NCBI RefSeq assembly: GCF_006345805.1
Contig: NC_043014.1
Coordinates: forward strand, 9,424,001-9,488,000
DNA from: Octopus sinensis
Lineage: Eukaryota
Length of the DNA: 64,000 nucleotides
Direction: 5' to 3'
Shown: piece after piece, positions 1 to 64,000 of the stretch
Position numbering within the stretch: position 1 is the stretch's first letter
How the letters are laid out: each line of letters begins with the position of its first letter
Program-made: the position numbers and the translations under genes
The notes under the pieces: generated by a model
Databases searched by the model: none
Told to the model about the DNA's origin: nothing
Seen by the model: only the letters and a program-made list of their open reading frames with translations

Positions 1-107
1 AAGTACTGGGCTTACAAAGAATAAGTCCCGGGGTCGAGTTGCTCGATTAAAGGCGGTGCTTCAGCAAGGCCGCAGTTAAATGACTGGAACAAATAAAGAA
101 AAAGAGA
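1..107 (+). mobile_element. SINE family A, 3' part (cut by window edge)
   Basis: Matches 3' half of full copies, e.g. 55093-55509 (GGCGGTGCTCCAGCATGGCCGCAG...GACTGAAACAAGTAAAAGAG). Confidence 0.85.
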
Positions 108-152
108 TATTTTAAGAGAAGACTAAGAATGATGTAGTTTCCAAAGTTCTTG

Positions 153-456
153 CTTGTTTGTTCCTTCTCAAGCCATGCTTGGCTCATAAGGGCCGGTTTC
201 CCGGTTTCTTTGGCGTATAAGTTCCCCAACCTGGACGGGAAGCCGGTCTGTCGCAGGTGGGCTGCAAGATGCAGGAGGAAAGAGTGAGAGAAGGTTGTGG
301 CGAAAGAGACAGCAGAAGTTCACCAATACCTTCTGCCGGAGTCGCGTGGAGCTTAGGTGTTTCGCTCATAAACACACATATCATCCGGTCTGAGATTCGA
401 ACACGCGATCCCTCGACTGCGAGTCCGCTGCTCTAACCACTAGGCCATGTGCCTCC
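153..456 (-). mobile_element. tRNA-derived SINE family B, tail type 1
   Basis: Minus-strand head GGAGGCACATGGCCTAGTGGTTAGAGC with Pol III A box and B box (GTTCGAATC); similar to 46138-46439. Confidence 0.85.
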
Positions 457-1107
457 ACTTTCCAACGTTCTTGATTGCGAAGAAATAAAACTTCGTTCGC
501 ATCTTAAACAAGAAACTTGATGATTGCGTAGTCAAACTTAAAGTGTATGCAGCGAAGCAAGAAAAGACAAACGCCTTACGATGTGTATGTGTGGACAATC
601 TGCAGTATGGAAAGAAAAAAACATACATTTTTGACTAATAATAACGTGCGCATGTCCCTCAATGACAGGCGGATGTGTGATGTTATACAGGAAGAAATTG
701 ATAACCGTACGGAGCGGAAGCTGTGTGTCAGCAATGTCATTAGATACCAGTATCTAATTTGAGACCCTGCCTAATCTGTGACCCTGCCATGTTTTAACGA
801 AATATCAATAGCAGCGGCTAGAATGCAATTACTTCCATTTAATCTCAAATTCTCAGACATCAAAGTGATCTACAAAGACATTAGTTCAGCCGACACTTTC
901 ACCTTATCCAATCAATTTCGTAATCTTTCCAAGAATAATGTCTACTGAAATCTTGAAAAAGATTTTGTTTTAATTTTGTGGAAGAAGTAGTTTTACTTGT
1001 CCCTACTTATCTGAATTTTAAGTTTTATTATTGCTCCAAGGTAGTGATCGGCTATCTGTGAACATTTACTACAAAGTATTAATGTGTATATTTTGACTAA
1101 AGAATCA

Positions 1108-1481
1108 TGTATGTATGTATGTATGTATGTATGTATGTATGTATGTATGTATGTATGTATGTATGTATGTATGTATGTATGTATGTATGTATGTATGTAT
1201 GTATGTATGTATGTATGTATTGTATGTATGTATGTATGTAAGTATGTATGTATGTATGTATGTATGTATGTATGTATGTATGTATGTATGTATGTATGTA
1301 TGTGTATGTATGTATGTATGTATGTATGTATGTATGTATGTATGTATGTATGTATGTATGTATGTATGTATGTATGTATGTATGTATGTATGTATGTATG
1401 TATGTGTATGTATGTAGGTAGGTAGGTAGGTAGTAGGTAGGTAGGTAGGTATGTATGTATGTATGTATGTATGTATGTATG

Positions 1482-1512
<31 letters not shown>

Positions 1513-1618
1513 TGTATGTATGTATGTATGTATGTATGTATGTATGTATGTATGTATGTATGTATGTTGTATGTATGTATGTATGTATGTATGTAGGTAT
1601 GTATGTATGTATGTATGT

Positions 1619-1658
<40 letters not shown>

Positions 1659-1667
1659 ATGTATGTA

Positions 1668-1698
<31 letters not shown>

Positions 1699-1791
1699 AT
1701 AAATGTACGTATGCATGTATGTATGTATAAATGTATGTATGTATAAATGTATGTATGTATGTATGTATGTATGTGCGTGCGTGCGTGCGTG
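1108..1791. repeat. (TATG)n microsatellite with (TAGG)n/(TG)n interruptions
   Basis: Directly visible; source of the MYVC/HTYI ORFs. Confidence 0.97.
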
Positions 1792-1812
1792 CATTTTTTA
1801 ATATATTTTAAT

Positions 1813-2123
1813 TTTATTTATGCACCCTTTTCAAGCCTAGCCAGGCTCATGGGCCCGGTTACCCGGTTTCTATATCGTATGTCCCCCCCCCCAGTTGGAC
1901 CGGACGCCAGTCCATCGCAGAGTTACTCAAGAAACAGGAAGAAAGAGTGAGAGAATGTTGGGGCGAAAGAGTACAACAGGCGGCGCCACCACCCCTTGCC
2001 CGAACCTCGTGGAGCTTTAGGTGTTTTCGCTCAATAAACACACACAACGCCTGGTCTGGGAATCGAAACCGCGATCCTCCCACCGCGAGTCCGCTGCCCT
2101 AACCACTGGGCCATTGCGCCTCC
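1813..2123 (-). mobile_element. SINE family B, tail type 2
   Basis: Head GGAGGCGCAATGGCCCAGTGGTTAGGGC...GGTTTCGATTCC; tail shared with 46761-47076. Confidence 0.85.
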
Positions 2124-2524
2124 ATATATTTAAATATACATACATATATATATCACAAGGTGGTAAATACATTTGTATGTATGTATGTATGAATGTATGT
2201 ATGTATGCATGTATGTACGTATGTATGTACGTATAACAGATTTATTATGTTTTCGCAGAGCAATGCTTTTTACACTGAAAGAGATCAGTACATCTGAGCT
2301 TCGGTTAAGAAACATTACTTCTTTAAAATATTACAGACACATCTAAAACCTTTGCACCAGATTTAAATAAATAAGAGACGAAAACATTTATGATGGCACA
2401 ACCAGACAATAAATATTCAGCAAATGTGGAGAGTAAACGAAAGATATTTTAAAAAGCCCCCTCATATAACAAACTAATAAATACTTTGCGATGAATTATT
2501 CGCTACTATTACGTATATACATAC

Positions 2525-2587
<63 letters not shown>

Positions 2588-2798
2588 TTATATATATATA
2601 TATATGAAACCTCGCTCAAAAAATATGTAAGATTACATAGTGCTATCCATTAAAATTGATAAATCGGAGTTGTAATACTACATTATACATGGCATACATA
2701 AATATGAGGTTATTTCAAACTTAAAACTTTGGGAAAAGTAAATATCAAACCCATGCACTTACATCCATCCATCCATACATCACCCATACATACATTGG

Positions 2799-2832
<34 letters not shown>

Positions 2833-2999
2833 ACACTCTCTCTATTTCTCTCTATATATATTATATCAATGTAACTATCGATCTATTTCTATATATATGC
2901 ATACACATATGTATATGTATACGTGTATAATATATATATGCACATGTATATATATATATAACCAGTTAATAAGAGTATTTATCGCTAAAGTGGGTTACT

Positions 3000-3460
3000 A
3001 TATGTTAAAGATAGACCTCAAATCGCTCTACCACGAAGAGTGTGTGCTGAAAAGAAATCACATCAAACGCCAGAATATAAAAATAAGTAAGAGAAATGAA
3101 AATATACAAGATAACACGATTATCTACGCATCCTGGTTTCGTTATCAACACCTGGACAATGTAAAGATGAGTGACAACCTGGCCACTGGTGGTGGTGTAA
3201 CACACCATACTAATCATATCTGTCGGGCATGTAGAAGAGAGTGTGTGTAATTCGGCAGGAGGACTTAAACGACATGCAAAGGTACATGAAGCCCAGTTAC
3301 AACTACAGCCGGCTATTACCAGTAAAGGTTTTAGTTGCCAATTCTGTACAAGACATTGCAGATCTTTAGCTGGGCTAAAACGTGACATTCGATCACAGCA
3401 CCAGTAACAGTTAAGCTTCGTGCAATGGCCATACTCGATAACGAGGGGGCAGCCATAATA
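3000..3460 (+). mobile_element. 5'-truncated RTE-like LINE 3' end with two C-terminal C2H2-type zinc fingers (frameshifted)
   Basis: HICRACRR/CNSAGGLKRHAKVH...FSCQFCTRHCRSLAGLKRDIRSQHQ* (stop 3405-3407; frameshift in AG/TG run ~3240), short 3' UTR ATGGCCATACTCGATAACGAGGGGGC, then microsatellite. Confidence 0.65.
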
Positions 3461-3462
3461 TA

Positions 3463-3464
<2 letters not shown>

Positions 3465-3493
<29 letters not shown>

Positions 3494-3541
3494 TGTATGT
3501 ATGTATGTATGTATGTATGTATGTATGTATGTATGTATGTA

Positions 3542-3572
<31 letters not shown>

Positions 3573-3895
3573 GTGTATGTATGTATGTTTGTATGTATGT
3601 ATGCGTGTATGTATGTATGTATGTATGTATGTGTGTGTGTATGTATGTATGTAAGTATGTGTGTATGTATGTATGTATGTAAGTATGTGTGTAAGTATGT
3701 ATGTATGTGTGTGTATGTATGTATGTATGTGTGTATGTATGTATGTATGTGTGTGTGTATGTATGTATGTTTGTATGTATGTATGTATGTATGCGTGTAT
3801 GTATGTATGTATGTATGTATGCGTGTATGTGTGTGTATGTATGTATGTATGTAAGTATGTATGTGTATGTATGTATGTATGTATGTATGTATGTA
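3465..3895. repeat. (TATG)n/(TG)n microsatellite
   Basis: Directly visible. Confidence 0.97.
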
Positions 3896-4694
3896 TTGAA
3901 TCTCAACAGAAAATTAAAGTTATTTGCGAATGTAAGACTGGGCAATTATTTAATCGCTATGCATCACAGCTGTATATTCGATCAGTGAAATTTATAAAAG
4001 AAGATATTAATAGGACTTTGTTGTGTTGCAAGAAGACAGGCAATTATTGAAGTCTACGGGAATCACTTAGTTAATAGATTCTTTAATATCATTTAGAAAT
4101 TTCTTTTGGAATCTCCTTGGAACTTTGATCTGAAAGTAATATTTTGTTCAGTCATTTAATACAGTAACTCATTAATAATTAACTAAATATGATGTATGTT
4201 GAATTATATCGCTTTAATACGAAGTCGGCCATTTTAAATTTGTATCGCAGTTAATTGACCAATCTCTTCGGGTATTTATGAAGTATTGATCTTTTCTGAA
4301 AATTTATGATCTTTTAAATTTCCCATACCTCGAAACTTTAGTCCATTCCTTATCTTTCCCTCTCCGCTCTCAGGAAATTCTCTCCAGGCAAATTCTAAAT
4401 ATTCAGAATAAAATAAAATTAACTAAATTACACTGAAGCCTACTTATACGGTATTCCGTGAAGATGATATATACTCGCGGGATGGAGCGTGATATTGCGA
4501 TGATATTTAGTGAAATTTATTTGGAACTTCATTGAGAATTATATAAGGCAAATGGAAAATCGATTTTCGACAACAGCTGTATGATAAATATTTTTATACG
4601 GAAGCACATACATTTTGGCAAAATGAGAGTCGATATATCGTAGAAGACTCTGGTGTAAGAGAAACAATGTTCGATTCTTCTAATATGAATTTAG

Positions 4695-4880
4695 GGCGGC
4701 GAGCTGGTAGAATCGTTAGCACACCAGTTAAAATGCTTCATTTTGTTCGTCTTTACGTTCTGAGTTCAAATTTATCCTTTCGAAATCGATAAAATAAGTA
4801 CCAGTTAAGCACTAAGGTCAATGTAATTGACTTGTTCTCACACTCGAAATGACTGGCTTTGTGTCAAAATTTAAAGCCAG
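4695..4880 (+). mobile_element. SINE family C, old single-unit copy
   Basis: GGCGGCGAGCTGG head, GAGTTCAAAT B box, CGATAAAATAAGTACCAGT body. Confidence 0.7.
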
Positions 4881-5091
4881 TTAAATAAGAATTAAAACAT
4901 ATGTGGGTATTTGTGTTTTATCGGGAAAAACCGAAGATTTGTAAGGCAGGCCTGTATATGTTTGAAATTTCTGTTTTTCATTGATTAGTCTAGCTAAAGC
5001 AAATTAATCCAATACTTTTCTTGGTACTTTTGCATTATTCAAATCCTCAGAATATTGTAAATAACTGATCATGAAATTATATAATCCTCAT

Positions 5092-5314
5092 ATCACCGTG
5101 ATCATCTTGACCGACCAGGCTATCAGATGTTGCTACACACTGCTGGTCACAATGCGCTTCGCATTGTTTTTTTAGCATTCAAATGACGCCACCCCGCTGG
5201 CTAAGCGGACTGGCCAACAGAAGAAAGAGTGAGAGAAAGTTGTGGCGAAAGAGTACAGCAGGGATCACCACCACTCACTGCCAGAGCTTCGTGGAGCTTC
5301 AGGTGTTTCCGCTC
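5092..5314 (-). mobile_element. SINE family B, tail type 3, head missing
   Basis: Matches 50391-50689 and 58799-59088. Confidence 0.8.
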
Positions 5315-5584
5315 TAACATTGGTTCCGAAGTAATCCATTTTCAGGGCTATCAAGATTTTTGTTATGCAGTGCATTCTTTATTGCTACATTAGCTAAAAA
5401 TAAACCGTTTTTCGAGGAACTAGCTGAATTCGAGTGCTTCCCAAGAAATTTCCATCTTTTAGTGTCTTAGGTCCATAGGCTCCCTAACCTGTACCCGGCT
5501 GTAAATACTTTGTCCTTGAATGTTTCTATGGAATCCATTGAATGTTTCTATAGAATCCATTCTATAGAATTATCTCTCCTGTAT

Positions 5585-5932
5585 AGCGTCAAAATAATAC
5601 ATCTGCTTGTTGTTTATACACATGCCTTCGTATTTAGTTTTTCTATAAATATCTGTATATTTAAAACCTTAAACAGGTAACATAACACATAGAACGGTAT
5701 TCCAAACATTTTAGTAATAATTGTAAAAATATTAATCCCCATTGCAAGCATAAGGAATTAGCAACAGAAAACCAAAATAATTCATGACAGAAAATGTTAT
5801 ATCGACGAAAATCATGCTGACATACTAATAACATTATGTTGTGGCGTCATCTGTGTAAATTCACAATGTATTTACTGAATTGGCCTTGGAATTTGTTTAA
5901 GAAAAAACATGGAACTTAGCTTGTATTCGCTC
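5585..5932 (+). repeat. Direct repeat copy 1 (~350 bp; copy 2 at 7485-7836)
   Basis: Alignable by eye from AGCGTCAAA(A/C)TAATACATCTGC to GGAACTTAGCTTGTATT(C/T)GCTC. Confidence 0.9.
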
Positions 5933-6378
5933 CTTTTTTGAATGCTTCTCTCTATGGATTGTTGTGTTTAGCCATGTTGCTCTTCGGTGGCTTCTTACCA
6001 GTTCTAATGATGTGGTTGTAATTTTGTTTTCCATTTTGCCTGTGACTACTTTTCTCTTTACATTATATCAATGTAGCTTTGGTTGGTTTGTGCTACGTCG
6101 GCTAAGTTTTATATTTAGTGGTACCCCTATTTTTTTGTTTATTTCGGTGCGGCAAAATATTAGGAATCGTAGAGACACTTTACCGGTTATGTTTCACTCA
6201 GACAACTTCCTCTTTGTATATCGCGCACCCCTCCCTACTCTTTTGGGGATGCATTCAGGCTGAGTCTTGTATTTCTTATTCGAGGTAACGGAGTATGCTG
6301 ATATGTGTGTGTTTCCTAGCAATTGCATTATTTGCAGGACTGTGTCATCTTTTTCTAGTTTTCTATATCTGCAGTAGT

Positions 6379-6630
6379 GGAGGTGCGCGGGTTAGTGGTT
6401 AGGGTGTTGAACTCATGATCGTAAGGTTGTGGTTTCGATTCCTGGACCGGGCGATGCGTTGTGTTCCTGAGCAAAACACTTCATTTTCACGTTGCTCCAG
6501 TCCACTCAGCTGGCAAAAATGAGTAATCCTGCGACGGACTGGCGTCCCGTCCGGGTGGGGAATTTCTACGCCACTGAAACCGGGAAACCGGCCCTTATGA
6601 ACCTGGCATGGCTCGAGAAAGAACATTTAT
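6379..6630 (+). mobile_element. tRNA-derived SINE with CORE/V-like central domain and tail type 1
   Basis: A/B boxes; central CCTGAGCAAAACACTT...CCACTCAGCTGGCAAAAATGAGTA; tail shared with 46138-46439. Confidence 0.8.
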
Positions 6631-7039
6631 TTATATCTTATGTCTGCAATAAGTGTCTTGTACTATCTTCGGTATGGCACCGGCTGGCTTGCTCACAGCA
6701 CTCAGAGCCGATTGTACAACAGGGGAATGAAGCGAAATGCGTTCGTCATCGTCATTGTCACCGTGAGAAAGAGGATGTTTAATGCATTTTGATTTACTAC
6801 AACAATATCAATCAAGTATTCTACTGACGAAGAGCATTCGTACCGAAACTCATGTGCTATTGGAAATATCGTCTGGAGAGAAAAATGTCCCATTTCCCAT
6901 TTCCACATACCAAATATGTCCCATATTTTCCATTTCCACATTTGTAATCCTAATACTATTGGTCATCCGAATTCCCATATTTAGCAGAGATATATTATTG
7001 ACCAAGAAATAAAAAAAAAACACATGTAAGAATATCAAA

Positions 7040-7290
7040 TGCCACGATAAGAATTTCTGAATGTGGCAATGATGTAAAGATACAAGAGTGTCATATATAG
7101 GACAGAAAGGCCAGCCATGCGTAAAGCATCGAAAATGATAGAAATTGTAGAAGAAACACACTAAAAAGATAGTCCAGTTATATAAAAAACATAAGCTAGA
7201 GAAAGACTTACCTTATATCGAAAATGCAGAGATGTAATAATCCGCGTTAAATCTCAAGGAATGTTGTATTCTGAAAAAAAGCAAATAAAA
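7040..7290 (+). pseudogene. Decayed GIY-YIG endonuclease remnant (Penelope-like)
   Basis: CKDTRVSYIGQKG...KHRK with YIGQ near 7094-7105; stops and frameshifts. Confidence 0.4.
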
Positions 7291-7424
7291 TCATTGTTAG
7301 ATACGGTAAAATATAAATGAATTTCACTTAAGACATACTCAAAGGAATAAGGAACTCATGAGTTAGTATGAATGCAGCAGACACACACACAATAAAGAAG
7401 GAAATATTTATCGAGAAATGTTAT

Positions 7425-7463
7425 TTCTTTCCGTTGAAGAGCGTATGCTCGAAACGTAAAGAA
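7425..7463 (+). ncRNA. Minimal type-I HHR-like motif (U6 family)
   Basis: TTCTTT-CCGTTGA-AGAGC GTAT GCTC-GAAAC-GTA-AAGAA; homologous to 48021-48058 and 48820-48858. Confidence 0.6.
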
Positions 7464-7484
7464 CATTTTTTTTCACTTTGCTCG

Positions 7485-7836
7485 AGCGTCAAACTAATAC
7501 ATCTGCTTGTTGTTTATACACCTGCCTTTGGAGTTTGATTTTTTCTATAAATTTCTGTATATTTAAAACCTTAAAGTGGTAACATAACACATAGAACGGT
7601 ATTCCAAACATTTTAGTAATAATTGTAAAAATATTAATCCCCCATTGCAAGCAAAAGGAATTAGCAACAGAAAAACAAGAGAATTGATAACAGAATATGT
7701 TACTTCGACGAAAATCATGTTGGCATACTAATAACATTATGTAGTGGCGTCATCAGTGTAAATTATGAATTTATTTACTGAATTGGCCAAGGAACTTGTT
7801 TAAGAAAAACACATGGAACTTAGCTTGTATTTGCTC
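7485..7836 (+). repeat. Direct repeat copy 2
   Basis: See 5585-5932. Confidence 0.9.
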
Positions 7837-8092
7837 TTATAAACCGAGAACATACGAAGCATAAGCTGACCAGGTGCAAATGTAAAGTTAGGATATACAA
7901 CGTTGTCACCTGAAATAGCATATATATTTATATGTTTATGTATATATATATATATATATATTATATTAAATTAGAGACAAAACCACTATTAGGCAAATCA
8001 TACAATGAAAAATTTAAGCCAATACATAAGATTATTTAATTTATATTATTTAAATATATAACAAAATTATTAAAAAAATATATAATTAATAT

Positions 8093-8158
8093 CACACTAC
8101 GATCGTTTCATGGCTGTTAATTTCTTTAAATTTTCGAGTTACAGTCATTTATCAGGTG
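8093..8158 (-). ncRNA. Minimal type-I HHR-like motif in PLE-type end (7960-8295)
   Basis: Minus: CAC-CTGATAA-ATGACTGT..ACAGCCAT-GAAAC GATC GTA-GTG; palindromic helix III ACGATCGT; G8>A in this copy. Confidence 0.65.
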
Positions 8159-8379
8159 GTTTAAATATTTATCTTGGCGAGGTTTAAACAATATATAATT
8201 AATTATTATTAATATTAGGGAAGTTATTTCCAAGTCCACAGGGGAGAGAAGTTCAATTTAGTGGTACAAAAATGAATTACTCACTGTATTATATACATAT
8301 TTATAGATAGGCTTAAGAGACAGAATGACCCTCAAGCAACTCAATCACCATTGAATTATATTATCTACAAGTTGCATCT

Positions 8380-8565
8380 CTTCCTTAAAAATAGTCGCCT
8401 TGCGTAACAATACAATGGTCCCAGCGCTCCTGTCATTTTGGGGAGTCCGGCCTGGAAGTCGTTTTCCATAGGCGAGTCGAGAACCTTCTGCGATTCGTTC
8501 TAGATCGCTACAATGATGTTAAAACGGTGACTTTGTGCTGATTTTCGTCCTGAAGAGACAGAAGT
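8380..8565 (-). mobile_element. Decayed mariner transposase C-terminus
   Basis: RFNIIVAI*NESQKVLDSPMENDFQAG..QERWDHCIVTQGDYF; related to 12741-13050. Confidence 0.75.
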
Positions 8566-8935
8566 TCAACGTTCCGACGATTCTGCCGCTCTACTGACCA
8601 TACAACACATACATAACGCAGAATCCATTCAATGCAATCGGAAATACAAACACCACACAGGTCATTTCACAGACTAACTGTGTGGAATGCTGCAGGTGAT
8701 ACTGTATTGAAAAGAGAAACCTATACTCTAATGAAGCAAGCTACTAATTAACGAATAACGTTTTTGAAACGAATGTAAATAATAATGGCTACACTCTCTG
8801 AAAATTCATTGAACTTCTAATTTTATAGCTATGCATATATATATATACATATATATATGTTATATATGTATATACATGTATATATATATATTGTATATAA
8901 TGCATATATATATATGTATAGTATATATATATACG

Positions 8936-8981
<46 letters not shown>

Positions 8982-9074
8982 TATATATATATATCTATAT
9001 ATGTTATATATATGTATATTGTATATGTATGTATATATATGTATATGAAATATATATATATGTATATGTATGTA

Positions 9075-9105
<31 letters not shown>

Positions 9106-9434
9106 ATATATATATTATTATATAATATATATATATATATATAGATTATATATATATATATACTGTTCTTACTGCTCTTTCAATTTTTTATGTATATGTC
9201 TGAAGCAGAAAATTTATTTTAATTCATTACAAGAAATTCACGCTGCTATATTTTGCTACTTCAGGAAATATAAGTGTGCCCTCAAAATGTCAAGTGCATT
9301 CTACCGACGTATCAGCAGGAATTACGTTAATTTCAGTATCCGTCTATATGTGCTGGTCGTTTTTGAAGAAATAGAAAGTTGGAGAAAAAGAGTGTCTTTA
9401 ATGTATTGATTTCAATTTAACCAAATGTAAGCTT

Positions 9435-11196
9435 GCCTCATGCTCTTTCAACTGAATCATTTAATTGCTGACGCCAACACGGTCAGGGACTCACAGAAAA
9501 AGAAAGGGATTATATCACCATTTTCAAATGCAAGCCCAGCCTTTTTTATGGCCTTCCTAAAATCCATAAAAACAAATACATCACCGAAGCCTGCAAACTC
9601 TCCACTGACATCCACATCAACATCAAAGCACCGGAGGACCTAAAACTAAGGCCCATCGTGGCGGGTACCTCCTGTGAAACACACCGCCTGAGTAACTTCC
9701 TAGACATCCTTTTGAAACCTTTCCTTACCCACATCAAAATTTCATTAGGGATGATCTGGACATGCTCAAACACACCCGAAAACAGTTAACGAGGAGGCAC
9801 TCCTGGTATCCTTTGATGTCATCAACCTCAACACCAACATTCCACATGAGTATGGTATAGAGGCAATTGACTTCTGGCTAGAAAAACACCCAGAGACATT
9901 CCCTGACCGCATTAACAAGTCTTTTATTACAGAATCTCTCAAGTTCATTCTGACAAACAATTTTTTATCTTCGACGACACACACTACCGTCAAAAATGTG
10001 GCATTGCGATGGGTACCAAGGCTGCACCAGTCCTTGCGAACCTCATAATGAGTTACTTCGAACTGTCACTCTATGAAATATCAAGCCAGAAATTTGGACA
10101 TGTTTTCCACACCTACCTAATGGAAAATGGAAAGGTATTTAGATGATTGTTTCATCATATGGAAAGAACCTATGAAAAACTCCTGGAATTCAAAACCATA
10201 ACTAAACAACATACATCCCAACATCCAATTCACTATGGAATTAAGCAAACATCATCTCCCATTCTTGATCTCCTAATTATAAAAACACCTAAGAACCAAA
10301 TCATAACAGACATCTACCACAAACCTACAGACTCACACAATACCTCCTCTTTAGTCATGCCACCCAAAACACACCAAGACAAATATCCCTTTCAATTTAG
10401 CTAAAAGGGTATGCACCATTGTCTCGGATCCAAAAACACGAGAAATACGCCTTCAAGACCTCAAAAAACACTATTACAAACGTCAATATCCTCCCCTTAT
10501 ATAGTTATGGAAATAAAACGCGCCAAAGAACTAGACAACACTACACTGAAACCACCCAACCTAACCAACACACACACCTCAAAATACTTCCATACATTTC
10601 CACCCACAACCCCAAAAATATCGAAGCATACACCACAATCATACAAAACCTCAGTCTACTGTCAACAGACCCAAAATGAAAAAACATTATAAATACACAC
10701 AAAATCCTCAAATGCAAAAGGCAACACAAATCTTTAAAAAACTCTTGACAAATGCCAAACTTCAACACCACAACCACCCCCAACAGTAAAAAAATGTGCA
10801 CGCTCAAACTGTGGTACCTGCCCCTTTCTACTTGAAGGCTCTGAATTTACCTTCAAACAAGGTACGAAGTTTAAAATCAAGACTAACTTCTCCTGTTCCT
10901 CCGAGAACCTTATCTACTTCTCACATGCGCTGGTTGCCAACATAATTATGTTGGACAAAAGAGTCTCCGTTACGTAAACGAGTAACGGTGCATAAAGAAC
11001 AAATAAATCTCCCGGAATACCGACAAATTCCACTGAGTGACCACTTAGACTCATGTGCTAAAGACTAAACCCCAAATTCTATATATTCCCCTTCTACCAA
11101 TGTAAAGACGGGATCACCACACAGGAGAGAATTAACAAGGAGAATCTCTTTATTGAAAAATTCCAAACACAAATTAATATGCAAACTCCTCGTTGA
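9435..11196 (+). mobile_element. Penelope-like retroelement (probably Neptune-type), decayed RT + GIY-YIG ORF
   Basis: Across frameshifts: FYGLPKIHK, LRPIVAG, LVSFDVINL, GIAMGTKAAP, YLDDCF, FLDL, DIYHKPTDS, CARSNCGTC, CSSENLIY, CAGCQHNYVGQ, RVTVHKEQI. Confidence 0.92.
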
Positions 11197-11668
11197 TCAA
11201 ACTTCCTTCTCTACCTCACTCTTCATGGATGGACTAACACAAATATATAAAGATACCATGCATTCATCACTTCAAGCTAAAACTTATATTCTTTAAATAT
11301 CATTTTTACTATTGTTGTTATTACTATCATTTTTATTATAAATGATATGACAATTTGAAATGCAATTGTCTATGCAGATTTAGTAATTAGAAAAAATATA
11401 AAAAAGTGTTAAAATCTGAAAGTTAAGTTAGAAGCAATTATATAAAAAAGATAACGCAAATGAAGCTAAAAATGATAATTTTATAATTGGGGTTTTATTG
11501 AAGAACTCAAAGAGTTGTCTCCCTTACTCACAACACAGGAACTGAAGAACCAGAACCACAATTACTACTACTTCCTGTCCTGCAAACATGCTGATTTAAC
11601 AACACAACACATGCTCTTAACCTTTGGATCTTAACACCTCAAGGGTAAAAAAACTTTTAAAACATAAA

Positions 11669-11708
11669 TATTCTTGACAAGTCATACAATGACGAAAACG
11701 GTTGAATA
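11669..11708 (+). ncRNA. Decayed minimal HHR in the 3' region of the Penelope element
   Basis: TATTC-TTGACAA-GTCAT ACA ATGAC-GAAAACGGTT-GAATA: helices I and II intact, core mutated relative to CTGACGA. Confidence 0.6.
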
Positions 11709-12090
11709 ATATAATTTATATATTTATCAATTTCTCATTTTATTAAAATTTCTTTCATTTGAGCATTCTGCATTTTTTAAAAAAATTTCTTACTTATCAT
11801 TTCTCCACTGTGCGGTCAACACAACCCCACCATTTATTTGATCTATATATATATATATATATATATATATCATTGGGTGTGTGTGTGTGTGTGTGTGTGT
11901 GAATATATATATGTATGTGAAGCAATAATAACGCAGTGAAACGTTATACAATGATAATTTATACGTATAATTTTAAATACGATTCTTTCAGTATACACAA
12001 TAAGTGCAATACATAACACTACCATGCAAGTTGCATATATATATATATATAATATATATATATATATATGCGTGTGTTTGTGTGTATGGT

Positions 12091-12424
12091 GGAGGTGCAA
12101 TGGTCCAGTGGTTAGGGCAGCAGACACGCGGTTTCAGTTCCCAGACCGAGCGTTGTGCTTATTGAACGAAAACATCTAATGCTCCATGAGGCTTTCGGTA
12201 GGGGGGTGTGACTTTCTCTCACTCTTTCTTCCTGTTTCTGATGTACCTGTATTTCAAAAGTCCAGCCTTTTCACACTCTGTGTCACGCTGAATCTCCCCG
12301 AGAACTACGTGAAAGAGTACACGTGTCTGTGGAGTGCTCAGCCACTTGCACGTTAATTTCACGAGCAGGCTGTTCCGTTGTTCGGATCAAGTAGAACCAT
12401 CTTCGTCGTACCCTGCAGGGTGCC
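12091..12424 (+). mobile_element. SINE family B, tail type 4
   Basis: Family B head plus tail matching 35176-35360. Confidence 0.8.
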
Positions 12425-12459
12425 GTAGTAATATATATGTTTGTATGCATGTATGTCTT

Positions 12460-12496
<37 letters not shown>

Positions 12497-12649
12497 TGAA
12501 TGTATGAATGTATGTAAATATATTCTATTTCTATTCCTGAGCGCCATACTAATACATTTGTTTGTTTGTACGCCACTTGCCTTCGTCTTTTGTTTATTTT
12601 CGTAAACCTTCCCGTTATATTTATATATATGTATATACATATCTATAAG

Positions 12650-12688
<39 letters not shown>

Positions 12689-12740
12689 GCATATATACAT
12701 ACATACATACATACACATATGTATATATATATATATATAT

Positions 12741-13050
12741 ATGCCAAGTGGTATGGAAAGTTTTCCGAAGTAGCTAAGCTTAATAAAACATAGCAACTTA
12801 ATTACCTAAGTTGTAATATATTTTCCTTTAAAATAGTCGCTTTGCGTTACAATATAATGGTCCATGCGCACTTGTCATTTGAGGAAACCGTCTTGAAATT
12901 CGTTTTCCATAGGTGAGTGGAGGACCTTCTGCGATTCTTTCTAGAACTCTACAATGGTGTTAAAACAGTGACTTTGAGCGGGATTTTTCATCTTGATGAA
13001 GAGCTAGAATTCAGTAGGTACGAAATCTGGCGAATTGAGCGAGTGTGGGA
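12741..13050 (-). mobile_element. Decayed mariner 3' fragment with TIR remnant
   Basis: PHSLNSPDFVP (cf. PHPPYSPDLAP)...ESQKVL...DYFKE; TIR-like AGTGGTATGGAAAGTTTTCCG near 12748. Confidence 0.75.
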
Positions 13051-13132
13051 ATTTGAATTCAGAACATAAAGACGGTCGAAACATCGCTAAGCTTTTAGCC
13101 CGGTCTGTTAATTATTCCGCTAGATCGCTGAG

Positions 13133-13951
13133 CTCTTACTCACTTTTTACTCTTTTACTTGTTTCAGTCATTTGACTGCGGCCATGCTGGAGCACCGCCT
13201 TTAGTCGAGCAAATCGACCCCGGGACTTATTCTTTGTAAGCCCAATACTTATTCTATCGGTCTCTTTTTGCCGAACCGCTAAGTGACAGGGACGTAAACA
13301 CACCAGCATCGGTTGTCAAGCAATGCTAGGGGGACAAACACACACACACACAGACACCACACAACACACACACACACATATACATATATATATATATCTT
13401 CTCTATATAAACGGCAGTTTGTCTGTGCGTGTTTCTGTGTGTCTGTTTGCTTGTAGTACCCTCACCCTGACCACGGCTTTCAACCGATTCTGATGAAACT
13501 TGACACACACATAGCCCAATGTCATAATTCAAAACTAACGCAGCGAAATTTTGAAAAGTTCCCCATTCTGAAAAAAACGATAAATTCGACATGGGGTCGA
13601 GAATCAGGAATACGAACCACAACGTCTAGGGGACGCAACTCTACCTTTTTTAAATCTCCAAATAAAATTTACCATAATTTTTTTTCCATTTTTTGCTACT
13701 TTTTGGCTATAACTCTCTAAAATGCTTTATAGTTATTTTTCCCTTACAAACCTGAGCAACGCGGGGCGATACTGCTAGTACATACATATATACGACAGGC
13801 TTCTTTCAGTTTCCGTCTACCAAATCCACTCACAAGGCATTGGTCGGCCCGAGGCTATAGCAGAAGACACTTGCCCAAGATGCCACGCAGTGGGACTGAA
13901 CCCGGAACCATGTGGTTGGTTAGAAAGCTACTTACCACACAGCCACTCCTG
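13133..13951 (-). mobile_element. SINE family A interrupted by a Helitron
   Basis: Both halves match 40790-41198; insert at 13397-13778. Confidence 0.88.
13397..13778 (+). mobile_element. Non-autonomous Helitron
   Basis: 5' TC..TCTATATAAACGGCAG; 3' GC-rich hairpin (CCTGAGCAACGCGGGG) then CTAG; lies between A and T, no TSD. Confidence 0.85.
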
Positions 13952-14713
13952 AGCTGTTTATTTCAGTAGGCAAAGTAGGCATTGGATAAATAAACGAGAA
14001 ATCTGGACTCGCCTGGATTTGAAATCAGAAAGGAACTTTCCGGAAGAAATACCGCAAAAGTTTTTCCCGTTGTTTTAGCGATTCTGCCAAGCCAAAGCTC
14101 TGAAGCACAATACAACCATATTATGCAGGATATATGCAATGGAATGGAAATACAAAAGAAAGAGCGAACACTGCATATTCTCAATGAGCACTGAACTACG
14201 GTAGATTCTGCATTGGAAGTAGGTATTACCGACAATAACAACAACGATAATATACCACAATGGTTGTAAATTCGCACGTTTCTTGTCCGTGCGCGTGATC
14301 ACGCATTCACGTGTGTCTCTATTTGTATGTATGTATGTATGTATGTATGTATGTATGTATGTATGTATGTATGTATGGATGGATGGATGGATGAATGGAT
14401 GGATGGATGGATGGATGTTTGTATGCGTGTGTGTGTATGTGCGTTCAGATATGTGTATCAATAACTAAATATATAAAAGAATGTATATATGTATATTTTA
14501 TATATATATATATATATACATATATATATACACATATATATACATGTATATATATATACATAGATATATATACATATACATACATATATATGTATATATA
14601 TATACATAATATTATATATATATACATATATATATAACATATATACATATAATATATACCTAATATATTACATATATATATATTATATATATATACACAT
14701 ATCTATACATATA

Positions 14714-14776
<63 letters not shown>

Positions 14777-15491
14777 GATAGATAGATATATGAAGTTTAT
14801 GGTTATATATATATAAACACACATATAACACATATATACATAGATACATTTACATATATGCGTGTGTGTAGGTACGTGAACGTACGCCTGCGTGCGTGTG
14901 TGTATATGTCTGTGTGTGGTGAGCATAAACCTTCAATAACGCATTTAAAACATATTCCTCCATTCACACAAAGAACATTATCAAACTTCGTATATTCTAG
15001 ATACGGTTATATTCACACTTGCAAATATGCTTTCTTTGATTCATATTTACTATTCGATTACATTTGAATAAGACGCTACATGACACTCTACAGCATTCTA
15101 TTTATTCCATGTTATTCCGATGCACCAGTGACTCTTCATACAATTTGCTGAATCTTTTGTATTCACTCCGAATATGATAAATGAAATTGCATTTGTTTTC
15201 CCCATCTTCTACACATATACCTATGCATATACATACACGCGCTTCCTCAGATGTTTTGCGTATACATCTAATTTATGCTGCCATGCATATTTGGAATTCT
15301 TTTAGCCGAGGGCCATCAGGTGTTGTGTAATTCGCTGATTTGTGTAGATGTGCTTCTGTAAAAATTAATTCTAAAATTTACGTTTGAAAACTATAAATTT
15401 TCCATCCTGCATATTTCCGAATTATCTGGAAGCAAAATATCACGTTTATGTAAATAATACTACATATACCACACACACACAACACACACAC

Positions 15492-15550
<59 letters not shown>

Positions 15551-15884
15551 TTATTTATTTATTTATATTTATTTATTATATATATATATTATATTTATTT
15601 ATTTATATTTATTTATTTATGTATTATATATATATATATATTATATATTATATGTATGTATTCATGGATGGATGGCTGGATAATATATATTTCTCTGTGT
15701 GTGTGTACACATATATTCATATATCCTTGTATTTATATATACACATATATACACATATGTATACATTACATAGGCAAACTTATATATTACTTATATATAT
15801 CTATATATCTATACGTAACACATAAACACAGCATATGGCAGTTATATTGTGTTTCTAGAAAATGTAGAGCTATATACAAGTATG

Positions 15885-15938
<54 letters not shown>

Positions 15939-16810
15939 ATATACATTTGTGTATGTGTGTGTGCGGTTGTCTGTGTCTTTAGTGTATGTGTGAGCGTATG
16001 TCAATGTGTATGTATAACGATTCTTCTTGTCGGAAACAACAAATGAATGTTCCGCAAATTTTTACTGAATCGCTTACATTGATCATTCGTGTATATTTAT
16101 AAAATATGTGTGATGTACCCTCCATTGACATTGCATTTACCGATGCACAGAATGTCACACCTGGCATGGCATGCCCTTCCGGTATTCGAAACTACAAACT
16201 CGAATGCAACCCATTAACCACTAAAACATGTACGAATCTGTCATATATATTTACCAATGTGCACATATATTTATATGTAACTGATAGTATGGCTTCTTAA
16301 ACCATTTGTAATTCCTCTTAATATTCTTTTATATTGTACCATTTGTCGTTGACTTTCACTTTCCTCTTGTCTCTATAACCGCAGGCGTGGCTATGTGGTA
16401 ACAATAGGAGCCGGCGTAGCTGTGTAAACAGAAACACATGGTGCTAGTTTCAGTTCCATTCTGTGATACCTCAGTCAAGTATCTTCTAATATAACCTCGG
16501 TCTGACCAAAGCCGTGTGAATACATTTGGTAGACGAAGACTGGAATTAGTGGATGCTTATATGACTGGTATGAACTCATGCACCATACATCTTACGTGAG
16601 GGCGCTTATACATCCATATCTTTTAATGATTATTTTTAATACTTTTCTCGCTGTGTTGCATGTTTAATTACTTTGTTTTTGAATCTGTTCCCTTATTACT
16701 GATCTTCTATATAAGTGAAGTTATATCTTTTAATTTCCAGCTTTTGTTTTTACATGAAGTGAGACCATACATTGCGAATCCGTTATTTTAACGAGTTATA
16801 TCTATTTATC

Positions 16811-16911
16811 ACTCGAAGAGACATATCTGCACAGTCGAATACTCCTGAAACAGTTGTTAAGTATCCCATCTGTGAGGGATCGATGTGAGATATCTCGAAA
16901 CAATTGTCATG
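16811..16911 (+). ncRNA. Tandem pair of decayed minimal HHR-like motifs
   Basis: ACT-CGAAGA...GAAAC AGTT GTT-AAGT then CAT-CTG-TGA-GGGAT..ATCTC-GAAAC AATT GTC-ATG (A6 missing). Confidence 0.5.
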
Positions 16912-16958
16912 ATTAATAACAACAATTCTGATATCTTTCATCTTCCGTCTTTCATTTA

Positions 16959-16997
<39 letters not shown>

Positions 16998-17291
16998 GTA
17001 ATATTAGGGTAAGGCTTTCCTATGATGGGAGCCTCTTAATGTGTTTTACTGTACACGATATCTTATATGAATTATATATATATATAATGCTTATAGTGTA
17101 GGAAAATTAGAGAAACGTTTCTACTAGTGGCTAGCATGCATAAAATAGTCAATAGATAACATATTTTTCATACAAAATTAGGGACTATAAACAGGACATC
17201 TTACATGTTAAAAGGAACAGTCAAAGCCCAAACCACGGTTAGGTGTAATTTTGAAGGGGGTGAAGAATAAAAACATTTTCAATTGTTACTA

Positions 17292-17503
17292 CTTGTTCCT
17301 AGGTTTCGAACAATAATGAACAAATTAAAATAATTTTTTATGTGTGCTCCCATCAGAAAAGGCGCAAAACATTAACGTATAATTATGGGACAAATAGACA
17401 ACACATTTCTCATTTTTATACATCATAATTTTTCAAATCCACCGCGCAAGCGCAGTTATAGTCGGTAGCAAATAAAAACATATATGTCGACTTTCTTCAG
17501 AAC
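17292..17503 (-). ncRNA. Tandem pair of decayed HHR-like motifs inside an inverted-repeat PLE-type remnant
   Basis: CTGAAGA-AAGTCG..CGACTA-TAAC TGCGCTTGCGC GGT (17438-17503) and CTGATGG-GAGCA..TGTTC-GAAAC CTAG GAA (17292-17361). Confidence 0.45.
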
Positions 17504-17744
17504 TATTGAAAATGATTTTATTTTTCATCCCTTTCGAAATTACTCTTAACCGTGGTTTGGGCTTGTAAGGTGCCCTTTTTAGGGTCACCAATTTTGTGTA
17601 TAAATGTACATTAATTTTATGTATTACATGATTTTTATGTTTTACTTTGAGTCCAATCTTTCCTTCCCTGCCTCAGATTCGTTATTGAGGGAATATTTTG
17701 CGCTACAGAAGTTACCATTTTTATGTGAATGTTTATATGCATAC

Positions 17745-17897
17745 GAGTGTCTATGTGGTAAGTAGCTTGCTTACAAACCACATGATCCCGGGTTCAGTCC
17801 ATGCGGACACATTGGGCAAGTGTCTTCTACTATAGCCTCGGGCCGACCAAAGCTTTGTGAGTGGATTTCGTAGACGGAAACTGAAAGAAGCCCGTCG

Positions 17898-17980
<83 letters not shown>

Positions 17981-18200
17981 CGTATGTATATGCTTGTGTG
18001 TCTGTGTTTGTCCCCCCAACATTGCTTGACAGCAGAGGCTGGTGTGTTTACGTCCCCGTAACTTAGCGGTTCGGCAAACGAGCCCGATAGAATAAGTACT
18101 AGGCTTACAAAGAATAAGTCCTGCGGTCGATTTGCGCGAGTAAAGGCGGTGCTCCAGTATGGCCACAGTCACATGACTGAAACAATTAAAAGAGTAAAAA
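17745..18200 (+). mobile_element. SINE family A with expanded internal (TA)n
   Basis: Matches 55093-55509. Confidence 0.85.
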
Positions 18201-18484
18201 TGAGTAAGAGTAAAGCGTATGCAGATAATATTTGTATCTCATAACATTCATTAAGTGGCGACATTTAATCATTATTTATTTAAATGAAGTAATTATAATG
18301 TAAAAGAAACCTCTCAGAAATTAATTCGCAAGCAATATAAAATGTGTGTTAATATGTGTGAGTGTGTGTGTGTGTCTGTGTTTCTGTGTGTATGCATGTG
18401 TGTAGGGAAAGAGGAATGAGTGGATGGATGGATGGATGGATGTGCTTGAGTGTAATTAGTTTTACTCGTGTGTGTATACATCCA

Positions 18485-18565
<81 letters not shown>

Positions 18566-18962
18566 TATATGCTGCTTCATGTGTAGAAGAAGATATAGAT
18601 ATAAACACGAAGCAATGAATATAATCAATTTTCATTGCCGAAAATAGAATCAGCTTTATTTTTCTTCTGCTCTAAATCTTAGACGGCTGAGCAGGGGAAG
18701 ACGTACAATTACTAATTGTAGCAGCAACATTAAAATGGTCTGATGTTTTTTATTTGCAAGGTATGGATAAGTGTGAAGGCAGGTTCGATTACACGGATCG
18801 CCTGAAAAACATTTCCGGCACCGCTAAGTATGCAATATTATTGGTAAAACTTATAGATAGATAGTATTTTGTGACTGCATTTGAGATATGCTGGTGTCAC
18901 TTTCGCAAGTCACCCAGGACGAGACCATTGAGCAACATACCTTCTATGATAACCGTGCTTAT

Positions 18963-19552
18963 ACCTATTTCTTTACTTCCCACAAGGGATTAAATGCAGA
19001 GAGGACAAACAAGGACAGACATAGGTATTAAGTCGATTACATCGACCCCAGTGCGTGACTGGTACTTATTTAATCGATCCCGAAAGGATTAAAGGCAAAG
19101 TCGACCTCGGCGGAATTTGAACTCATAACGTAAAGACAGACGAAATACCTATTTCTTTATTACCCACAAGGGGCTAAACACAGAGATGACAAACAAGGAC
19201 AGACAAACCGATTAAGTCGATTACATCGACCCCAGTGCGTAATTGGTACTTATTTAATCGATTCCGAAAGGATGAAAGGCAAAGTCGACCTCGGCGGAAT
19301 TTGAACTCATAACGTAAAGACAGACGAAATACTTATTTCTTTACTACTCACAAGGGGCTAAACACAGAGATGACAAACAAGGACAGACAAACGGATTAAG
19401 TCGATTACATCGACCCAGTGCCTAATTGGTACTTATTTAATCGATTCCGAAAGGATGAAGGGCAAAGTCGACCTCGGTGGAATTTGAACTCAGAATGTAG
19501 CGGCAGACGAAATGCCTATTTCTTTACTACCCACAAAGGTAGTAAAGAAATA
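18963..19552 (-). mobile_element. SINE family C tandem array (~3 units of ~180 bp)
   Basis: Repeated ATTTCTTT..CACAAG..AAAGTCGACCTCGG..GAATTTGAACTC..GACGAAAT units. Confidence 0.9.
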
Positions 19553-20777
19553 ACATTTGAAACAGTGTTGCTATCAAAAACGTATTCGACCACATCCAAA
19601 ATGTTCGTTCTAGCTTCTCGCCCACATACAAGCTCATAACTTCCGTTTTTTGGGCCAGGGTATTCGCACGGTAGCTTCTCAGCTACTACCTTTTTCTCTT
19701 CCGTACTCCCTTACCATCTTCGCTTTCACGTTATGTTTTACAATTGACCAACGTAAAGCTTGGCTTCTACGGCCTCTTATAGATTTATAAGTCATTATGA
19801 GGCGTGTTATACAGTAAATTTTCCGCGGGTAAACTACTTACTGTCTATGCACATTTGGCTGGAATATAATGTATTGTTGTAACATTCATGATACGAAATG
19901 TTAGAAATGCGACGTTTAATGATATTTTCCTTCTAAACACTTCAAGTTTACAAGAAGTAATTTTAGAACTTGTGCGTGTATTGCAATTTTGAACAATCGT
20001 TACCCGTATAATCTAATAATCTTTATAATAGTTTGTGCTTAAACCGATACTTACGCGAAACGCTTTCAAAGCCTATCGAGCTGATGGAAATTAAGAGGCC
20101 ATCATTTCGATAAATGCCTAATTTTGTCAGACAGTTTTTTCCTTACGCAAATGGAATAAGATATGTAAATAATAGTGCACGTACGTTAGCCGCTAAGGGT
20201 TAAATCTCACTTTGCTAAACTGAGAATTTACAATAATACACTTTTGTCTATTTTGTGAATCAAGTTTATTATTTAGGCAATAGTTTTTCTATAAAGCCAA
20301 TTTCAGTTGTCACTAATTTTAACGCTAATTACATCTAAAATTTATCGGTTGAATAGAAACTGTTCTCCATTCGACAAAGTGTCAGATAAAAATGAAATGG
20401 ATGTAAGATTTAAATACAATTTGAACGTTACGTGCTGCAAAATAATCAGTCATGTCTTCTGTTATAAATTTAACAGTCAGCATTTTCATTGTCTTTCACA
20501 ATGCTAGGAAACATACGAGAATTCGTTTTCTTTCATTTCTTTTTCTTTTATGGTTAGAATAAAATAAGAAGAAATATTTATTGTAAAAAGAAGCAAACTC
20601 AGGAAGCACTTAAGAAGTTTGTGCAATATTTTTTCGCCAAGAAAAGAATGACAGGTACTTCAAAATTTTGCCGTTCGACGCCTGGATTCTGCATAAGCAT
20701 ATTTATATGCCAAAGTGAAGGCGCGTGGCTTACTCATTAATAAAGTGGGCTCAAATTCATAAGGTATTGCGTTGGAT

Positions 20778-20955
20778 TCGTAGCGGCAGACGAAATACCT
20801 ATTCTTTACTACTCACAAGGGGCTAAACACAGAGATGACAGACAAGGACAGACAAAATGATTAAATCGATTATATCGACCTCAGTGCTTAACTGGTACTT
20901 ATTTAATCGACTCCGAAAGGATGAAAGGAAAAGTCGATCTCGGCGGAATTTGAAA
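20778..20955 (-). mobile_element. SINE family C unit abutting a LINE fragment
   Basis: Same unit as the arrays. Confidence 0.8.
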
Positions 20956-21688
20956 TGCTGTTGAAAGGCCTTACAGATTTTACTTGGCTCGAGTAATTCA
21001 CACCCCTGTTCAGAATGGTGGCTTTCATGCCCTGTTGCGCCTTCGTCACCCGGGCCTCTCACGCGGCTCCAACACCTTCGTTCCTTAGAGCACGCATCCT
21101 AGCTCTGACAACACACACTGACGTGTTGGTCGAGGGCCAACCTCGCCGCCAAACCGTCGGTTTCGATGCCTCTTCTAATCGCCTCTTCTAGTTTCTTAAC
21201 TAGCTCAACCTCTACTCTATTTCTATCTATGGTTAGTACTTTGCTATACCTAATCGCTTCTGCTTTTATTGCTCTCTTTAGGGAAAAGCACCATTTGTTG
21301 ATGATGGCTCCCGTCAAAGCCCTCTTTACTAGCGTGCTAATCCGGTCTCTGAAAACATGTCTCGAAGGGAAAGACGGGTTTAGTTTCCACTACCCGGGAC
21401 CCTGCCTATGTGTCTTATCTAAGTCTAGCGTACAGGTAACAAGCTTCCGATCCGTGTAGCTGATTATGTGGAATTGTGGACACCCTACGCTATCTCTATC
21501 TACTGTCCTACACAGTATCCTATCTAGAACCGATCTCGATGACCCGATGCGGTTACTCCATGTCCACGTTGGCGTATTCCCGTAGTCGAGTCGGTAACTG
21601 CTAAACAGTTGAAAGAGTCTGCACAGGACTCCGAGGCATTTGCTTCGAAGGCTATTCCTATCTCTGCCCACGTAGTCTAAATTATGGA
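20952..21688 (-). mobile_element. Tx1/L1-clade LINE ORF2 fragment (APE C-terminus + linker)
   Basis: PTWTWSN..SRSVLDRIL..SYTDRKLV..GPG*WKLN..WCFSLKRAIK; stops and frameshifts. Confidence 0.82.
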
Positions 21689-21720
21689 TAGATAGATAGA
21701 TCGACAGATAGATAAATAGA

Positions 21721-21772
<52 letters not shown>

Positions 21773-21851
21773 TACATCATATATAGCTACCCACCTATAC
21801 GTGTGCTTGTATTATGCTTAATTATATAAATCCATGTCTATCTAGCTATCA

Positions 21852-21896
<45 letters not shown>

Positions 21897-21927
21897 TAAT
21901 ATATATATACATATATATATATACACA

Positions 21928-21977
<50 letters not shown>

Positions 21978-21979
21978 CA

Positions 21980-22637
21980 CTAGCAGCATAGCCCGGCGTT
22001 GCTCGGGTATGTTAGTGCCCCTAGTAGGCAACGACTAATCCCATTCGAGACTTTACCCCCAACACCGCCACTTCTGCTAATAGCTGCTGCAGCCGCAAGT
22101 TATTCGAATACTTTTTTGTTTACACTTTCTTTATAACTACCACCCCAAACGTTTTACCTTAAATTTTTGACGTACCCTAAGGGTCCTCGGACGCTACTTG
22201 CAAACTCTTGGTTTATTATAAACCGCTTTTGTCGTGTGCATCAAAAAACCTTTTCTATTCGTTTGTTCAGTTTGGTCACTTTTGACTTTTTCGTTGTCAC
22301 TCACATTGCTGCCCGCCTTTTTGCCGTTTTTGTACATTTTTATACATTTTGGGATACTTACCCCACGTGTTCCGAGAGTTAAAAAGGTCGAGTTGCGTCC
22401 CCTAGACAGTCTGTAGAAATGGGTTGCATATAAAAAGCTTAGATCCTCGACCCATGTCGAATTTATAGATTTTTTCAGAACTGGGGGAACTTTTCAAAGT
22501 TCTCGCTGAGTTAGTTTTGAATTATGACATTGGGCTCTGTGTGTGTCAAGTTTCATCAGAATCGGTTGAAAGCCGTGGTCAGGGTGAGGGTACAACCTGA
22601 CAGACACACAGACAGACAAACTGCCGCTTATATATAT
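21980..22637 (-). mobile_element. Non-autonomous Helitron, long variant
   Basis: 3' CCCGAGCAACGCCGGG-CTATGCTG-CTAG; 5' half homologous to 13397-13778 and 45248-45629. Confidence 0.85.
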
Positions 22638-22753
22638 AATATATTATATATATATAATATATATATAATATATAATATATATATACATATAATATATATA
22701 CATATATACATATATATATATACATATATATATATACATATACATATATATAC

Positions 22754-22798
<45 letters not shown>

Positions 22799-22969
22799 CG
22801 TACATATATATAATATATATATATATATATATAATATATATAGGTAAAACTTAGATAAAACTTAGATATGTTTCGACCAAAGATTGCTCCAGGCCATGTC
22901 TAACTTAATACCACCACCTGATTATACATATATATACATACATACATACATACATACATAATATATATA

Positions 22970-23031
<62 letters not shown>

Positions 23032-23661
23032 TATATAACACACACACACATACATATACATAAGGGTCGTTAATAATAACTACAGGTAATACGTTACTCT
23101 CTCCTTAGCGCCAAATTTGATATCTTTTAATAACAATACCTTTTAGGTATGTCTTTATTTAAAACGCTCAAGTGAAGTCTATTTAGATTTTTGACCTTCG
23201 ATATTAAAATTTTTCCGGCAAAATCAATTTCAGTCAAAAATTTCCTCATAATAGTATTTCCCTATATAATTTTACACCCACGTATATTAATGGATGTTGA
23301 AAACCATATAGAATACTATTGTTTGCAGTTGTTTATCCATTCTTATTCCTTTCAGCATTCTATCCAAATTTGCCATAATTCACTTTCCTCATGTATTGAA
23401 TATAGAAACTTTATCGTCGGTAATTTTAGCTTTTTATTAATTTACCCACAAATATAGCAAAAGTTGTGATTTATAGATTGAAAAGAATTGCCCATACCAG
23501 TACAAATATTATGGCCTACAAAATATATCCTAAAGCGTTTAATATTAATGTACATTGAGATTTATATAATAACATATATATCTATACATACATGCATGCA
23601 CACACGCACAAACACACACATATATATATATATACACACACACACATACACACACACACAA

Positions 23662-23699
<38 letters not shown>

Positions 23700-23919
23700 T
23701 ATTTCTGTCTGGGAGATTTTCTTATGGTAGTGAAATAGTTAGTTTTAACTACTATTTCTAAATTTCGGTATATGGGGACGCAAATATTTGCTGAAATCTA
23801 ATTATGATTATACTCATAAATATAAATTTTTTGTTTAAGTTTACCGATAATGGTTCTTTTAACATGCCGAATACTACTTGGTAAAATTATTAATTATTAA
23901 TTAATTAATTAATTTAACC

Positions 23920-23983
<64 letters not shown>

Positions 23984-24224
23984 CAAAATGTGACAAGAAG
24001 GCAAAACATCCAGAAGACGATACAAAAAACACGGACTGGTCATTCGAAGCCTTTAATCTTCAGTCAAGAACCGGATCATCCTCCCAATTTCGGCTGATTA
24101 ATCTTGAGATTGCTCCAATTTGGCCACCCACAAGGAAAAACTAAGTTAAGAGCATTAGATTCCTTGGAAAAAAAGTTTCCAATGTATAAGAAACGAGGAC
24201 GGGAAAACGGACGATGTTACACGA

Positions 24225-24262
<38 letters not shown>

Positions 24263-24796
24263 TATATATGATATATACATATATATGTGTGTATGTGTTA
24301 TGTGCGTGTGTCTGTGTGTGCGTGCATATGCATATATATGTGCAAATATATGTTACAAGTACTTGACATGCAATATTACGTGTTGAAGCGGGTGTTGGTA
24401 TACGTCTACATGCATAAACACTCATTTGGCTGCTGCCATATATACGACGGGCTTCTTTCAGTTTCCGCCCACCACATCCCGTCGTTTCTATAGTAGAAGA
24501 CTCTAGCTCAATGTGTGACACAGCGAGACTGAACCCGGAGCCATGTGATTCATAAGCAAGTTTTCTAAAAACGGAGAAAAAGACAACAAGAAAAAAAAAA
24601 ACAACAACATGAGGACATACCACACGCAAAACTGAGTGGACTGGATCAATGTGAAATAAAATCCCTTGCTCAAGGATACATTGCATCGCCAGGAATTGAG
24701 CTCGCGACCTTATAAATATTTAGCCGATTACCCTAACCACTAAGCTACGTGCGTTTTATGTATTTATAAATGTATATTATTTTATATACAACTATG

Positions 24797-25194
24797 AAGG
24801 AGTGGCTGCGTGGTAAGTAGCTTGCTTACCAACCACATGGTTCCGGGTTCAGTCCCACTGCGTCGCACCTTGAGCAAGTGTCTTCTACTATTGCCTCGGG
24901 CCGACCAAAGCCTTGTGAGTGGATTTGGTAGACGGAAACTGAAAGAAGCCCGTCGTATATATGTATATATATACATGTGTGTGCGTGTGTGTTTGTGTGC
25001 CTGTGTTTGTCCCCCTAGCATTTCTTGACAACCGATGCTGGTGTGTTTATGTCCCCGTCAATTAGCAGTTCGGCAAAAGAGACCGATAGAATAAGTCCTG
25101 GGCTTACAAACAATAAGTCCCGGGGTCGGGTTGCTCGACTATAGGCGGTGCTCCAGCATGGCCGCTGTCAAATGACTGAAACAAGTAAAAGAGT
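24797..25194 (+). mobile_element. SINE family A with TSD
   Basis: TATATACAACTATGAA on both flanks. Confidence 0.9.
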
Positions 25195-26302
25195 ATATTA
25201 TATACAACTATGAATACAGAATTTATCGTGAGAAACACGCCGAGACAAGTGCCGGGCTATAGTGATTTTTCTCTGAGAGTATTTTACAAATGGATTTAAA
25301 AACTGTTTGTCAACTCTTATTTCTCTATTAATTATCTCCGGAACATCCATATTCAGTTTGTTTTTTATCATTTCTGTGACCTCTATGGAATTCAATTGTT
25401 GACCAAATGAATTGCGTTCAAGTTTCTTCATATTTGTTCAACTACAGTTTCAGGTATCCTATTAGAATCTTGGTTGAATTATAAAGTCACAATTATATAT
25501 ATTCAAATCTGGGAGACTATTGTCTCAATGTGAATACAAATTATAGATGAATACAGATTATAGATGTTTTTTTTTTTCAATTTTGCAATCTTTATCATTT
25601 TATTTGTAATTAAATTAGTAAAAAAAACTTAAGAATAATCTTATATTTGTATATCTAGTAAAATATGATGATGTAGTAAAAAAAAAAATACTAAGAAACG
25701 GAAAGAAATGGTTTATTCATTTAAAATTATCTTATGTATAAATTTTAAATTATCTTACGTATGAATTTTATATAAAATGTATATAATTTACCTTTTATGA
25801 ATGATCTAAATGATGGGGATCCGATACTATAAATCTCGTCAAAATTTGTACCCTAGAAAAAATTGTAATGTGATCATAAATAAATTTTAATGTGCGTAAG
25901 GGATACATTCCAGTTTAAGACAATAGGTTATTTTAGAAAGTGTCTTCTCGAAGTGTTGTAAATGCGAGGACTCTAATACTAAAAGATCCTAAAAGTATCT
26001 CAAATTTCCGAATTGCCCTCAATACATTTTGAATTGTGATTGGTTTCTATCCAATTCAACTTTGATTTCGGTTCCGTATAGATGGAGGTATGGTGTAAGT
26101 GTTTTTACGGATAGCATTGTGCAAGCTAACGTATTTCCGACTTGTTAATATTTGAAACATATAGGTTTTCACATGTTGTGTAGAAAGAAAAATGTAGGTG
26201 CAAGAAAAGAAAACACAAAAATACAGAGACGATTCCTTTGGGCGTAAACTGTGACTGCTATTTCGGTGTGACTTCAAGTAAAAAAAAGTATGAAACTTAT
26301 CA

Positions 26303-26875
26303 TCCTATTTCTTTACTACCGACAAGAGGCTAAACACAGAGAAGACAAACAAGAACAGACAAACGGATTAAGTCGATTATATCGACCCCAGTGCCTAACT
26401 GGTATTTATTTAATCGCTCGGCGGAATTTGAACTCAGAACGTAGACAGACAAAATACTTATTTCTTTACTAGCCACAAGGAGCTAAACACAGAGAGGACA
26501 AACAAGAACAGACAAGCGGATTTAGTCGATGATATCGACCCCAGTGCCTAACTGGTACTTATTTAATCGACCCCGAAAGGATGAAAGGCAAAGTCGACCT
26601 CGGCGGAATTTGAACTCAGAACGTAAAGACATACGAAATACTTATTTCTTTATTTCCCACAAGGGGCTAAACACAGAGAAGACAAACAAGGACAGACAAA
26701 CTGATTAAGTCGATTACATCGACCTCAGTGCGTAACTGGTACTTAATTTATCGACCCCGAAAGAATGAAAAGCAAAGTCGACCTCGGCGGAATTTGAACT
26801 CAGAACGTAACGGTAGACGAAATACCGCTAAGCATTTCGCCCGATGGCCTAACGTTTCTGCCAGCTCACCGCCTT
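26303..26875 (-). mobile_element. SINE family C array (head + 3 units)
   Basis: Single head; TSD ATCATCCTA. Confidence 0.9.
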
Positions 26876-27690
26876 TAATCATCCTAATTTCATAACGAAC
26901 TTGAAAATAAAATTACTTTTCAATTAAAAATTTACATGTCAATTTAAGCTCAATATATAGTACACTTCACTCATGATTTCAAACTAATATTCATCTTTTA
27001 AAATTGTTTCGCCAAGAATTGTTTTATAATATTATTTCTCGTCAAAATTGGAAAAAAATCAATCAACAATAATTTAGAATTAGAATAATAAATGTGAATG
27101 GGTAGTAACAACTCCAAGACAGTGAATTAAGAAAAATTAATCATGCATATCTTTCTATTATATATTAATCGAATTGGACATAAAATATTCATCATATCGA
27201 AATTTATTTGCTGAACAAGTACTTATTTTTTATTGAATACTTTCAAAATTGATTTTTTGCATTTGAAAAGTAAATCAACAAAAACGTAAAATTCTATAAA
27301 AAAAATTAAATATAAATGTAAGCAGACTGCTTTTAACACAAAATGATAGAAATATATTTGATGCAGTAATTTCTGACTGCCTTCATTAAATTCAAGTATT
27401 ATTGCTTTGTTGGCATTTCTACGGTTCGGTTCGTGTGTCGCATTGTTTTTTATATGACTTGTAACAATTTATAAGTTATGCTTTTTCATTTGCGTTTATA
27501 GTGTTACGAGTTTTGTGTCGGTAACTATTGTTTTTGTCCTAAAAATACTTCGTAGTTAAATACTCGACTAGCAGGTAAATGCGGATGTGTAAAGAACTTC
27601 ATTAACTGAATTTGGTAAGGCACAAGACAAGGAAGTGGGAGACCAAAAATATTTCAGATGGAGATGGTATTTCAATTACAAAACATTAAA

Positions 27691-28110
27691 GGCGCCGAGC
27701 TGGGTGAAATGTTAGCACGCCGGGCGAAATACGCAGCCGTATTTTGTCTGCTGCTACGTTCTGAGTTCAAATTCTGCTATGGTCGACTTTGCCTTTCATC
27801 CTTTCGGGGTCGATTAAATAAGTACCAGTTACGCACTGGGGTCGATGTAAACGACTTAATCCGTTTGTCTGTCCTTGTTTGTCCTCTCTGTGTTTAGCCT
27901 CTTGTGGGTAGTAAAGAAATAGGTATTTTGTCTGCCGCTACGTTCTGAGTTCAAATTCTGCCGAGGTCGACTTTGTCTTTCATCCTATCCGGGTCGATAA
28001 ATTAAGTACCAGTTACGCACTGGGGTCGATTTAATCGACTTAATCCGTTTGTCTGTCCTTGTTTGTCCTCTCTGTGTTTAGCCCCTTGTGGGTAGTAAAG
28101 AAATACGTAT
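27691..28110 (+). mobile_element. SINE family C array (head + 2 units)
   Basis: TSD GTATTTCAATTACAAAAC at 27667-27684 and 28107-28124. Confidence 0.9.
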
Positions 28111-28459
28111 TTCAATTACAAAACGTTATGTGAGTTGTAGCGTTCTAACAGATTAGAATTCAGGAGAAGTCTATTATGTTTCGAGATATTTCGTTCACTA
28201 GTACGCTTGTGGCTCGCAGAAAACATTCCAAATTGCTCCTGGTTAGTTGTTTCTGAAGAAACTCATTTAAATGTAGCACACTTGGTGGAAGTTATCGTTG
28301 TTGGTCAAACTTTATAGAGGTCAAGTTTTTTAGTGAAGAATTACGTTACTTTTGGTTTCATTTGTTTATTCCAGAACATGTCCAAGCTTAGTTTCCAACT
28401 GATTAGATCAAACTAATACATTTACTCCTGATTTTCACGCAAGTGGTGTGTGTGTACAG

Positions 28460-28493
<34 letters not shown>

Positions 28494-28500
28494 ACACACA

Positions 28501-28571
<71 letters not shown>

Positions 28572-30518
28572 TGATAAATCGCAGTGAAACTAATTTCTGT
28601 CGTAAACATATTCTAAGTCTATTAAAGTTGAATAGTAGTCGATTAGTTATTTATCTTTTGTTTCATAAACATATAATATTCCATTATTTGTTTAGAGTAA
28701 AATATTTTTCCACTACAATTAAAGTCGCTTCAGCAATAACTTAATCTATTCCCTTTAATACGATTATAAATCCTAATTTGCAAATCAATGCTGATGAGAA
28801 TTGATAATTAATAACCTTCAAATTTTTAATTATGCCTTCACTTATTGAGCTGCAATTTGAATGATACGGATTATTTCATCACCAAATTTGCGTGATGATG
28901 AAGATAAAGAAGGCTTACGATATGCGCCTGACACAGAGAAATATATTTGGCGTATAGTTTTGGTTATTTTTTTACTGAATAATTATTACAATTTTGTTAT
29001 TCAATGTCCACATTCATTGAAGGAATAAACGGTAATTGAAACATTAAATAAAATAATACAGATATAAAGAGGAGCAAGAATATATTGCGTTCCCATATAA
29101 AATTGTATTAAATAATGTCCTGCTTTTAACGGTGAAACGCGAAGTAGATATATCAATAAATAACCGAATGTATGCACTGTCCTAATATCTCTTTAAACCC
29201 CGCTCTCCGTAGGACTCAAACCTAATTCTCCTGCAATAAACGACTAATATTCTATCGTTAGAGCAAAGCAATTCTTCAAAATTTTCAGCTCATTTTATAT
29301 TTCTTAATACGAATATTTTACTACCGGTTTTTTCCTATCGAAGAGGGATTTTTAAAAAAAACTCAGTATATAAACCGTGTTGTAGCTTTTACCTCCTTCG
29401 AGTTCCATTGTTAAAATAGCGTATTAGTGTGCGTCTATCCAAGCTGCTCGATTTGTATGATGGTTTAATATAAATAGAGACCCGCATTCTTACCATTTAT
29501 TTTCAGATTATTTGCTTCATTTTCAGAACCGTATTCTTTCACATTAAAAAAATTGGTAATATTAGCATATGTGTTTAGTTGTGTAAGATCAGTCTCAGCA
29601 ATGATACTGTATATAGTATCTGGGGATTATATATTTAGGGAATATAAACTTAACGGATATTTGTCACATTTGTGGTTTTGCGGCCGACAAAGAATTGCCT
29701 GAAGAGCAATATGTAGAGTGTGTGTACCAGATAATAATGTCAGACAATATTTGTGATGCGAGTGCTAATCTTTACATATTGGAGGATCTGAGACGCAAAG
29801 AAAACTAAGAAAAGCTGCAAGAGCCAATCACTATCATCGCCATACGTTGAGAGAGTCAATAATGAAGCCCCACACACGTTTATATACACGAGGCAATGTA
29901 CGTGCATTTGGACTAAATTGCGGAATGCTTTTGAAAACATTTACGTCATTTGCACCTTGAAATTGTATTTTTCATGGCAAGGCCTAAGAAGATCATAACA
30001 CATTTCACAAAGCAATATCACAGAGTGATAGACAAACGTACACACATACATACATACACGTACACATATACATACACGTACACACATACATACACGTACA
30101 CTCTCAAGAACGTGCATACTCACACAGACAGACATATTTAGATGTGTGTATGGATATATGACGTAGATATGCATTTAAGTACCTATCTACATTCGTATAT
30201 AGCGGTGTAATGTTTCCCAACATGTTTATTCTGCCATAAACATACATTGTGTGTGCGTATGTGTGTGTACGTAGAGAGAGAGGGAAAGAGAGAGAGGGTG
30301 AGAGAGGGAGAGAAAGAGAGAGGGAAAGAGAGAGAAGTAAGAAGATATAGAAGAAAAAGGGTGTGAGCTGACAACGGGGACAGATATATACAAATTGTGA
30401 ACGAGTATATTTTACAAAGGATGGGACACAAATGGCACAACCACAGTCGTACTGTACCGGATTTAGATGAGATATCTATAATAATAATAATGATAATAAT
30501 AATACTAATAATAATCAT

Positions 30519-30800
30519 GTGTAGTACCAGGCAGTGGCTGTCCTTGCTTCTTAACTGATTGAAAGTGTTATCATGTACATTGTTTTGTCATGGTGGGAAA
30601 TATTCTGCTCAATACCACAGATTTGCTTTTCAGTCGGTTGACCTTAACCAGTTGAGCATGTCCCTTAGTGGCTGACGATATGTGCATCTCTGATCATGAG
30701 CAGAAGTAGTGGGGGAGCATCATAGCCATGTGTTGAGAGAGATTCTTTGGGGTCTGAATAATTCACCTCTGGAAATATGGGTGTTTCGTTCAACATCCTT
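30519..30800. repeat. Probable interspersed repeat next to an (ATA)n tract
   Basis: GC-richer block abutting TAA repeats; single copy here, family not established. Confidence 0.35.
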
Positions 30801-30956
30801 TTGTGCATGATGGACTACTCGACCCCAATGCGTAACTGGTACTTAATTTATCGACTTCGAAAGATGAAAGGCATTTGCATTCAGAACGTAACGGCAGACG
30901 AAATGCGGCTACGCATTTCGTCTGGCGTGCTAAGGGTTCTGCCAGCTAGAGCCTTA

Positions 30957-30958
30957 TA

Positions 30959-31020
<62 letters not shown>

Positions 31021-31130
31021 AATAATGATAATAATAATAATAACAATAATGATTATTATTATAATGATGATAATAATAATAATAATAATAATAATGATAG
31101 TAATAATAATGATGAAAATGATAATAATAA
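30957..31130. repeat. (ATG)n/(ATA)n trinucleotide repeat
   Basis: Directly visible; source of the poly-M/I and poly-H/Y ORFs. Confidence 0.97.
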
Positions 31131-32810
31131 AAACATATATTCCTTTCTATTTTAGGCATAAAGTTTGCTTATTTAATCCAAGGGATGAAAAACAGTGTCA
31201 GCCTTGGCCGAATTTGAATTCAGATGACGAAGTGTGGCCTAAACGCCACTGAGCATTTTGTCCGAAGTTATAATAAACCTGCCATGCCGTAGAATAATCG
31301 CAGGAATAATCATAAGACGCAGATAAGGGGGAAAAAAGGAGACATAAAGGATAGAATTTCGAAAGAAATTTGACTTAGACAGATCTTTATGTCTTGTCTG
31401 TGTTTGAGTGAATGAGTGAGTGTTTGTGTGTGTGTGTGTGTTTGCGTGCATGCGGACGTTTGTGTATGCGTTTTTGCATGGGGTTTTAGTTCCATTAAAT
31501 GGACAGTTAGCTTAGATGCATTTCAACACAGAAAGTAATGGAAGACATTAAGTCTGACGTTTTAATCTAAATAGATTTACATGTTTATTTTACTTTTTAT
31601 TCTAAAATTAGATTATAGAGCTTCCATAGTCGCTTGGCAATTCTCTCATTAAATTTGAGAAAACTGATAAAAACTATGGAATGCTTCTGCTGATAATGGT
31701 TTGTGAAAAATACGGTGCGATTGTCACGACAAGTAATGGAAAAACGTGTATCCAAACTGTAGGCTTCCGAAACAAAGTCACTGGTTTTAGATGGCACATG
31801 ATACAAATTAATGGCACATGATACAAATTAAACCAAGATTTTCTATCTCCACAGGATTTAGGAAACAAATGGTGCAGAAAATTTCATTTTGGAACGCACT
31901 CGATATCTCGGCTGTTCTAACTAAATTTCTGGTATTTGTGATTTCAAGTGTCTTTGCTTGCTCTTGATATAAAATGTAGGGCACTTTTCGTAGCAAGAAA
32001 CGAAATACTGCCAAGCGTATAGGTGATGCATGTGTCAACCTTTAAATGTTTGTAAACCTGAAGCAGAGAAGAAAATAAATTATACGGCAAGAAGTGGTTG
32101 CTTTAAAAGCAAGACAAAAATTGAATTGAAATTTGAAGGAGGGAAGTCACAAGTAATTCAATGTTGAATCTTCGAAATGTAATTCTGAATGCGGTTAGAG
32201 GAGGCGATTTTAAGTAGCTTAAAATGTTGTCAATTCATTTGGCGTTGAGATAATAACCAGCGTGTAGGACTTTTAATTACTGTAGAGGTGACATTACGGG
32301 TGATCGTAGATTACTGCTTGTAATTTAAGAATAGCTTTTACAACATTAGGAGCAACAAGTACTATAGTGGAGAATTCAAATAAAGACTAAGAAGAAACAT
32401 TGTATATAGCAATTATAATACATGACTGGCTTAGCACTTAAGTTGCTCAGAGAATTAACAACGTAGGTTGCTGAATTGTATATTTATGTCCTATTTCAAC
32501 AACTGTATCCTAATTTTCAAACACTCAAGTTTACACGCCAACTTTTCAGATGACTTGATTAGTGCAGAATTAGCAACTAACTTTCAGGTAGGTTTGGCAT
32601 AATATTTGAGTGGTTATTTGAGCGAATCATGAAAATCAACAGGTTGTTAGACTTTCTACAAGACGATACAGTCGACTCCCGCCCACTGGAAAATGATTTA
32701 CAGTAAAATTTCTGAAACCATAAAGGCTGAACGATTTACAACATCACGCGAACAGATATTTCATAAGCTTCGCTCAGTAGATCTTTTCAACGGTATTATG
32801 ACCCATATAA

Positions 32811-33230
32811 GGCGGCGAGCTGGCAGAAACGTTAGCACGCCGGGCGAAATGCTTAGCGCTATTTCGTCTGCCGCTACGTTCTGAGTTCAAATTCCGCCGA
32901 GGTCGACTTTGCCTTTCATCCTTCGGGGTCGATTAAAAAAGTACCAGTTGCGCACTGGGATCGATATAATTGACTTAATCCGTTTGTCTGTCCTTGTTTG
33001 TCCTATCTGTGTTTAGCCCATTGTGGGTAGTAAAGAAATAGGTATTTCGTCTGCCGCTACGTTCTGAGTTCAAATTCTGCCGAGGTCGACTTTGCCTTTC
33101 ATCCTTTCGGGGTCGATTAAATAAGTACCAGTTACGCACTGGGGTTGATATAATCGACTTAATCCGTTTTTCCTATCATTGTTTGTCCTCTCTGTGTGTA
33201 ACCCGTTGCGGGCAGTAAAGAAATAGGTAT
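32811..33230 (+). mobile_element. SINE family C array (head + 2 units)
   Basis: TSD GGTATTATGACCCATA at 32792-32807 and 33226-33241. Confidence 0.92.
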
Positions 33231-33589
33231 TATGACCCATAACTGTTTTCAAAGTTATTCCCATCTGAAGATCGACAATAAAAAGAAGGTTCACACCACA
33301 GGTTACATAAAAACTACACCAATGGAATAAATTTAGGCACAGTGATACAATAAGATTTAAATTAATTTCACTACTTATTCGCTCAGACTAAAAATATAAA
33401 ATGCATTCTGAATTTTACAACAAAATCTCCTTTGAGCTTAATATTTTGTAGTAAAAAGTAACTTAGAATTGAATTTGTTTGAACTAGTTAACATCACATG
33501 GACTCTGAAATCATGGACATTGGTAAAAGAAAAGCATATCTGCAAGTTTCCGTGAATGATTACCCACAAAGCAGAAATTAGATTAAATT

Positions 33590-34347
33590 CAATGACATTG
33601 TACGCTCCATTGACAAGTTGACATAGTACGTCCATTGATGATGTAGACATGTCCAAGATAGTCAAATAATTCACTGCTTTTTTGCGGAGGGGGTGTTTCC
33701 ACTGCATGGATTGCCTCAAATGATGAACACAACATTCATACTGGCTTAGGAAACGTTCAAAGCATTCAGCTGAATGTGCCTAAGGCAAAGTCAAATTTTT
33801 CCGTGATGTGATCAGCCTGGTGCGTCTTTTATGAAGTGTCAGAAGAGGCGTCACCCCCCCCCCGAACAGAAACATTCGTTATATCAAGTTTATACTGCAG
33901 AATATTCTCAGCCCTTTCACGGGATATGCTAATATCATTGCGCATTTGATTTATAGTCAATCTCCTGTCATCCATCAGCTTGTGGTGAACATGTTTTCCT
34001 CTGAGGTTGCAAGATCCCCGGAACTTGGTTCATTATCTAGACTCTCCCCACATTTCCTAAATTCAGCTGCCCCCTTTTGCACGACTGATAAAGCTCGAGC
34101 ATCAATCCCATAATCTAGTAACCATATCTGCAAGAATTCCTGGGGTTGGTGTTAAGTCTTTGTTTCTGTAGGTACTTGAAAAGACGACGATGCCAAATTT
34201 CATTCATTTTTTTTTAGCGAGATTTTCTCTGAACAATTAAATGGTTGCTTAGCTGTAAAGAAACAATTCAGTTGGTAAAAGGATTGTTGAAATACATTCA
34301 AAGATTCTTTCATAGTAATCTTATGAACATTTCAGCCCTCCTTCGTA
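33590..34347 (-). mobile_element. Decayed, internally deleted mariner element
   Basis: ATG ~34207: MNEIWHRRLFKYLQK..AAEFRK..MDDRRLTINQ..ISISRER..RQSMQWKHP; TIR-like TACGAAGGAGGGCTGAAATGTTC at ~34325-34347. Confidence 0.85.
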
Positions 34348-34692
34348 TTACACTTGAGTATAAGGCAGGTCATTACACAAAATTTTGGAAAACGATAGTA
34401 CTAGATGTTACAATGGATATTGTACCACAGACTTTCAGAAGCACGGTATACTATATGTTCATCAGACAAGAATGAATTCAACCTAACTGAAAAATATTTG
34501 TATCCCCTAAGGCTATTCTTATCCGTTTTCCTGATATCTTTGGAATATATTACAGGCAAAAAATTGTGGAATATATTATCCACTCAATTCGAAAGAACAC
34601 AAGATGTGTGCTTTATTGCTTCCATTTCCGGAATCCAGTTCGTTTAAAGAAATAGCAATTGATAATGGGGAATTGCGCGATATAGAGTAGTT

Positions 34693-34997
34693 ATCACGTG
34701 ATCACGTGACCAACCAGACCATCAGATGTTGTTACACATCGCTGGTCACAATGCGTTCGCATTGTTTTAGCCTTTGAATGACGCCACCCCGCTGGCTAAG
34801 CGAGCAGGCCAACAGAAGAAAGAATGGGAGAAAGAGTGGTGAAAGAGTACAGCAGGGATCACCACCCCCTGCCGGAGCCTCGTGGAGCTTTTAGGTGTTT
34901 TCGCTCAATAAACACACACAACGCCCGGTCTGGGAATCGAAACCGCGATCCTCCGACCGCGAGTCCGCTGCCCTAACCACTGGGACATTACGCCTCC
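34693..34997 (-). mobile_element. SINE family B, tail type 3
   Basis: Full head; TSD-like TAGAGTAGTTAT. Confidence 0.9.
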
Positions 34998-35175
34998 ACA
35001 TAGAGTAGAGTAGTTATACGCACAATAAATGTTGCATGAGATGATAGCGAATACAATTACCAAAATAAATTGTGGCCATATTTCTGGGAGAAGGTATGAA
35101 AAAGAAAACGGTCTCCGGTCGCTTACTCTTAATAGAAATATTAGAGATACTATTAAGTTACGTTGAGCATATTAT

Positions 35176-35548
35176 GGATGGAAGCACTCCGTCGGTTACG
35201 ACGACGAGGGTTCCGGTTGATCCGATCAACGGAACAGCCTGCTCGTGAAATTAACGTGTAAGTGGCTGAGCATTCCACAGACACGTGTACCCTTAACGTA
35301 GTTCTCGGGGATATTCAGCGTGACACAGAGAGTGACAAGGCCGGCCCTTTGAAATACAGGAAGTAAGAGTGAGAGAAAGTTGTGGTGAAAGAGTACAGCA
35401 GGGATCACCACCATCCCCTGCCGGAGCCTCGTGGAGCTTTTTTAGGTGTTTTCGCTCAATAAACACTCACAACGCCCGGTCCGGGAATCGAAACCGCGAT
35501 CCTACGACCGCGAGTCCGCTGCCCTAAGCACTGGGCCATTGCGACTCC
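35176..35548 (-). mobile_element. SINE family B, tail type 4
   Basis: Full head; flanked by a ~178-bp duplication (34998-35175 / 35549-35727). Confidence 0.9.
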
Positions 35549-35968
35549 ACATAGAGTAGAGTAGTTATACGCACAATAAATGTTGCATGAGATGATAGCG
35601 AATACAATTACCCAAAATAAATTGTGGCCATATTTCTGGGAGAAGGTATGAAAAAGAAAACGGTCTCCGGTCGCTTACTCTTAATAGCAATATTAGAGAA
35701 TCTATTAAGTTATGTTGAGCATATTATAATCACTGTTCACACAAAGGTACGTGTCTATTAACAATTACTGAAATTAGTGCCTCTATATGCTAACATACTA
35801 AGCAAAAGACTTACAAGAAAATGCCGATACATTGCAAGTCCCATCCGCAAGTCCCATCAAAGCTTTTATGCATATTAACGCAGAACAATTGAATAATTTT
35901 CTCAAGATTTGAAAGAGCATGCGCAAATGCGTTTCTTTAATGAAATAATTATCAATTAACCCATATAA

Positions 35969-36900
35969 GGCGGCGAGTTGGAAGAACCATTAGCACGCCG
36001 GGCGAAATGCTTAGCAGTATTTCGTCTGCCGTTACGTTCAAATTCCGCCGAGGTCGACTTTACCTTTCATCCTTTCGGGGTCGATTAAATAAGTACCAGT
36101 TACGCACTGAGGTCGATGTAATCGACTTAATCTGTGTCCGTCCTTGTTTGTCCCCTCTGTGTTTAGCCCCTTCTGAGTAGTAAAGAAATAAGTATTTCGT
36201 CTGCCGTTACGTTCTGAGTTCAAATTCCGCCGAGGTCGACTTTGCCTTTTATCGTTTCGGGGTTGATTAAAAAAGTACCAGTTACGCACTGAGGTCGATG
36301 TAATCGACTTAATCCGTTTGTCCATCCTTGTTTGTCCCCTCTGTGTTTAGCCCCTTCTGGGTAGTAAAGAAATAGGTATTTCGTCTGCCGCTACGTTCTG
36401 AGTTCAAATTCCACCGAGGTCGACTTTGCCTTTCATCCCTTTCGGGGTCGATTAAATAAGTACCAGTTACGCACTGGGGTCGATATAATCAACTTAATCC
36501 GTTTGTCCATCCTTGTTTGTCCCCTCTGTGTTTAGCCCCTTCTGGGTAGTAAAGAAATAGGTATTTCGTCTGCCGCTACGTTCTGAGTTCAAATTCCACC
36601 GAGGTCGACTTTGCCTTTCATCCCTTTCGGGGTCGATTAAATAAGTACCAGTTACGCACTGGGGGTCGAAGTAATCGACTTAATACCTATGTCTGTCCTT
36701 GTTTGTCCCCTCTGTGTTTAGCCCCATCTGGGTAGTAAAGAAATAAGTATTTCCTCTGAGTTTAAATTACACCAAGGTCGAATTTGTCTTTCATCATTTC
36801 GAGGTCGATGATTTAAGTACCAGTGAAATATTAGGGTCGATGTAATGGAATCAGCGCCTCCCTCAAAATGGCTACCCTTTTGGCAAACTTTGAAACCATT
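35969..36900 (+). mobile_element. SINE family C array (head + 4 units + diverged terminal unit)
   Basis: Four similar units, then a diverged unit with a different tail. Confidence 0.9.
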
Positions 36901-38266
36901 ATCGAATAAAACATAGATTCCCAATAAGTGCATAAATTGAAATATAAAGTTATGAATTATGGCCATGCCAGGCTTTTCAAAACGGACATGCCGGAGCAGC
37001 GTCCGGAAACCATGTTCGTAAAGATTGCATCATTCTGATAATGAATGACATTCGCCGGAAAATATGATTATTGTCATTTATTCATATTAAATGAGATAGA
37101 AATCCTTATTATGAAAATAAGTGAAATCATATTTGCGACAAATCTTCCATGCCGCAACACATTACTGTACAACAATTGTCTGAACAATGCCAGTAGATTC
37201 AATGTCCGCAAGTTTAGCGCTTTTGGCATATACTGATATATAATTGATGATAATGAGAAATGTGACGGGTCAGAAGGTTGCATTGGTTGTAGCCACGAAG
37301 CTTACGGACATGAAAAGGAAAGAAAATTTATCTCTAGTTTTGTGAAAACGCTAATAATCAATTACTAGATCAAACAAGTTTGGGAATTTAAAGATGATAC
37401 ATTGTAACAGGAATATGATGAAAATTAAGTTTGTTTTTATTTTATGTAAGTATATGCGTAGACGCTGCTAATGACACGTAATTCCTTTTATGACTAGATA
37501 TCTGTATGACCGACCAAACAAACATTTATGCGGTATATTCTGTCACAAATTAAGTGTGTGTATATGAGACAGTTAGTTATAATTTAGGTTAATAAGAGAG
37601 AGAGAAAAAGATGGTTTTTATAAGGAAGAGAGTAAAAGAGAGTTTTATAACGAAGAGAGAAAATGAGGCTTTTTATAACGAGACCCAGACTGATATAGTC
37701 TTCAGGGATATTTGATATGGTCTGAGATTTGAGCTGAAATTATGGCATTATAAAAGATGCGAGAAACTTCTAGAACATTTTTTTTTTCCAATTTGGCAAG
37801 AAAAGTATTGCGGTTCTGTCCATCATTTCTAATATCCATTACAACTGCAAAGCTGTAATATAGGTAAATGCAGTTTGTTAAATGTGTTTGGTTGTTATAG
37901 TTTGCTCTGAACGAATTAACAAGCGTAGACGCAAAGTTAATTTGAGATGCTCTGAGTCGAGACTGGTTAAAGAGCTCCTATGAACACGTGCCTTATCAAA
38001 GGAGAAATCGTATGAAATTACAAGGATTTTTATAGAAAAAATAGTGGGTGCATTCGAACGTGAAAAAGAGCACGTATTCTATATTCGGTTTTATCTAAGT
38101 AAATTCGACAAGCACATGCCTGAAGTGTAAGTAGCTTATAATTATGCTTATATGTGCATTATACAAACATCAATACACGTCCTTTCCCACCTACGGCCGT
38201 TTCTTATTAGTTTCTGAAACGGATACAAATTATACAAGAACATATATATATATATATATATATAGT

Positions 38267-38425
38267 GGAGTGGTTGTGTGGTAAGTAGCTTGTTTGCCAA
38301 CCACATGCTTCCGGGTTCAGTCCCACTGCGTGGGACCTTGGCCAAGTGTCTTCTACTATAGCCTCGGGCCGACCAAAGCCTTGTGAGTGGAATTGGTAAA
38401 CGGAAACTGAAAGAAGACCGTCGTA
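38267..38425 (+). mobile_element. SINE family A 5' half ending in long (TA)n
   Basis: Matches the family A head. Confidence 0.8.
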
Positions 38426-38547
<122 letters not shown>

Positions 38548-38570
38548 ATATCATATATATATTTTAATAT

Positions 38571-38613
<43 letters not shown>

Positions 38614-38703
38614 TTATTATATATATATATATAAATATGTATATATATTTATTAATATACATATATATAAATATGTATATATATTTATTAATATATATAT
38701 ATA

Positions 38704-39031
38704 TGGCTCAGTGGTTAGAGCGTCGAGCTTACGATCGTGAGGTTGTGAGCTCGAATCCCGGACCGGGCTGCGTGTTGTGTTCTCGAGCAAGGCACTTTAT
38801 TTCACGTTGCTCCAGTTCACTCAGCTGTAGAAATGAGTTGCGATGTCACTGGTGCCAAGCTGTATCGACCTTTGTCTTTCCCTTGGATAACACTGGTGGC
38901 GTGGAGAGGGGAGGCCGGTATGCATGGGCGACTGCTGGCCTTCCATAAACAACCTTGCCCGGACTTGTATCTAGTAAGGTAACTTTCTAGGTGCAATCCC
39001 ATGGTCATTCATGACCGAAGGGGGTCTTTAC

Positions 39032-39035
<4 letters not shown>
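38704..39035 (+). mobile_element. tRNA-derived SINE with CORE/V-like domain and a distinct tail
   Basis: TGGCTCAGTGG A box, GAGCTCGAATCCC B box; central domain as 6379-6630; head also at 62785-62880 (-). Confidence 0.85.
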
Positions 39036-39106
<71 letters not shown>

Positions 39107-39277
39107 CTAGATTATTTTATGCGCAACTCCATTGTCTCCCGAGACAAAAAGGATGCCAACAATATATATATACGCCAGATAAGCACATACATGAGAAACA
39201 AGGTGGAGAAAAGTGCTGCTCGAATACTGAAAATAGAGTAATATGGTTTATTAAAAGGAGCATAAAATCACCAAAAA

Positions 39278-39354
39278 TGTTAATCAAAGTTTCACATTCC
39301 CGTTCTTCGGAGAGATTTGCTTCGAAAGAAAACTGTCCAACGAACGGGAACGTG
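39278..39354. ncRNA. Inverted pair of HHR-like motifs (CCGANGA family)
   Basis: Minus: CTCT-CCGAAGA-ACGGGAATGT-GAAAC TTTGA TTA-ACA; plus: CTGT-CCAACGA-ACGGGAACGT-GA (truncated). Confidence 0.5.
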
Positions 39355-39502
39355 ATAGTCTTTGTGATTCTTTGGGTGTTTTTAATGAGACATTTAGAAA
39401 TTTAATATTTCTGATTACGGTGATCAGTGAATGGATTTCACTGTAAATATATATGTTTGTGAAGGCTGGCCGGCTGGCTCCTCAATCAGCAGATCTCACT
39501 AT

Positions 39503-39547
39503 CCTGGACTGATGACGGTAAGACCCAGAAACATGCATGTCCTCAGG
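39503..39547 (+). ncRNA. Type-I hammerhead ribozyme motif with intact core
   Basis: CCTGGA-CTGATGA-CGGT AAG ACC CA-GAAAC ATGCAT GTC-CTCAGG; palindromic helix III ACATGCATGT; closing pairs of helices I and II mismatched. Confidence 0.7.
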
Positions 39548-40789
39548 TGTGAATCTTGGCTGGTGGGGGTGCTTACCTCCCCTTCACAAACATAAGGACA
39601 CAGGGGGAAAATGTGCCAAAGCCGACAGGAAGCGTTCGATGCTTCCTAGGGCTAGACAGCGGTGGTGTGATTCCCATACGGGACTCGCGTTGGGTTGACG
39701 GTATACAACCACTCTCGCTCTCTCTATATATATGTATATATATGTGTGTCAAAGAAGAAAATGGAGGAGATGATCCCTCAACAAACATCAGCCTGCACGC
39801 CCTTCATCTGGATCAATTTATTAATTACAATCATATGTATGAGTAAATAAATAAACAAGTAAATAAAAAACACATAAATGAATATGAATGAAGTAGTGAA
39901 TAATATTATATTCTTACAGCCGTTTCTACTTTGGGGTTTCCAACTTGCCAACGTTTACACATCATACCAGTATTTTATAGAGATTTCACAAAGGTTGAGC
40001 AAAAATTGGTCAGGGGTTGGACAATAATTGAGCCCCAAAGCTTCTTCAGAGAATCCATAATGATAAGAATCAAACTTACGAGGAAGAAACATAAAATAAT
40101 AAAATAATAAAAATATTAAGGGAATGGTAAAAAATTTTCAGAGGTTATGAGATTCCATCTTATGGCCCAAAAGTCACTTCCCGAAGCAATCGCCATTGAT
40201 TGATTATCTTCAGTTTCTCCTTTGGTTTATAAATCCTGAATAAATTTCTTGTTTACTCTCACTCGTACATATTATTCAGTTGCGCTACTGCCCTATAACT
40301 GTAAGGATTTGGATATAGATACATAGATATACATCCAGTGGTATATCGGATATGTATTATACCTTAGATGGAAAGCGGGGAGAGTTGGAACCCCTGCTGT
40401 ATCATTTCCAGCTGGCCACATCTTCGTAGTCTCCGATTCATCTTGCCGAGTTATAGCTTACAGCGTTTACAACGTTCATCGGACTTTGAGCATCAGACGT
40501 GATGTTTGAATTTTAATACCCGGGGCGAATGACTGTGATGCAAGTAAATCTTTTCCAATATTCAGGTGGCTAAATATCAGCTAACTTTTTTCTCAACCAC
40601 AATATTAATCTCAATGTTCTGCAACGTCGTTGACTCTTCCCCAATGCATAAAGTTGTTCCCGAAAAAAGGAGACATTGAAATCGTCAAATTTATCATGAA
40701 CACGCTGTATATGTATGTTTTGGAGGGCGCGCGTGTATGGCTTATTTACCTGCAGTTTTTACGGTTAAAACTCGCATCACAATTATATT

Positions 40790-41198
40790 CTTTTACTCTT
40801 TTACTCTTTTACTTGTCTCAGTCATTTGACTGCGGCCATGCTGGAGCACCGCCTTTAGTCGAGCAAATCGACCCCGGGACGTATTCTTTGTAAGCCCAGT
40901 ACTTATTCTATCGGTCTCTTTTGCCGAACCGCTAAGTGACTGGGACGTAAATACACCAGCATCGGTTGTCAAGCAATGCTAGGGGGACAAACACAGACAC
41001 ACAAACACACACACATATATATATATACATATATACGACGGGCTTCTTTCAGTTTCCGTCTACCAAATCCACTCACAAGGCATTGGTCGGCCCGGGGCTA
41101 TAGTAGAAGACACTTGCCAAAGGTGTCACGCAGTGGGATTGAACCCTGAACCATGTGGTTGGTTAGTAAGCTACTTACCACACAGCCACTCCTGCGCC
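40790..41198 (-). mobile_element. SINE family A, full length
   Basis: Head GGCGCAGGAGTGGCTGTGTGG, B box GGTTCAATCCC, internal microsatellite, (GAGTAAAA)n-like tail. Confidence 0.92.
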
Positions 41199-42149
41199 TA
41201 TGTATGAACTCGGAAAATTTTTAGGAATGGCTTGAATAGGAAATATTGAACCTTTTTTTAAAATATCTAACGTATTTCTGTTTCTTCGAATTGAAGGATT
41301 TATCTAATGTTAAATAAGCAACGCAGGTAATTACAGGCTTCATAGAGGGGGAACCTTTAAATATTGAAATATCTCAAGATCCTAGCAAGCATGTGTTTTT
41401 TTTCTTTTTAAGGAAAATAGCTGGAATGAAACACATTTAACAGGAAAATATTTTCTATAGTAAACAGCAGAAACATTTTAATGCGAAGCCCCATTTTTAT
41501 AAGAAACATGTCCTTCTAATTCTGGGTTAGGCTATTACATATTATAAAATTGCATAACATTTGACGTTTTTTCTCTCCCTTATTCCATTATATATTTATT
41601 CCTAATGTAATCTGTTCTTAATCGGTTTATGAGCAAAGATATACAGCATATTAAAGAGAGAAAAACGAAAACAGCAATTATTATTGCAATTTTTCATTTT
41701 GAACTACATATCCTAAAATATGGTTAATTGGATTTTAAACAGAAACCTGAGAGCCGTTTTAATATTCACATTATACAGGAAAACATGCTTTTAAAACCCT
41801 GCCAGCAGCATCTGCTCTTCTAGAAGATTTGTAAATTACGTTGTTATTTAAAATATGGCAGATAGAAGAGAACTTTTTCCTACCCAGGGCAGATGTGGTC
41901 CACTATATTCTCAGGCCAATCAATGTCTTGTGAATGGATTTAATAGAGAGAAATTGTGGGAAAGCTTGTCCTTGGTATTATGTATGTGCCTATCCGACGC
42001 CCAAGTTCAACAACAAAAAATAATAATATAGAGCAACTTAACACCTGGCATCTACTAGCTTCCACCAAAACCTTCAAGGCGATGCTCCAGCATGGCCGCA
42101 TTACAATGGCCTAAACAAGTTCTGAGATTGAAAAATAGCGATTTTCTAT

Positions 42150-42369
42150 TATTTACATTATTTACATCCGACGGATATTTGTCTTCATCTTGTTTTTTGT
42201 TCTTCAGGTGTCTTGGGGTATTTTCGAACCTGGGTTCTCATTCCTAAGGTATTTTACGATGTTATTATTATTATTATTATTATTAGTGTTCAGGTCACTG
42301 CTTGGAATCGAACTCGGAATCTTGGGGTTAGTAGGCCGCGCTCTATACCACTATGCTATATGCCCGTGA
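42150..42369 (-). mobile_element. tRNA-derived SINE with internal (AAT)n
   Basis: Head GGGCATATAGCATAGTGGTATAGAGC..GAGTTCGATTCC. Confidence 0.65.
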
Positions 42370-43142
42370 GCGGAACGTGGCATTGGTCGGCACGTGGCTA
42401 TAGTGGAAGTCTCTTGCCCAAGGTGCCACACAGTAGGACTGAACCTGGAACCATGTCATTGATAAGCAAGCTACTTACCACAGAGACACACCTGCACCTA
42501 TGTAGATAATATGTAGATAATATATAAGATTTTCGTTCAGCTGAAAATTCACGTCTTATTAGGAAAACAAAATTCGAAAATATGAATCAAGGAATACATG
42601 TTTTGTTATATTTCAATAAATCTATTTCTATTAGCTCATGAATTATTTTCTCAAATTACATTAATCCGTCTAGACTTTGTAAATACAAAGTAATTACTAA
42701 CGTCTTCTGATAAATCTATGACAACAGTGAAATATCAATCGATTTAGGATTTTGTATTGATATTCATAAACTGTATTCAAATATTCTCCAAACCATTCTG
42801 CGTTTGATTACATAATGATATTTCACTCAATTTTCTACATAATTATATCAAAATAAATTATGAGACGTATTTTCTGCGTAAAAAAATAAAGATAAACTAA
42901 AGTTTGGACATTTAAATATGTAGAACACGCAGCATTCGTTTTGAGTTATTTTGGCTACTTTTAACGAATCTATTGTAAAATATTTCAAAACAATTATATA
43001 TTTATTTATTTATTGTTTTTTTTTCATTCATTGATTAAATTTATGTATTTAGTCATTTATTGATCCATCTATCTATATTGATACATGAACATATAGTTAT
43101 ATTTATATGTATGGGTGTCTGCTCTGGTGTACGTGTACATAT

Positions 43143-43193
<51 letters not shown>

Positions 43194-43295
43194 TCGTTCC
43201 CCTTCTCTGTCTCTCTCTCTCTTTCTATAAATATATATATATATACATACATATATATATATATATTATATATATATATACATATATATACATAC

Positions 43296-43342
<47 letters not shown>

Positions 43343-43553
43343 AATATATATACATACATATATATATATATACATGCATATATATATATATATATAGATA
43401 CATATACATATATGTGTGTGTATCTGTGTACACATACAGAGAAGAATACAGAGATTGATGGATGAATAAACTTACATTGAGTTATATAATTTCATACACA
43501 GACACGTATATATATACACACACACACACATATATATATACACAAACACACAC

Positions 43554-43634
<81 letters not shown>

Positions 43635-43939
43635 TAGATATTGTATTTGGACACTGACAAATCCCATGCTAAGACATCTTTATATCTTTTAACAGTTCCT
43701 TCAAGAAGACAAATGAAATCTGTCAATATAGAAGATGTGACAATAGGCGTTATTGCATTAATATGGCGACACCAATACATCTCCATACAAATTTGGTGGA
43801 AAAGAGTAAAACTCCCTGAAAAGAATGGGCGATCAAATATTCTTCCAATATGACATTTTACATAAGGTAGTCATGGGTCGCAACATACTCTAAAGGAAGA
43901 TTAATTGATATTATGAAAATCATTAATAATAGAAGCCTG

Positions 43940-43996
<57 letters not shown>

Positions 43997-44251
43997 CATA
44001 CATATAAACACACACACATACATACATGCATACATACGTACATACATAGAATACATATATATATATACACGACATGTATCTTTTAGTTTTTGTCTATCAA
44101 ATCCACTCACATGGCTTTGGTCATCCCGAGGCTATATTAGAAGAGACTTACTCAAGGTGCAGCGCAGTGGGACTGAAACAGGAACCATGTGGTTGGGAAG
44201 CAGGTTTCTTACCACACAGACACGCATATATATATATATATATATATATAT

Positions 44252-44510
44252 TATTAAATTAGAGATAAAACCACTAAAATTTAAAATTTATAAGTTAAAA
44301 TTATTTTAATAATTTTTTAATTTTTAACTTTTATATTTTAAAATTAATTTTATGTATTGGCTTATGTTTTTCACTGTTTGATTTGCCTAATAGTGGTTTT
44401 ATCTCTAATTTAATATAATATAATATAATATATTTAGACTATAAAATGGGATTTAATCCTAAATCTAATTTTTCCCTGTAAGTTTGGATTTATTCCCTAA
44501 TATTATTATA
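44252..44510. mobile_element. PLE-type end with inverted terminal duplication
   Basis: TATTAAATTAGAGATAAAACCACTA (44252) inverted at 44391-44415; homologous to 7960-8030 and 8210-8260. Confidence 0.6.
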
Positions 44511-44525
44511 TATATATATATATAT

Positions 44526-44565
<40 letters not shown>

Positions 44566-44694
44566 TATGTGTGGCTGTGTGGTAAGAAGCTTGCTTCCCA
44601 ATACATACTGAGGTTGATAGGGAGCGACATATATGCAGGCAAATTTATTGACTGAAGTTTTGAAAGACATGAAAAGTGAAAGTAGTTAAGAATA

Positions 44695-44910
44695 GGAGGC
44701 GCAATGGCCTAGTGGTTAGGGCAGCGGACTCGCGGTCGCAGGATCGCGGTTTCGATTCTCAGACCGGGCGTTGTGTGTGTTTATTGAGCGAAAAAACACC
44801 TAAAAGCTCTACGAGGCTCCGGCAGGGGGTGGTGATCCCTGCTGTACTCTTTCACCACAATGGCGGTGCCCCAGCATGGCCACAGCTCAAGAGCTGAAAC
44901 TGGAAAAACA
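44695..44910 (+). mobile_element. SINE family B head with family-A-like tail
   Basis: Body jumps to ATGGCGGTGCCCCAGCATGGCCACAG. Confidence 0.8.
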
Positions 44911-45247
44911 AAAACAAACAAAACAACAATAGATTGAGACTAATCCATATATTAAAAAAGAAAAAAAACAAAAAAATCTTTCCCAATAGTAAATAGTGAG
45001 TGACGACTTCAAATTTCAAGTCCCGCCTTATGAATTGTAGTATGTACAATGACTATTAACTGAAATACAGCTAATGTATTGAATATTATATATGACTATT
45101 TCTGAGATATATACCGTAGTTGAATTCCTTGTGAAAATGAGGCTAAATCGTCATGATTTAACGAAACAATATTGATAAATTTCTTTAAAAAGTTTATTAA
45201 GTTCATTTACGCAATAAATTCCACGTAAGAAAATCTGAAAAAAAATA

Positions 45248-45629
45248 TCTCTCTCTATATAAACGGCAGTTTGTCTGCGTGTCTGTGTGTCTGATAGGTT
45301 GTACCCTGACCCTGACCACGGCTTTCAACCGATTCTGATGAAACTTGACACACACATAGCCCAATGTCATAATTCAAAACTAACGCAGCGAAAATTTTGA
45401 AAAAGTCCTCCAGTTCTGAAAAAAAATCGATAAATTCGACATGGGGTCGAGAATCAGAAACACAAACCACAGACTGTCTAGGGGACGCAACTCGACCTTT
45501 TTAACTCTCAAAAAAGATTTACCATCATTTTTTTTCCCATTTTTTTGCTATTTTTTGGCTATAACTCTCTAAAAATGCTTTATAGTTATTTCCCTTACAA
45601 ACTCGAGCAACGCCGGGCGATACTGCTAG
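45248..45629 (+). mobile_element. Non-autonomous Helitron
   Basis: 5' TC, 3' CTCGAGCAACGCCGGG hairpin + CTAG, between A and T. Confidence 0.88.
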
Positions 45630-46137
45630 TAATTTAATAAAAACACTGAGAAACATTGCGTCAAATGCAACTATGAAATGAAGAGGAAAGAAATGAAAGA
45701 GAGAAGCACTGAGAAAAATACAGAGAAAAGTGAAGCTCAGTTTCTGACAGAAATTGTTACTATTAATACCTACGGCGTTATTTTTTTGCTTTCAAAGGCG
45801 GCGAGCTGGCAGGGTCGTTAGCACGCCGTTCTGAGTTCAAATTCACTACAATCTGTCTTCGAAAATCCGCCGAAGTCGAATTTGCCTTTCATCCTTTCCA
45901 GGTCGATAAATTAAGTACCAGTGAAACACTGGGGTCGATGTAATCGACTAGTGCTACGAAATAGATCTGAGCACTTGTCGCTCCAGTAGAAAAGTCATTT
46001 TATTTCTTTCAGTTATTGGAGTGCAGACATTGAGGAACATGACAATGGAGGCTTTTATCCATGAAGTTTTAAGCCCGCTCTCTCTCTCCCTCTCTTTCTT
46101 CCCACTGACCATTTAACTTATTTAATTATTTTCTTGC

Positions 46138-46439
46138 GGAGGCACATGGCTTAGTGGTTAGAGCAGCAGACTCGAGGTCGAGAGATCACGGGTTCGAATC
46201 TCAGACCGGGTGATGTGTGTGTTTATGAGCGAGACACCTAAGCTCCACGCGGCTCCGGCAGAAGGTAACGGTGAACTTCTGCTGACTCTTTCGCCACAGC
46301 ATTCTCTCACTCACTCCTCCTGCATCTTGCAGCTCACCTGCGACGAAATGGCGTCCCGTCCAGGTGGGAAACCTATACGCCAATGAAACCGGGAAACCGG
46401 CCCTTATGAGCCAGGCGTGGCTCGAGGAGGAACAAACAA
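46138..46439 (+). mobile_element. SINE family B, tail type 1
   Basis: Homologous to 153-456. Confidence 0.87.
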
Positions 46440-46760
46440 TTATTTTCTTATTCATTCATTTATTTCGGAAGGTGATTGACTTAGTACTAAGATCAAACTA
46501 TTTTCAAAAGAACGATAGAAGGAAGATTCCAGTATTAATTTAGATGAATAAAAGTATAGATTAATAATTCGGCTCGGGTTGTAATGTCGTGAGTTCGATT
46601 CTTAACGTTGCGTTGTGTCCTTGATCAAGGGACTTTATTTGATGATATTCTCGTCGATTCAACTGCAAAAAATAAATTGTGCAATTAATCCATAGGGCCA
46701 GACTAGTCATATTCTGTCTCACATTGAACCTTCACGAGTGCTATGTTAAGGCTGCATTTA

Positions 46761-47076
46761 TTTATTATTTATTTATGCCCCCTTTTAAAGCCTAGACAGG
46801 ATCATGTGCCCAATTTCCTGGTTTTTGTGGCGTATGTGTTCCACCGAGCTTCACGGGAGGCCAAGTCCATCGCAGCGTTACTCGAGAAACGGGAAGAAAG
46901 AGTGAGAGAAAGTTGGGGCGAAAGAGTACAACAGGGATCGCCACCACCCTCTACCGGAGCCTCGTGGATCTTTAGGTGTTTTCGCTCAATATACACACAC
47001 AACGGCCGGTCTGGGAATCGAAACCGCGATCCTCCGAACGCGAATCCGCTGCCCTTACCACTAGGCCATTGCGCCT
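46761..47076 (-). mobile_element. SINE family B, tail type 2, nested in an older SINE
   Basis: TSD CTGCATTTA at 46752-46760 and 47075-47083. Confidence 0.87.
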
Positions 47077-47551
47077 GCATTTAACTGTTGCGTACTCTGC
47101 TACTTCCAAAATAATGTCACGAGCTGGCTGTTGCATTGATTAATTCAACTGGAACACCTGACTCCATGACTGACGGAGTGCCAATGAATTATTAATCTAT
47201 ACTTTTATTCACCTAAATTAATACTGACTATTCCTTCTATCATTCTTTAGAAAATAGTTCGATCTTAGTACGAATATATTTCTTTGAAGCCAGTTCCTTT
47301 GATGACCCTATTTTATTATTTAGTTTTATATCTTTACGATTCTATGAATTTATTTTTTAGTCTTTTAATAATTTGACATCGCTGTATTCAGAATCTGCTT
47401 CATTGAATCTGCGGTGATCTGTGGGCATTGATTCTTCAAAGCAAATCATAACTGGTGACCTGCTGTGTATATGTACCGCCTGTGAATATATATATACATG
47501 TATATATATATATATGTGTGTGTGTATATATATACACATACATAAATTTAC

Positions 47552-47608
<57 letters not shown>

Positions 47609-47853
47609 TAGATAGATAGATAGTTAGATAGATAGATAGTTAGATAGATAGATAGATATATAGATAGATATATTATGTATACATATTTAGGCGTTGACGT
47701 GGCTGCGTGGTAATCAGTTTGCTTCTCAACAACATAGTTCCTGGTTCACTCCCACTGCGTGGAAACCTGGGCAACACTATTCTACTTTAGCCTCAGGCCG
47801 GCTAAAGACCTGTGAGTGGATTGTTAGATCGAAACTGAAAGAAGCATGTCGTG

Positions 47854-47929
<76 letters not shown>

Positions 47930-48020
47930 GTTGGAATTTACAAAAAAATAAGCAAAAGACGAAGACGGGTGTGTAAACGACAAACAGCTAAATTTGTTTA
48001 ACACTCGGGAAGTGAGAATG

Positions 48021-48058
48021 TCTTTTACGTTTCGAGCCTACGCTCTTCGATAGAAAGG
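48021..48058 (-). ncRNA. Minimal HHR-like motif (U6 family) in PLE-type end (~47926-48270)
   Basis: CCTTT-CTATCGA-AGAGC GTAG GCTC-GAAAC-GTA-AAAGA. Confidence 0.6.
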
Positions 48059-48631
48059 AAGACAGAAATAAATGGAGAGACAAAATACAAATAAAAGGGT
48101 TGGTGGCTAGCGATCACTCATGGCGAATGCTGGACAGAAGTGGTCAGTCAAGAGAGCTAGGAAGAAGGGGAGACAATAAAGTAGTGGTGATCCGAAAACG
48201 AAGGTGAGCGTATGTGTGAAAGTGAGATTGGGAATATGCGTATGAATAGCGGCTGGTGACCTTGACGTGTGCGTGTGTGCATGTGTAGGTGTGTGGACGA
48301 TGCTGTGAGTGCTGGGAAGAGGTCAGTGATAGTGTGTGCGGGTGGTGTGATGTGGTGTGGTGTGGTATGGGGATGAGTGGTGTGGTGGTGAGGGAGGGGG
48401 TACATTGGCGGTGTGTGTGGGTGTCTTTGTTGTTTTCCCACCATTTCTCGACAAACGATGTTGGTGTGTTTACGCGTAAGTAAACTGGTAGAGAAATTTT
48501 ATGCTTACAAAAAATCAATCTAGATGTCGATTTCTGTGATTAGAAAGAAACCCCTTCAAGATGGTGAACTAGCATGGCTGCAGTTCAATGACTGACACAA
48601 GTAAAAGAATAAAAGCGTATATATATATATT

Positions 48632-48665
<34 letters not shown>

Positions 48666-48819
48666 CGTTTATTCTATATATATTTATATATATACGCTTT
48701 TATTCTATATATATATATATATATACACATATATAGGGAGAGTTTACGAAAAAAACAAAAGACAGGTGGTGTAGAAAACAGACAGATGTATTAGTATAAC
48801 GCTCAGGGATAGAAAAAAA

Positions 48820-48858
48820 TCTTTTACGTTTTTAGCCTACGCTCTTCTACAGAAAGGG
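48820..48858 (-). ncRNA. Minimal HHR-like motif (U6 family) in PLE-type end (~48733-48885)
   Basis: CCCTTT-CTGTAGA-AGAGC GTAG GCTA-AAAAC-GTA-AAAG. Confidence 0.55.
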
Positions 48859-49242
48859 ACACAGAAAAAACAAAGAGAGAAACGAATGTGTGGTGTGTGT
48901 GTGTGGTGTGTGTGTGTGTGTGTGTGTGTGTGTATTAAAACTAACAGACTGAGAAGTGTTGATGTTTTTGACAAGCATGAATCGTTCAGATGATTACTAT
49001 GTCCGCTTGACATCGTAACACACTCGTTATATGAATGTACACACGCAAACATATTTATTTTATGAACTAGCGAATGTTGATGTAATATTTATTGTATAAA
49101 TACAAGCTTATGAAACAGATGTACAGGAAGGGAATAAGCGTTTATTCTCTCACCCCATTCCTCTCGTCTTTTCTATTGACTGACATATTAGTGTGAAATG
49201 TGTGTGAGTGTGTGTACATACACGCACAAACATATATATATA

Positions 49243-49285
<43 letters not shown>

Positions 49286-49484
49286 CATATATATGTGAGT
49301 GGGTTGTGTAAATACATGTATATCTTTTTCCTATACGTTTCATTCACTTCAGTCGCCCCCAGTATTTTATAACATGGTCTAAATTTATCGATCCCGTTTT
49401 TCGAAAGGTTAGGTTGGACATAGACACACCAACACCGATAGTGAAGTGGTGCTGGGAAACTAACACTGACACAAATACTCAGGC

Positions 49485-49559
<75 letters not shown>

Positions 49560-49566
49560 ACATACA

Positions 49567-49607
<41 letters not shown>

Positions 49608-50344
49608 TTGCAAGAGAGTTAGAGGTTGTGAATCCAACCAACTAAGGGATAATATCTTTCCATTATACTGCTGGTAGAATGCCCGATTATTAATACACAA
49701 GTTATTTTTCATTGCATGGCAATTGCACTACTGAATGTAATAAATGAGTGAGGGAAAATATTTTTTACTCTTAATTTATACAGCAATAAGAGAATGGAAG
49801 GTATCAAGATGTGGTAATCATCAAATTTTAGATATTATATTATGTCTATTTATTATTATTAAAAAAAACCACAATTGTAACAATATAACAATATACAAAC
49901 ATTGAAACATATGTTTGTGTGTGTGTATTTGTGAGACTATGCTTGTCACTGCAACATCGCTTGACAACAAATGCTAGTGTGTTTAAGTGCCCATAACATA
50001 GTGGTTCGCCAAGAATGAACGATAGAATAAGAACAAGGTTTACAAAGAATAAGTCATGGGGTTGAGGTCGTTTTGCTCGACTAAAGGCCGTGCTCCAGCA
50101 TGGCCGCATTCAAATGACTGAAACAAGTAAAAGAATAAAGGAATAAAGAATATATGAACACACACACACACACACACACATATATGAGTGTGTGGGTGCT
50201 TATGTTTTTATTTTGTTATAGCGCCTGACTGTAGGATCGATAATTATGTAAATACATGCCTACACAGTGAAACACACATACACGCTTGCACACATACACA
50301 CACAAATACATACATACATGCGTACATATATAGTGATAGATAGC

Positions 50345-50390
<46 letters not shown>

Positions 50391-50393
<3 letters not shown>

Positions 50394-50688
50394 ACCGTGA
50401 TCACCGTGACCGACCAGGCTATCAGATGTTGTTACACATCGCTGGTCACAATGCGCTTCGCATTGTTTTAGCCTTCAAATGACGCCACCTCGCTGGCTAG
50501 GCGAGCAGGCCAACAGAAGAAAGGGTGAGAGAAAGTTGTGGCGAAAGAGTACAGCAGGGATCGCCACCACCCCCTGCCGGAGCCTCGTGGAGCTTTAGGT
50601 GTTTTCGCTCAACGCCCGGTCTGGAAAATCGAAACCGCGATCCTACGACCGCGAGTCCGCTGCCCTAACCACTAGGCCACTGCGCCTC

Positions 50689-50689
<1 letters not shown>
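50391..50689 (-). mobile_element. SINE family B, tail type 3
   Basis: Full head, inserted in a microsatellite. Confidence 0.9.
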
Positions 50690-50769
<80 letters not shown>

Positions 50770-50790
50770 GTACATATATATATATATATT

Positions 50791-50861
<71 letters not shown>

Positions 50862-50877
50862 GTACATATATATATAT

Positions 50878-50952
<75 letters not shown>

Positions 50953-50960
50953 TATAGATA
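50690..50960. repeat. (GATA)n microsatellite
   Basis: Directly visible. Confidence 0.97.
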
Positions 50961-51224
50961 AGAAGGGTTAGAACAAGGCAAAGGTATATTCTAAATATGA
51001 AACAGGCTTCAAACAAATGCGTTTCGACACGAAATATCGTAATTTTATGTGAAAGTGTTCGTTTGTATTCTCCCCCGTATGTCATTATTAACCCTTTTAA
51101 AGTCCACGCGAATTGGGATTTGGAGATATGATAATCGAGATCATCATATAATGCCATCAGCTAATGACTTAATAATAACTATATAAAATTAACTTTACTG
51201 AAGATCATTCAATAACCCATCATA

Positions 51225-51570
<346 letters not shown>

Positions 51571-52873
51571 CGTATGTATGTAGCATGTATGCGTGTATGT
51601 ATGTGTGACATCATAGTCAAAGGTCCATAGGAGCTGTAATAAATATAATACTATGACATAATACTAAATCAATTCAAATTAACAGTTGAAAGCAGTTAAC
51701 AAGCTGTAGGTTTCATGCATAAATGTTCAAACGAACGTGCTGATACGAATTACTGAGGAAGAATGAGGTATCAATGAAAATACGCGCAAATTATGTGTTT
51801 GTACCAACTCTAGTATATATATGAAGAGGTGTTAACATAGGATATTAATCCAAGTGAAATACTTCTTAAGCTCTCTGCAGATACATGATACACATGGTTA
51901 ACAAAAAACATTTGTCTCGATATTGTAGTCCCGATAATGCGAAGTCGAAAATCTAAGTCGACAGTCGAAGACCATCACCAGTTAGGGTTTTAAATCCATG
52001 GTTGCTTTACCCAGTAAACATCAAGGCTTTTATATCATTCCCACGATAATTAATCATGTGAACAAATGGATATGATAACCGCACCCACACAACACCCCAG
52101 TCCAACAGATTAACGATAAAACATATCTAAATATAATAATGATTAAGTATATAAACATATTTAAATATAATAATCTATTACATGCTTGAATTACAGATTC
52201 CATTTCCTTGTCTTTTCTTTCTAATTTCTGGATAAGAATGATCCCTTTTATTTTACTTTTTTCTTTTTATTATCATATACCCATTCCATTAATTTACCCC
52301 TTCATTTTCCTTTTCCATTTTATTTTGCTTCGTTTTCTTTTCCCTTCCTATTGTGGGTGTATCTTCTTCACTTAGCACTTGTGTAATTTATTCTACCATT
52401 CTATTTAAGAATCATATCTTAACCTTTGCATTGCAGCTGTACCAACGATACCTACTTGTATAATTTCGAATACTTATAACCTTAGTAATACTCTTTATTC
52501 ACTTGTTTTCTGTGGTGCCATGTCTTTTCCCTCGACGTCATTTTTCAAACGTCTGTCTGCCCCCAACTTTTGGTCCGCCATCTTGTTCTCCAATTTTAGA
52601 TAAACTCTTTAGAAAATAAGGTGAAATATCTAATAATATACTTACAGAACTATATCAAGCTTCGTTATAAGATTCTTTTTATCGTTCCTTTTCCTCATCT
52701 TTTTCCTTCTATCTTTTAAGTATGGGGTTGTGTATAGCGAGTGATGTAAATCTAATTTAGAGAATTTTAATTTACCAATTCCGAAATGACAAAGTTCATA
52801 GTTCAAAGTTCAAATGAAACGTAGTTGATGAAAGTAATTACATCTACGATGTTCATCCAAGAATGTTTATGTT

Positions 52874-53313
52874 TACTCTTTACTCTTTTACTTGTTTCAG
52901 TCATTTGACTGCGGCTATGCTGGAGCACCGCCTTTTTAGTCAAAGAAATCGGCTCCGGGACTTATTCTTTGTAAGCCTAGTACTTATTCTATCGGTCACT
53001 TTTGCCGACCCGCTAAGTAACGGGGTCGTAAACATACCAGTATCGGTTGTCAGGCGATGTTGGGGGGACAAACAGACACACAAACACATACACACACATA
53101 TATACACACACACATATAAATATATATATATATTTATATATATATATATACGACAGGCTTCTTTCAGTTTCCGTCTACCAAATCCACTCACAAGGCTTTG
53201 GTCGGCCCGAGGCTATAGTATGAGACACTCGCCCAAGGTGACACGCAGTGGGACTGAACCCGGAACCGTGTGGTTGGTAAGCTGGCTACTTACTCCACAG
53301 CCACTCCTGCACC
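52874..53313 (-). mobile_element. SINE family A
   Basis: Matches 40790-41198. Confidence 0.9.
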
Positions 53314-53676
53314 CATAATTTTATGTTTATTAATTTTTTTCAATTTTTTTGTTTTGTTTTATTGAGGTTTAAACAGATTTCAGTTGAGGGAGATTACTAA
53401 AAGTACCGGTATTTCTCGTAAAACAGAGGGAGATAACCAATTTTTAAAATCAACAAGTACTATATATTCTAAATATCAGACTTACAACCTTACAGAAATG
53501 CAATATCGCGATTGGCTCTGTGGTAAGAAGTGTGCATTCCTACTATATTACTGCGGGTTCAATACCACTTTGTTACATCTTACGAATGGATCTTCCAGAT
53601 GGAATACAAAGACGAAAAACCTGCTGTATAATATATATATATGCTTATATAATAAATAGTAAATAACATGTAGTAT

Positions 53677-53708
<32 letters not shown>

Positions 53709-54449
53709 ACACACATATATATATGTGTGTGTGTGTGTGTGTGAAAAAATATATATGAGAAAAAATGCTTGAAAAACGCTTGAAAGATAGGAGTAGATAG
53801 GAGTGATGAAGGGTCCGTACTCTTTGTTGACCTTTCCTGTTCTCCATGTGTTCTCTCGGTTCTTTACATATTTAACTATTTTGTTTGCGTATTTCATGTT
53901 GTTTGAACTGTTGATGACATCCTGTGGCCGTATGTACATATACATATATATCAATGTGTATATATATATATATATATAATATATATATTGTTTAATTGAA
54001 AGCGACGTATCTATTTCCAAGTAAGTATATATATGTGTGTGTGTGTATGTGTGTGCGTGTGTGTGTGTGAGTCTGAGTGTGTGTCTTTTCGAATTTGATT
54101 GTCCTGAGCACCTCTTGACATCCATTGTTTAGCTCTCTGTACCGTAGCGGTTCAGCCAAGAAATCAATATAACAGATCGATAGGATGCGCACTGGTTCGA
54201 TGTAATTGACTTACCCCTACCCCGAAATTGCTGACCATACCCCAAAATTCCAAAGCATTATTATTAGTAGTAAAAGTATTAGTAATAGTAGTAGTAGTAA
54301 AATTTGTAGTTGTAGTGATATTGCTGGTGTTTGTGAAATGTAAACTTTCATTTCCAAAGAATCAATATAATTGCCACTTAAGTTTAATTAATTAATATTC
54401 ATCAATAATGTAAAACCGACCACTATCGACGAATGCATTTCAAACAAGA

Positions 54450-54760
54450 GGCAAAATTTCTCGTTTCGTTTCTAGAAATCTTTAAGTAAAAAATTCCTGT
54501 TTGTTCCTGAATTGTATGCGACCTATGAAAATACTCCATCGTTACCAACTAGTAATATTTTGTGAATGATAAATTCAAAGAGTATGAAGGATGCGAAAAT
54601 ACTTCCAATTGAAACAGCCTTATTCTTTCATCCATTTTGTTTTTATTTTGGAAGAGAAAATCTTTGTAATATAATACTGGAGAACAATACATATTCTCGC
54701 TTCAAATGCTGACCACATTCCATGTTTCTTTTTCGCAATCATGTTGCTAGCATTACGATT
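54450..54760 (-). mobile_element. Very decayed mariner-like fragment
   Basis: LEVFSHPSYSLNLS (cf. WEVLPHPPYSPDLAP) at ~54570-54612; boundaries uncertain. Confidence 0.35.
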
Positions 54761-55092
54761 GTTTTGCATTCATATTCCTCGGTAATCGGTTCCACCAGAA
54801 TTAAGAATAGTGTTTACAAACGAGTGATCATTTTTACTGATCTACAGACTGCTGTAAGTGGTTGAAAATGAAGTTTGGTTGTCAATGTTTAAGTGAGGTA
54901 TATGCTACCGATATAATATGAAGATTTTAGCACATTTGTTTCATTTATTTCTGCCCAAATTCGCTATAAAAAGTCATTTATTAGATCAATGATTATCACG
55001 CAGTCCTGAATCGTAATGATACATCTTCTGAAACCATATCTGTATTTACAACACTTTAGAGATTCCATAGATATTCAGAGATTCCACATATA

Positions 55093-55263
55093 GGCGCAGG
55101 AGTGGCTGTGTAGTAAGTAGCTTGCTTACCAACCACATGGTTCCGGGTTCAGTCCCACTGCGTGGCACCTTGGGCAAGGGTCTTCTACTATTGCCTCGGG
55201 CCGACCAATGCCTTGTGAGCGGATTTGGTACACGGAAACTGAAAGAAGCCTGTCGTATATATG

Positions 55264-55294
<31 letters not shown>

Positions 55295-55509
55295 ATGTTT
55301 GTGTGTCTGTGTTTATCCCCCTAGCATTGCTTGACAACCGATGCTGGTGTGGTTAAGTCCCCGTCACTTAGCGGTTCGGCAAAAGAGACCGATAGAATAA
55401 GTACTGGGCTTACAAAAGAATAAGTCCCGGGGTCGAGTTGCTCGATTAAAGGCGGTCCTCCAGCATGGCCGCAGTCAAATGACTGAAACAAGTAAAAGAG
55501 TGAAAGAGT
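55093..55509 (+). mobile_element. SINE family A, full length
   Basis: Reference copy used for the family. Confidence 0.92.
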
Positions 55510-57031
55510 AGATATTCAGCAGTTAATGCTCATTGCTTCTCTGATAGCACTTCCATTTCGAAATTCATATCTGTTTTATAAGGTTAAATTGTATTATAAA
55601 CTGACAAGAAGTGAAAGTTTGGTACAACATACTGTTTCTTAAATAGAAACGAGTAAAATATACTAGACGCCGTTGTCTTTCATTCAAGAGTCGCCATATC
55701 TTAATTCTTTGATTAATTTGCATGAGCGAAATCCGTAAGGGAACCTGATTGTAATAAGAGTATTACTTTTAAAAAGAAAACAAAATACAAATAACGAAAA
55801 CAATAGATAATTTCATAACGATAAACTCTTAACACAAATAATAATTATCGTAGTGTAGATCATAATAATATTATTGACAAAAAGAACACTAATAATAAAC
55901 ATCACAAAATTAAGTCTAAAAACAAATTTAAATAATAGAACTTCTAATCGAGCCAATAGTGAAGTATTGACTAGATTACTAGTCTGTACCTCTACTTAAA
56001 TAGTGAAGAGGAGATACAAATAATGATAAGGCTAATGCTATGATGGCGTTGATGCTTAAATCAGTAATCTATTGATAAAATATTGATAATGAAAGATGAA
56101 AGATGAAAGCAATTTTCATAGATTAGAAAGGAAAGGGGCACAAGAGACACTTATGGGGAAATGGAGAGAACGGAGTGTTGGGGGGACCAGGAGGGAGCAA
56201 AAGGGGAAGAGTGAAAGGTGAAGAGATTAAAGAAAGGGAACGTTAAAAGATGAAAAGATTAAGAACGGTCGTGGAATTCACTGCACAGACGTGATGCTTT
56301 TAATATTTTTTATGAATATCGAATTGTGTATGCTGTGTGTTTTGGGTAAATGAAGAAGCAAAATCTCAGACAAATAATGGAGAAGAACACAAAGATGAAG
56401 ACGAAGAAGAGGAAGGAGTGGAACAAAAAAGAGAAGATGAAAAAGAAGAACAAGTAATACAGGAGGTGAAGATACTTTTTTTAAACGGAGAAGAATAAAA
56501 GATGAAATAAAATGGAGAGATAAAGCAGGAAATTTTGCTGAAAGATGCAGACGATAAAAATAATTAATAAAAGGAAAGAAGTAAAAAAAAAATAAATGCA
56601 TATAAAAATGGCAAGAAAAGATTTTAAAATATGTAGTGAAACAGTAGGGCGTCTTTGTAGAAAGGACTCTGTGAAAGAGTTTCAAAAAAAAACATTAGGT
56701 GCTAGATGTATAAAAAATAATCAATGTCGTCTGTTTACGCAAATAATGTCGGGACGATAATATATTCAAATCCTGTCGGTGAAACACGTGGATATTTGTA
56801 CGTGATAATTCTACAATATTCAATATGACAAACGCGGCGAATTGATAAATATACAACTGTTTAAAAAAAAGATTATGATTTTGAAATTTTCACTTTTATC
56901 AAGATACCAAGAACGATTGATAATCCACACGAATATAGAACGGCAACATAATTATGGAATTACAGAATGGTATTTTCACGAGATTGTCGAACTGGTACGC
57001 AGCATTTACGCAGACTATAGAGTGAAAACAA

Positions 57032-57406
57032 GATTATTTCTATTCTAAACACATGGCCCGAAATTTTTGGGAAGAGGACCTGCCGATTAGATCGATCTCA
57101 GTACACAGCTTGTACGTAGTTTATCGAACCCAAAAAGTTGAAAGGCAAAGTCAACCTCGGCGGAATTTGATCTCAGAACGTAAAGACTGACGAAATACCT
57201 ATTTCTTTACTACTCACAAGGGGCTAGACACAGAGGAGACAAACAAGGACAGGCAAACGGATTAAGTCGATTATATCGACCCCAGTGCGTAACTGGTACT
57301 TAATTTGTCGACCCCGAAAGGATGAAAGGCAAAGTCGACCTCGGCGAAATTTGAACTCAGAACGTAACGGCAGACGAGACGTGCTAACGTTTCTGCCAGC
57401 TCGCCG
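57032..57406 (-). mobile_element. SINE family C array (2 units with different tails)
   Basis: TSD TAGAGTGAAA(A)CAA near 57017 and 57410. Confidence 0.85.
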
Positions 57407-58753
57407 ACTTAGAGTGAAACAATTAAAAATAAAAATATTAAGGAGAGTTGTATCATTAGAGGTGTATTATGCAGTTACATATCTTATGAATTATTTTCTT
57501 TAACTTATATAGTTTCACGAAGACAACGTTTCTGGGCACCTGTTGAAGGAATTGCCCGTGGCTTATATGTAGTTACAAAATAAATATGTTGCTTTGAAGA
57601 GGGATCAGCTATATACTTTCTTTACTTTTTTAAACGTCTTCAGCAATATGGAGTTCCCTCGGTTGGCGGCGAGCCAGAAAAATCGTTACCACGCCACGCA
57701 AAATACTTAGTGATATTTCGTTCGTAATTTTATGAGTTCAAATTGCGCCAAGATCGACTTTGCTTTTCATCCTTTCAGGATCGATTAAATAAGCACCAGT
57801 CGAGAACTGGAGTCGAAATAGTAGACCTTCTACTCACATTTTTAACCAATATAACGGTTCCTGAAAACTTGAGGAAAGTATTTACCTAATGTTATAGAAA
57901 TGCGTATATTTTGATGGTAAATAATTTGTGTGATTATTGATAAAACGAGATATGATTAATAACTTAAATGGACAAATTACAGCGAATTAGGATGATTAAG
58001 ACTGACGTGTTGGTTATCGTACTAAAAATTTCTCTATGATCATAATCGATATGTGTATATATGTTAGATATTTGGCTAGTTGATCTACAATCACGTTTTA
58101 CCCCATAAAGGGAGAGAATTTGAGATAGTGACAGACGTTCGTAGAGAGTTAAAAGAAGAGATGTAGAATGTGTGAATATACTAAAAAGATCATTGATACA
58201 AAGGAAGAGGAGAATGACAGTATACATATACACGTGTGTGCGTGTGCATGTGTATATTCGAATTTCTATAATGCAAAATCAATTGAAAATATAATTTTTT
58301 TCATTTTATTTTTCACTACTTATTACCATTTAGTGTAATGATTCTTCTTTTGAAAATTAAGATTCATTTCATCATTTTGTAGAAGTATCAAGAAATTTCA
58401 TAAATATAAGCTCATAATTTTTGTATATATGCCATATTTTGCGATATTAAGAATGATAGTAAAAGTTTGAAATACGTTTGAAAATACTATTTGAACGTGT
58501 ACATAGTTTAAAGTCGGATAACAGTATGCTCAATGCCAAGATGTTTTGAAGCCCTTGGAAGTTCACTCTCAGATGAGGAAAGACAATATATATATATTAT
58601 ATTAAATTATATTAAATTATATATATATATAGAAGTTCAGAAAAATTTAGATTCAAATGAATATGGTACTTAAGTCAGATGCACCAGAATTTTGTACGGT
58701 GTTATCCATATAAATCCATGGGGTGATTATAATCAAAGGGAGAGGATTTCTTT

Positions 58754-58798
<45 letters not shown>

Positions 58799-58800
<2 letters not shown>

Positions 58801-59088
58801 CGCCGTGATAACCGTGACCGACCAGGCTATCAGATGTTGCTACACATCGCTGGTCACAATGCGCTTCGCATTGTTTTAGCCTTTAAATGACGCCACTCCG
58901 CTGGCTAAGCGAGCAGGCCAACAGAAGAAAGAGTGAGAGAAAGTTGTGGCGAATGAGTACAGCAGGGATCACCACCCCCTGCCGGAGCTTCGTGGAGCTT
59001 TAGGTGTTTTCATTCAATAAAAACTCACAGCGCCCGGTCTGGGAATCGAAACCGCGATCCTACAACCGCGAGTCCGCTGCCCTAACCA
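58799..59088 (-). mobile_element. SINE family B, tail type 3
   Basis: Matches 50391-50689. Confidence 0.9.
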
Positions 59089-59089
59089 C

Positions 59090-59136
<47 letters not shown>

Positions 59137-59270
59137 TAGATATTAGGAAGTTATAAGTAGATATTGCGGGCCATATAGAGTACATTGGTTTCGCATCTCT
59201 AAAGCGCCGAGCTGTATAGGCAAATTGTCGGGATTTATGAACTACTAGAGATACGTATTCATACACACAC

Positions 59271-59331
<61 letters not shown>

Positions 59332-59348
59332 CATATATATATATATAA

Positions 59349-59557
59349 TTAGAAAATGTAGAAAAGCACATATTAACAAACATCGATTGGACCACATTTA
59401 TAGCTAATGTTTTAATACAAAGCATGACAAAACGAAATAGGTGACGTAGATATGTTACGCCTCCTATTTTGCTTTGTCATAATTTGTATTAAAAAATAAG
59501 TTATGAATGTGGTCCAATCGATGTGTTTGTTAATCGGTGGTTCTTTTCAATTTTCTA
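59349..59557. repeat. Imperfect palindrome (~100-bp arms)
   Basis: ACATCGATTGGACCACATT..ATGACAAAACGAAATAGG / CCTATTTTGCTTTGTCAT..AATGTGGTCCAATCGATGT. Confidence 0.88.
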
Positions 59558-59810
59558 AATCTTTGCATTGGTTCCTGATAAACTCTTGCTTATCCTGATG
59601 TAATCTGCACGCTACGTGCATGGTGTGTACCTGCACACCAATGTCTGAGGATAATATAGGGAAGGGATACCGATAGTATATACGAAGGGATACAGATAAT
59701 ATGTACATAGTATAATATATACATAGTATAGGGAAGGGATTCCGATAAAATATACGGATATTTTATCCCTTAGTCGCATATTATAACCGCTAACTCTGTT
59801 TACACTATAT

Positions 59811-59847
<37 letters not shown>

Positions 59848-60149
59848 GTTTGTGTGTGTGTGTGTGTGTGTGTTTGTGTGTGTGTGTATGTGTGTGTGTT
59901 TGTGTGTCTGTGTGTGTGTCGTAAAACTAGAAACTATTTCTATATATTAAATATACATTTTTCGAGTTAGTCAAAACAGTTATAGTATAGAAGACTTTGA
60001 TATTTCTTATCAGAAAGTTTCAAAAGCGTCTCTCGTACCTCGGATCGTATATTCAAATCTAACCCAGATAGGGATCAGTAGGTAGATTTCGTTGTGCTTC
60101 TTATTTTTGCAATAAAAATTTGAAAACTATCTTCAGGCCTAACTAATCT

Positions 60150-60373
60150 TGAAGCTGATCTTGTGTTGTGAAGCTGATCTCGTGTTGTGAAGCTGATCTT
60201 TTGTTGTAAAGCTGATCTAGTGTTGTGAAGCTGATCTAGTGTTGTGAAGCTGATCTTGTGTTGTGAAGCTGATCTCGTGTTGTGAAGCTGATCTAATATT
60301 GTGAAGCTGATCTAATGTTGTGAAGCTGATCTTGTGTTGTGAAGCTGATCTAGTGTTGTGAAGCTGATCTAGT
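60150..60373. repeat. 19-20 bp minisatellite (GTGAAGCTGATCT[T/C/A]GTGTT), ~11 copies
   Basis: Directly visible. Confidence 0.95.
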
Positions 60374-61179
60374 GTAGTGTATGTTATTGAATAGTTTGAT
60401 GGGTATAAGTCGAATGTTACAATCATAAGTGACTGATGGATTAGACGTATGATTAAACAAACAACCGATAAGTTAATTGCTTAAGCAGTTAATTAGTTTG
60501 TGCGTTAAATATTGGGATAATGATTTTCCTGATACACAAAAGAAGATCTATAATTCTGAGTGATAAGAAAACTAATAAGATGATTAATTGAAATAAGTTC
60601 ATAGCTTACGCATTCTATTCTGAATGTTGACACCTATCCACTAATCTGTAGTCATTGTTAGACCGTTGTTCATATGCTCATAATTGTCCTTTAGCAACAA
60701 AATGAAACAACTGATATATTATGAGAAAATAATTCGCATTTTGTTGAAGCAATCATCGTAAATTCTGAACTATCGTCAACAATCGCCTCTAGTATTTTCT
60801 TTTAATTTCTTCAACTTCAATAAACGGAAGTACTTGTTCAGAAGGAATTGATTACTTCAACATATAACGCAATTATGGGGAATTATACAAAACCGTATCT
60901 TTGGTCCTTTGAGTTATTTCCTCTTAACTCTAAAGTAAATGCAGTGCAACAGACGTAAACCGACATATAAATACATATAGGCACAAGCAACCACTGCAAA
61001 CATAAACTCACATTCACACACACACCCATACATGCACAGAGACTCAAGCACATACATATAGCCGGTCTGTTTGTGCACTGGCAATCTGGGTCATTCTTCA
61101 GTCGAATACTATGTAGCTAAAGCAGTAAATATAACCATACCCGCTAGTATCATACATATAGATCCAATTTTCCTTTACA

Positions 61180-61220
<41 letters not shown>

Positions 61221-61250
61221 TATTTAAAAGCAGCGGAAATATAACAAAAG

Positions 61251-61288
61251 CTGTTACTCAGAGTTTCAGGTTCCCGTTCGTTGGAAAG
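61251..61288 (-). ncRNA. Decayed HHR-like motif (CCGANGA family)
   Basis: CTTT-CCAACGA-ACGGGAACCT-GAAAC TCTGA GTA-ACAG; homologous to 39278-39354. Confidence 0.5.
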
Positions 61289-61575
61289 GGTTTGTTAAAA
61301 TAGAGCAGAAACTAGTTAATAGAAACACCTTTAAAAATGGATTTGTTTCATTGGTCCTTTCAATTAACGGTCTTAAGCATGCAATGAATAAAATAAATGA
61401 ATTCAATGTAAATTCACCCCATTATAAATTCGAAGAAAACCTTAAATCGAAGAGTAGATTCAAAATACATATTCTAAATAATTACATACGAAATTAATTA
61501 ATACATTAAAATTAAAATTTTCACACTGCATTACATAAATATTTTACAACCGTATATACCCATACTAGACATCTA

Positions 61576-61638
<63 letters not shown>

Positions 61639-62085
61639 CATCAAAATACACGGATTTATACACACAGCAACATACTTATACAGGCATATATATGTAAGAC
61701 ATAAATATACGCACAAATATACATATACATATGTACATATTTGTACGCAACTATAACCGCATACGAATATCTCTTGGTGTATACATATAGAAGTTATAAC
61801 AGACAACGTAGATGGGAAGTATATCTTAAACGTAGGAGAGAGAAAAGGAAAAGAAGGATCCTAAACGTTACAGCTAGCGAAAAAAAGAGGTAAGGGGGAG
61901 GAGAGGAACGCATTGTTAAAAGACGCTATCAAAGTAACGAATAGGGAGAGAACGGATACTTCGCGTAAGGAAAAGAAAGAAAGATAGGTGGCGGAATATG
62001 TGTAGCAAACGTACACAAAATAGAATTACATATATATGTGTATACACAAGTGTATATTAGTATAAATACACATATAAGATCATAT

Positions 62086-62128
<43 letters not shown>

Positions 62129-62131
<3 letters not shown>

Positions 62132-62274
62132 GGAGTAAACACATAAATGTGAAACAAGGTGGAAAAAAGAGTACTCAAATACCAGTGGTAGAGTAATAAA
62201 AAGCATATTACTCTACCACTGGTATTGAGTACTCTTTTTTCCACCTTGTTTCACATTTATGTGTTTACTCCGGT
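62129..62274. repeat. Near-perfect palindrome (~68-bp arms) made of the PLE-type end seen at ~39180-39250
   Basis: ACCGGAGTAAACACATAAATGTGAAACAAGGTGG..AGAGTAATA / TATTACTCT..CCACCTTGTTTCACATTTATGTGTTTACTCCGGT. Confidence 0.93.
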
Positions 62275-62876
62275 CTAACCCGATCCTTGTAAAAGTTTGA
62301 GCGACTCTGCACAAGTAGGAAGAACAAACAGCTGAAAAAGTATATATATATATATATATATATTTATACGGAAATATGCACGTAAATACACATCCACTCA
62401 AATATAGGTGTAGAGACATGCATACATATACATCCATTTTCGTATGTGCATGAGTATAAACACACACGCTTACTTACACATATGCATAGACGCACATATA
62501 CGAATACATATACAGGCAAACAATACAGACATCCGTATAAAAACATAACTTTTTTTAAAAATTGCTGAGTGTATAATAATAAAAATCGGATAAAAGACAT
62601 GCAAAATAGAACACCATATCTCGACTTATCTACAAATATAAGGATTAAGTGGGTTTCTAAAATACAATAAAATGAAATAAAAATAAAGATAAACTCTTAG
62701 ACATGAAAATAATATATACATATAACAATCGAAGGTTTTCTTGAGAAATATGTCGAAATATATACAATATTTTTCGATGCGAAATAAAGTGTCTTACTCA
62801 AGAATACAACACGCAGCTCGATCCGGGAATCGAACTCACAACCTCACGATCATAACCTCGACGCTCTAACCACTGA

Positions 62877-63002
<126 letters not shown>

Positions 63003-63049
63003 TAAATAAATAAATGGACTTTAACGCAGGTATAAATCAAATACTTTTA

Positions 63050-63134
63050 CTTTCGACACATGTTTCGAAGACTTCACTGATATTATTCAAAAGAATGAAT
63101 GGTATTAAACAATGCAATTTTCTCGTCGGGGAAG
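63050..63134 (-). ncRNA. HHR-like motif with long helix II
   Basis: CTTCC-CCGACGA-GAAAATTGCATTG..CAGTGAAGTCTTC-GAAAC ATGT GTC-GAAAG. Confidence 0.6.
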
Positions 63135-64000
63135 GGAAAAAACGAAACTCGTCAATAAGAGATTTTAACAGAAATAAAGTGGAATAAAGTGTCTTGCTCA
63201 ATTAAAGTATCCTGGTAACTAAGACAAGGTAGAAAATGCTAACATTTTTTCATCATCAAGAACATTTTAGAATCGGTTTCAGTATTTTTGATTTTTTCAA
63301 CATAGAGATAATAGTGAGAAAGAAATTGTGAAAAAAGTAAAGGAAATGTTTCATTAAAATATTTCCATAGTTTCCAAACGCAAGAAACATTTTCCTTTTT
63401 TCTGTCTGTGTCTCCCTTCTTTTTACTCTTGTGAAGTTTTCGCAGCAGGTAGTAGTTAATAGTATTTCAAAATTAATATTTGTTTCGAGTCCTTGGTTTT
63501 GATTTTTTAAAGATCAGTAGTAGCAGTGAAGAAGAAGAAGAAGAAGAAAGTGGGAAAGAAGAGAAAGAGTAATAAAAATACGGGAGTGCTATCATAGTTG
63601 TAGGATGCTGTTGGAATCCTCTTAAATGGTCAAGTGACCTGTGAGTGACATGTTGTGATTGTAATATTAGTGATTGGAATAGTCCTGAATAAATTCATGG
63701 CTAGTGACTGGAGTCGTTGTTATCGTCTATCTAACCTCACTAGCAAATTGCTGACCCGGCACCTAAATCATAAACTTCTGCATCAATAAATATACATGAT
63801 TATATATATATATATATATAATTGTGTACGTATGTGTGTGTATACTTGCGTATATATGTGCGTAGTGTCTGCGTGTCTGTATTTGAATTTTTATATGCGA
63901 TCTTGGTTGATTTACTCTTTCAAGTGCGTTTCATGTGAAACCGTGAGCTGTAAATATTATTGTTTGAAGGTTCACTTTGCCAATAAAATTCTTATGAAAT

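What the first reader, a model, noticed from the sequence alone, without database searches (positions are those of the whole stretch)
39452..39710. GC-rich rod-like element with an intact hammerhead core at its apex (retrozyme/viroid-like candidate)
Seen: CTGATGA (39509-39515) and GAAAC-ATGCAT-GTC (39528-39541). Helix I extends CCTG/CAGG, internal loop, TCAC/GTGA, AGAT/ATCT, CAGC/GCTG, out to a perfect 14-bp arm pair (TATGTTTGTGAAGG 39452-39465 / CCTTCACAAACATA 39581-39594). A further hairpin follows (AGGAAGC/GCTTCCT, 39627-39647). No tRNA head or credible ORF. Known: non-LTR retrozymes are short, highly structured type-I HHR repeats that produce circular RNAs. Inference: this may be a monomer of such a family. 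Mismatches next to the core suggest this copy is impaired.
Basis: partly seen in the sequence, partly recalled or inferred. Interest (0 to 1): 0.8.

Follow-up and report, generated by a model that had tools for sequence, protein, structure and literature searches.

The report
Hammerhead retroelement targeted by LINEs
This is one damaged copy of a dispersed, roughly 355-base non-coding repeat with a predicted self-cutting (hammerhead) RNA motif, likely spread by Penelope-type retrotransposons, and a second group of retrotransposons inserts itself at fixed spots just ahead of that motif in related copies.

Summary
The motifs are real and at the stated places. The element (39386-39715) is a 5'-truncated copy of a closed ~355-nt non-coding unit, with at least 274 intact hammerhead cores genome-wide. 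Rod and ribozyme helices are kept by compensatory changes across subfamilies. This copy has two lesions its closest siblings mostly lack. Family copies carry Penelope-like (PLE) insertion marks: 58 of 63 segments end at one of two fixed internal sites, two-armed insertions use one end each, (TA)n targets, 10-15-bp duplications. An intact PLE in the genome ends the same way, but no PLE sharing sequence with the unit was found. Copies are dispersed; only 3 exact tandem dimers. New: L1/Tx1-type LINEs, ORF1-only and full-length, insert just upstream of the hammerhead core in several diverged families (23 of 27 junctions versus 0 of 14 controls); one close relative sits in a U1 snRNA gene. Cleavage and circular RNA were not shown. 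Verdict: dispersed non-LTR retrozyme variant with a LINE hyperparasite.

The parts
39386..39715 (+). 5'-truncated copy (about 330 of 355-360 nt) of the hammerhead repeat, family A, subfamily A1
   Evidence: 92% to a natural full unit, unit positions 30-360
39386..39415 (+). Part of the 60-nt 'tail' segment, whose last base is the family's second fixed 3' end; here it lies upstream because the unit is circularly permuted
39452..39465 (+). 5' outer arm of the rod
   Evidence: sequence; 3 of 14 pairs with double-sided changes, 95.8% of cells paired
39473..39494 (+). Approximate position at which L1/Tx1-type LINEs are inserted in other copies; empty in this copy
   Evidence: junctions 19-38 nt before the core, counted from the LINE's AATAAAGA end
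39503..39508 (+). Stem I 5' strand; A at 39508 faces C39542 (siblings have G-C or A-U)
39509..39541 (+). Type I hammerhead core: CUGAUGA, shortened stem II, GAAA, 2-bp palindromic stem III, GUC; predicted cleavage after 39541
   Evidence: sequence; cleavage position from established hammerhead numbering
39542..39547 (+). Stem I 3' strand
   Evidence: 3 of 6 pairs with double-sided changes
39581..39594 (+). 3' outer arm, shared with diverged families of the same superfamily
39627..39647 (+). Hairpin in the conserved 3' half
39693..39713 (+). Terminal AC-rich hairpin and first fixed 3' end, inferred start site of reverse transcription
   Evidence: (1020 exact family hits)

Best explanation
The feature is a decayed, 5'-truncated insertion of a non-autonomous ~355-nt type I hammerhead repeat (non-LTR retrozyme kind) that was likely copied into the genome by the RT-endonuclease of a Penelope-like element, and related copies are a shown insertion target of L1/Tx1-type LINEs. 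Steps. (1) Shown: the unit is closed on itself, non-coding, dispersed, and keeps its rod and ribozyme helices by compensatory change. (2) Inferred: rare multi-unit source copies are transcribed and self-cleave, likely as dimers given the short palindromic stem III; a monomer is likely ligated to a circle (about 55%), although at least one insertion (L286) is best read as copied from an uncut longer RNA. (3) Inferred from insertion anatomy: a PLE protein nicks AT-rich or (TA)n DNA on both strands and starts reverse transcription inside the RNA at two sites about 60 nt apart, giving 5'-truncated, partial-tandem or two-armed copies with 10-15-bp duplications. (4) Shown: L1/Tx1-type LINEs sit at fixed distances upstream of the core with their own 14-20-bp duplications; their endonuclease likely reads the conserved core region. 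(5) Predicted: the window's copy is inert, with one weakened ribozyme and less than one unit.
For: Closed unit, period 353-360 nt. Covariation in 34 natural copies: 92.6% of cells paired, 16 of 46 pairs change on both sides, 0 of 500 shuffles reach the score, slid controls 35-48% paired. A related family carries the U3-A8 core, a compensatory variant reported in PMC4209133 (passage). 58 of 63 segments picked by an arm motif end at two sites; 9 of 13 two-armed loci pair one end of each kind; 37 of 58 ends are followed by (TA)n; duplications of 10 bp or more in 16 of 21 hand-picked insertions. This matches the two internal RT start sites and 'tail' shown for a PLE in vitro (PMC11167929) and the tail/inversion/(TA)n marks in PMC8557442. 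An intact RT-GIY-YIG PLE in this genome shows a short end in 9 and a tailed end in 4 of 16 copies. LINE targeting.
Against: No PLE sharing sequence with the unit among 30 GIY-YIG loci fetched (of 147 matches, 5029 candidates) or 11 extended loci, so the partner is inferred from anatomy only. Stem II closes with C.A in most family A copies, and the hammerhead fold is not the predicted minimum-energy fold (2-6 kcal/mol higher in 4 copies). No segment of two units or more among 63 and only 3 exact tandem dimers. In the PLE tested in vitro, ribozyme cleavage was not needed for insertion. Related sequences can beat the shuffle control without structure; the changes come from three subfamilies, so they are few independent events.
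Confidence: 0.8

Rival explanations
1. The repeat is copied only from uncut linear multi-unit transcripts or by template jumps, with no circular RNA; the ribozyme serves another step or is a passenger.
For: 34 of 63 segments run through an uncut hammerhead and only 2 of 63 begin near the cleavage site. In L286 both arms begin in a LINE 3' end and one arm runs 1.8 units with the LINE present at only one passage, which a monomer circle cannot give. Unprocessed RNA was the main substrate for a PLE in vitro.
Against: A ligated circle also predicts copies through the cleavage site and longer than one unit (14 of 63). Compensatory changes in the helices and core imply selection on cleavage. Mussel retrozymes of 350-390 nt form circles (PMC7229834 section).
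Confidence: 0.3
2. It is the solitary pseudo-LTR of an autonomous PLE whose ORF-bearing copies were not sampled.
For: Same insertion marks as PLEs; retrozymes are related to pLTRs in Xenopus (bioRxiv 10.64898/2026.07.22.740005); PLE sampling here was partial.
Against: Upstream of the unit lies its own 3' end and the tail runs on into the next unit, never into an ORF. Shared 3' flanks at fixed junctions were few (9 pairs; read as common short repeats, not checked further) and no PLE coding sequence adjoins a unit in sense.
Confidence: 0.08
3. It is a SINE-like passenger of the L1/Tx1 LINEs found beside it, the LINE being its mobiliser rather than its parasite.
For: LINE 3' ends abut the repeat at many loci.
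Against: The LINE is flanked by duplications of retrozyme sequence in 21 of 25 cases, so it inserted into the repeat; the repeat's own ends have no AATAAAGA or poly(A), and most copies carry no LINE (2 of 30 and 2 of 70 loci).
Confidence: 0.04
4. It is an endogenised viroid-like replicon.
For: Size, high self-pairing and a hammerhead.
Against: Many old genomic subfamilies (A1 copies 3.4% from their column majority, A1 versus A3 68% identical in the rod) with retrotransposition marks; in the copies inspected the ribozyme lies on one strand of the unit only.
Confidence: 0.02

Closest known systems
Metazoan non-LTR retrozymes (Cervera and de la Pena 2020, PMC7229834; mussel 350-390-nt repeats, axolotl Rtz353)
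   Same: Type I hammerhead with 6-bp stem I and short palindromic stem III, mismatch at the foot of stem II as in HHR_Amex2, unit size, under 50% GC, no ORF/LTR, duplications over 4 bp, PLEs in the same genome.
   Different: Almost all copies dispersed and under two units; fixed two-site ends and two-armed insertions point to the mobiliser, whereas the 2020 review says such repeats show no motif that identifies it (PMC7761336 passage); cleavage and circles untested here.
Penelope-like elements, Poseidon of Anolis (PMC11167929) and Neptune-type PLEs
   Same: Two internal 3' ends defining a tail, inverted arms, AT-rich/(TA)n targets, hammerhead upstream of the ends.
   Different: No ORF; tail about 60 nt (family A) or 43-52 nt (family B) versus 30-40 nt; no sequence shared with the PLEs sampled.
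Target-specific Tx1-clade LINEs (Tx1L in Tx1D, Keno in U2 snRNA, Kibi/Koshi, Tx1-Mar; PMC4494074 passages)
   Same: CCHC ORF1 plus APE-RT-zf-RVT ORF2, insertion at a fixed place in a multicopy sequence, stacked copies at one site, a close relative in an snRNA gene.
   Different: The target is a hammerhead-bearing retroelement, across families with little shared sequence at the site; abundant ORF1-only forms; clade placement against reference Tx1 proteins not tested.

Membership tests
Non-LTR retrozyme | Canonical type I hammerhead | tested here: met
   Rfam models do not detect it
Non-LTR retrozyme | Unit of 150-450 nt, non-coding, under 50% GC | tested here: met
   351-360 nt, 43-47% GC; no long ORF
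Non-LTR retrozyme | Target duplications longer than 4 bp | tested here: met
   10-15 bp in 16 of 21 hand-picked insertions; none seen for the window's copy
Non-LTR retrozyme | Tandem repeats with at least two ribozymes | tested here: inconclusive
   3 exact dimers in family A, multi-unit loci in families D and E; 0 of 63 sampled segments reach two units; the window's copy fails
Non-LTR retrozyme | Self-cleavage | not testable with these tools
   needs in vitro transcription
Non-LTR retrozyme | Abundant linear and circular RNA | tested here: inconclusive
   no RNA holder on record; contigs cannot show ends or circles
PLE-mobilised element | Two fixed 3' ends (tail), inverted arms, AT-rich/(TA)n targets | tested here: met
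Autonomous PLE (pLTR of) | Adjoining RT plus GIY-YIG ORF | tested here: not met
Viroid | No DNA form; autonomous RNA replication | tested here: not met
   hundreds of genomic copies with insertion marks
Tx1-clade LINE (the inserting element) | ORF1 with CCHC knuckle; ORF2 with APE, RT, zf-RVT | tested here: met
   L275
Tx1-clade LINE (the inserting element) | Target specificity (over 20% of flanks, criterion in PMC4494074) | tested here: met
   23 of 27 and 18 of 28 junctions; control family 0 of 14
Tx1-clade LINE (the inserting element) | RT phylogeny with reference Tx1 rather than L1 | not tested
   no reference Tx1 protein was returned by a call; nearest solved structure is L1 ORF2p

The most novel reading that the evidence does not exclude
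A three-tier parasite system: PLEs mobilise the retrozymes; a Tx1-type LINE lineage that also uses U1 snRNA switched to the ribozyme region as a safe, transcribed landing site; the downstream hammerhead would trim the LINE's read-through RNA to a defined 3' tail matching the target, and escape from the LINE would drive the fast turnover of the rod sequence under conserved structure.
Probability: 0.2. Interest if true: 0.82.

Novelty: new variant of a known kind. Interest (0 to 1): 0.62.

Why it matters
Which enzyme moves animal retrozymes is an open question: PLEs were proposed from co-occurrence and pLTR likeness. Here the insertions carry the two-start-site signature shown biochemically for a PLE, which makes the trans-mobilisation test concrete (defined RNA, defined start sites, intact PLE ORFs in the same genome). 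Separately, LINEs that insert at a fixed place beside a hammerhead add a target class to the snRNA, rRNA, microsatellite and transposon targets listed for Tx1 elements; my searches found no report of it, though Repbase and most subscription papers were not searchable. The copy in the window is by itself ordinary and likely dead.

Tried and rejected
Rfam finds no hammerhead in the window or in 7 sibling loci. Expression: no RNA holder listed; contigs of five runs only guessed to be RNA, under three organism labels, carry family sequence, with a depth profile shaped like that of a much larger run of unrecorded kind that I read as DNA; no begin/end pile-ups or circle joints could be read, so nothing is concluded. 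Search for the autonomous partner: none among 30 GIY-YIG loci and 11 extensions. Within-locus similarity of repeated pieces (closer than between loci in 38 of 39 inverted and 18 of 25 tandem pairs of family A, two of the latter being segmental duplications) does not separate circle from multimer. Translating from the AUG inside the core gives no ORF. Homologue search of the LINE ORF2 gave no informative names; the ORF1-only protein has no Pfam hit and is called ORF1 from 26-35% identity to ORF1 of full-length elements. The careful tree did not finish; a quick tree was used. Earlier findings: none. The supplement of PMC7229834 could not be read, one of two for PMC4209133 was not searched, and bioRxiv supplements are closed; they may list this host's families.

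Full report
Observation. The stretch folds as a rod at its 5' end, has no tRNA, no long ORF and no Rfam match. The host is a 2.7-Gb eukaryotic genome; no call names it.

It is a repeat with a closed unit. A genome search gave 42 other near-full-length places at 86-92% identity, from 2634 candidates of which 40 were scored. In copies longer than one unit the sequence upstream is the unit's own 3' end, with a period of 353-360 nt. The window's copy covers unit positions 30-360 (39386-39715). Exact counts, each with 0 in the reversed control: 274 hammerhead cores with this stem III, 1024 3' arms, 1020 terminal hairpins. Only 3 places hold two exact stem III motifs one unit apart. Besides subfamilies A1-A3 there are diverged families with related scaffolds or the same organisation but different ribozymes (B, 351 nt; C; D; E).

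The structure is under selection. In 34 natural copies, 92.6% of cells pair, 16 of 46 pairs change on both sides, and slid controls fall to 35-48%; the first pair of stem I is G-C in 18, A-U in 14 and mismatched in 2, one being this copy. These changes come from three subfamilies, so they are few independent events. Family D and the genome's main PLE carry the U3-A8 core, described as a covariation of C3-G8 in PMC4209133 (passage). Against: family A mostly closes stem II with C.A (27 of 34 unpaired), and the catalytic fold lies 2-6 kcal/mol above the minimum in 4 copies. The window's copy has A at 39508 (G in 16 of 17 siblings) and lacks 2 nt of stem II, so it is likely weak.

How it inserts. 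From 70 loci picked by the arm motif I dropped 8 as same-place or duplicated (one had been seen earlier through its LINE); 63 segments remained. 58 end at one of two sites (windows covering under a tenth of the unit); 5' ends scatter, with 2 near the cleavage site; 34 run through an uncut ribozyme; 14 exceed one unit, none reaches two; 37 of 58 ends meet (TA)n. Of 13 two-armed loci (from all samples), 9 pair one end of each kind. Duplications of 10-15 bp flank 16 of 21 hand-picked insertions. These are the marks of PLEs: tail, inverted arm and microsatellite bias (PMC8557442, passages), explained by two internal RT start sites and priming on both strands (PMC11167929, first half of the text). 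The genome holds intact RT-GIY-YIG PLEs with their own hammerheads, a Neptune-like cysteine linker (clade name, by inspection) and a short or tailed end (9 and 4 of 16 copies). None sampled shares sequence with the unit, so the partner is inferred. Circle versus uncut multimer is unresolved: L286 needs a longer-than-monomer template; expression data were uninformative.

A LINE targets it. Two of 30 ribozyme loci were split by a 1.6-kb ORF1-only element with duplications. Picking that element by its 3' DNA, 18 of 28 junctions lie 19-30 nt before a hammerhead core; picking by its protein, blind to target, 23 of 27 lie 23-38 nt before one, and the other 4 are stacked copies at the same site; a related autonomous family scores 0 of 14; chance is 0.07, or 0.027 within the distance band. 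21 of 25 have duplications, mostly 14-20 bp, of different retrozyme families, so insertions were independent, though some composites were later recopied as passengers. Full-length partners use the same sites: L275, intact (CCHC ORF1; APE-RT-zf-RVT ORF2), in family D; L280, degenerate, in family A3; seven copies at one site about 70 nt before the family E core. In a quick tree of 27 ORF2 fragments, the 8 retrozyme-inserted rows, one copy in a U1 snRNA gene and 2 with other flanks form one clade (SH-aLRT 100). Only a few percent of retrozyme loci are occupied, and none of the 30 best matches to this copy; A1-type copies are hit elsewhere (L135).

Comparison. It works like a non-LTR retrozyme and meets the sequence features in PMC7229834 (passages and one section), but tandem arrays are rare and cleavage and circles are untested. 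A 2026 preprint (three of five parts read) links retrozymes to PLEs by distribution and pLTR likeness; a review notes no motif reveals the mobiliser (PMC7761336 passages). Tx1 targets listed in PMC4494074 (passages) include snRNA, microsatellites and other transposons, not ribozyme repeats. Searches for a report in the guessed host or of LINEs in retrozymes found none (PMC13282606 and PMC10886601 passages); Repbase and unread supplements may hold it.

Verdict. A real, likely dead copy of a new dispersed retrozyme family, likely PLE-mobilised (0.8), whose superfamily is a specific LINE target. New variant of a known kind; interest 0.62.

Noticed in passing
window 39162-39384: Older two-armed remnant of a different hammerhead-bearing repeat directly upstream of the finding, about 78% identical to copies in L060 and L170 that have an intact core.
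   Followed up: partly
window 38701-39036; also near 62781-62883 and 6394-6524: Short interspersed repeat with a tRNA-like head (by inspection), 81-89% identical to copies in other loci.
   Followed up: partly
L275 (G000:C1:12342000-12349500): Intact L1/Tx1-type LINE with a 17-bp duplication inside a multi-unit family D retrozyme whose core is the U3-A8 variant.
   Followed up: yes
L259 2228-2391: Close relative of the retrozyme-targeting LINE inserted at the 5' end of a U1 snRNA gene; one copy only.
   Followed up: partly
L282 and L260-L267: Family E: roughly 455-nt tandem hammerhead unit with a longer stem III, targeted about 70 nt before its core by its own LINE subfamily.
   Followed up: partly
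G000:C5:62292249-62298091, C7:80333647-80337790, C3:74089320-74093441: Head-to-tail stacks of ORF1-only elements at 1.7-kb spacing, several with open frames over 440 codons; flanks not fetched.
   Followed up: no
L091-L098: Young 781-aa RT-GIY-YIG PLE family with an upstream ORF, several different 3' regions, and a U3-A8 hammerhead about 70 nt before its end.
   Followed up: partly
L162, L200, L228 and others: Family B copies are mostly 95-100% identical to one unit, the youngest-looking family and the best candidate for expression and cleavage tests.
   Followed up: partly
L286 736-1652: Two-armed insertion whose arms both begin inside a LINE 3' end, suggesting that retrozyme-LINE composite RNA was itself copied.
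   Followed up: yes

What the first reader, a model, noticed from the sequence alone, without database searches (positions are those of the whole stretch)
48021..48858. HHR-like family with a shared non-canonical core CUGUNGA (A6 to U)
Seen: three copies (7425+, 48021-, 48820-) read CCGTTGA, CTATCGA and CTGTAGA, all with T at position 6. They share AGAGC-GTA(G/T)-GCT, AAACGTA and a CTTT/AAAG helix I. Known: A6 is highly conserved in hammerheads. Inference: the shared change is ancestral to the family, so this is either a natural variant ribozyme or a catalytically dead fold kept as an RT-recognition signal. Family ends lacking the motif occur at 5585-5660 and 12535-12617.
Basis: partly seen in the sequence, partly recalled or inferred. 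Interest (0 to 1): 0.72.

Follow-up and report, generated by a model that had tools for sequence, protein, structure and literature searches.

The report
Penelope retrotransposon hammerhead with U6 core
The repeat is the small hammerhead-ribozyme motif carried in the end repeats of a very abundant Penelope-like jumping gene, and the whole family has U where hammerheads normally need A at core position 6, so it is likely a weakened or non-cutting version that the element nevertheless keeps.

Summary
The three window copies (7425+, 48020-, 48820-) are decayed members of one family. In the window's own genome the exact core with T at position 6 occurs 14,893 times, with A 172 times and with C or G 390 times.

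The family is not a SINE. It is the 3' part of the terminal repeat (pLTR) of a canonical Penelope-like element (PLE). The ORF has a reverse transcriptase followed by a C-terminal GIY-YIG domain, with intact frames up to 1009 aa. The motif sits in both pLTRs, and 84 of 100 copies are followed by (TA)n.

The motif has every feature published for PLE "minimal" hammerheads except A6:
- a 4-5 bp helix I;
- an extra A after A9;
- a G10.1-C11.1 pair;
- a palindromic ACGU in place of helix III.

PLE relatives from metagenome contigs carry the same architecture with A6 in 18 of 18 ORF-strand hits, so U6 is derived. A covariance model built only from those relatives scores the U6 motif at 30.6 bits.

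Across subfamilies only N7 and H17 vary. No excess of insertions starts at the predicted cut. Cleavage is untested.

I rate it a new variant of a known kind, of moderate interest.

The parts
48020..48059 (-). Hammerhead-like motif, copy 1. Helix I 5' strand is 48057-48054 (CUUU). The core box CUAUCGA is 48053-48047, with U6 at 48050 and a private G5>A at 48051. The extra A is 48046. Helix II with its loop, GAGC-GUAG-GCUC, is 48045-48034. GAA is 48033-48031 and ACGU is 48030-48027. H17 = A at 48026. The predicted cut lies between 48026 and 48025. Helix I 3' strand AAAG is 48025-48022.
   Evidence: Sequence read. Model R1, built from relatives only, scores it 20.2 bits, E 0.0025.
47902..48293 (-). 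pLTR fragment of the Penelope-like element that holds copy 1. It is 5'-truncated within the CA-rich part of the pLTR, and its 3' end abuts (TA)n at about 47900-47930.
   Evidence: BLAST to pLTRs of L082, L083 and L076, 73-77% identity. nhmmer hit 47905-48128.
48820..48858 (-). Hammerhead-like motif, copy 2. The core box CUGUAGA is 48852-48846, with U6 at 48849. Private changes C11.1>A (48833) and G12>A (48832) break helix II and the GAAA box.
   Evidence: Sequence read. 2 mismatches to the 25-mer. Not reported by model R1 at E<=10.
48706..48892 (-). 5'-truncated pLTR fragment that holds copy 2, followed on the element's 3' side by (TA)n at about 48620-48735.
   Evidence: BLAST at 84-87% to L082 and L083 pLTRs. 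nhmmer hit 48709-48884.
7425..7463 (+). Hammerhead-like motif, copy 3. The core box CCGUUGA is 7431-7437, with U6 at 7434 and a private U4>C at 7432. Loop 2 reads GUAU. The helix I 3' strand is shortened to AAG.
   Evidence: Sequence read. Model R1 scores it 16.8 bits, E 0.027.
7426..7565 (+). 5'-truncated pLTR fragment of a diverged subfamily that holds copy 3.
   Evidence: BLAST at 73-75%. nhmmer hit 7426-7562.
12523..12642 (+). 5'-truncated pLTR end that starts downstream of the motif, with (TA)n on both sides.
   Evidence: BLAST at 87-88% to L076 and L083. nhmmer model columns 142-258. Sequence.
5585..5660 (+). Short pLTR-end fragment without the motif. It resembles 7480-7560.
   Evidence: By eye only. 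Not recovered by nhmmer or BLAST.

Best explanation
This is the minimal type-I hammerhead motif of the terminal repeats (pLTRs) of a canonical Penelope-like retrotransposon, with U instead of the conserved core A6 throughout the family. It is likely a strongly weakened or non-cutting hammerhead that the element keeps for a role other than efficient self-cleavage.

Shown:
- The repeat is the 3' part of a pLTR.
- Full copies read pLTR, then an ORF with reverse transcriptase followed by GIY-YIG, then pLTR, with the motif in both pLTRs.
- Copies are 5'-truncated at many points and sit next to (TA)n.
- U6 is the consensus of all subfamilies, whereas related PLEs elsewhere have A6 in the same architecture.

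Inferred:
- The RNA would fold with helix I CUUU/AAAG and helix II GAGC/GCUC. Two motifs would pair through the palindrome ACGU to form helix III, as proposed for PLE minimal hammerheads. The cut would fall after GUH (GUA or GUU).
- By analogy with published position-6 changes, U6 is predicted to lower cleavage strongly.
- New copies appear to be made from RNA in which neither motif was cut.
- The conserved core is then kept for a slow, protein-assisted or conditional cut, or for binding or folding of the element's RNA.
For: Element identity
- Long copies run from the motif upstream into an ORF. The ORF hits RVT_1 at 32.9 and 32.0 bits (cut-off 29.6). C-terminal to that it carries a GIY-YIG motif, LYIGQTGRRLADRFAEH.
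- At least 3,424 first-look ORF candidates were found, with open frames up to 1009 aa.
- L076, L079, L080 and L095 have the motif both upstream and downstream of the ORF, 4.3-4.5 kb apart.
- (TA)4 or longer follows 84 of 100 copies.

Fit to published PLE minimal hammerheads (PMC4209133, parts 1-2 read)
- The published features are a short helix I, an unpaired nucleotide between 9 and 10.1, G10.1-C11.1 and palindromic 15.2-16.2. All are present here.

Relatives
- In 80 metagenome loci that encode relatives of the ORF, a descriptor with position 6 left free found 18 hits on the ORF strand. All 18 have A6, and 15 have the extra A. The other strand gave 2 hits.
- The nearest relatives (49-57% aa identity) read CUGAUGA-a-GGGC..GCUC-GAA-ACGU-C.
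- Model R1, built from 15 of these relatives, scores the U6 motif at 30.6 bits (E about 2e-6). It scores a natural A6 copy at 38.2 bits.

U6 is fixed
-.

Conservation
- Columns polymorphic among subfamilies number 2 of 40 in the motif, exactly N7 and H17, against 64 of 214 outside (Fisher P 6e-4).
- In contigs of 4 organism codes, depth peaks 5-10 fold on the 40-nt motif, and contigs diverge on both sides of it.

Evidence for weak or no cutting
- Changes at position 6 give low activity. A6C is nearly inactive at low Mg2+ (PMC3088659 and PMC7151607, passages).
- Of 100 copies sampled by their tail, 1 starts exactly at the predicted cut and 4 within +20..+25. That is no more than in neighbouring stretches.
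- All copies run about 130 nt past the cut.
- The 5' pLTR of L076 is closer to the 5' pLTR of L079 (0.974) than to its own 3' pLTR (0.902). The template therefore appears to have carried both repeats.
- In the lizard PLE PAc, hammerhead-dead mutants insert normally in vitro (PMC11167929, passages).
Against: - No cleavage assay and no usable RNA data exist, so 'weak or dead' rests on analogy with A6C and older mutagenesis, not on U6 itself.
- The conservation pattern, in which only the two positions any hammerhead may vary do vary and H17 is never G in 82 copies, is what continued selection for catalysis would give. It fits the rival 'active variant' equally well or better.
- A6C hammerheads keep good activity with Mn2+ or high Mg2+, so position 6 is not absolutely required.
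- The family is young (ORFs 88-93% identical between lineages), so conservation is only moderately informative.
- The pLTR inheritance argument rests on one pair of elements.
- Absence of 5' ends at the cut is also reported for a canonical A6 PLE, so it does not discriminate.
- The exact-pattern counts favour young copies.
Confidence: 0.5

Rival explanations
1. The U6 motif is a working hammerhead variant. It would still cut after GUH as a dimer, perhaps only with the element's protein or with a different metal ion, and would process PLE transcripts as canonical PLE hammerheads are proposed to do.
For: - After the A6>U change, all other core nucleotides stayed invariant across subfamilies, and only N7 (T48 G13 A13 C8) and H17 (A45 T37, no G) vary.
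- The family kept amplifying to more than 15,000 motif copies with intact ORFs.
- The natural A6C variant is active with Mn2+.
- The PAc hammerhead cuts only when its protein is added.
Against: - Published changes at position 6 lower activity, and PLE minimal hammerheads are already poor cutters in vitro.
- There is no excess of genomic 5' ends at the cut.
- U6 is predicted to pair with A15.1 in an alternative hairpin (probability 0.96).
Confidence: 0.3
2. The motif is a neutral relic. The hammerhead was inactivated by A6>U, has no function, and looks conserved only because the family expanded recently.
For: - Lineages differ by only about 7-12% in the ORF.
- Craig et al. 2021 note that PLEs without canonical hammerheads proliferate well (PMC8557442, passages).
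Against: - The 40-nt motif is the least polymorphic block of the pLTR end (2 of 40 against 64 of 214 columns, P 6e-4).
- It stays intact in a diverged subfamily whose flanks no longer align at 85% (loose ends at both motif borders; L029, L082 and L097).
Confidence: 0.15
3. A chance look-alike of a hammerhead inside an unrelated SINE or other repeat.
For: - Rfam hammerhead models give no hit, even at E<=10.
- Helices I and II are short and never vary.
Against: - The motif lies in both pLTRs of a PLE.
- It has the same architecture as the A6 motifs of related PLEs.
- It scores 30.6 bits with a model built without it.
- Rfam also misses the natural A6 copy, so its silence reflects the missing helix III.
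Confidence: 0.02

Closest known systems
Minimal hammerheads (min-HHRs) of Penelope-like elements (Cervera & de la Pena 2014, PMC4209133, parts 1-2 read; Lunse et al. 2017, not held, known to me only from citations)
   Same: - Position in both pLTRs of an RT plus GIY-YIG element.
- Type-I order of strands.
- Helix I of 4-5 bp.
- An unpaired nucleotide between A9 and G10.1.
- G10.1-C11.1.
- No helix III of its own, with a palindromic 15.x-16.x (ACGU) instead, implying dimers.
- Thousands of mostly truncated solo copies.
   Different: - Core position 6 is U in the whole family. All 18 relatives' motifs found here have A.
- Helix II is only 4 bp, whereas 7-8 bp is described for schistosome families.
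- The motif lies about 550-860 nt downstream of the ORF, behind a long CA/CT-rich stretch.
Natural A6C hammerhead of bacteriophage Bcep176 (Perreault et al. 2011, PMC3088659; Naghdi et al. 2020, PMC7151607; passages read)
   Same: A natural substitution at the same conserved core position 6.
   Different: - That case is C, not U.
- It is a single phage locus with full helices.
- It has been shown to cut, weakly with Mg2+ and well with Mn2+. Nothing has been measured for U6.
U3-A8 covarying core of schistosome Cercyon PLE hammerheads (PMC4209133) and of other natural hammerheads (PMC3088659)
   Same: A family-wide departure from the consensus core in PLE hammerheads.
   Different: U3-A8 is a compensated base-pair swap known to keep activity. 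A6>U has no visible compensating change here: the other core letters equal those of the A6 relatives.
Animal non-LTR retrozymes and schistosome Sm-alpha SINE-like elements with type-I hammerheads (PMC7229834, passages; bioRxiv 10.64898/2026.07.22.740005, abstract)
   Same: Short non-coding repeats that carry a dimer-type hammerhead and are linked to PLE pLTRs.
   Different: Those are tandem arrays giving circular RNAs, with canonical cores. Here the short copies are dispersed 5'-truncated pLTR ends, and no tandem-unit or circle evidence was obtained.
Canonical type-I hammerheads in the same genome (RF00163 hits L109-L115)
   Same: Same genome and same ribozyme class.
   Different: They have A6 (CUGAAGAG), a helix III (C-AUGU-G) and a 4-6 bp GUAC helix I. 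They pass Rfam's cut-off (34.3-48.2 bits), and they belong to another repeat.

Membership tests
PLE minimal hammerhead (min-HHR) | Lies in the direct terminal repeats (pLTRs) of an element encoding RT plus GIY-YIG endonuclease | tested here: met
   The motif is on both sides of the ORF in L076, L079, L080 and L095. Pfam finds RVT_1 and a GIY-YIG motif.
PLE minimal hammerhead (min-HHR) | Core box CUGANGA | tested here: not met
   Six of seven letters are met. Position 6 is U in 14,893 of 15,455 otherwise exact copies (A 172, C/G 390) and in 78 of 82 unbiased copies.
PLE minimal hammerhead (min-HHR) | Core box GAAA directly 3' of helix II, with a G10.1-C11.1 closing pair | tested here: met
   GAGC-GUAG-GCUC-GAAA is the consensus, each column 0.89-0.98 conserved.
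PLE minimal hammerhead (min-HHR) | [quoted passage not shown] | tested here: met
   A at that place in the consensus. The same extra A is in 15 of 18 relatives' motifs.
PLE minimal hammerhead (min-HHR) | No own helix III, palindromic 15.x-16.x, and cleavage-site nucleotide H (not G) | tested here: met
   ACGU follows GAA. H17 is A in 45, U in 37 and G in 0 of 82 copies.
PLE minimal hammerhead (min-HHR) | Helices I and II supported by covariation | tested here: inconclusive
   Within the family the pairs never vary. Among 15 relatives, 8 of 9 pairs change on both sides, but 13 of those 15 were picked by a descriptor that demanded pairing, so the count is circular.
PLE minimal hammerhead (min-HHR) | Matches a sequence-and-structure model of the class built without it | tested here: met
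   Model R1, built from 15 relatives, scores it 30.6 bits, E about 1.7e-6 in 118 kb, over all 43 positions with 9 of 9 pairs. The only consensus mismatch is position 6. E-values are rough.
PLE minimal hammerhead (min-HHR) | Self-cleavage after H17 (as a dimer) | not testable with these tools
   Only assembled contigs of runs were available, with no read ends. The genomic 5' ends show no pile at the cut.
Rfam Hammerhead_1 (RF00163) and other Rfam hammerhead families | Score at or above the family's gathering threshold | tested here: not met
   No hammerhead hit in the window at gathering, nor at E<=10 around the copies. A consensus U6 element (L095) and a natural A6 copy (L107) also give none. 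The models require a helix III.
Canonical endonuclease-positive Penelope-like element | Single ORF with RT followed by a C-terminal GIY-YIG domain | tested here: met
   In the 1009-aa frame, RVT_1 covers residues 392-581 (32.0 bits, above the cut-off). GIY-YIG covers 812-845 (16.9 bits, below the cut-off of 22.6), but the YIGQTGR..R..EH motif is readable. Homologues' precomputed domains include PF00078 and PF01541.
Canonical endonuclease-positive Penelope-like element | 5'-truncated copies and a microsatellite target bias | tested here: met
   The 5' ends are spread over the whole pLTR. (TA)4 or longer follows 84 of 100 copies. (TA)n preference is described for PLEs with the CX2-5CxxC linker (PMC8557442, passages).
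SINE (tRNA/5S/7SL-derived, LINE-mobilised) | Short unit with a pol III-type head and a defined 5' end in all full copies | tested here: not met
   Long copies continue more than 1.3 kb upstream into the PLE ORF. I saw no tRNA-like head in the aligned copies; ARAGORN was not run.

The most novel reading that the evidence does not exclude
U6 is a selected, working catalytic-core variant. It would be the first natural A6>U hammerhead, fixed in tens of thousands of copies of an active retrotransposon in several related animals. It would cut only conditionally (with the element's protein, as a dimer, or with another metal ion), so that the cap-proximal motif does not destroy the element's own full-length RNA.
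Probability: 0.3. Interest if true: 0.7.

Novelty: new variant of a known kind. Interest (0 to 1): 0.5.

Why it matters
What the hammerheads of Penelope-like elements are for is an open question. They are universal in canonical PLEs, yet they cut poorly in vitro, and killing them does not stop insertion in vitro for one lizard element.

This family is a natural experiment on that question. It changed a core nucleotide that is regarded as invariant. It then multiplied to more than 15,000 motif copies with intact coding copies, and it still keeps every other core letter.

- If U6 is dead, efficient cutting is dispensable in vivo, and the motif must serve another role.
- If U6 is active, the rule for position 6 needs revising.

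Natural A6 copies exist in the same genome (for example L107), so matched test pairs are available.

Tried and rejected
- **SINE reading.** My first reading was a ~280-nt SINE with a (TA)n tail. I dropped it when long copies ran into an RT/GIY-YIG ORF. I also considered a Helitron/DINE-like element because of the (TA)n flanks. No call tested that idea; I dropped it once long copies ran into the RT/GIY-YIG ORF with pLTRs on both sides.
- **Rfam.** No hammerhead hit at any threshold. This is uninformative, because the natural A6 copy is missed too. The mir-297-like rows are microsatellite artefacts.
- **An A6 sub-lineage.** A6 copies looked enriched for N7 = G, and 5 of 12 fetched were of one subfamily. 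But that subfamily has 803 T6 against 21 A6, so this is background mutation.
- **Alternative registers of the core.** Reading GAAGA as G5-A9, or treating U as an insertion, breaks helix II or G8/A9 when checked by hand against the sequence. Rejected.
- **Genomic footprint of cleavage.** Only 1 of 100 5' ends lies exactly at the cut and 1-2 of 94 in an earlier sample. There is no excess.
- **RNA evidence.** No RNA holder is listed. All runs are kept as contigs and 'RNA?' is a guess. Laying 4 runs gave no read ends or joints of use.
- **Covariation inside the family.** Impossible, because the pairs are invariant.
- **Earlier scan notes.** Nothing near the window, by sequence or by words.
- **Literature on U6.**
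  - A search for 'hammerhead' plus 'A6U' found 3 papers, 2 listed. Judged from their titles and abstracts in the listing, those concern twister ribozymes and aptamers; I did not open them.
  - 'Penelope-like' plus 'octopus' plus 'hammerhead' found only Craig et al. 2021.
  - 'A6G/A6C' led to the A6C work.
  - Lunse et al. 2017 is not held, and the figures and supplements of Cervera & de la Pena 2014 were not seen. A U6 variant may be shown there, so I do not claim it is absent from print.

Full report
**1. The observation**

The three copies exist as described. The shared 25-mer matches at 7436-7460(+), 48024-48048(-) and 48823-48847(-) with at most 2 mismatches. It matched none of 100 shuffles of the window.

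Read on their own strands, the core boxes are CCGUUGA, CUAUCGA and CUGUAGA. U stands at hammerhead position 6 at 7434, 48050 and 48849. Each window copy also has private damage:
- U4>C in the 7425 copy;
- G5>A in the 48020 copy;
- C11.1>A and G12>A in the 48820 copy.

All three are therefore decayed individuals of a larger family.

**2. The family in the genome**

The window's genome (2.72 Gb) holds the exact 25-mer 9,483 times. A 20-mer from the repeat's tail occurs 15,625 times. The reversed control patterns gave 0 in both searches.

Keeping 24 other letters exact, position 6 is:

| Letter at position 6 | Copies |
|---|---|
| T | 14,893 |
| A | 172 |
| C or G | 390 |

In 100 copies sampled by their tail, and so without regard to the motif, 82 hold the motif. 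Of these, 78 have T, 2 have A and 2 have G.

The A6 copies are scattered over subfamilies. In the one subfamily where they looked enriched, T6 outnumbers A6 by 803 to 21. U6 is therefore the state of the family and of each subfamily.

**3. What the repeat is**

My first reading, a SINE with a (TA)n tail, was wrong. Long copies continue upstream through a CA/CT-rich stretch into coding DNA.

*The ORF*
- The frames hit RVT_1 above Pfam's cut-off.
- C-terminal to that they carry a GIY-YIG motif, which scores below the cut-off, but YIGQTGRRLADRFAEH is plain to read.
- The first look found 3,424 ORF candidates, with open frames up to 1009 aa.
- Homologues reach at most 57% identity. They come from many animals and have RT and GIY-YIG domains on record.

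*The element structure*
- Full copies L076, L079, L080 and L095 carry the motif both before and after the ORF, 4.3-4.5 kb apart. It lies inside direct repeats of about 0.7 kb.
- Copies are 5'-truncated at many points.
- 84 of 100 copies are followed by (TA)n.

This is the anatomy of a canonical endonuclease-positive Penelope-like element (PLE) with pseudo-LTRs and a microsatellite target bias, as described in PMC4209133 and PMC8557442. The two 'family ends lacking the motif' are simply deeper truncations.

**4. Is the motif a hammerhead?**

Cervera & de la Pena 2014 list what marks PLE minimal hammerheads beyond the two core boxes:
- a short helix I;
- a nucleotide between 9 and 10.1;
- a G10.1-C11.1 pair;
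- palindromic 15.2-16.2 instead of a helix III, implying action as dimers.

The family consensus is CUUU-CUGUNGA-A-GAGC-GUAG-GCUC-GAA-ACGU-H-AAAG. It has all of these features.

*Independent test with relatives.* I fetched 80 metagenome loci that encode relatives of the ORF and scanned them with a descriptor that leaves position 6 free.
- There were 18 hits on the ORF strand and 2 on the other strand.
- All 18 have A6.
- 15 have the extra A.
- Their palindromes are ACGU, AUAU, AGCU, ACCGGU and the like.
- The nearest relatives read CUGAUGA-a-GGGC-UAAC-GCUC-GAA-ACGU-C.

*Covariance model.* A model built from 15 of these motifs, none from this genome, gave the following scores:

| Copy | Bits | Note |
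|---|---|---|
| Consensus U6 motif | 30.6 | E about 2e-6, rough; all 9 pairs formed; only mismatch is position 6 |
| Natural A6 copy | 38.2 | |
| Window copy 48020(-) | 20.2 | |
| Window copy 7425(+) | 16.8 | |

*Rfam.* Rfam's hammerhead models find nothing. They also miss the natural A6 copy, because the class has no helix III.

*Conclusion.* The motif is homologous to PLE hammerheads, and U6 is a derived change of this lineage. Canonical A6 type-I hammerheads of another repeat exist in the same genome.

**5. Signs of constraint**

In 73 de-duplicated copies not chosen through the motif, columns polymorphic between subfamilies (minor letter at 15% or more) are 2 of 40 in the motif against 64 of 214 outside (Fisher P 6e-4). 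The two polymorphic columns are exactly N7 and H17, the positions any hammerhead may vary:
- N7: T 48, G 13, A 13, C 8;
- H17: A 45, U 37, never G.

Contigs of four organism codes show a 5-10-fold depth peak on the 40-nt motif. Many contigs diverge on both sides of it. The only common alternative letter inside it is at H17.

Two caveats apply. The lineages are only 7-12% apart in their ORFs. And the helices never vary, so the fold cannot be tested by covariation within the family. The covariation seen among relatives is circular, because the descriptor demanded pairing.

**6. Does it cut?**

This was not testable here. All runs found are kept as contigs.

Indirect evidence points to little or no cutting in the RNAs that become new copies:
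- Every copy runs about 130 nt past the predicted cut.
- Only 1 of 100 copies starts exactly at the cut, and 4 within six bases of it, no more than in neighbouring stretches.
- The 5' pLTR of L076 resembles the 5' pLTR of L079 (0.974) more than its own 3' pLTR (0.902). The template therefore seems to have held both repeats uncut. This rests on one pair of elements only.

Published work bears on the question:
- Changes at position 6 give low activity.
- The natural A6C variant is almost inactive at low Mg2+ but active with Mn2+.
- PLE minimal hammerheads are poor cutters anyway.
- Hammerhead-dead mutants of a lizard PLE insert normally in vitro, with no RNA-seq ends at the cut.

Folding predicts that U6 pairs with A15.1 and extends a competing hairpin. 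The pair probability is 0.96. The minimum free energy is -10.8 kcal/mol, against -9.3 for the natural A6 copy.

I therefore favour a strongly weakened or silent hammerhead that is kept for another role or for a slow, assisted cut (0.5). The alternatives are a fully working variant (0.3) and a neutral relic (0.15).

**7. Comparison and novelty**

In anatomy and descent this is a PLE minimal hammerhead. It fails one defining feature, the A of CUGANGA, so I file it as a variant of that kind and not as a plain member.

Family-wide core departures known to me from what I read are the compensated U3-A8 swap and the single-locus A6C. I found no U6 in my searches. However, I could not see Lunse et al. 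2017 or the figures and supplements of the 2014 paper, so I do not claim it is unpublished.

Its other hammerhead notes for this genome concern differently wired motifs in other elements.

**8. Verdict**

- It is a new variant of a known kind, with interest about 0.5.

Noticed in passing
G000 loci L020, L038, L041, L052, L055, L057, L197, L206, L208, L211, L226, L233, L234, L244, L251-L255 and others: About 21 of 100 tail-sampled copies begin within one 12-nt stretch, (C)AGATCGCCATG or TCAGTCGCCATG in another subfamily. This lies 74-89 nt upstream of the GAAGAGC start of the shared 25-mer (the zero point of the offsets) and is often directly after (TA)n. The sequence resembles an initiator (TCAGT/TCAGA; the consensus is recalled, not tested). 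It may mark a transcription start inside the pLTR that yields ~240-nt RNAs copied as short SINE-like insertions.
   Followed up: partly
100 copies from G000 contig C1: (TA)4 or longer follows the 3' end of 84 of 100 copies, and many 5' junctions are also (TA)n. No target-site duplication could be read. This fits the (TA)n target bias described for PLEs with a CX2-5CxxC linker; the ORF here has CRTCPYL...CISCSLC before GIY-YIG.
   Followed up: partly
L076, L079: The 5' pLTRs of two different elements are more alike (0.974) than the 5' and 3' pLTRs of one element (0.902). The 3' pLTRs are likewise alike (0.965). The two repeats seem to be inherited as distinct units, which does not fit copying of both from one template segment such as a circle.
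   Followed up: partly
window 19048-19513, 26417-26870, 27696-28023, 32814-33142, 35972-36662, 57099-57377: An unrelated repeat of about 100-145 nt recurs at about 184-nt spacing in several short arrays on both strands of the window. It also occurs next to a PLE copy in L082 (positions 1746-1890 of its reverse complement).
   Followed up: no
window 5585-5700 and 7480-7600: The two fragments stay alike beyond the usual end of the repeat (...ttctataaatNtctgtatatttaaaaccttaaa..ggtaacataacacatagaacgg). This is either a local duplication about 1.9 kb apart or a subfamily with a different tail.
   Followed up: no
G000 loci L109-L115: Seven canonical type-I hammerheads pass Rfam's cut-off (34.3-48.2 bits). 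Five of them (L109, L112-L115) read (G/A)UGUA(C/U)-CUGAAGAG-ACCC..GGGU-CGAAAC-AUGU-GUCGUAC, belong to another repeat family, and include two sites 431 nt apart on C16.
   Followed up: no
L031, L045, L051, L058, L061; window 48130-48440: Between the ORF stop and the motif lie several hundred bases of CT-rich and then CA-rich low-complexity sequence. Its length varies between lineages and accounts for most of the pLTR divergence.
   Followed up: no
window 47460-47930, 49190-49370: Sub-threshold Rfam rows for mir-297, mir-1277 and the like fall on (TA)n/(TG)n microsatellites and are composition artefacts.
   Followed up: no
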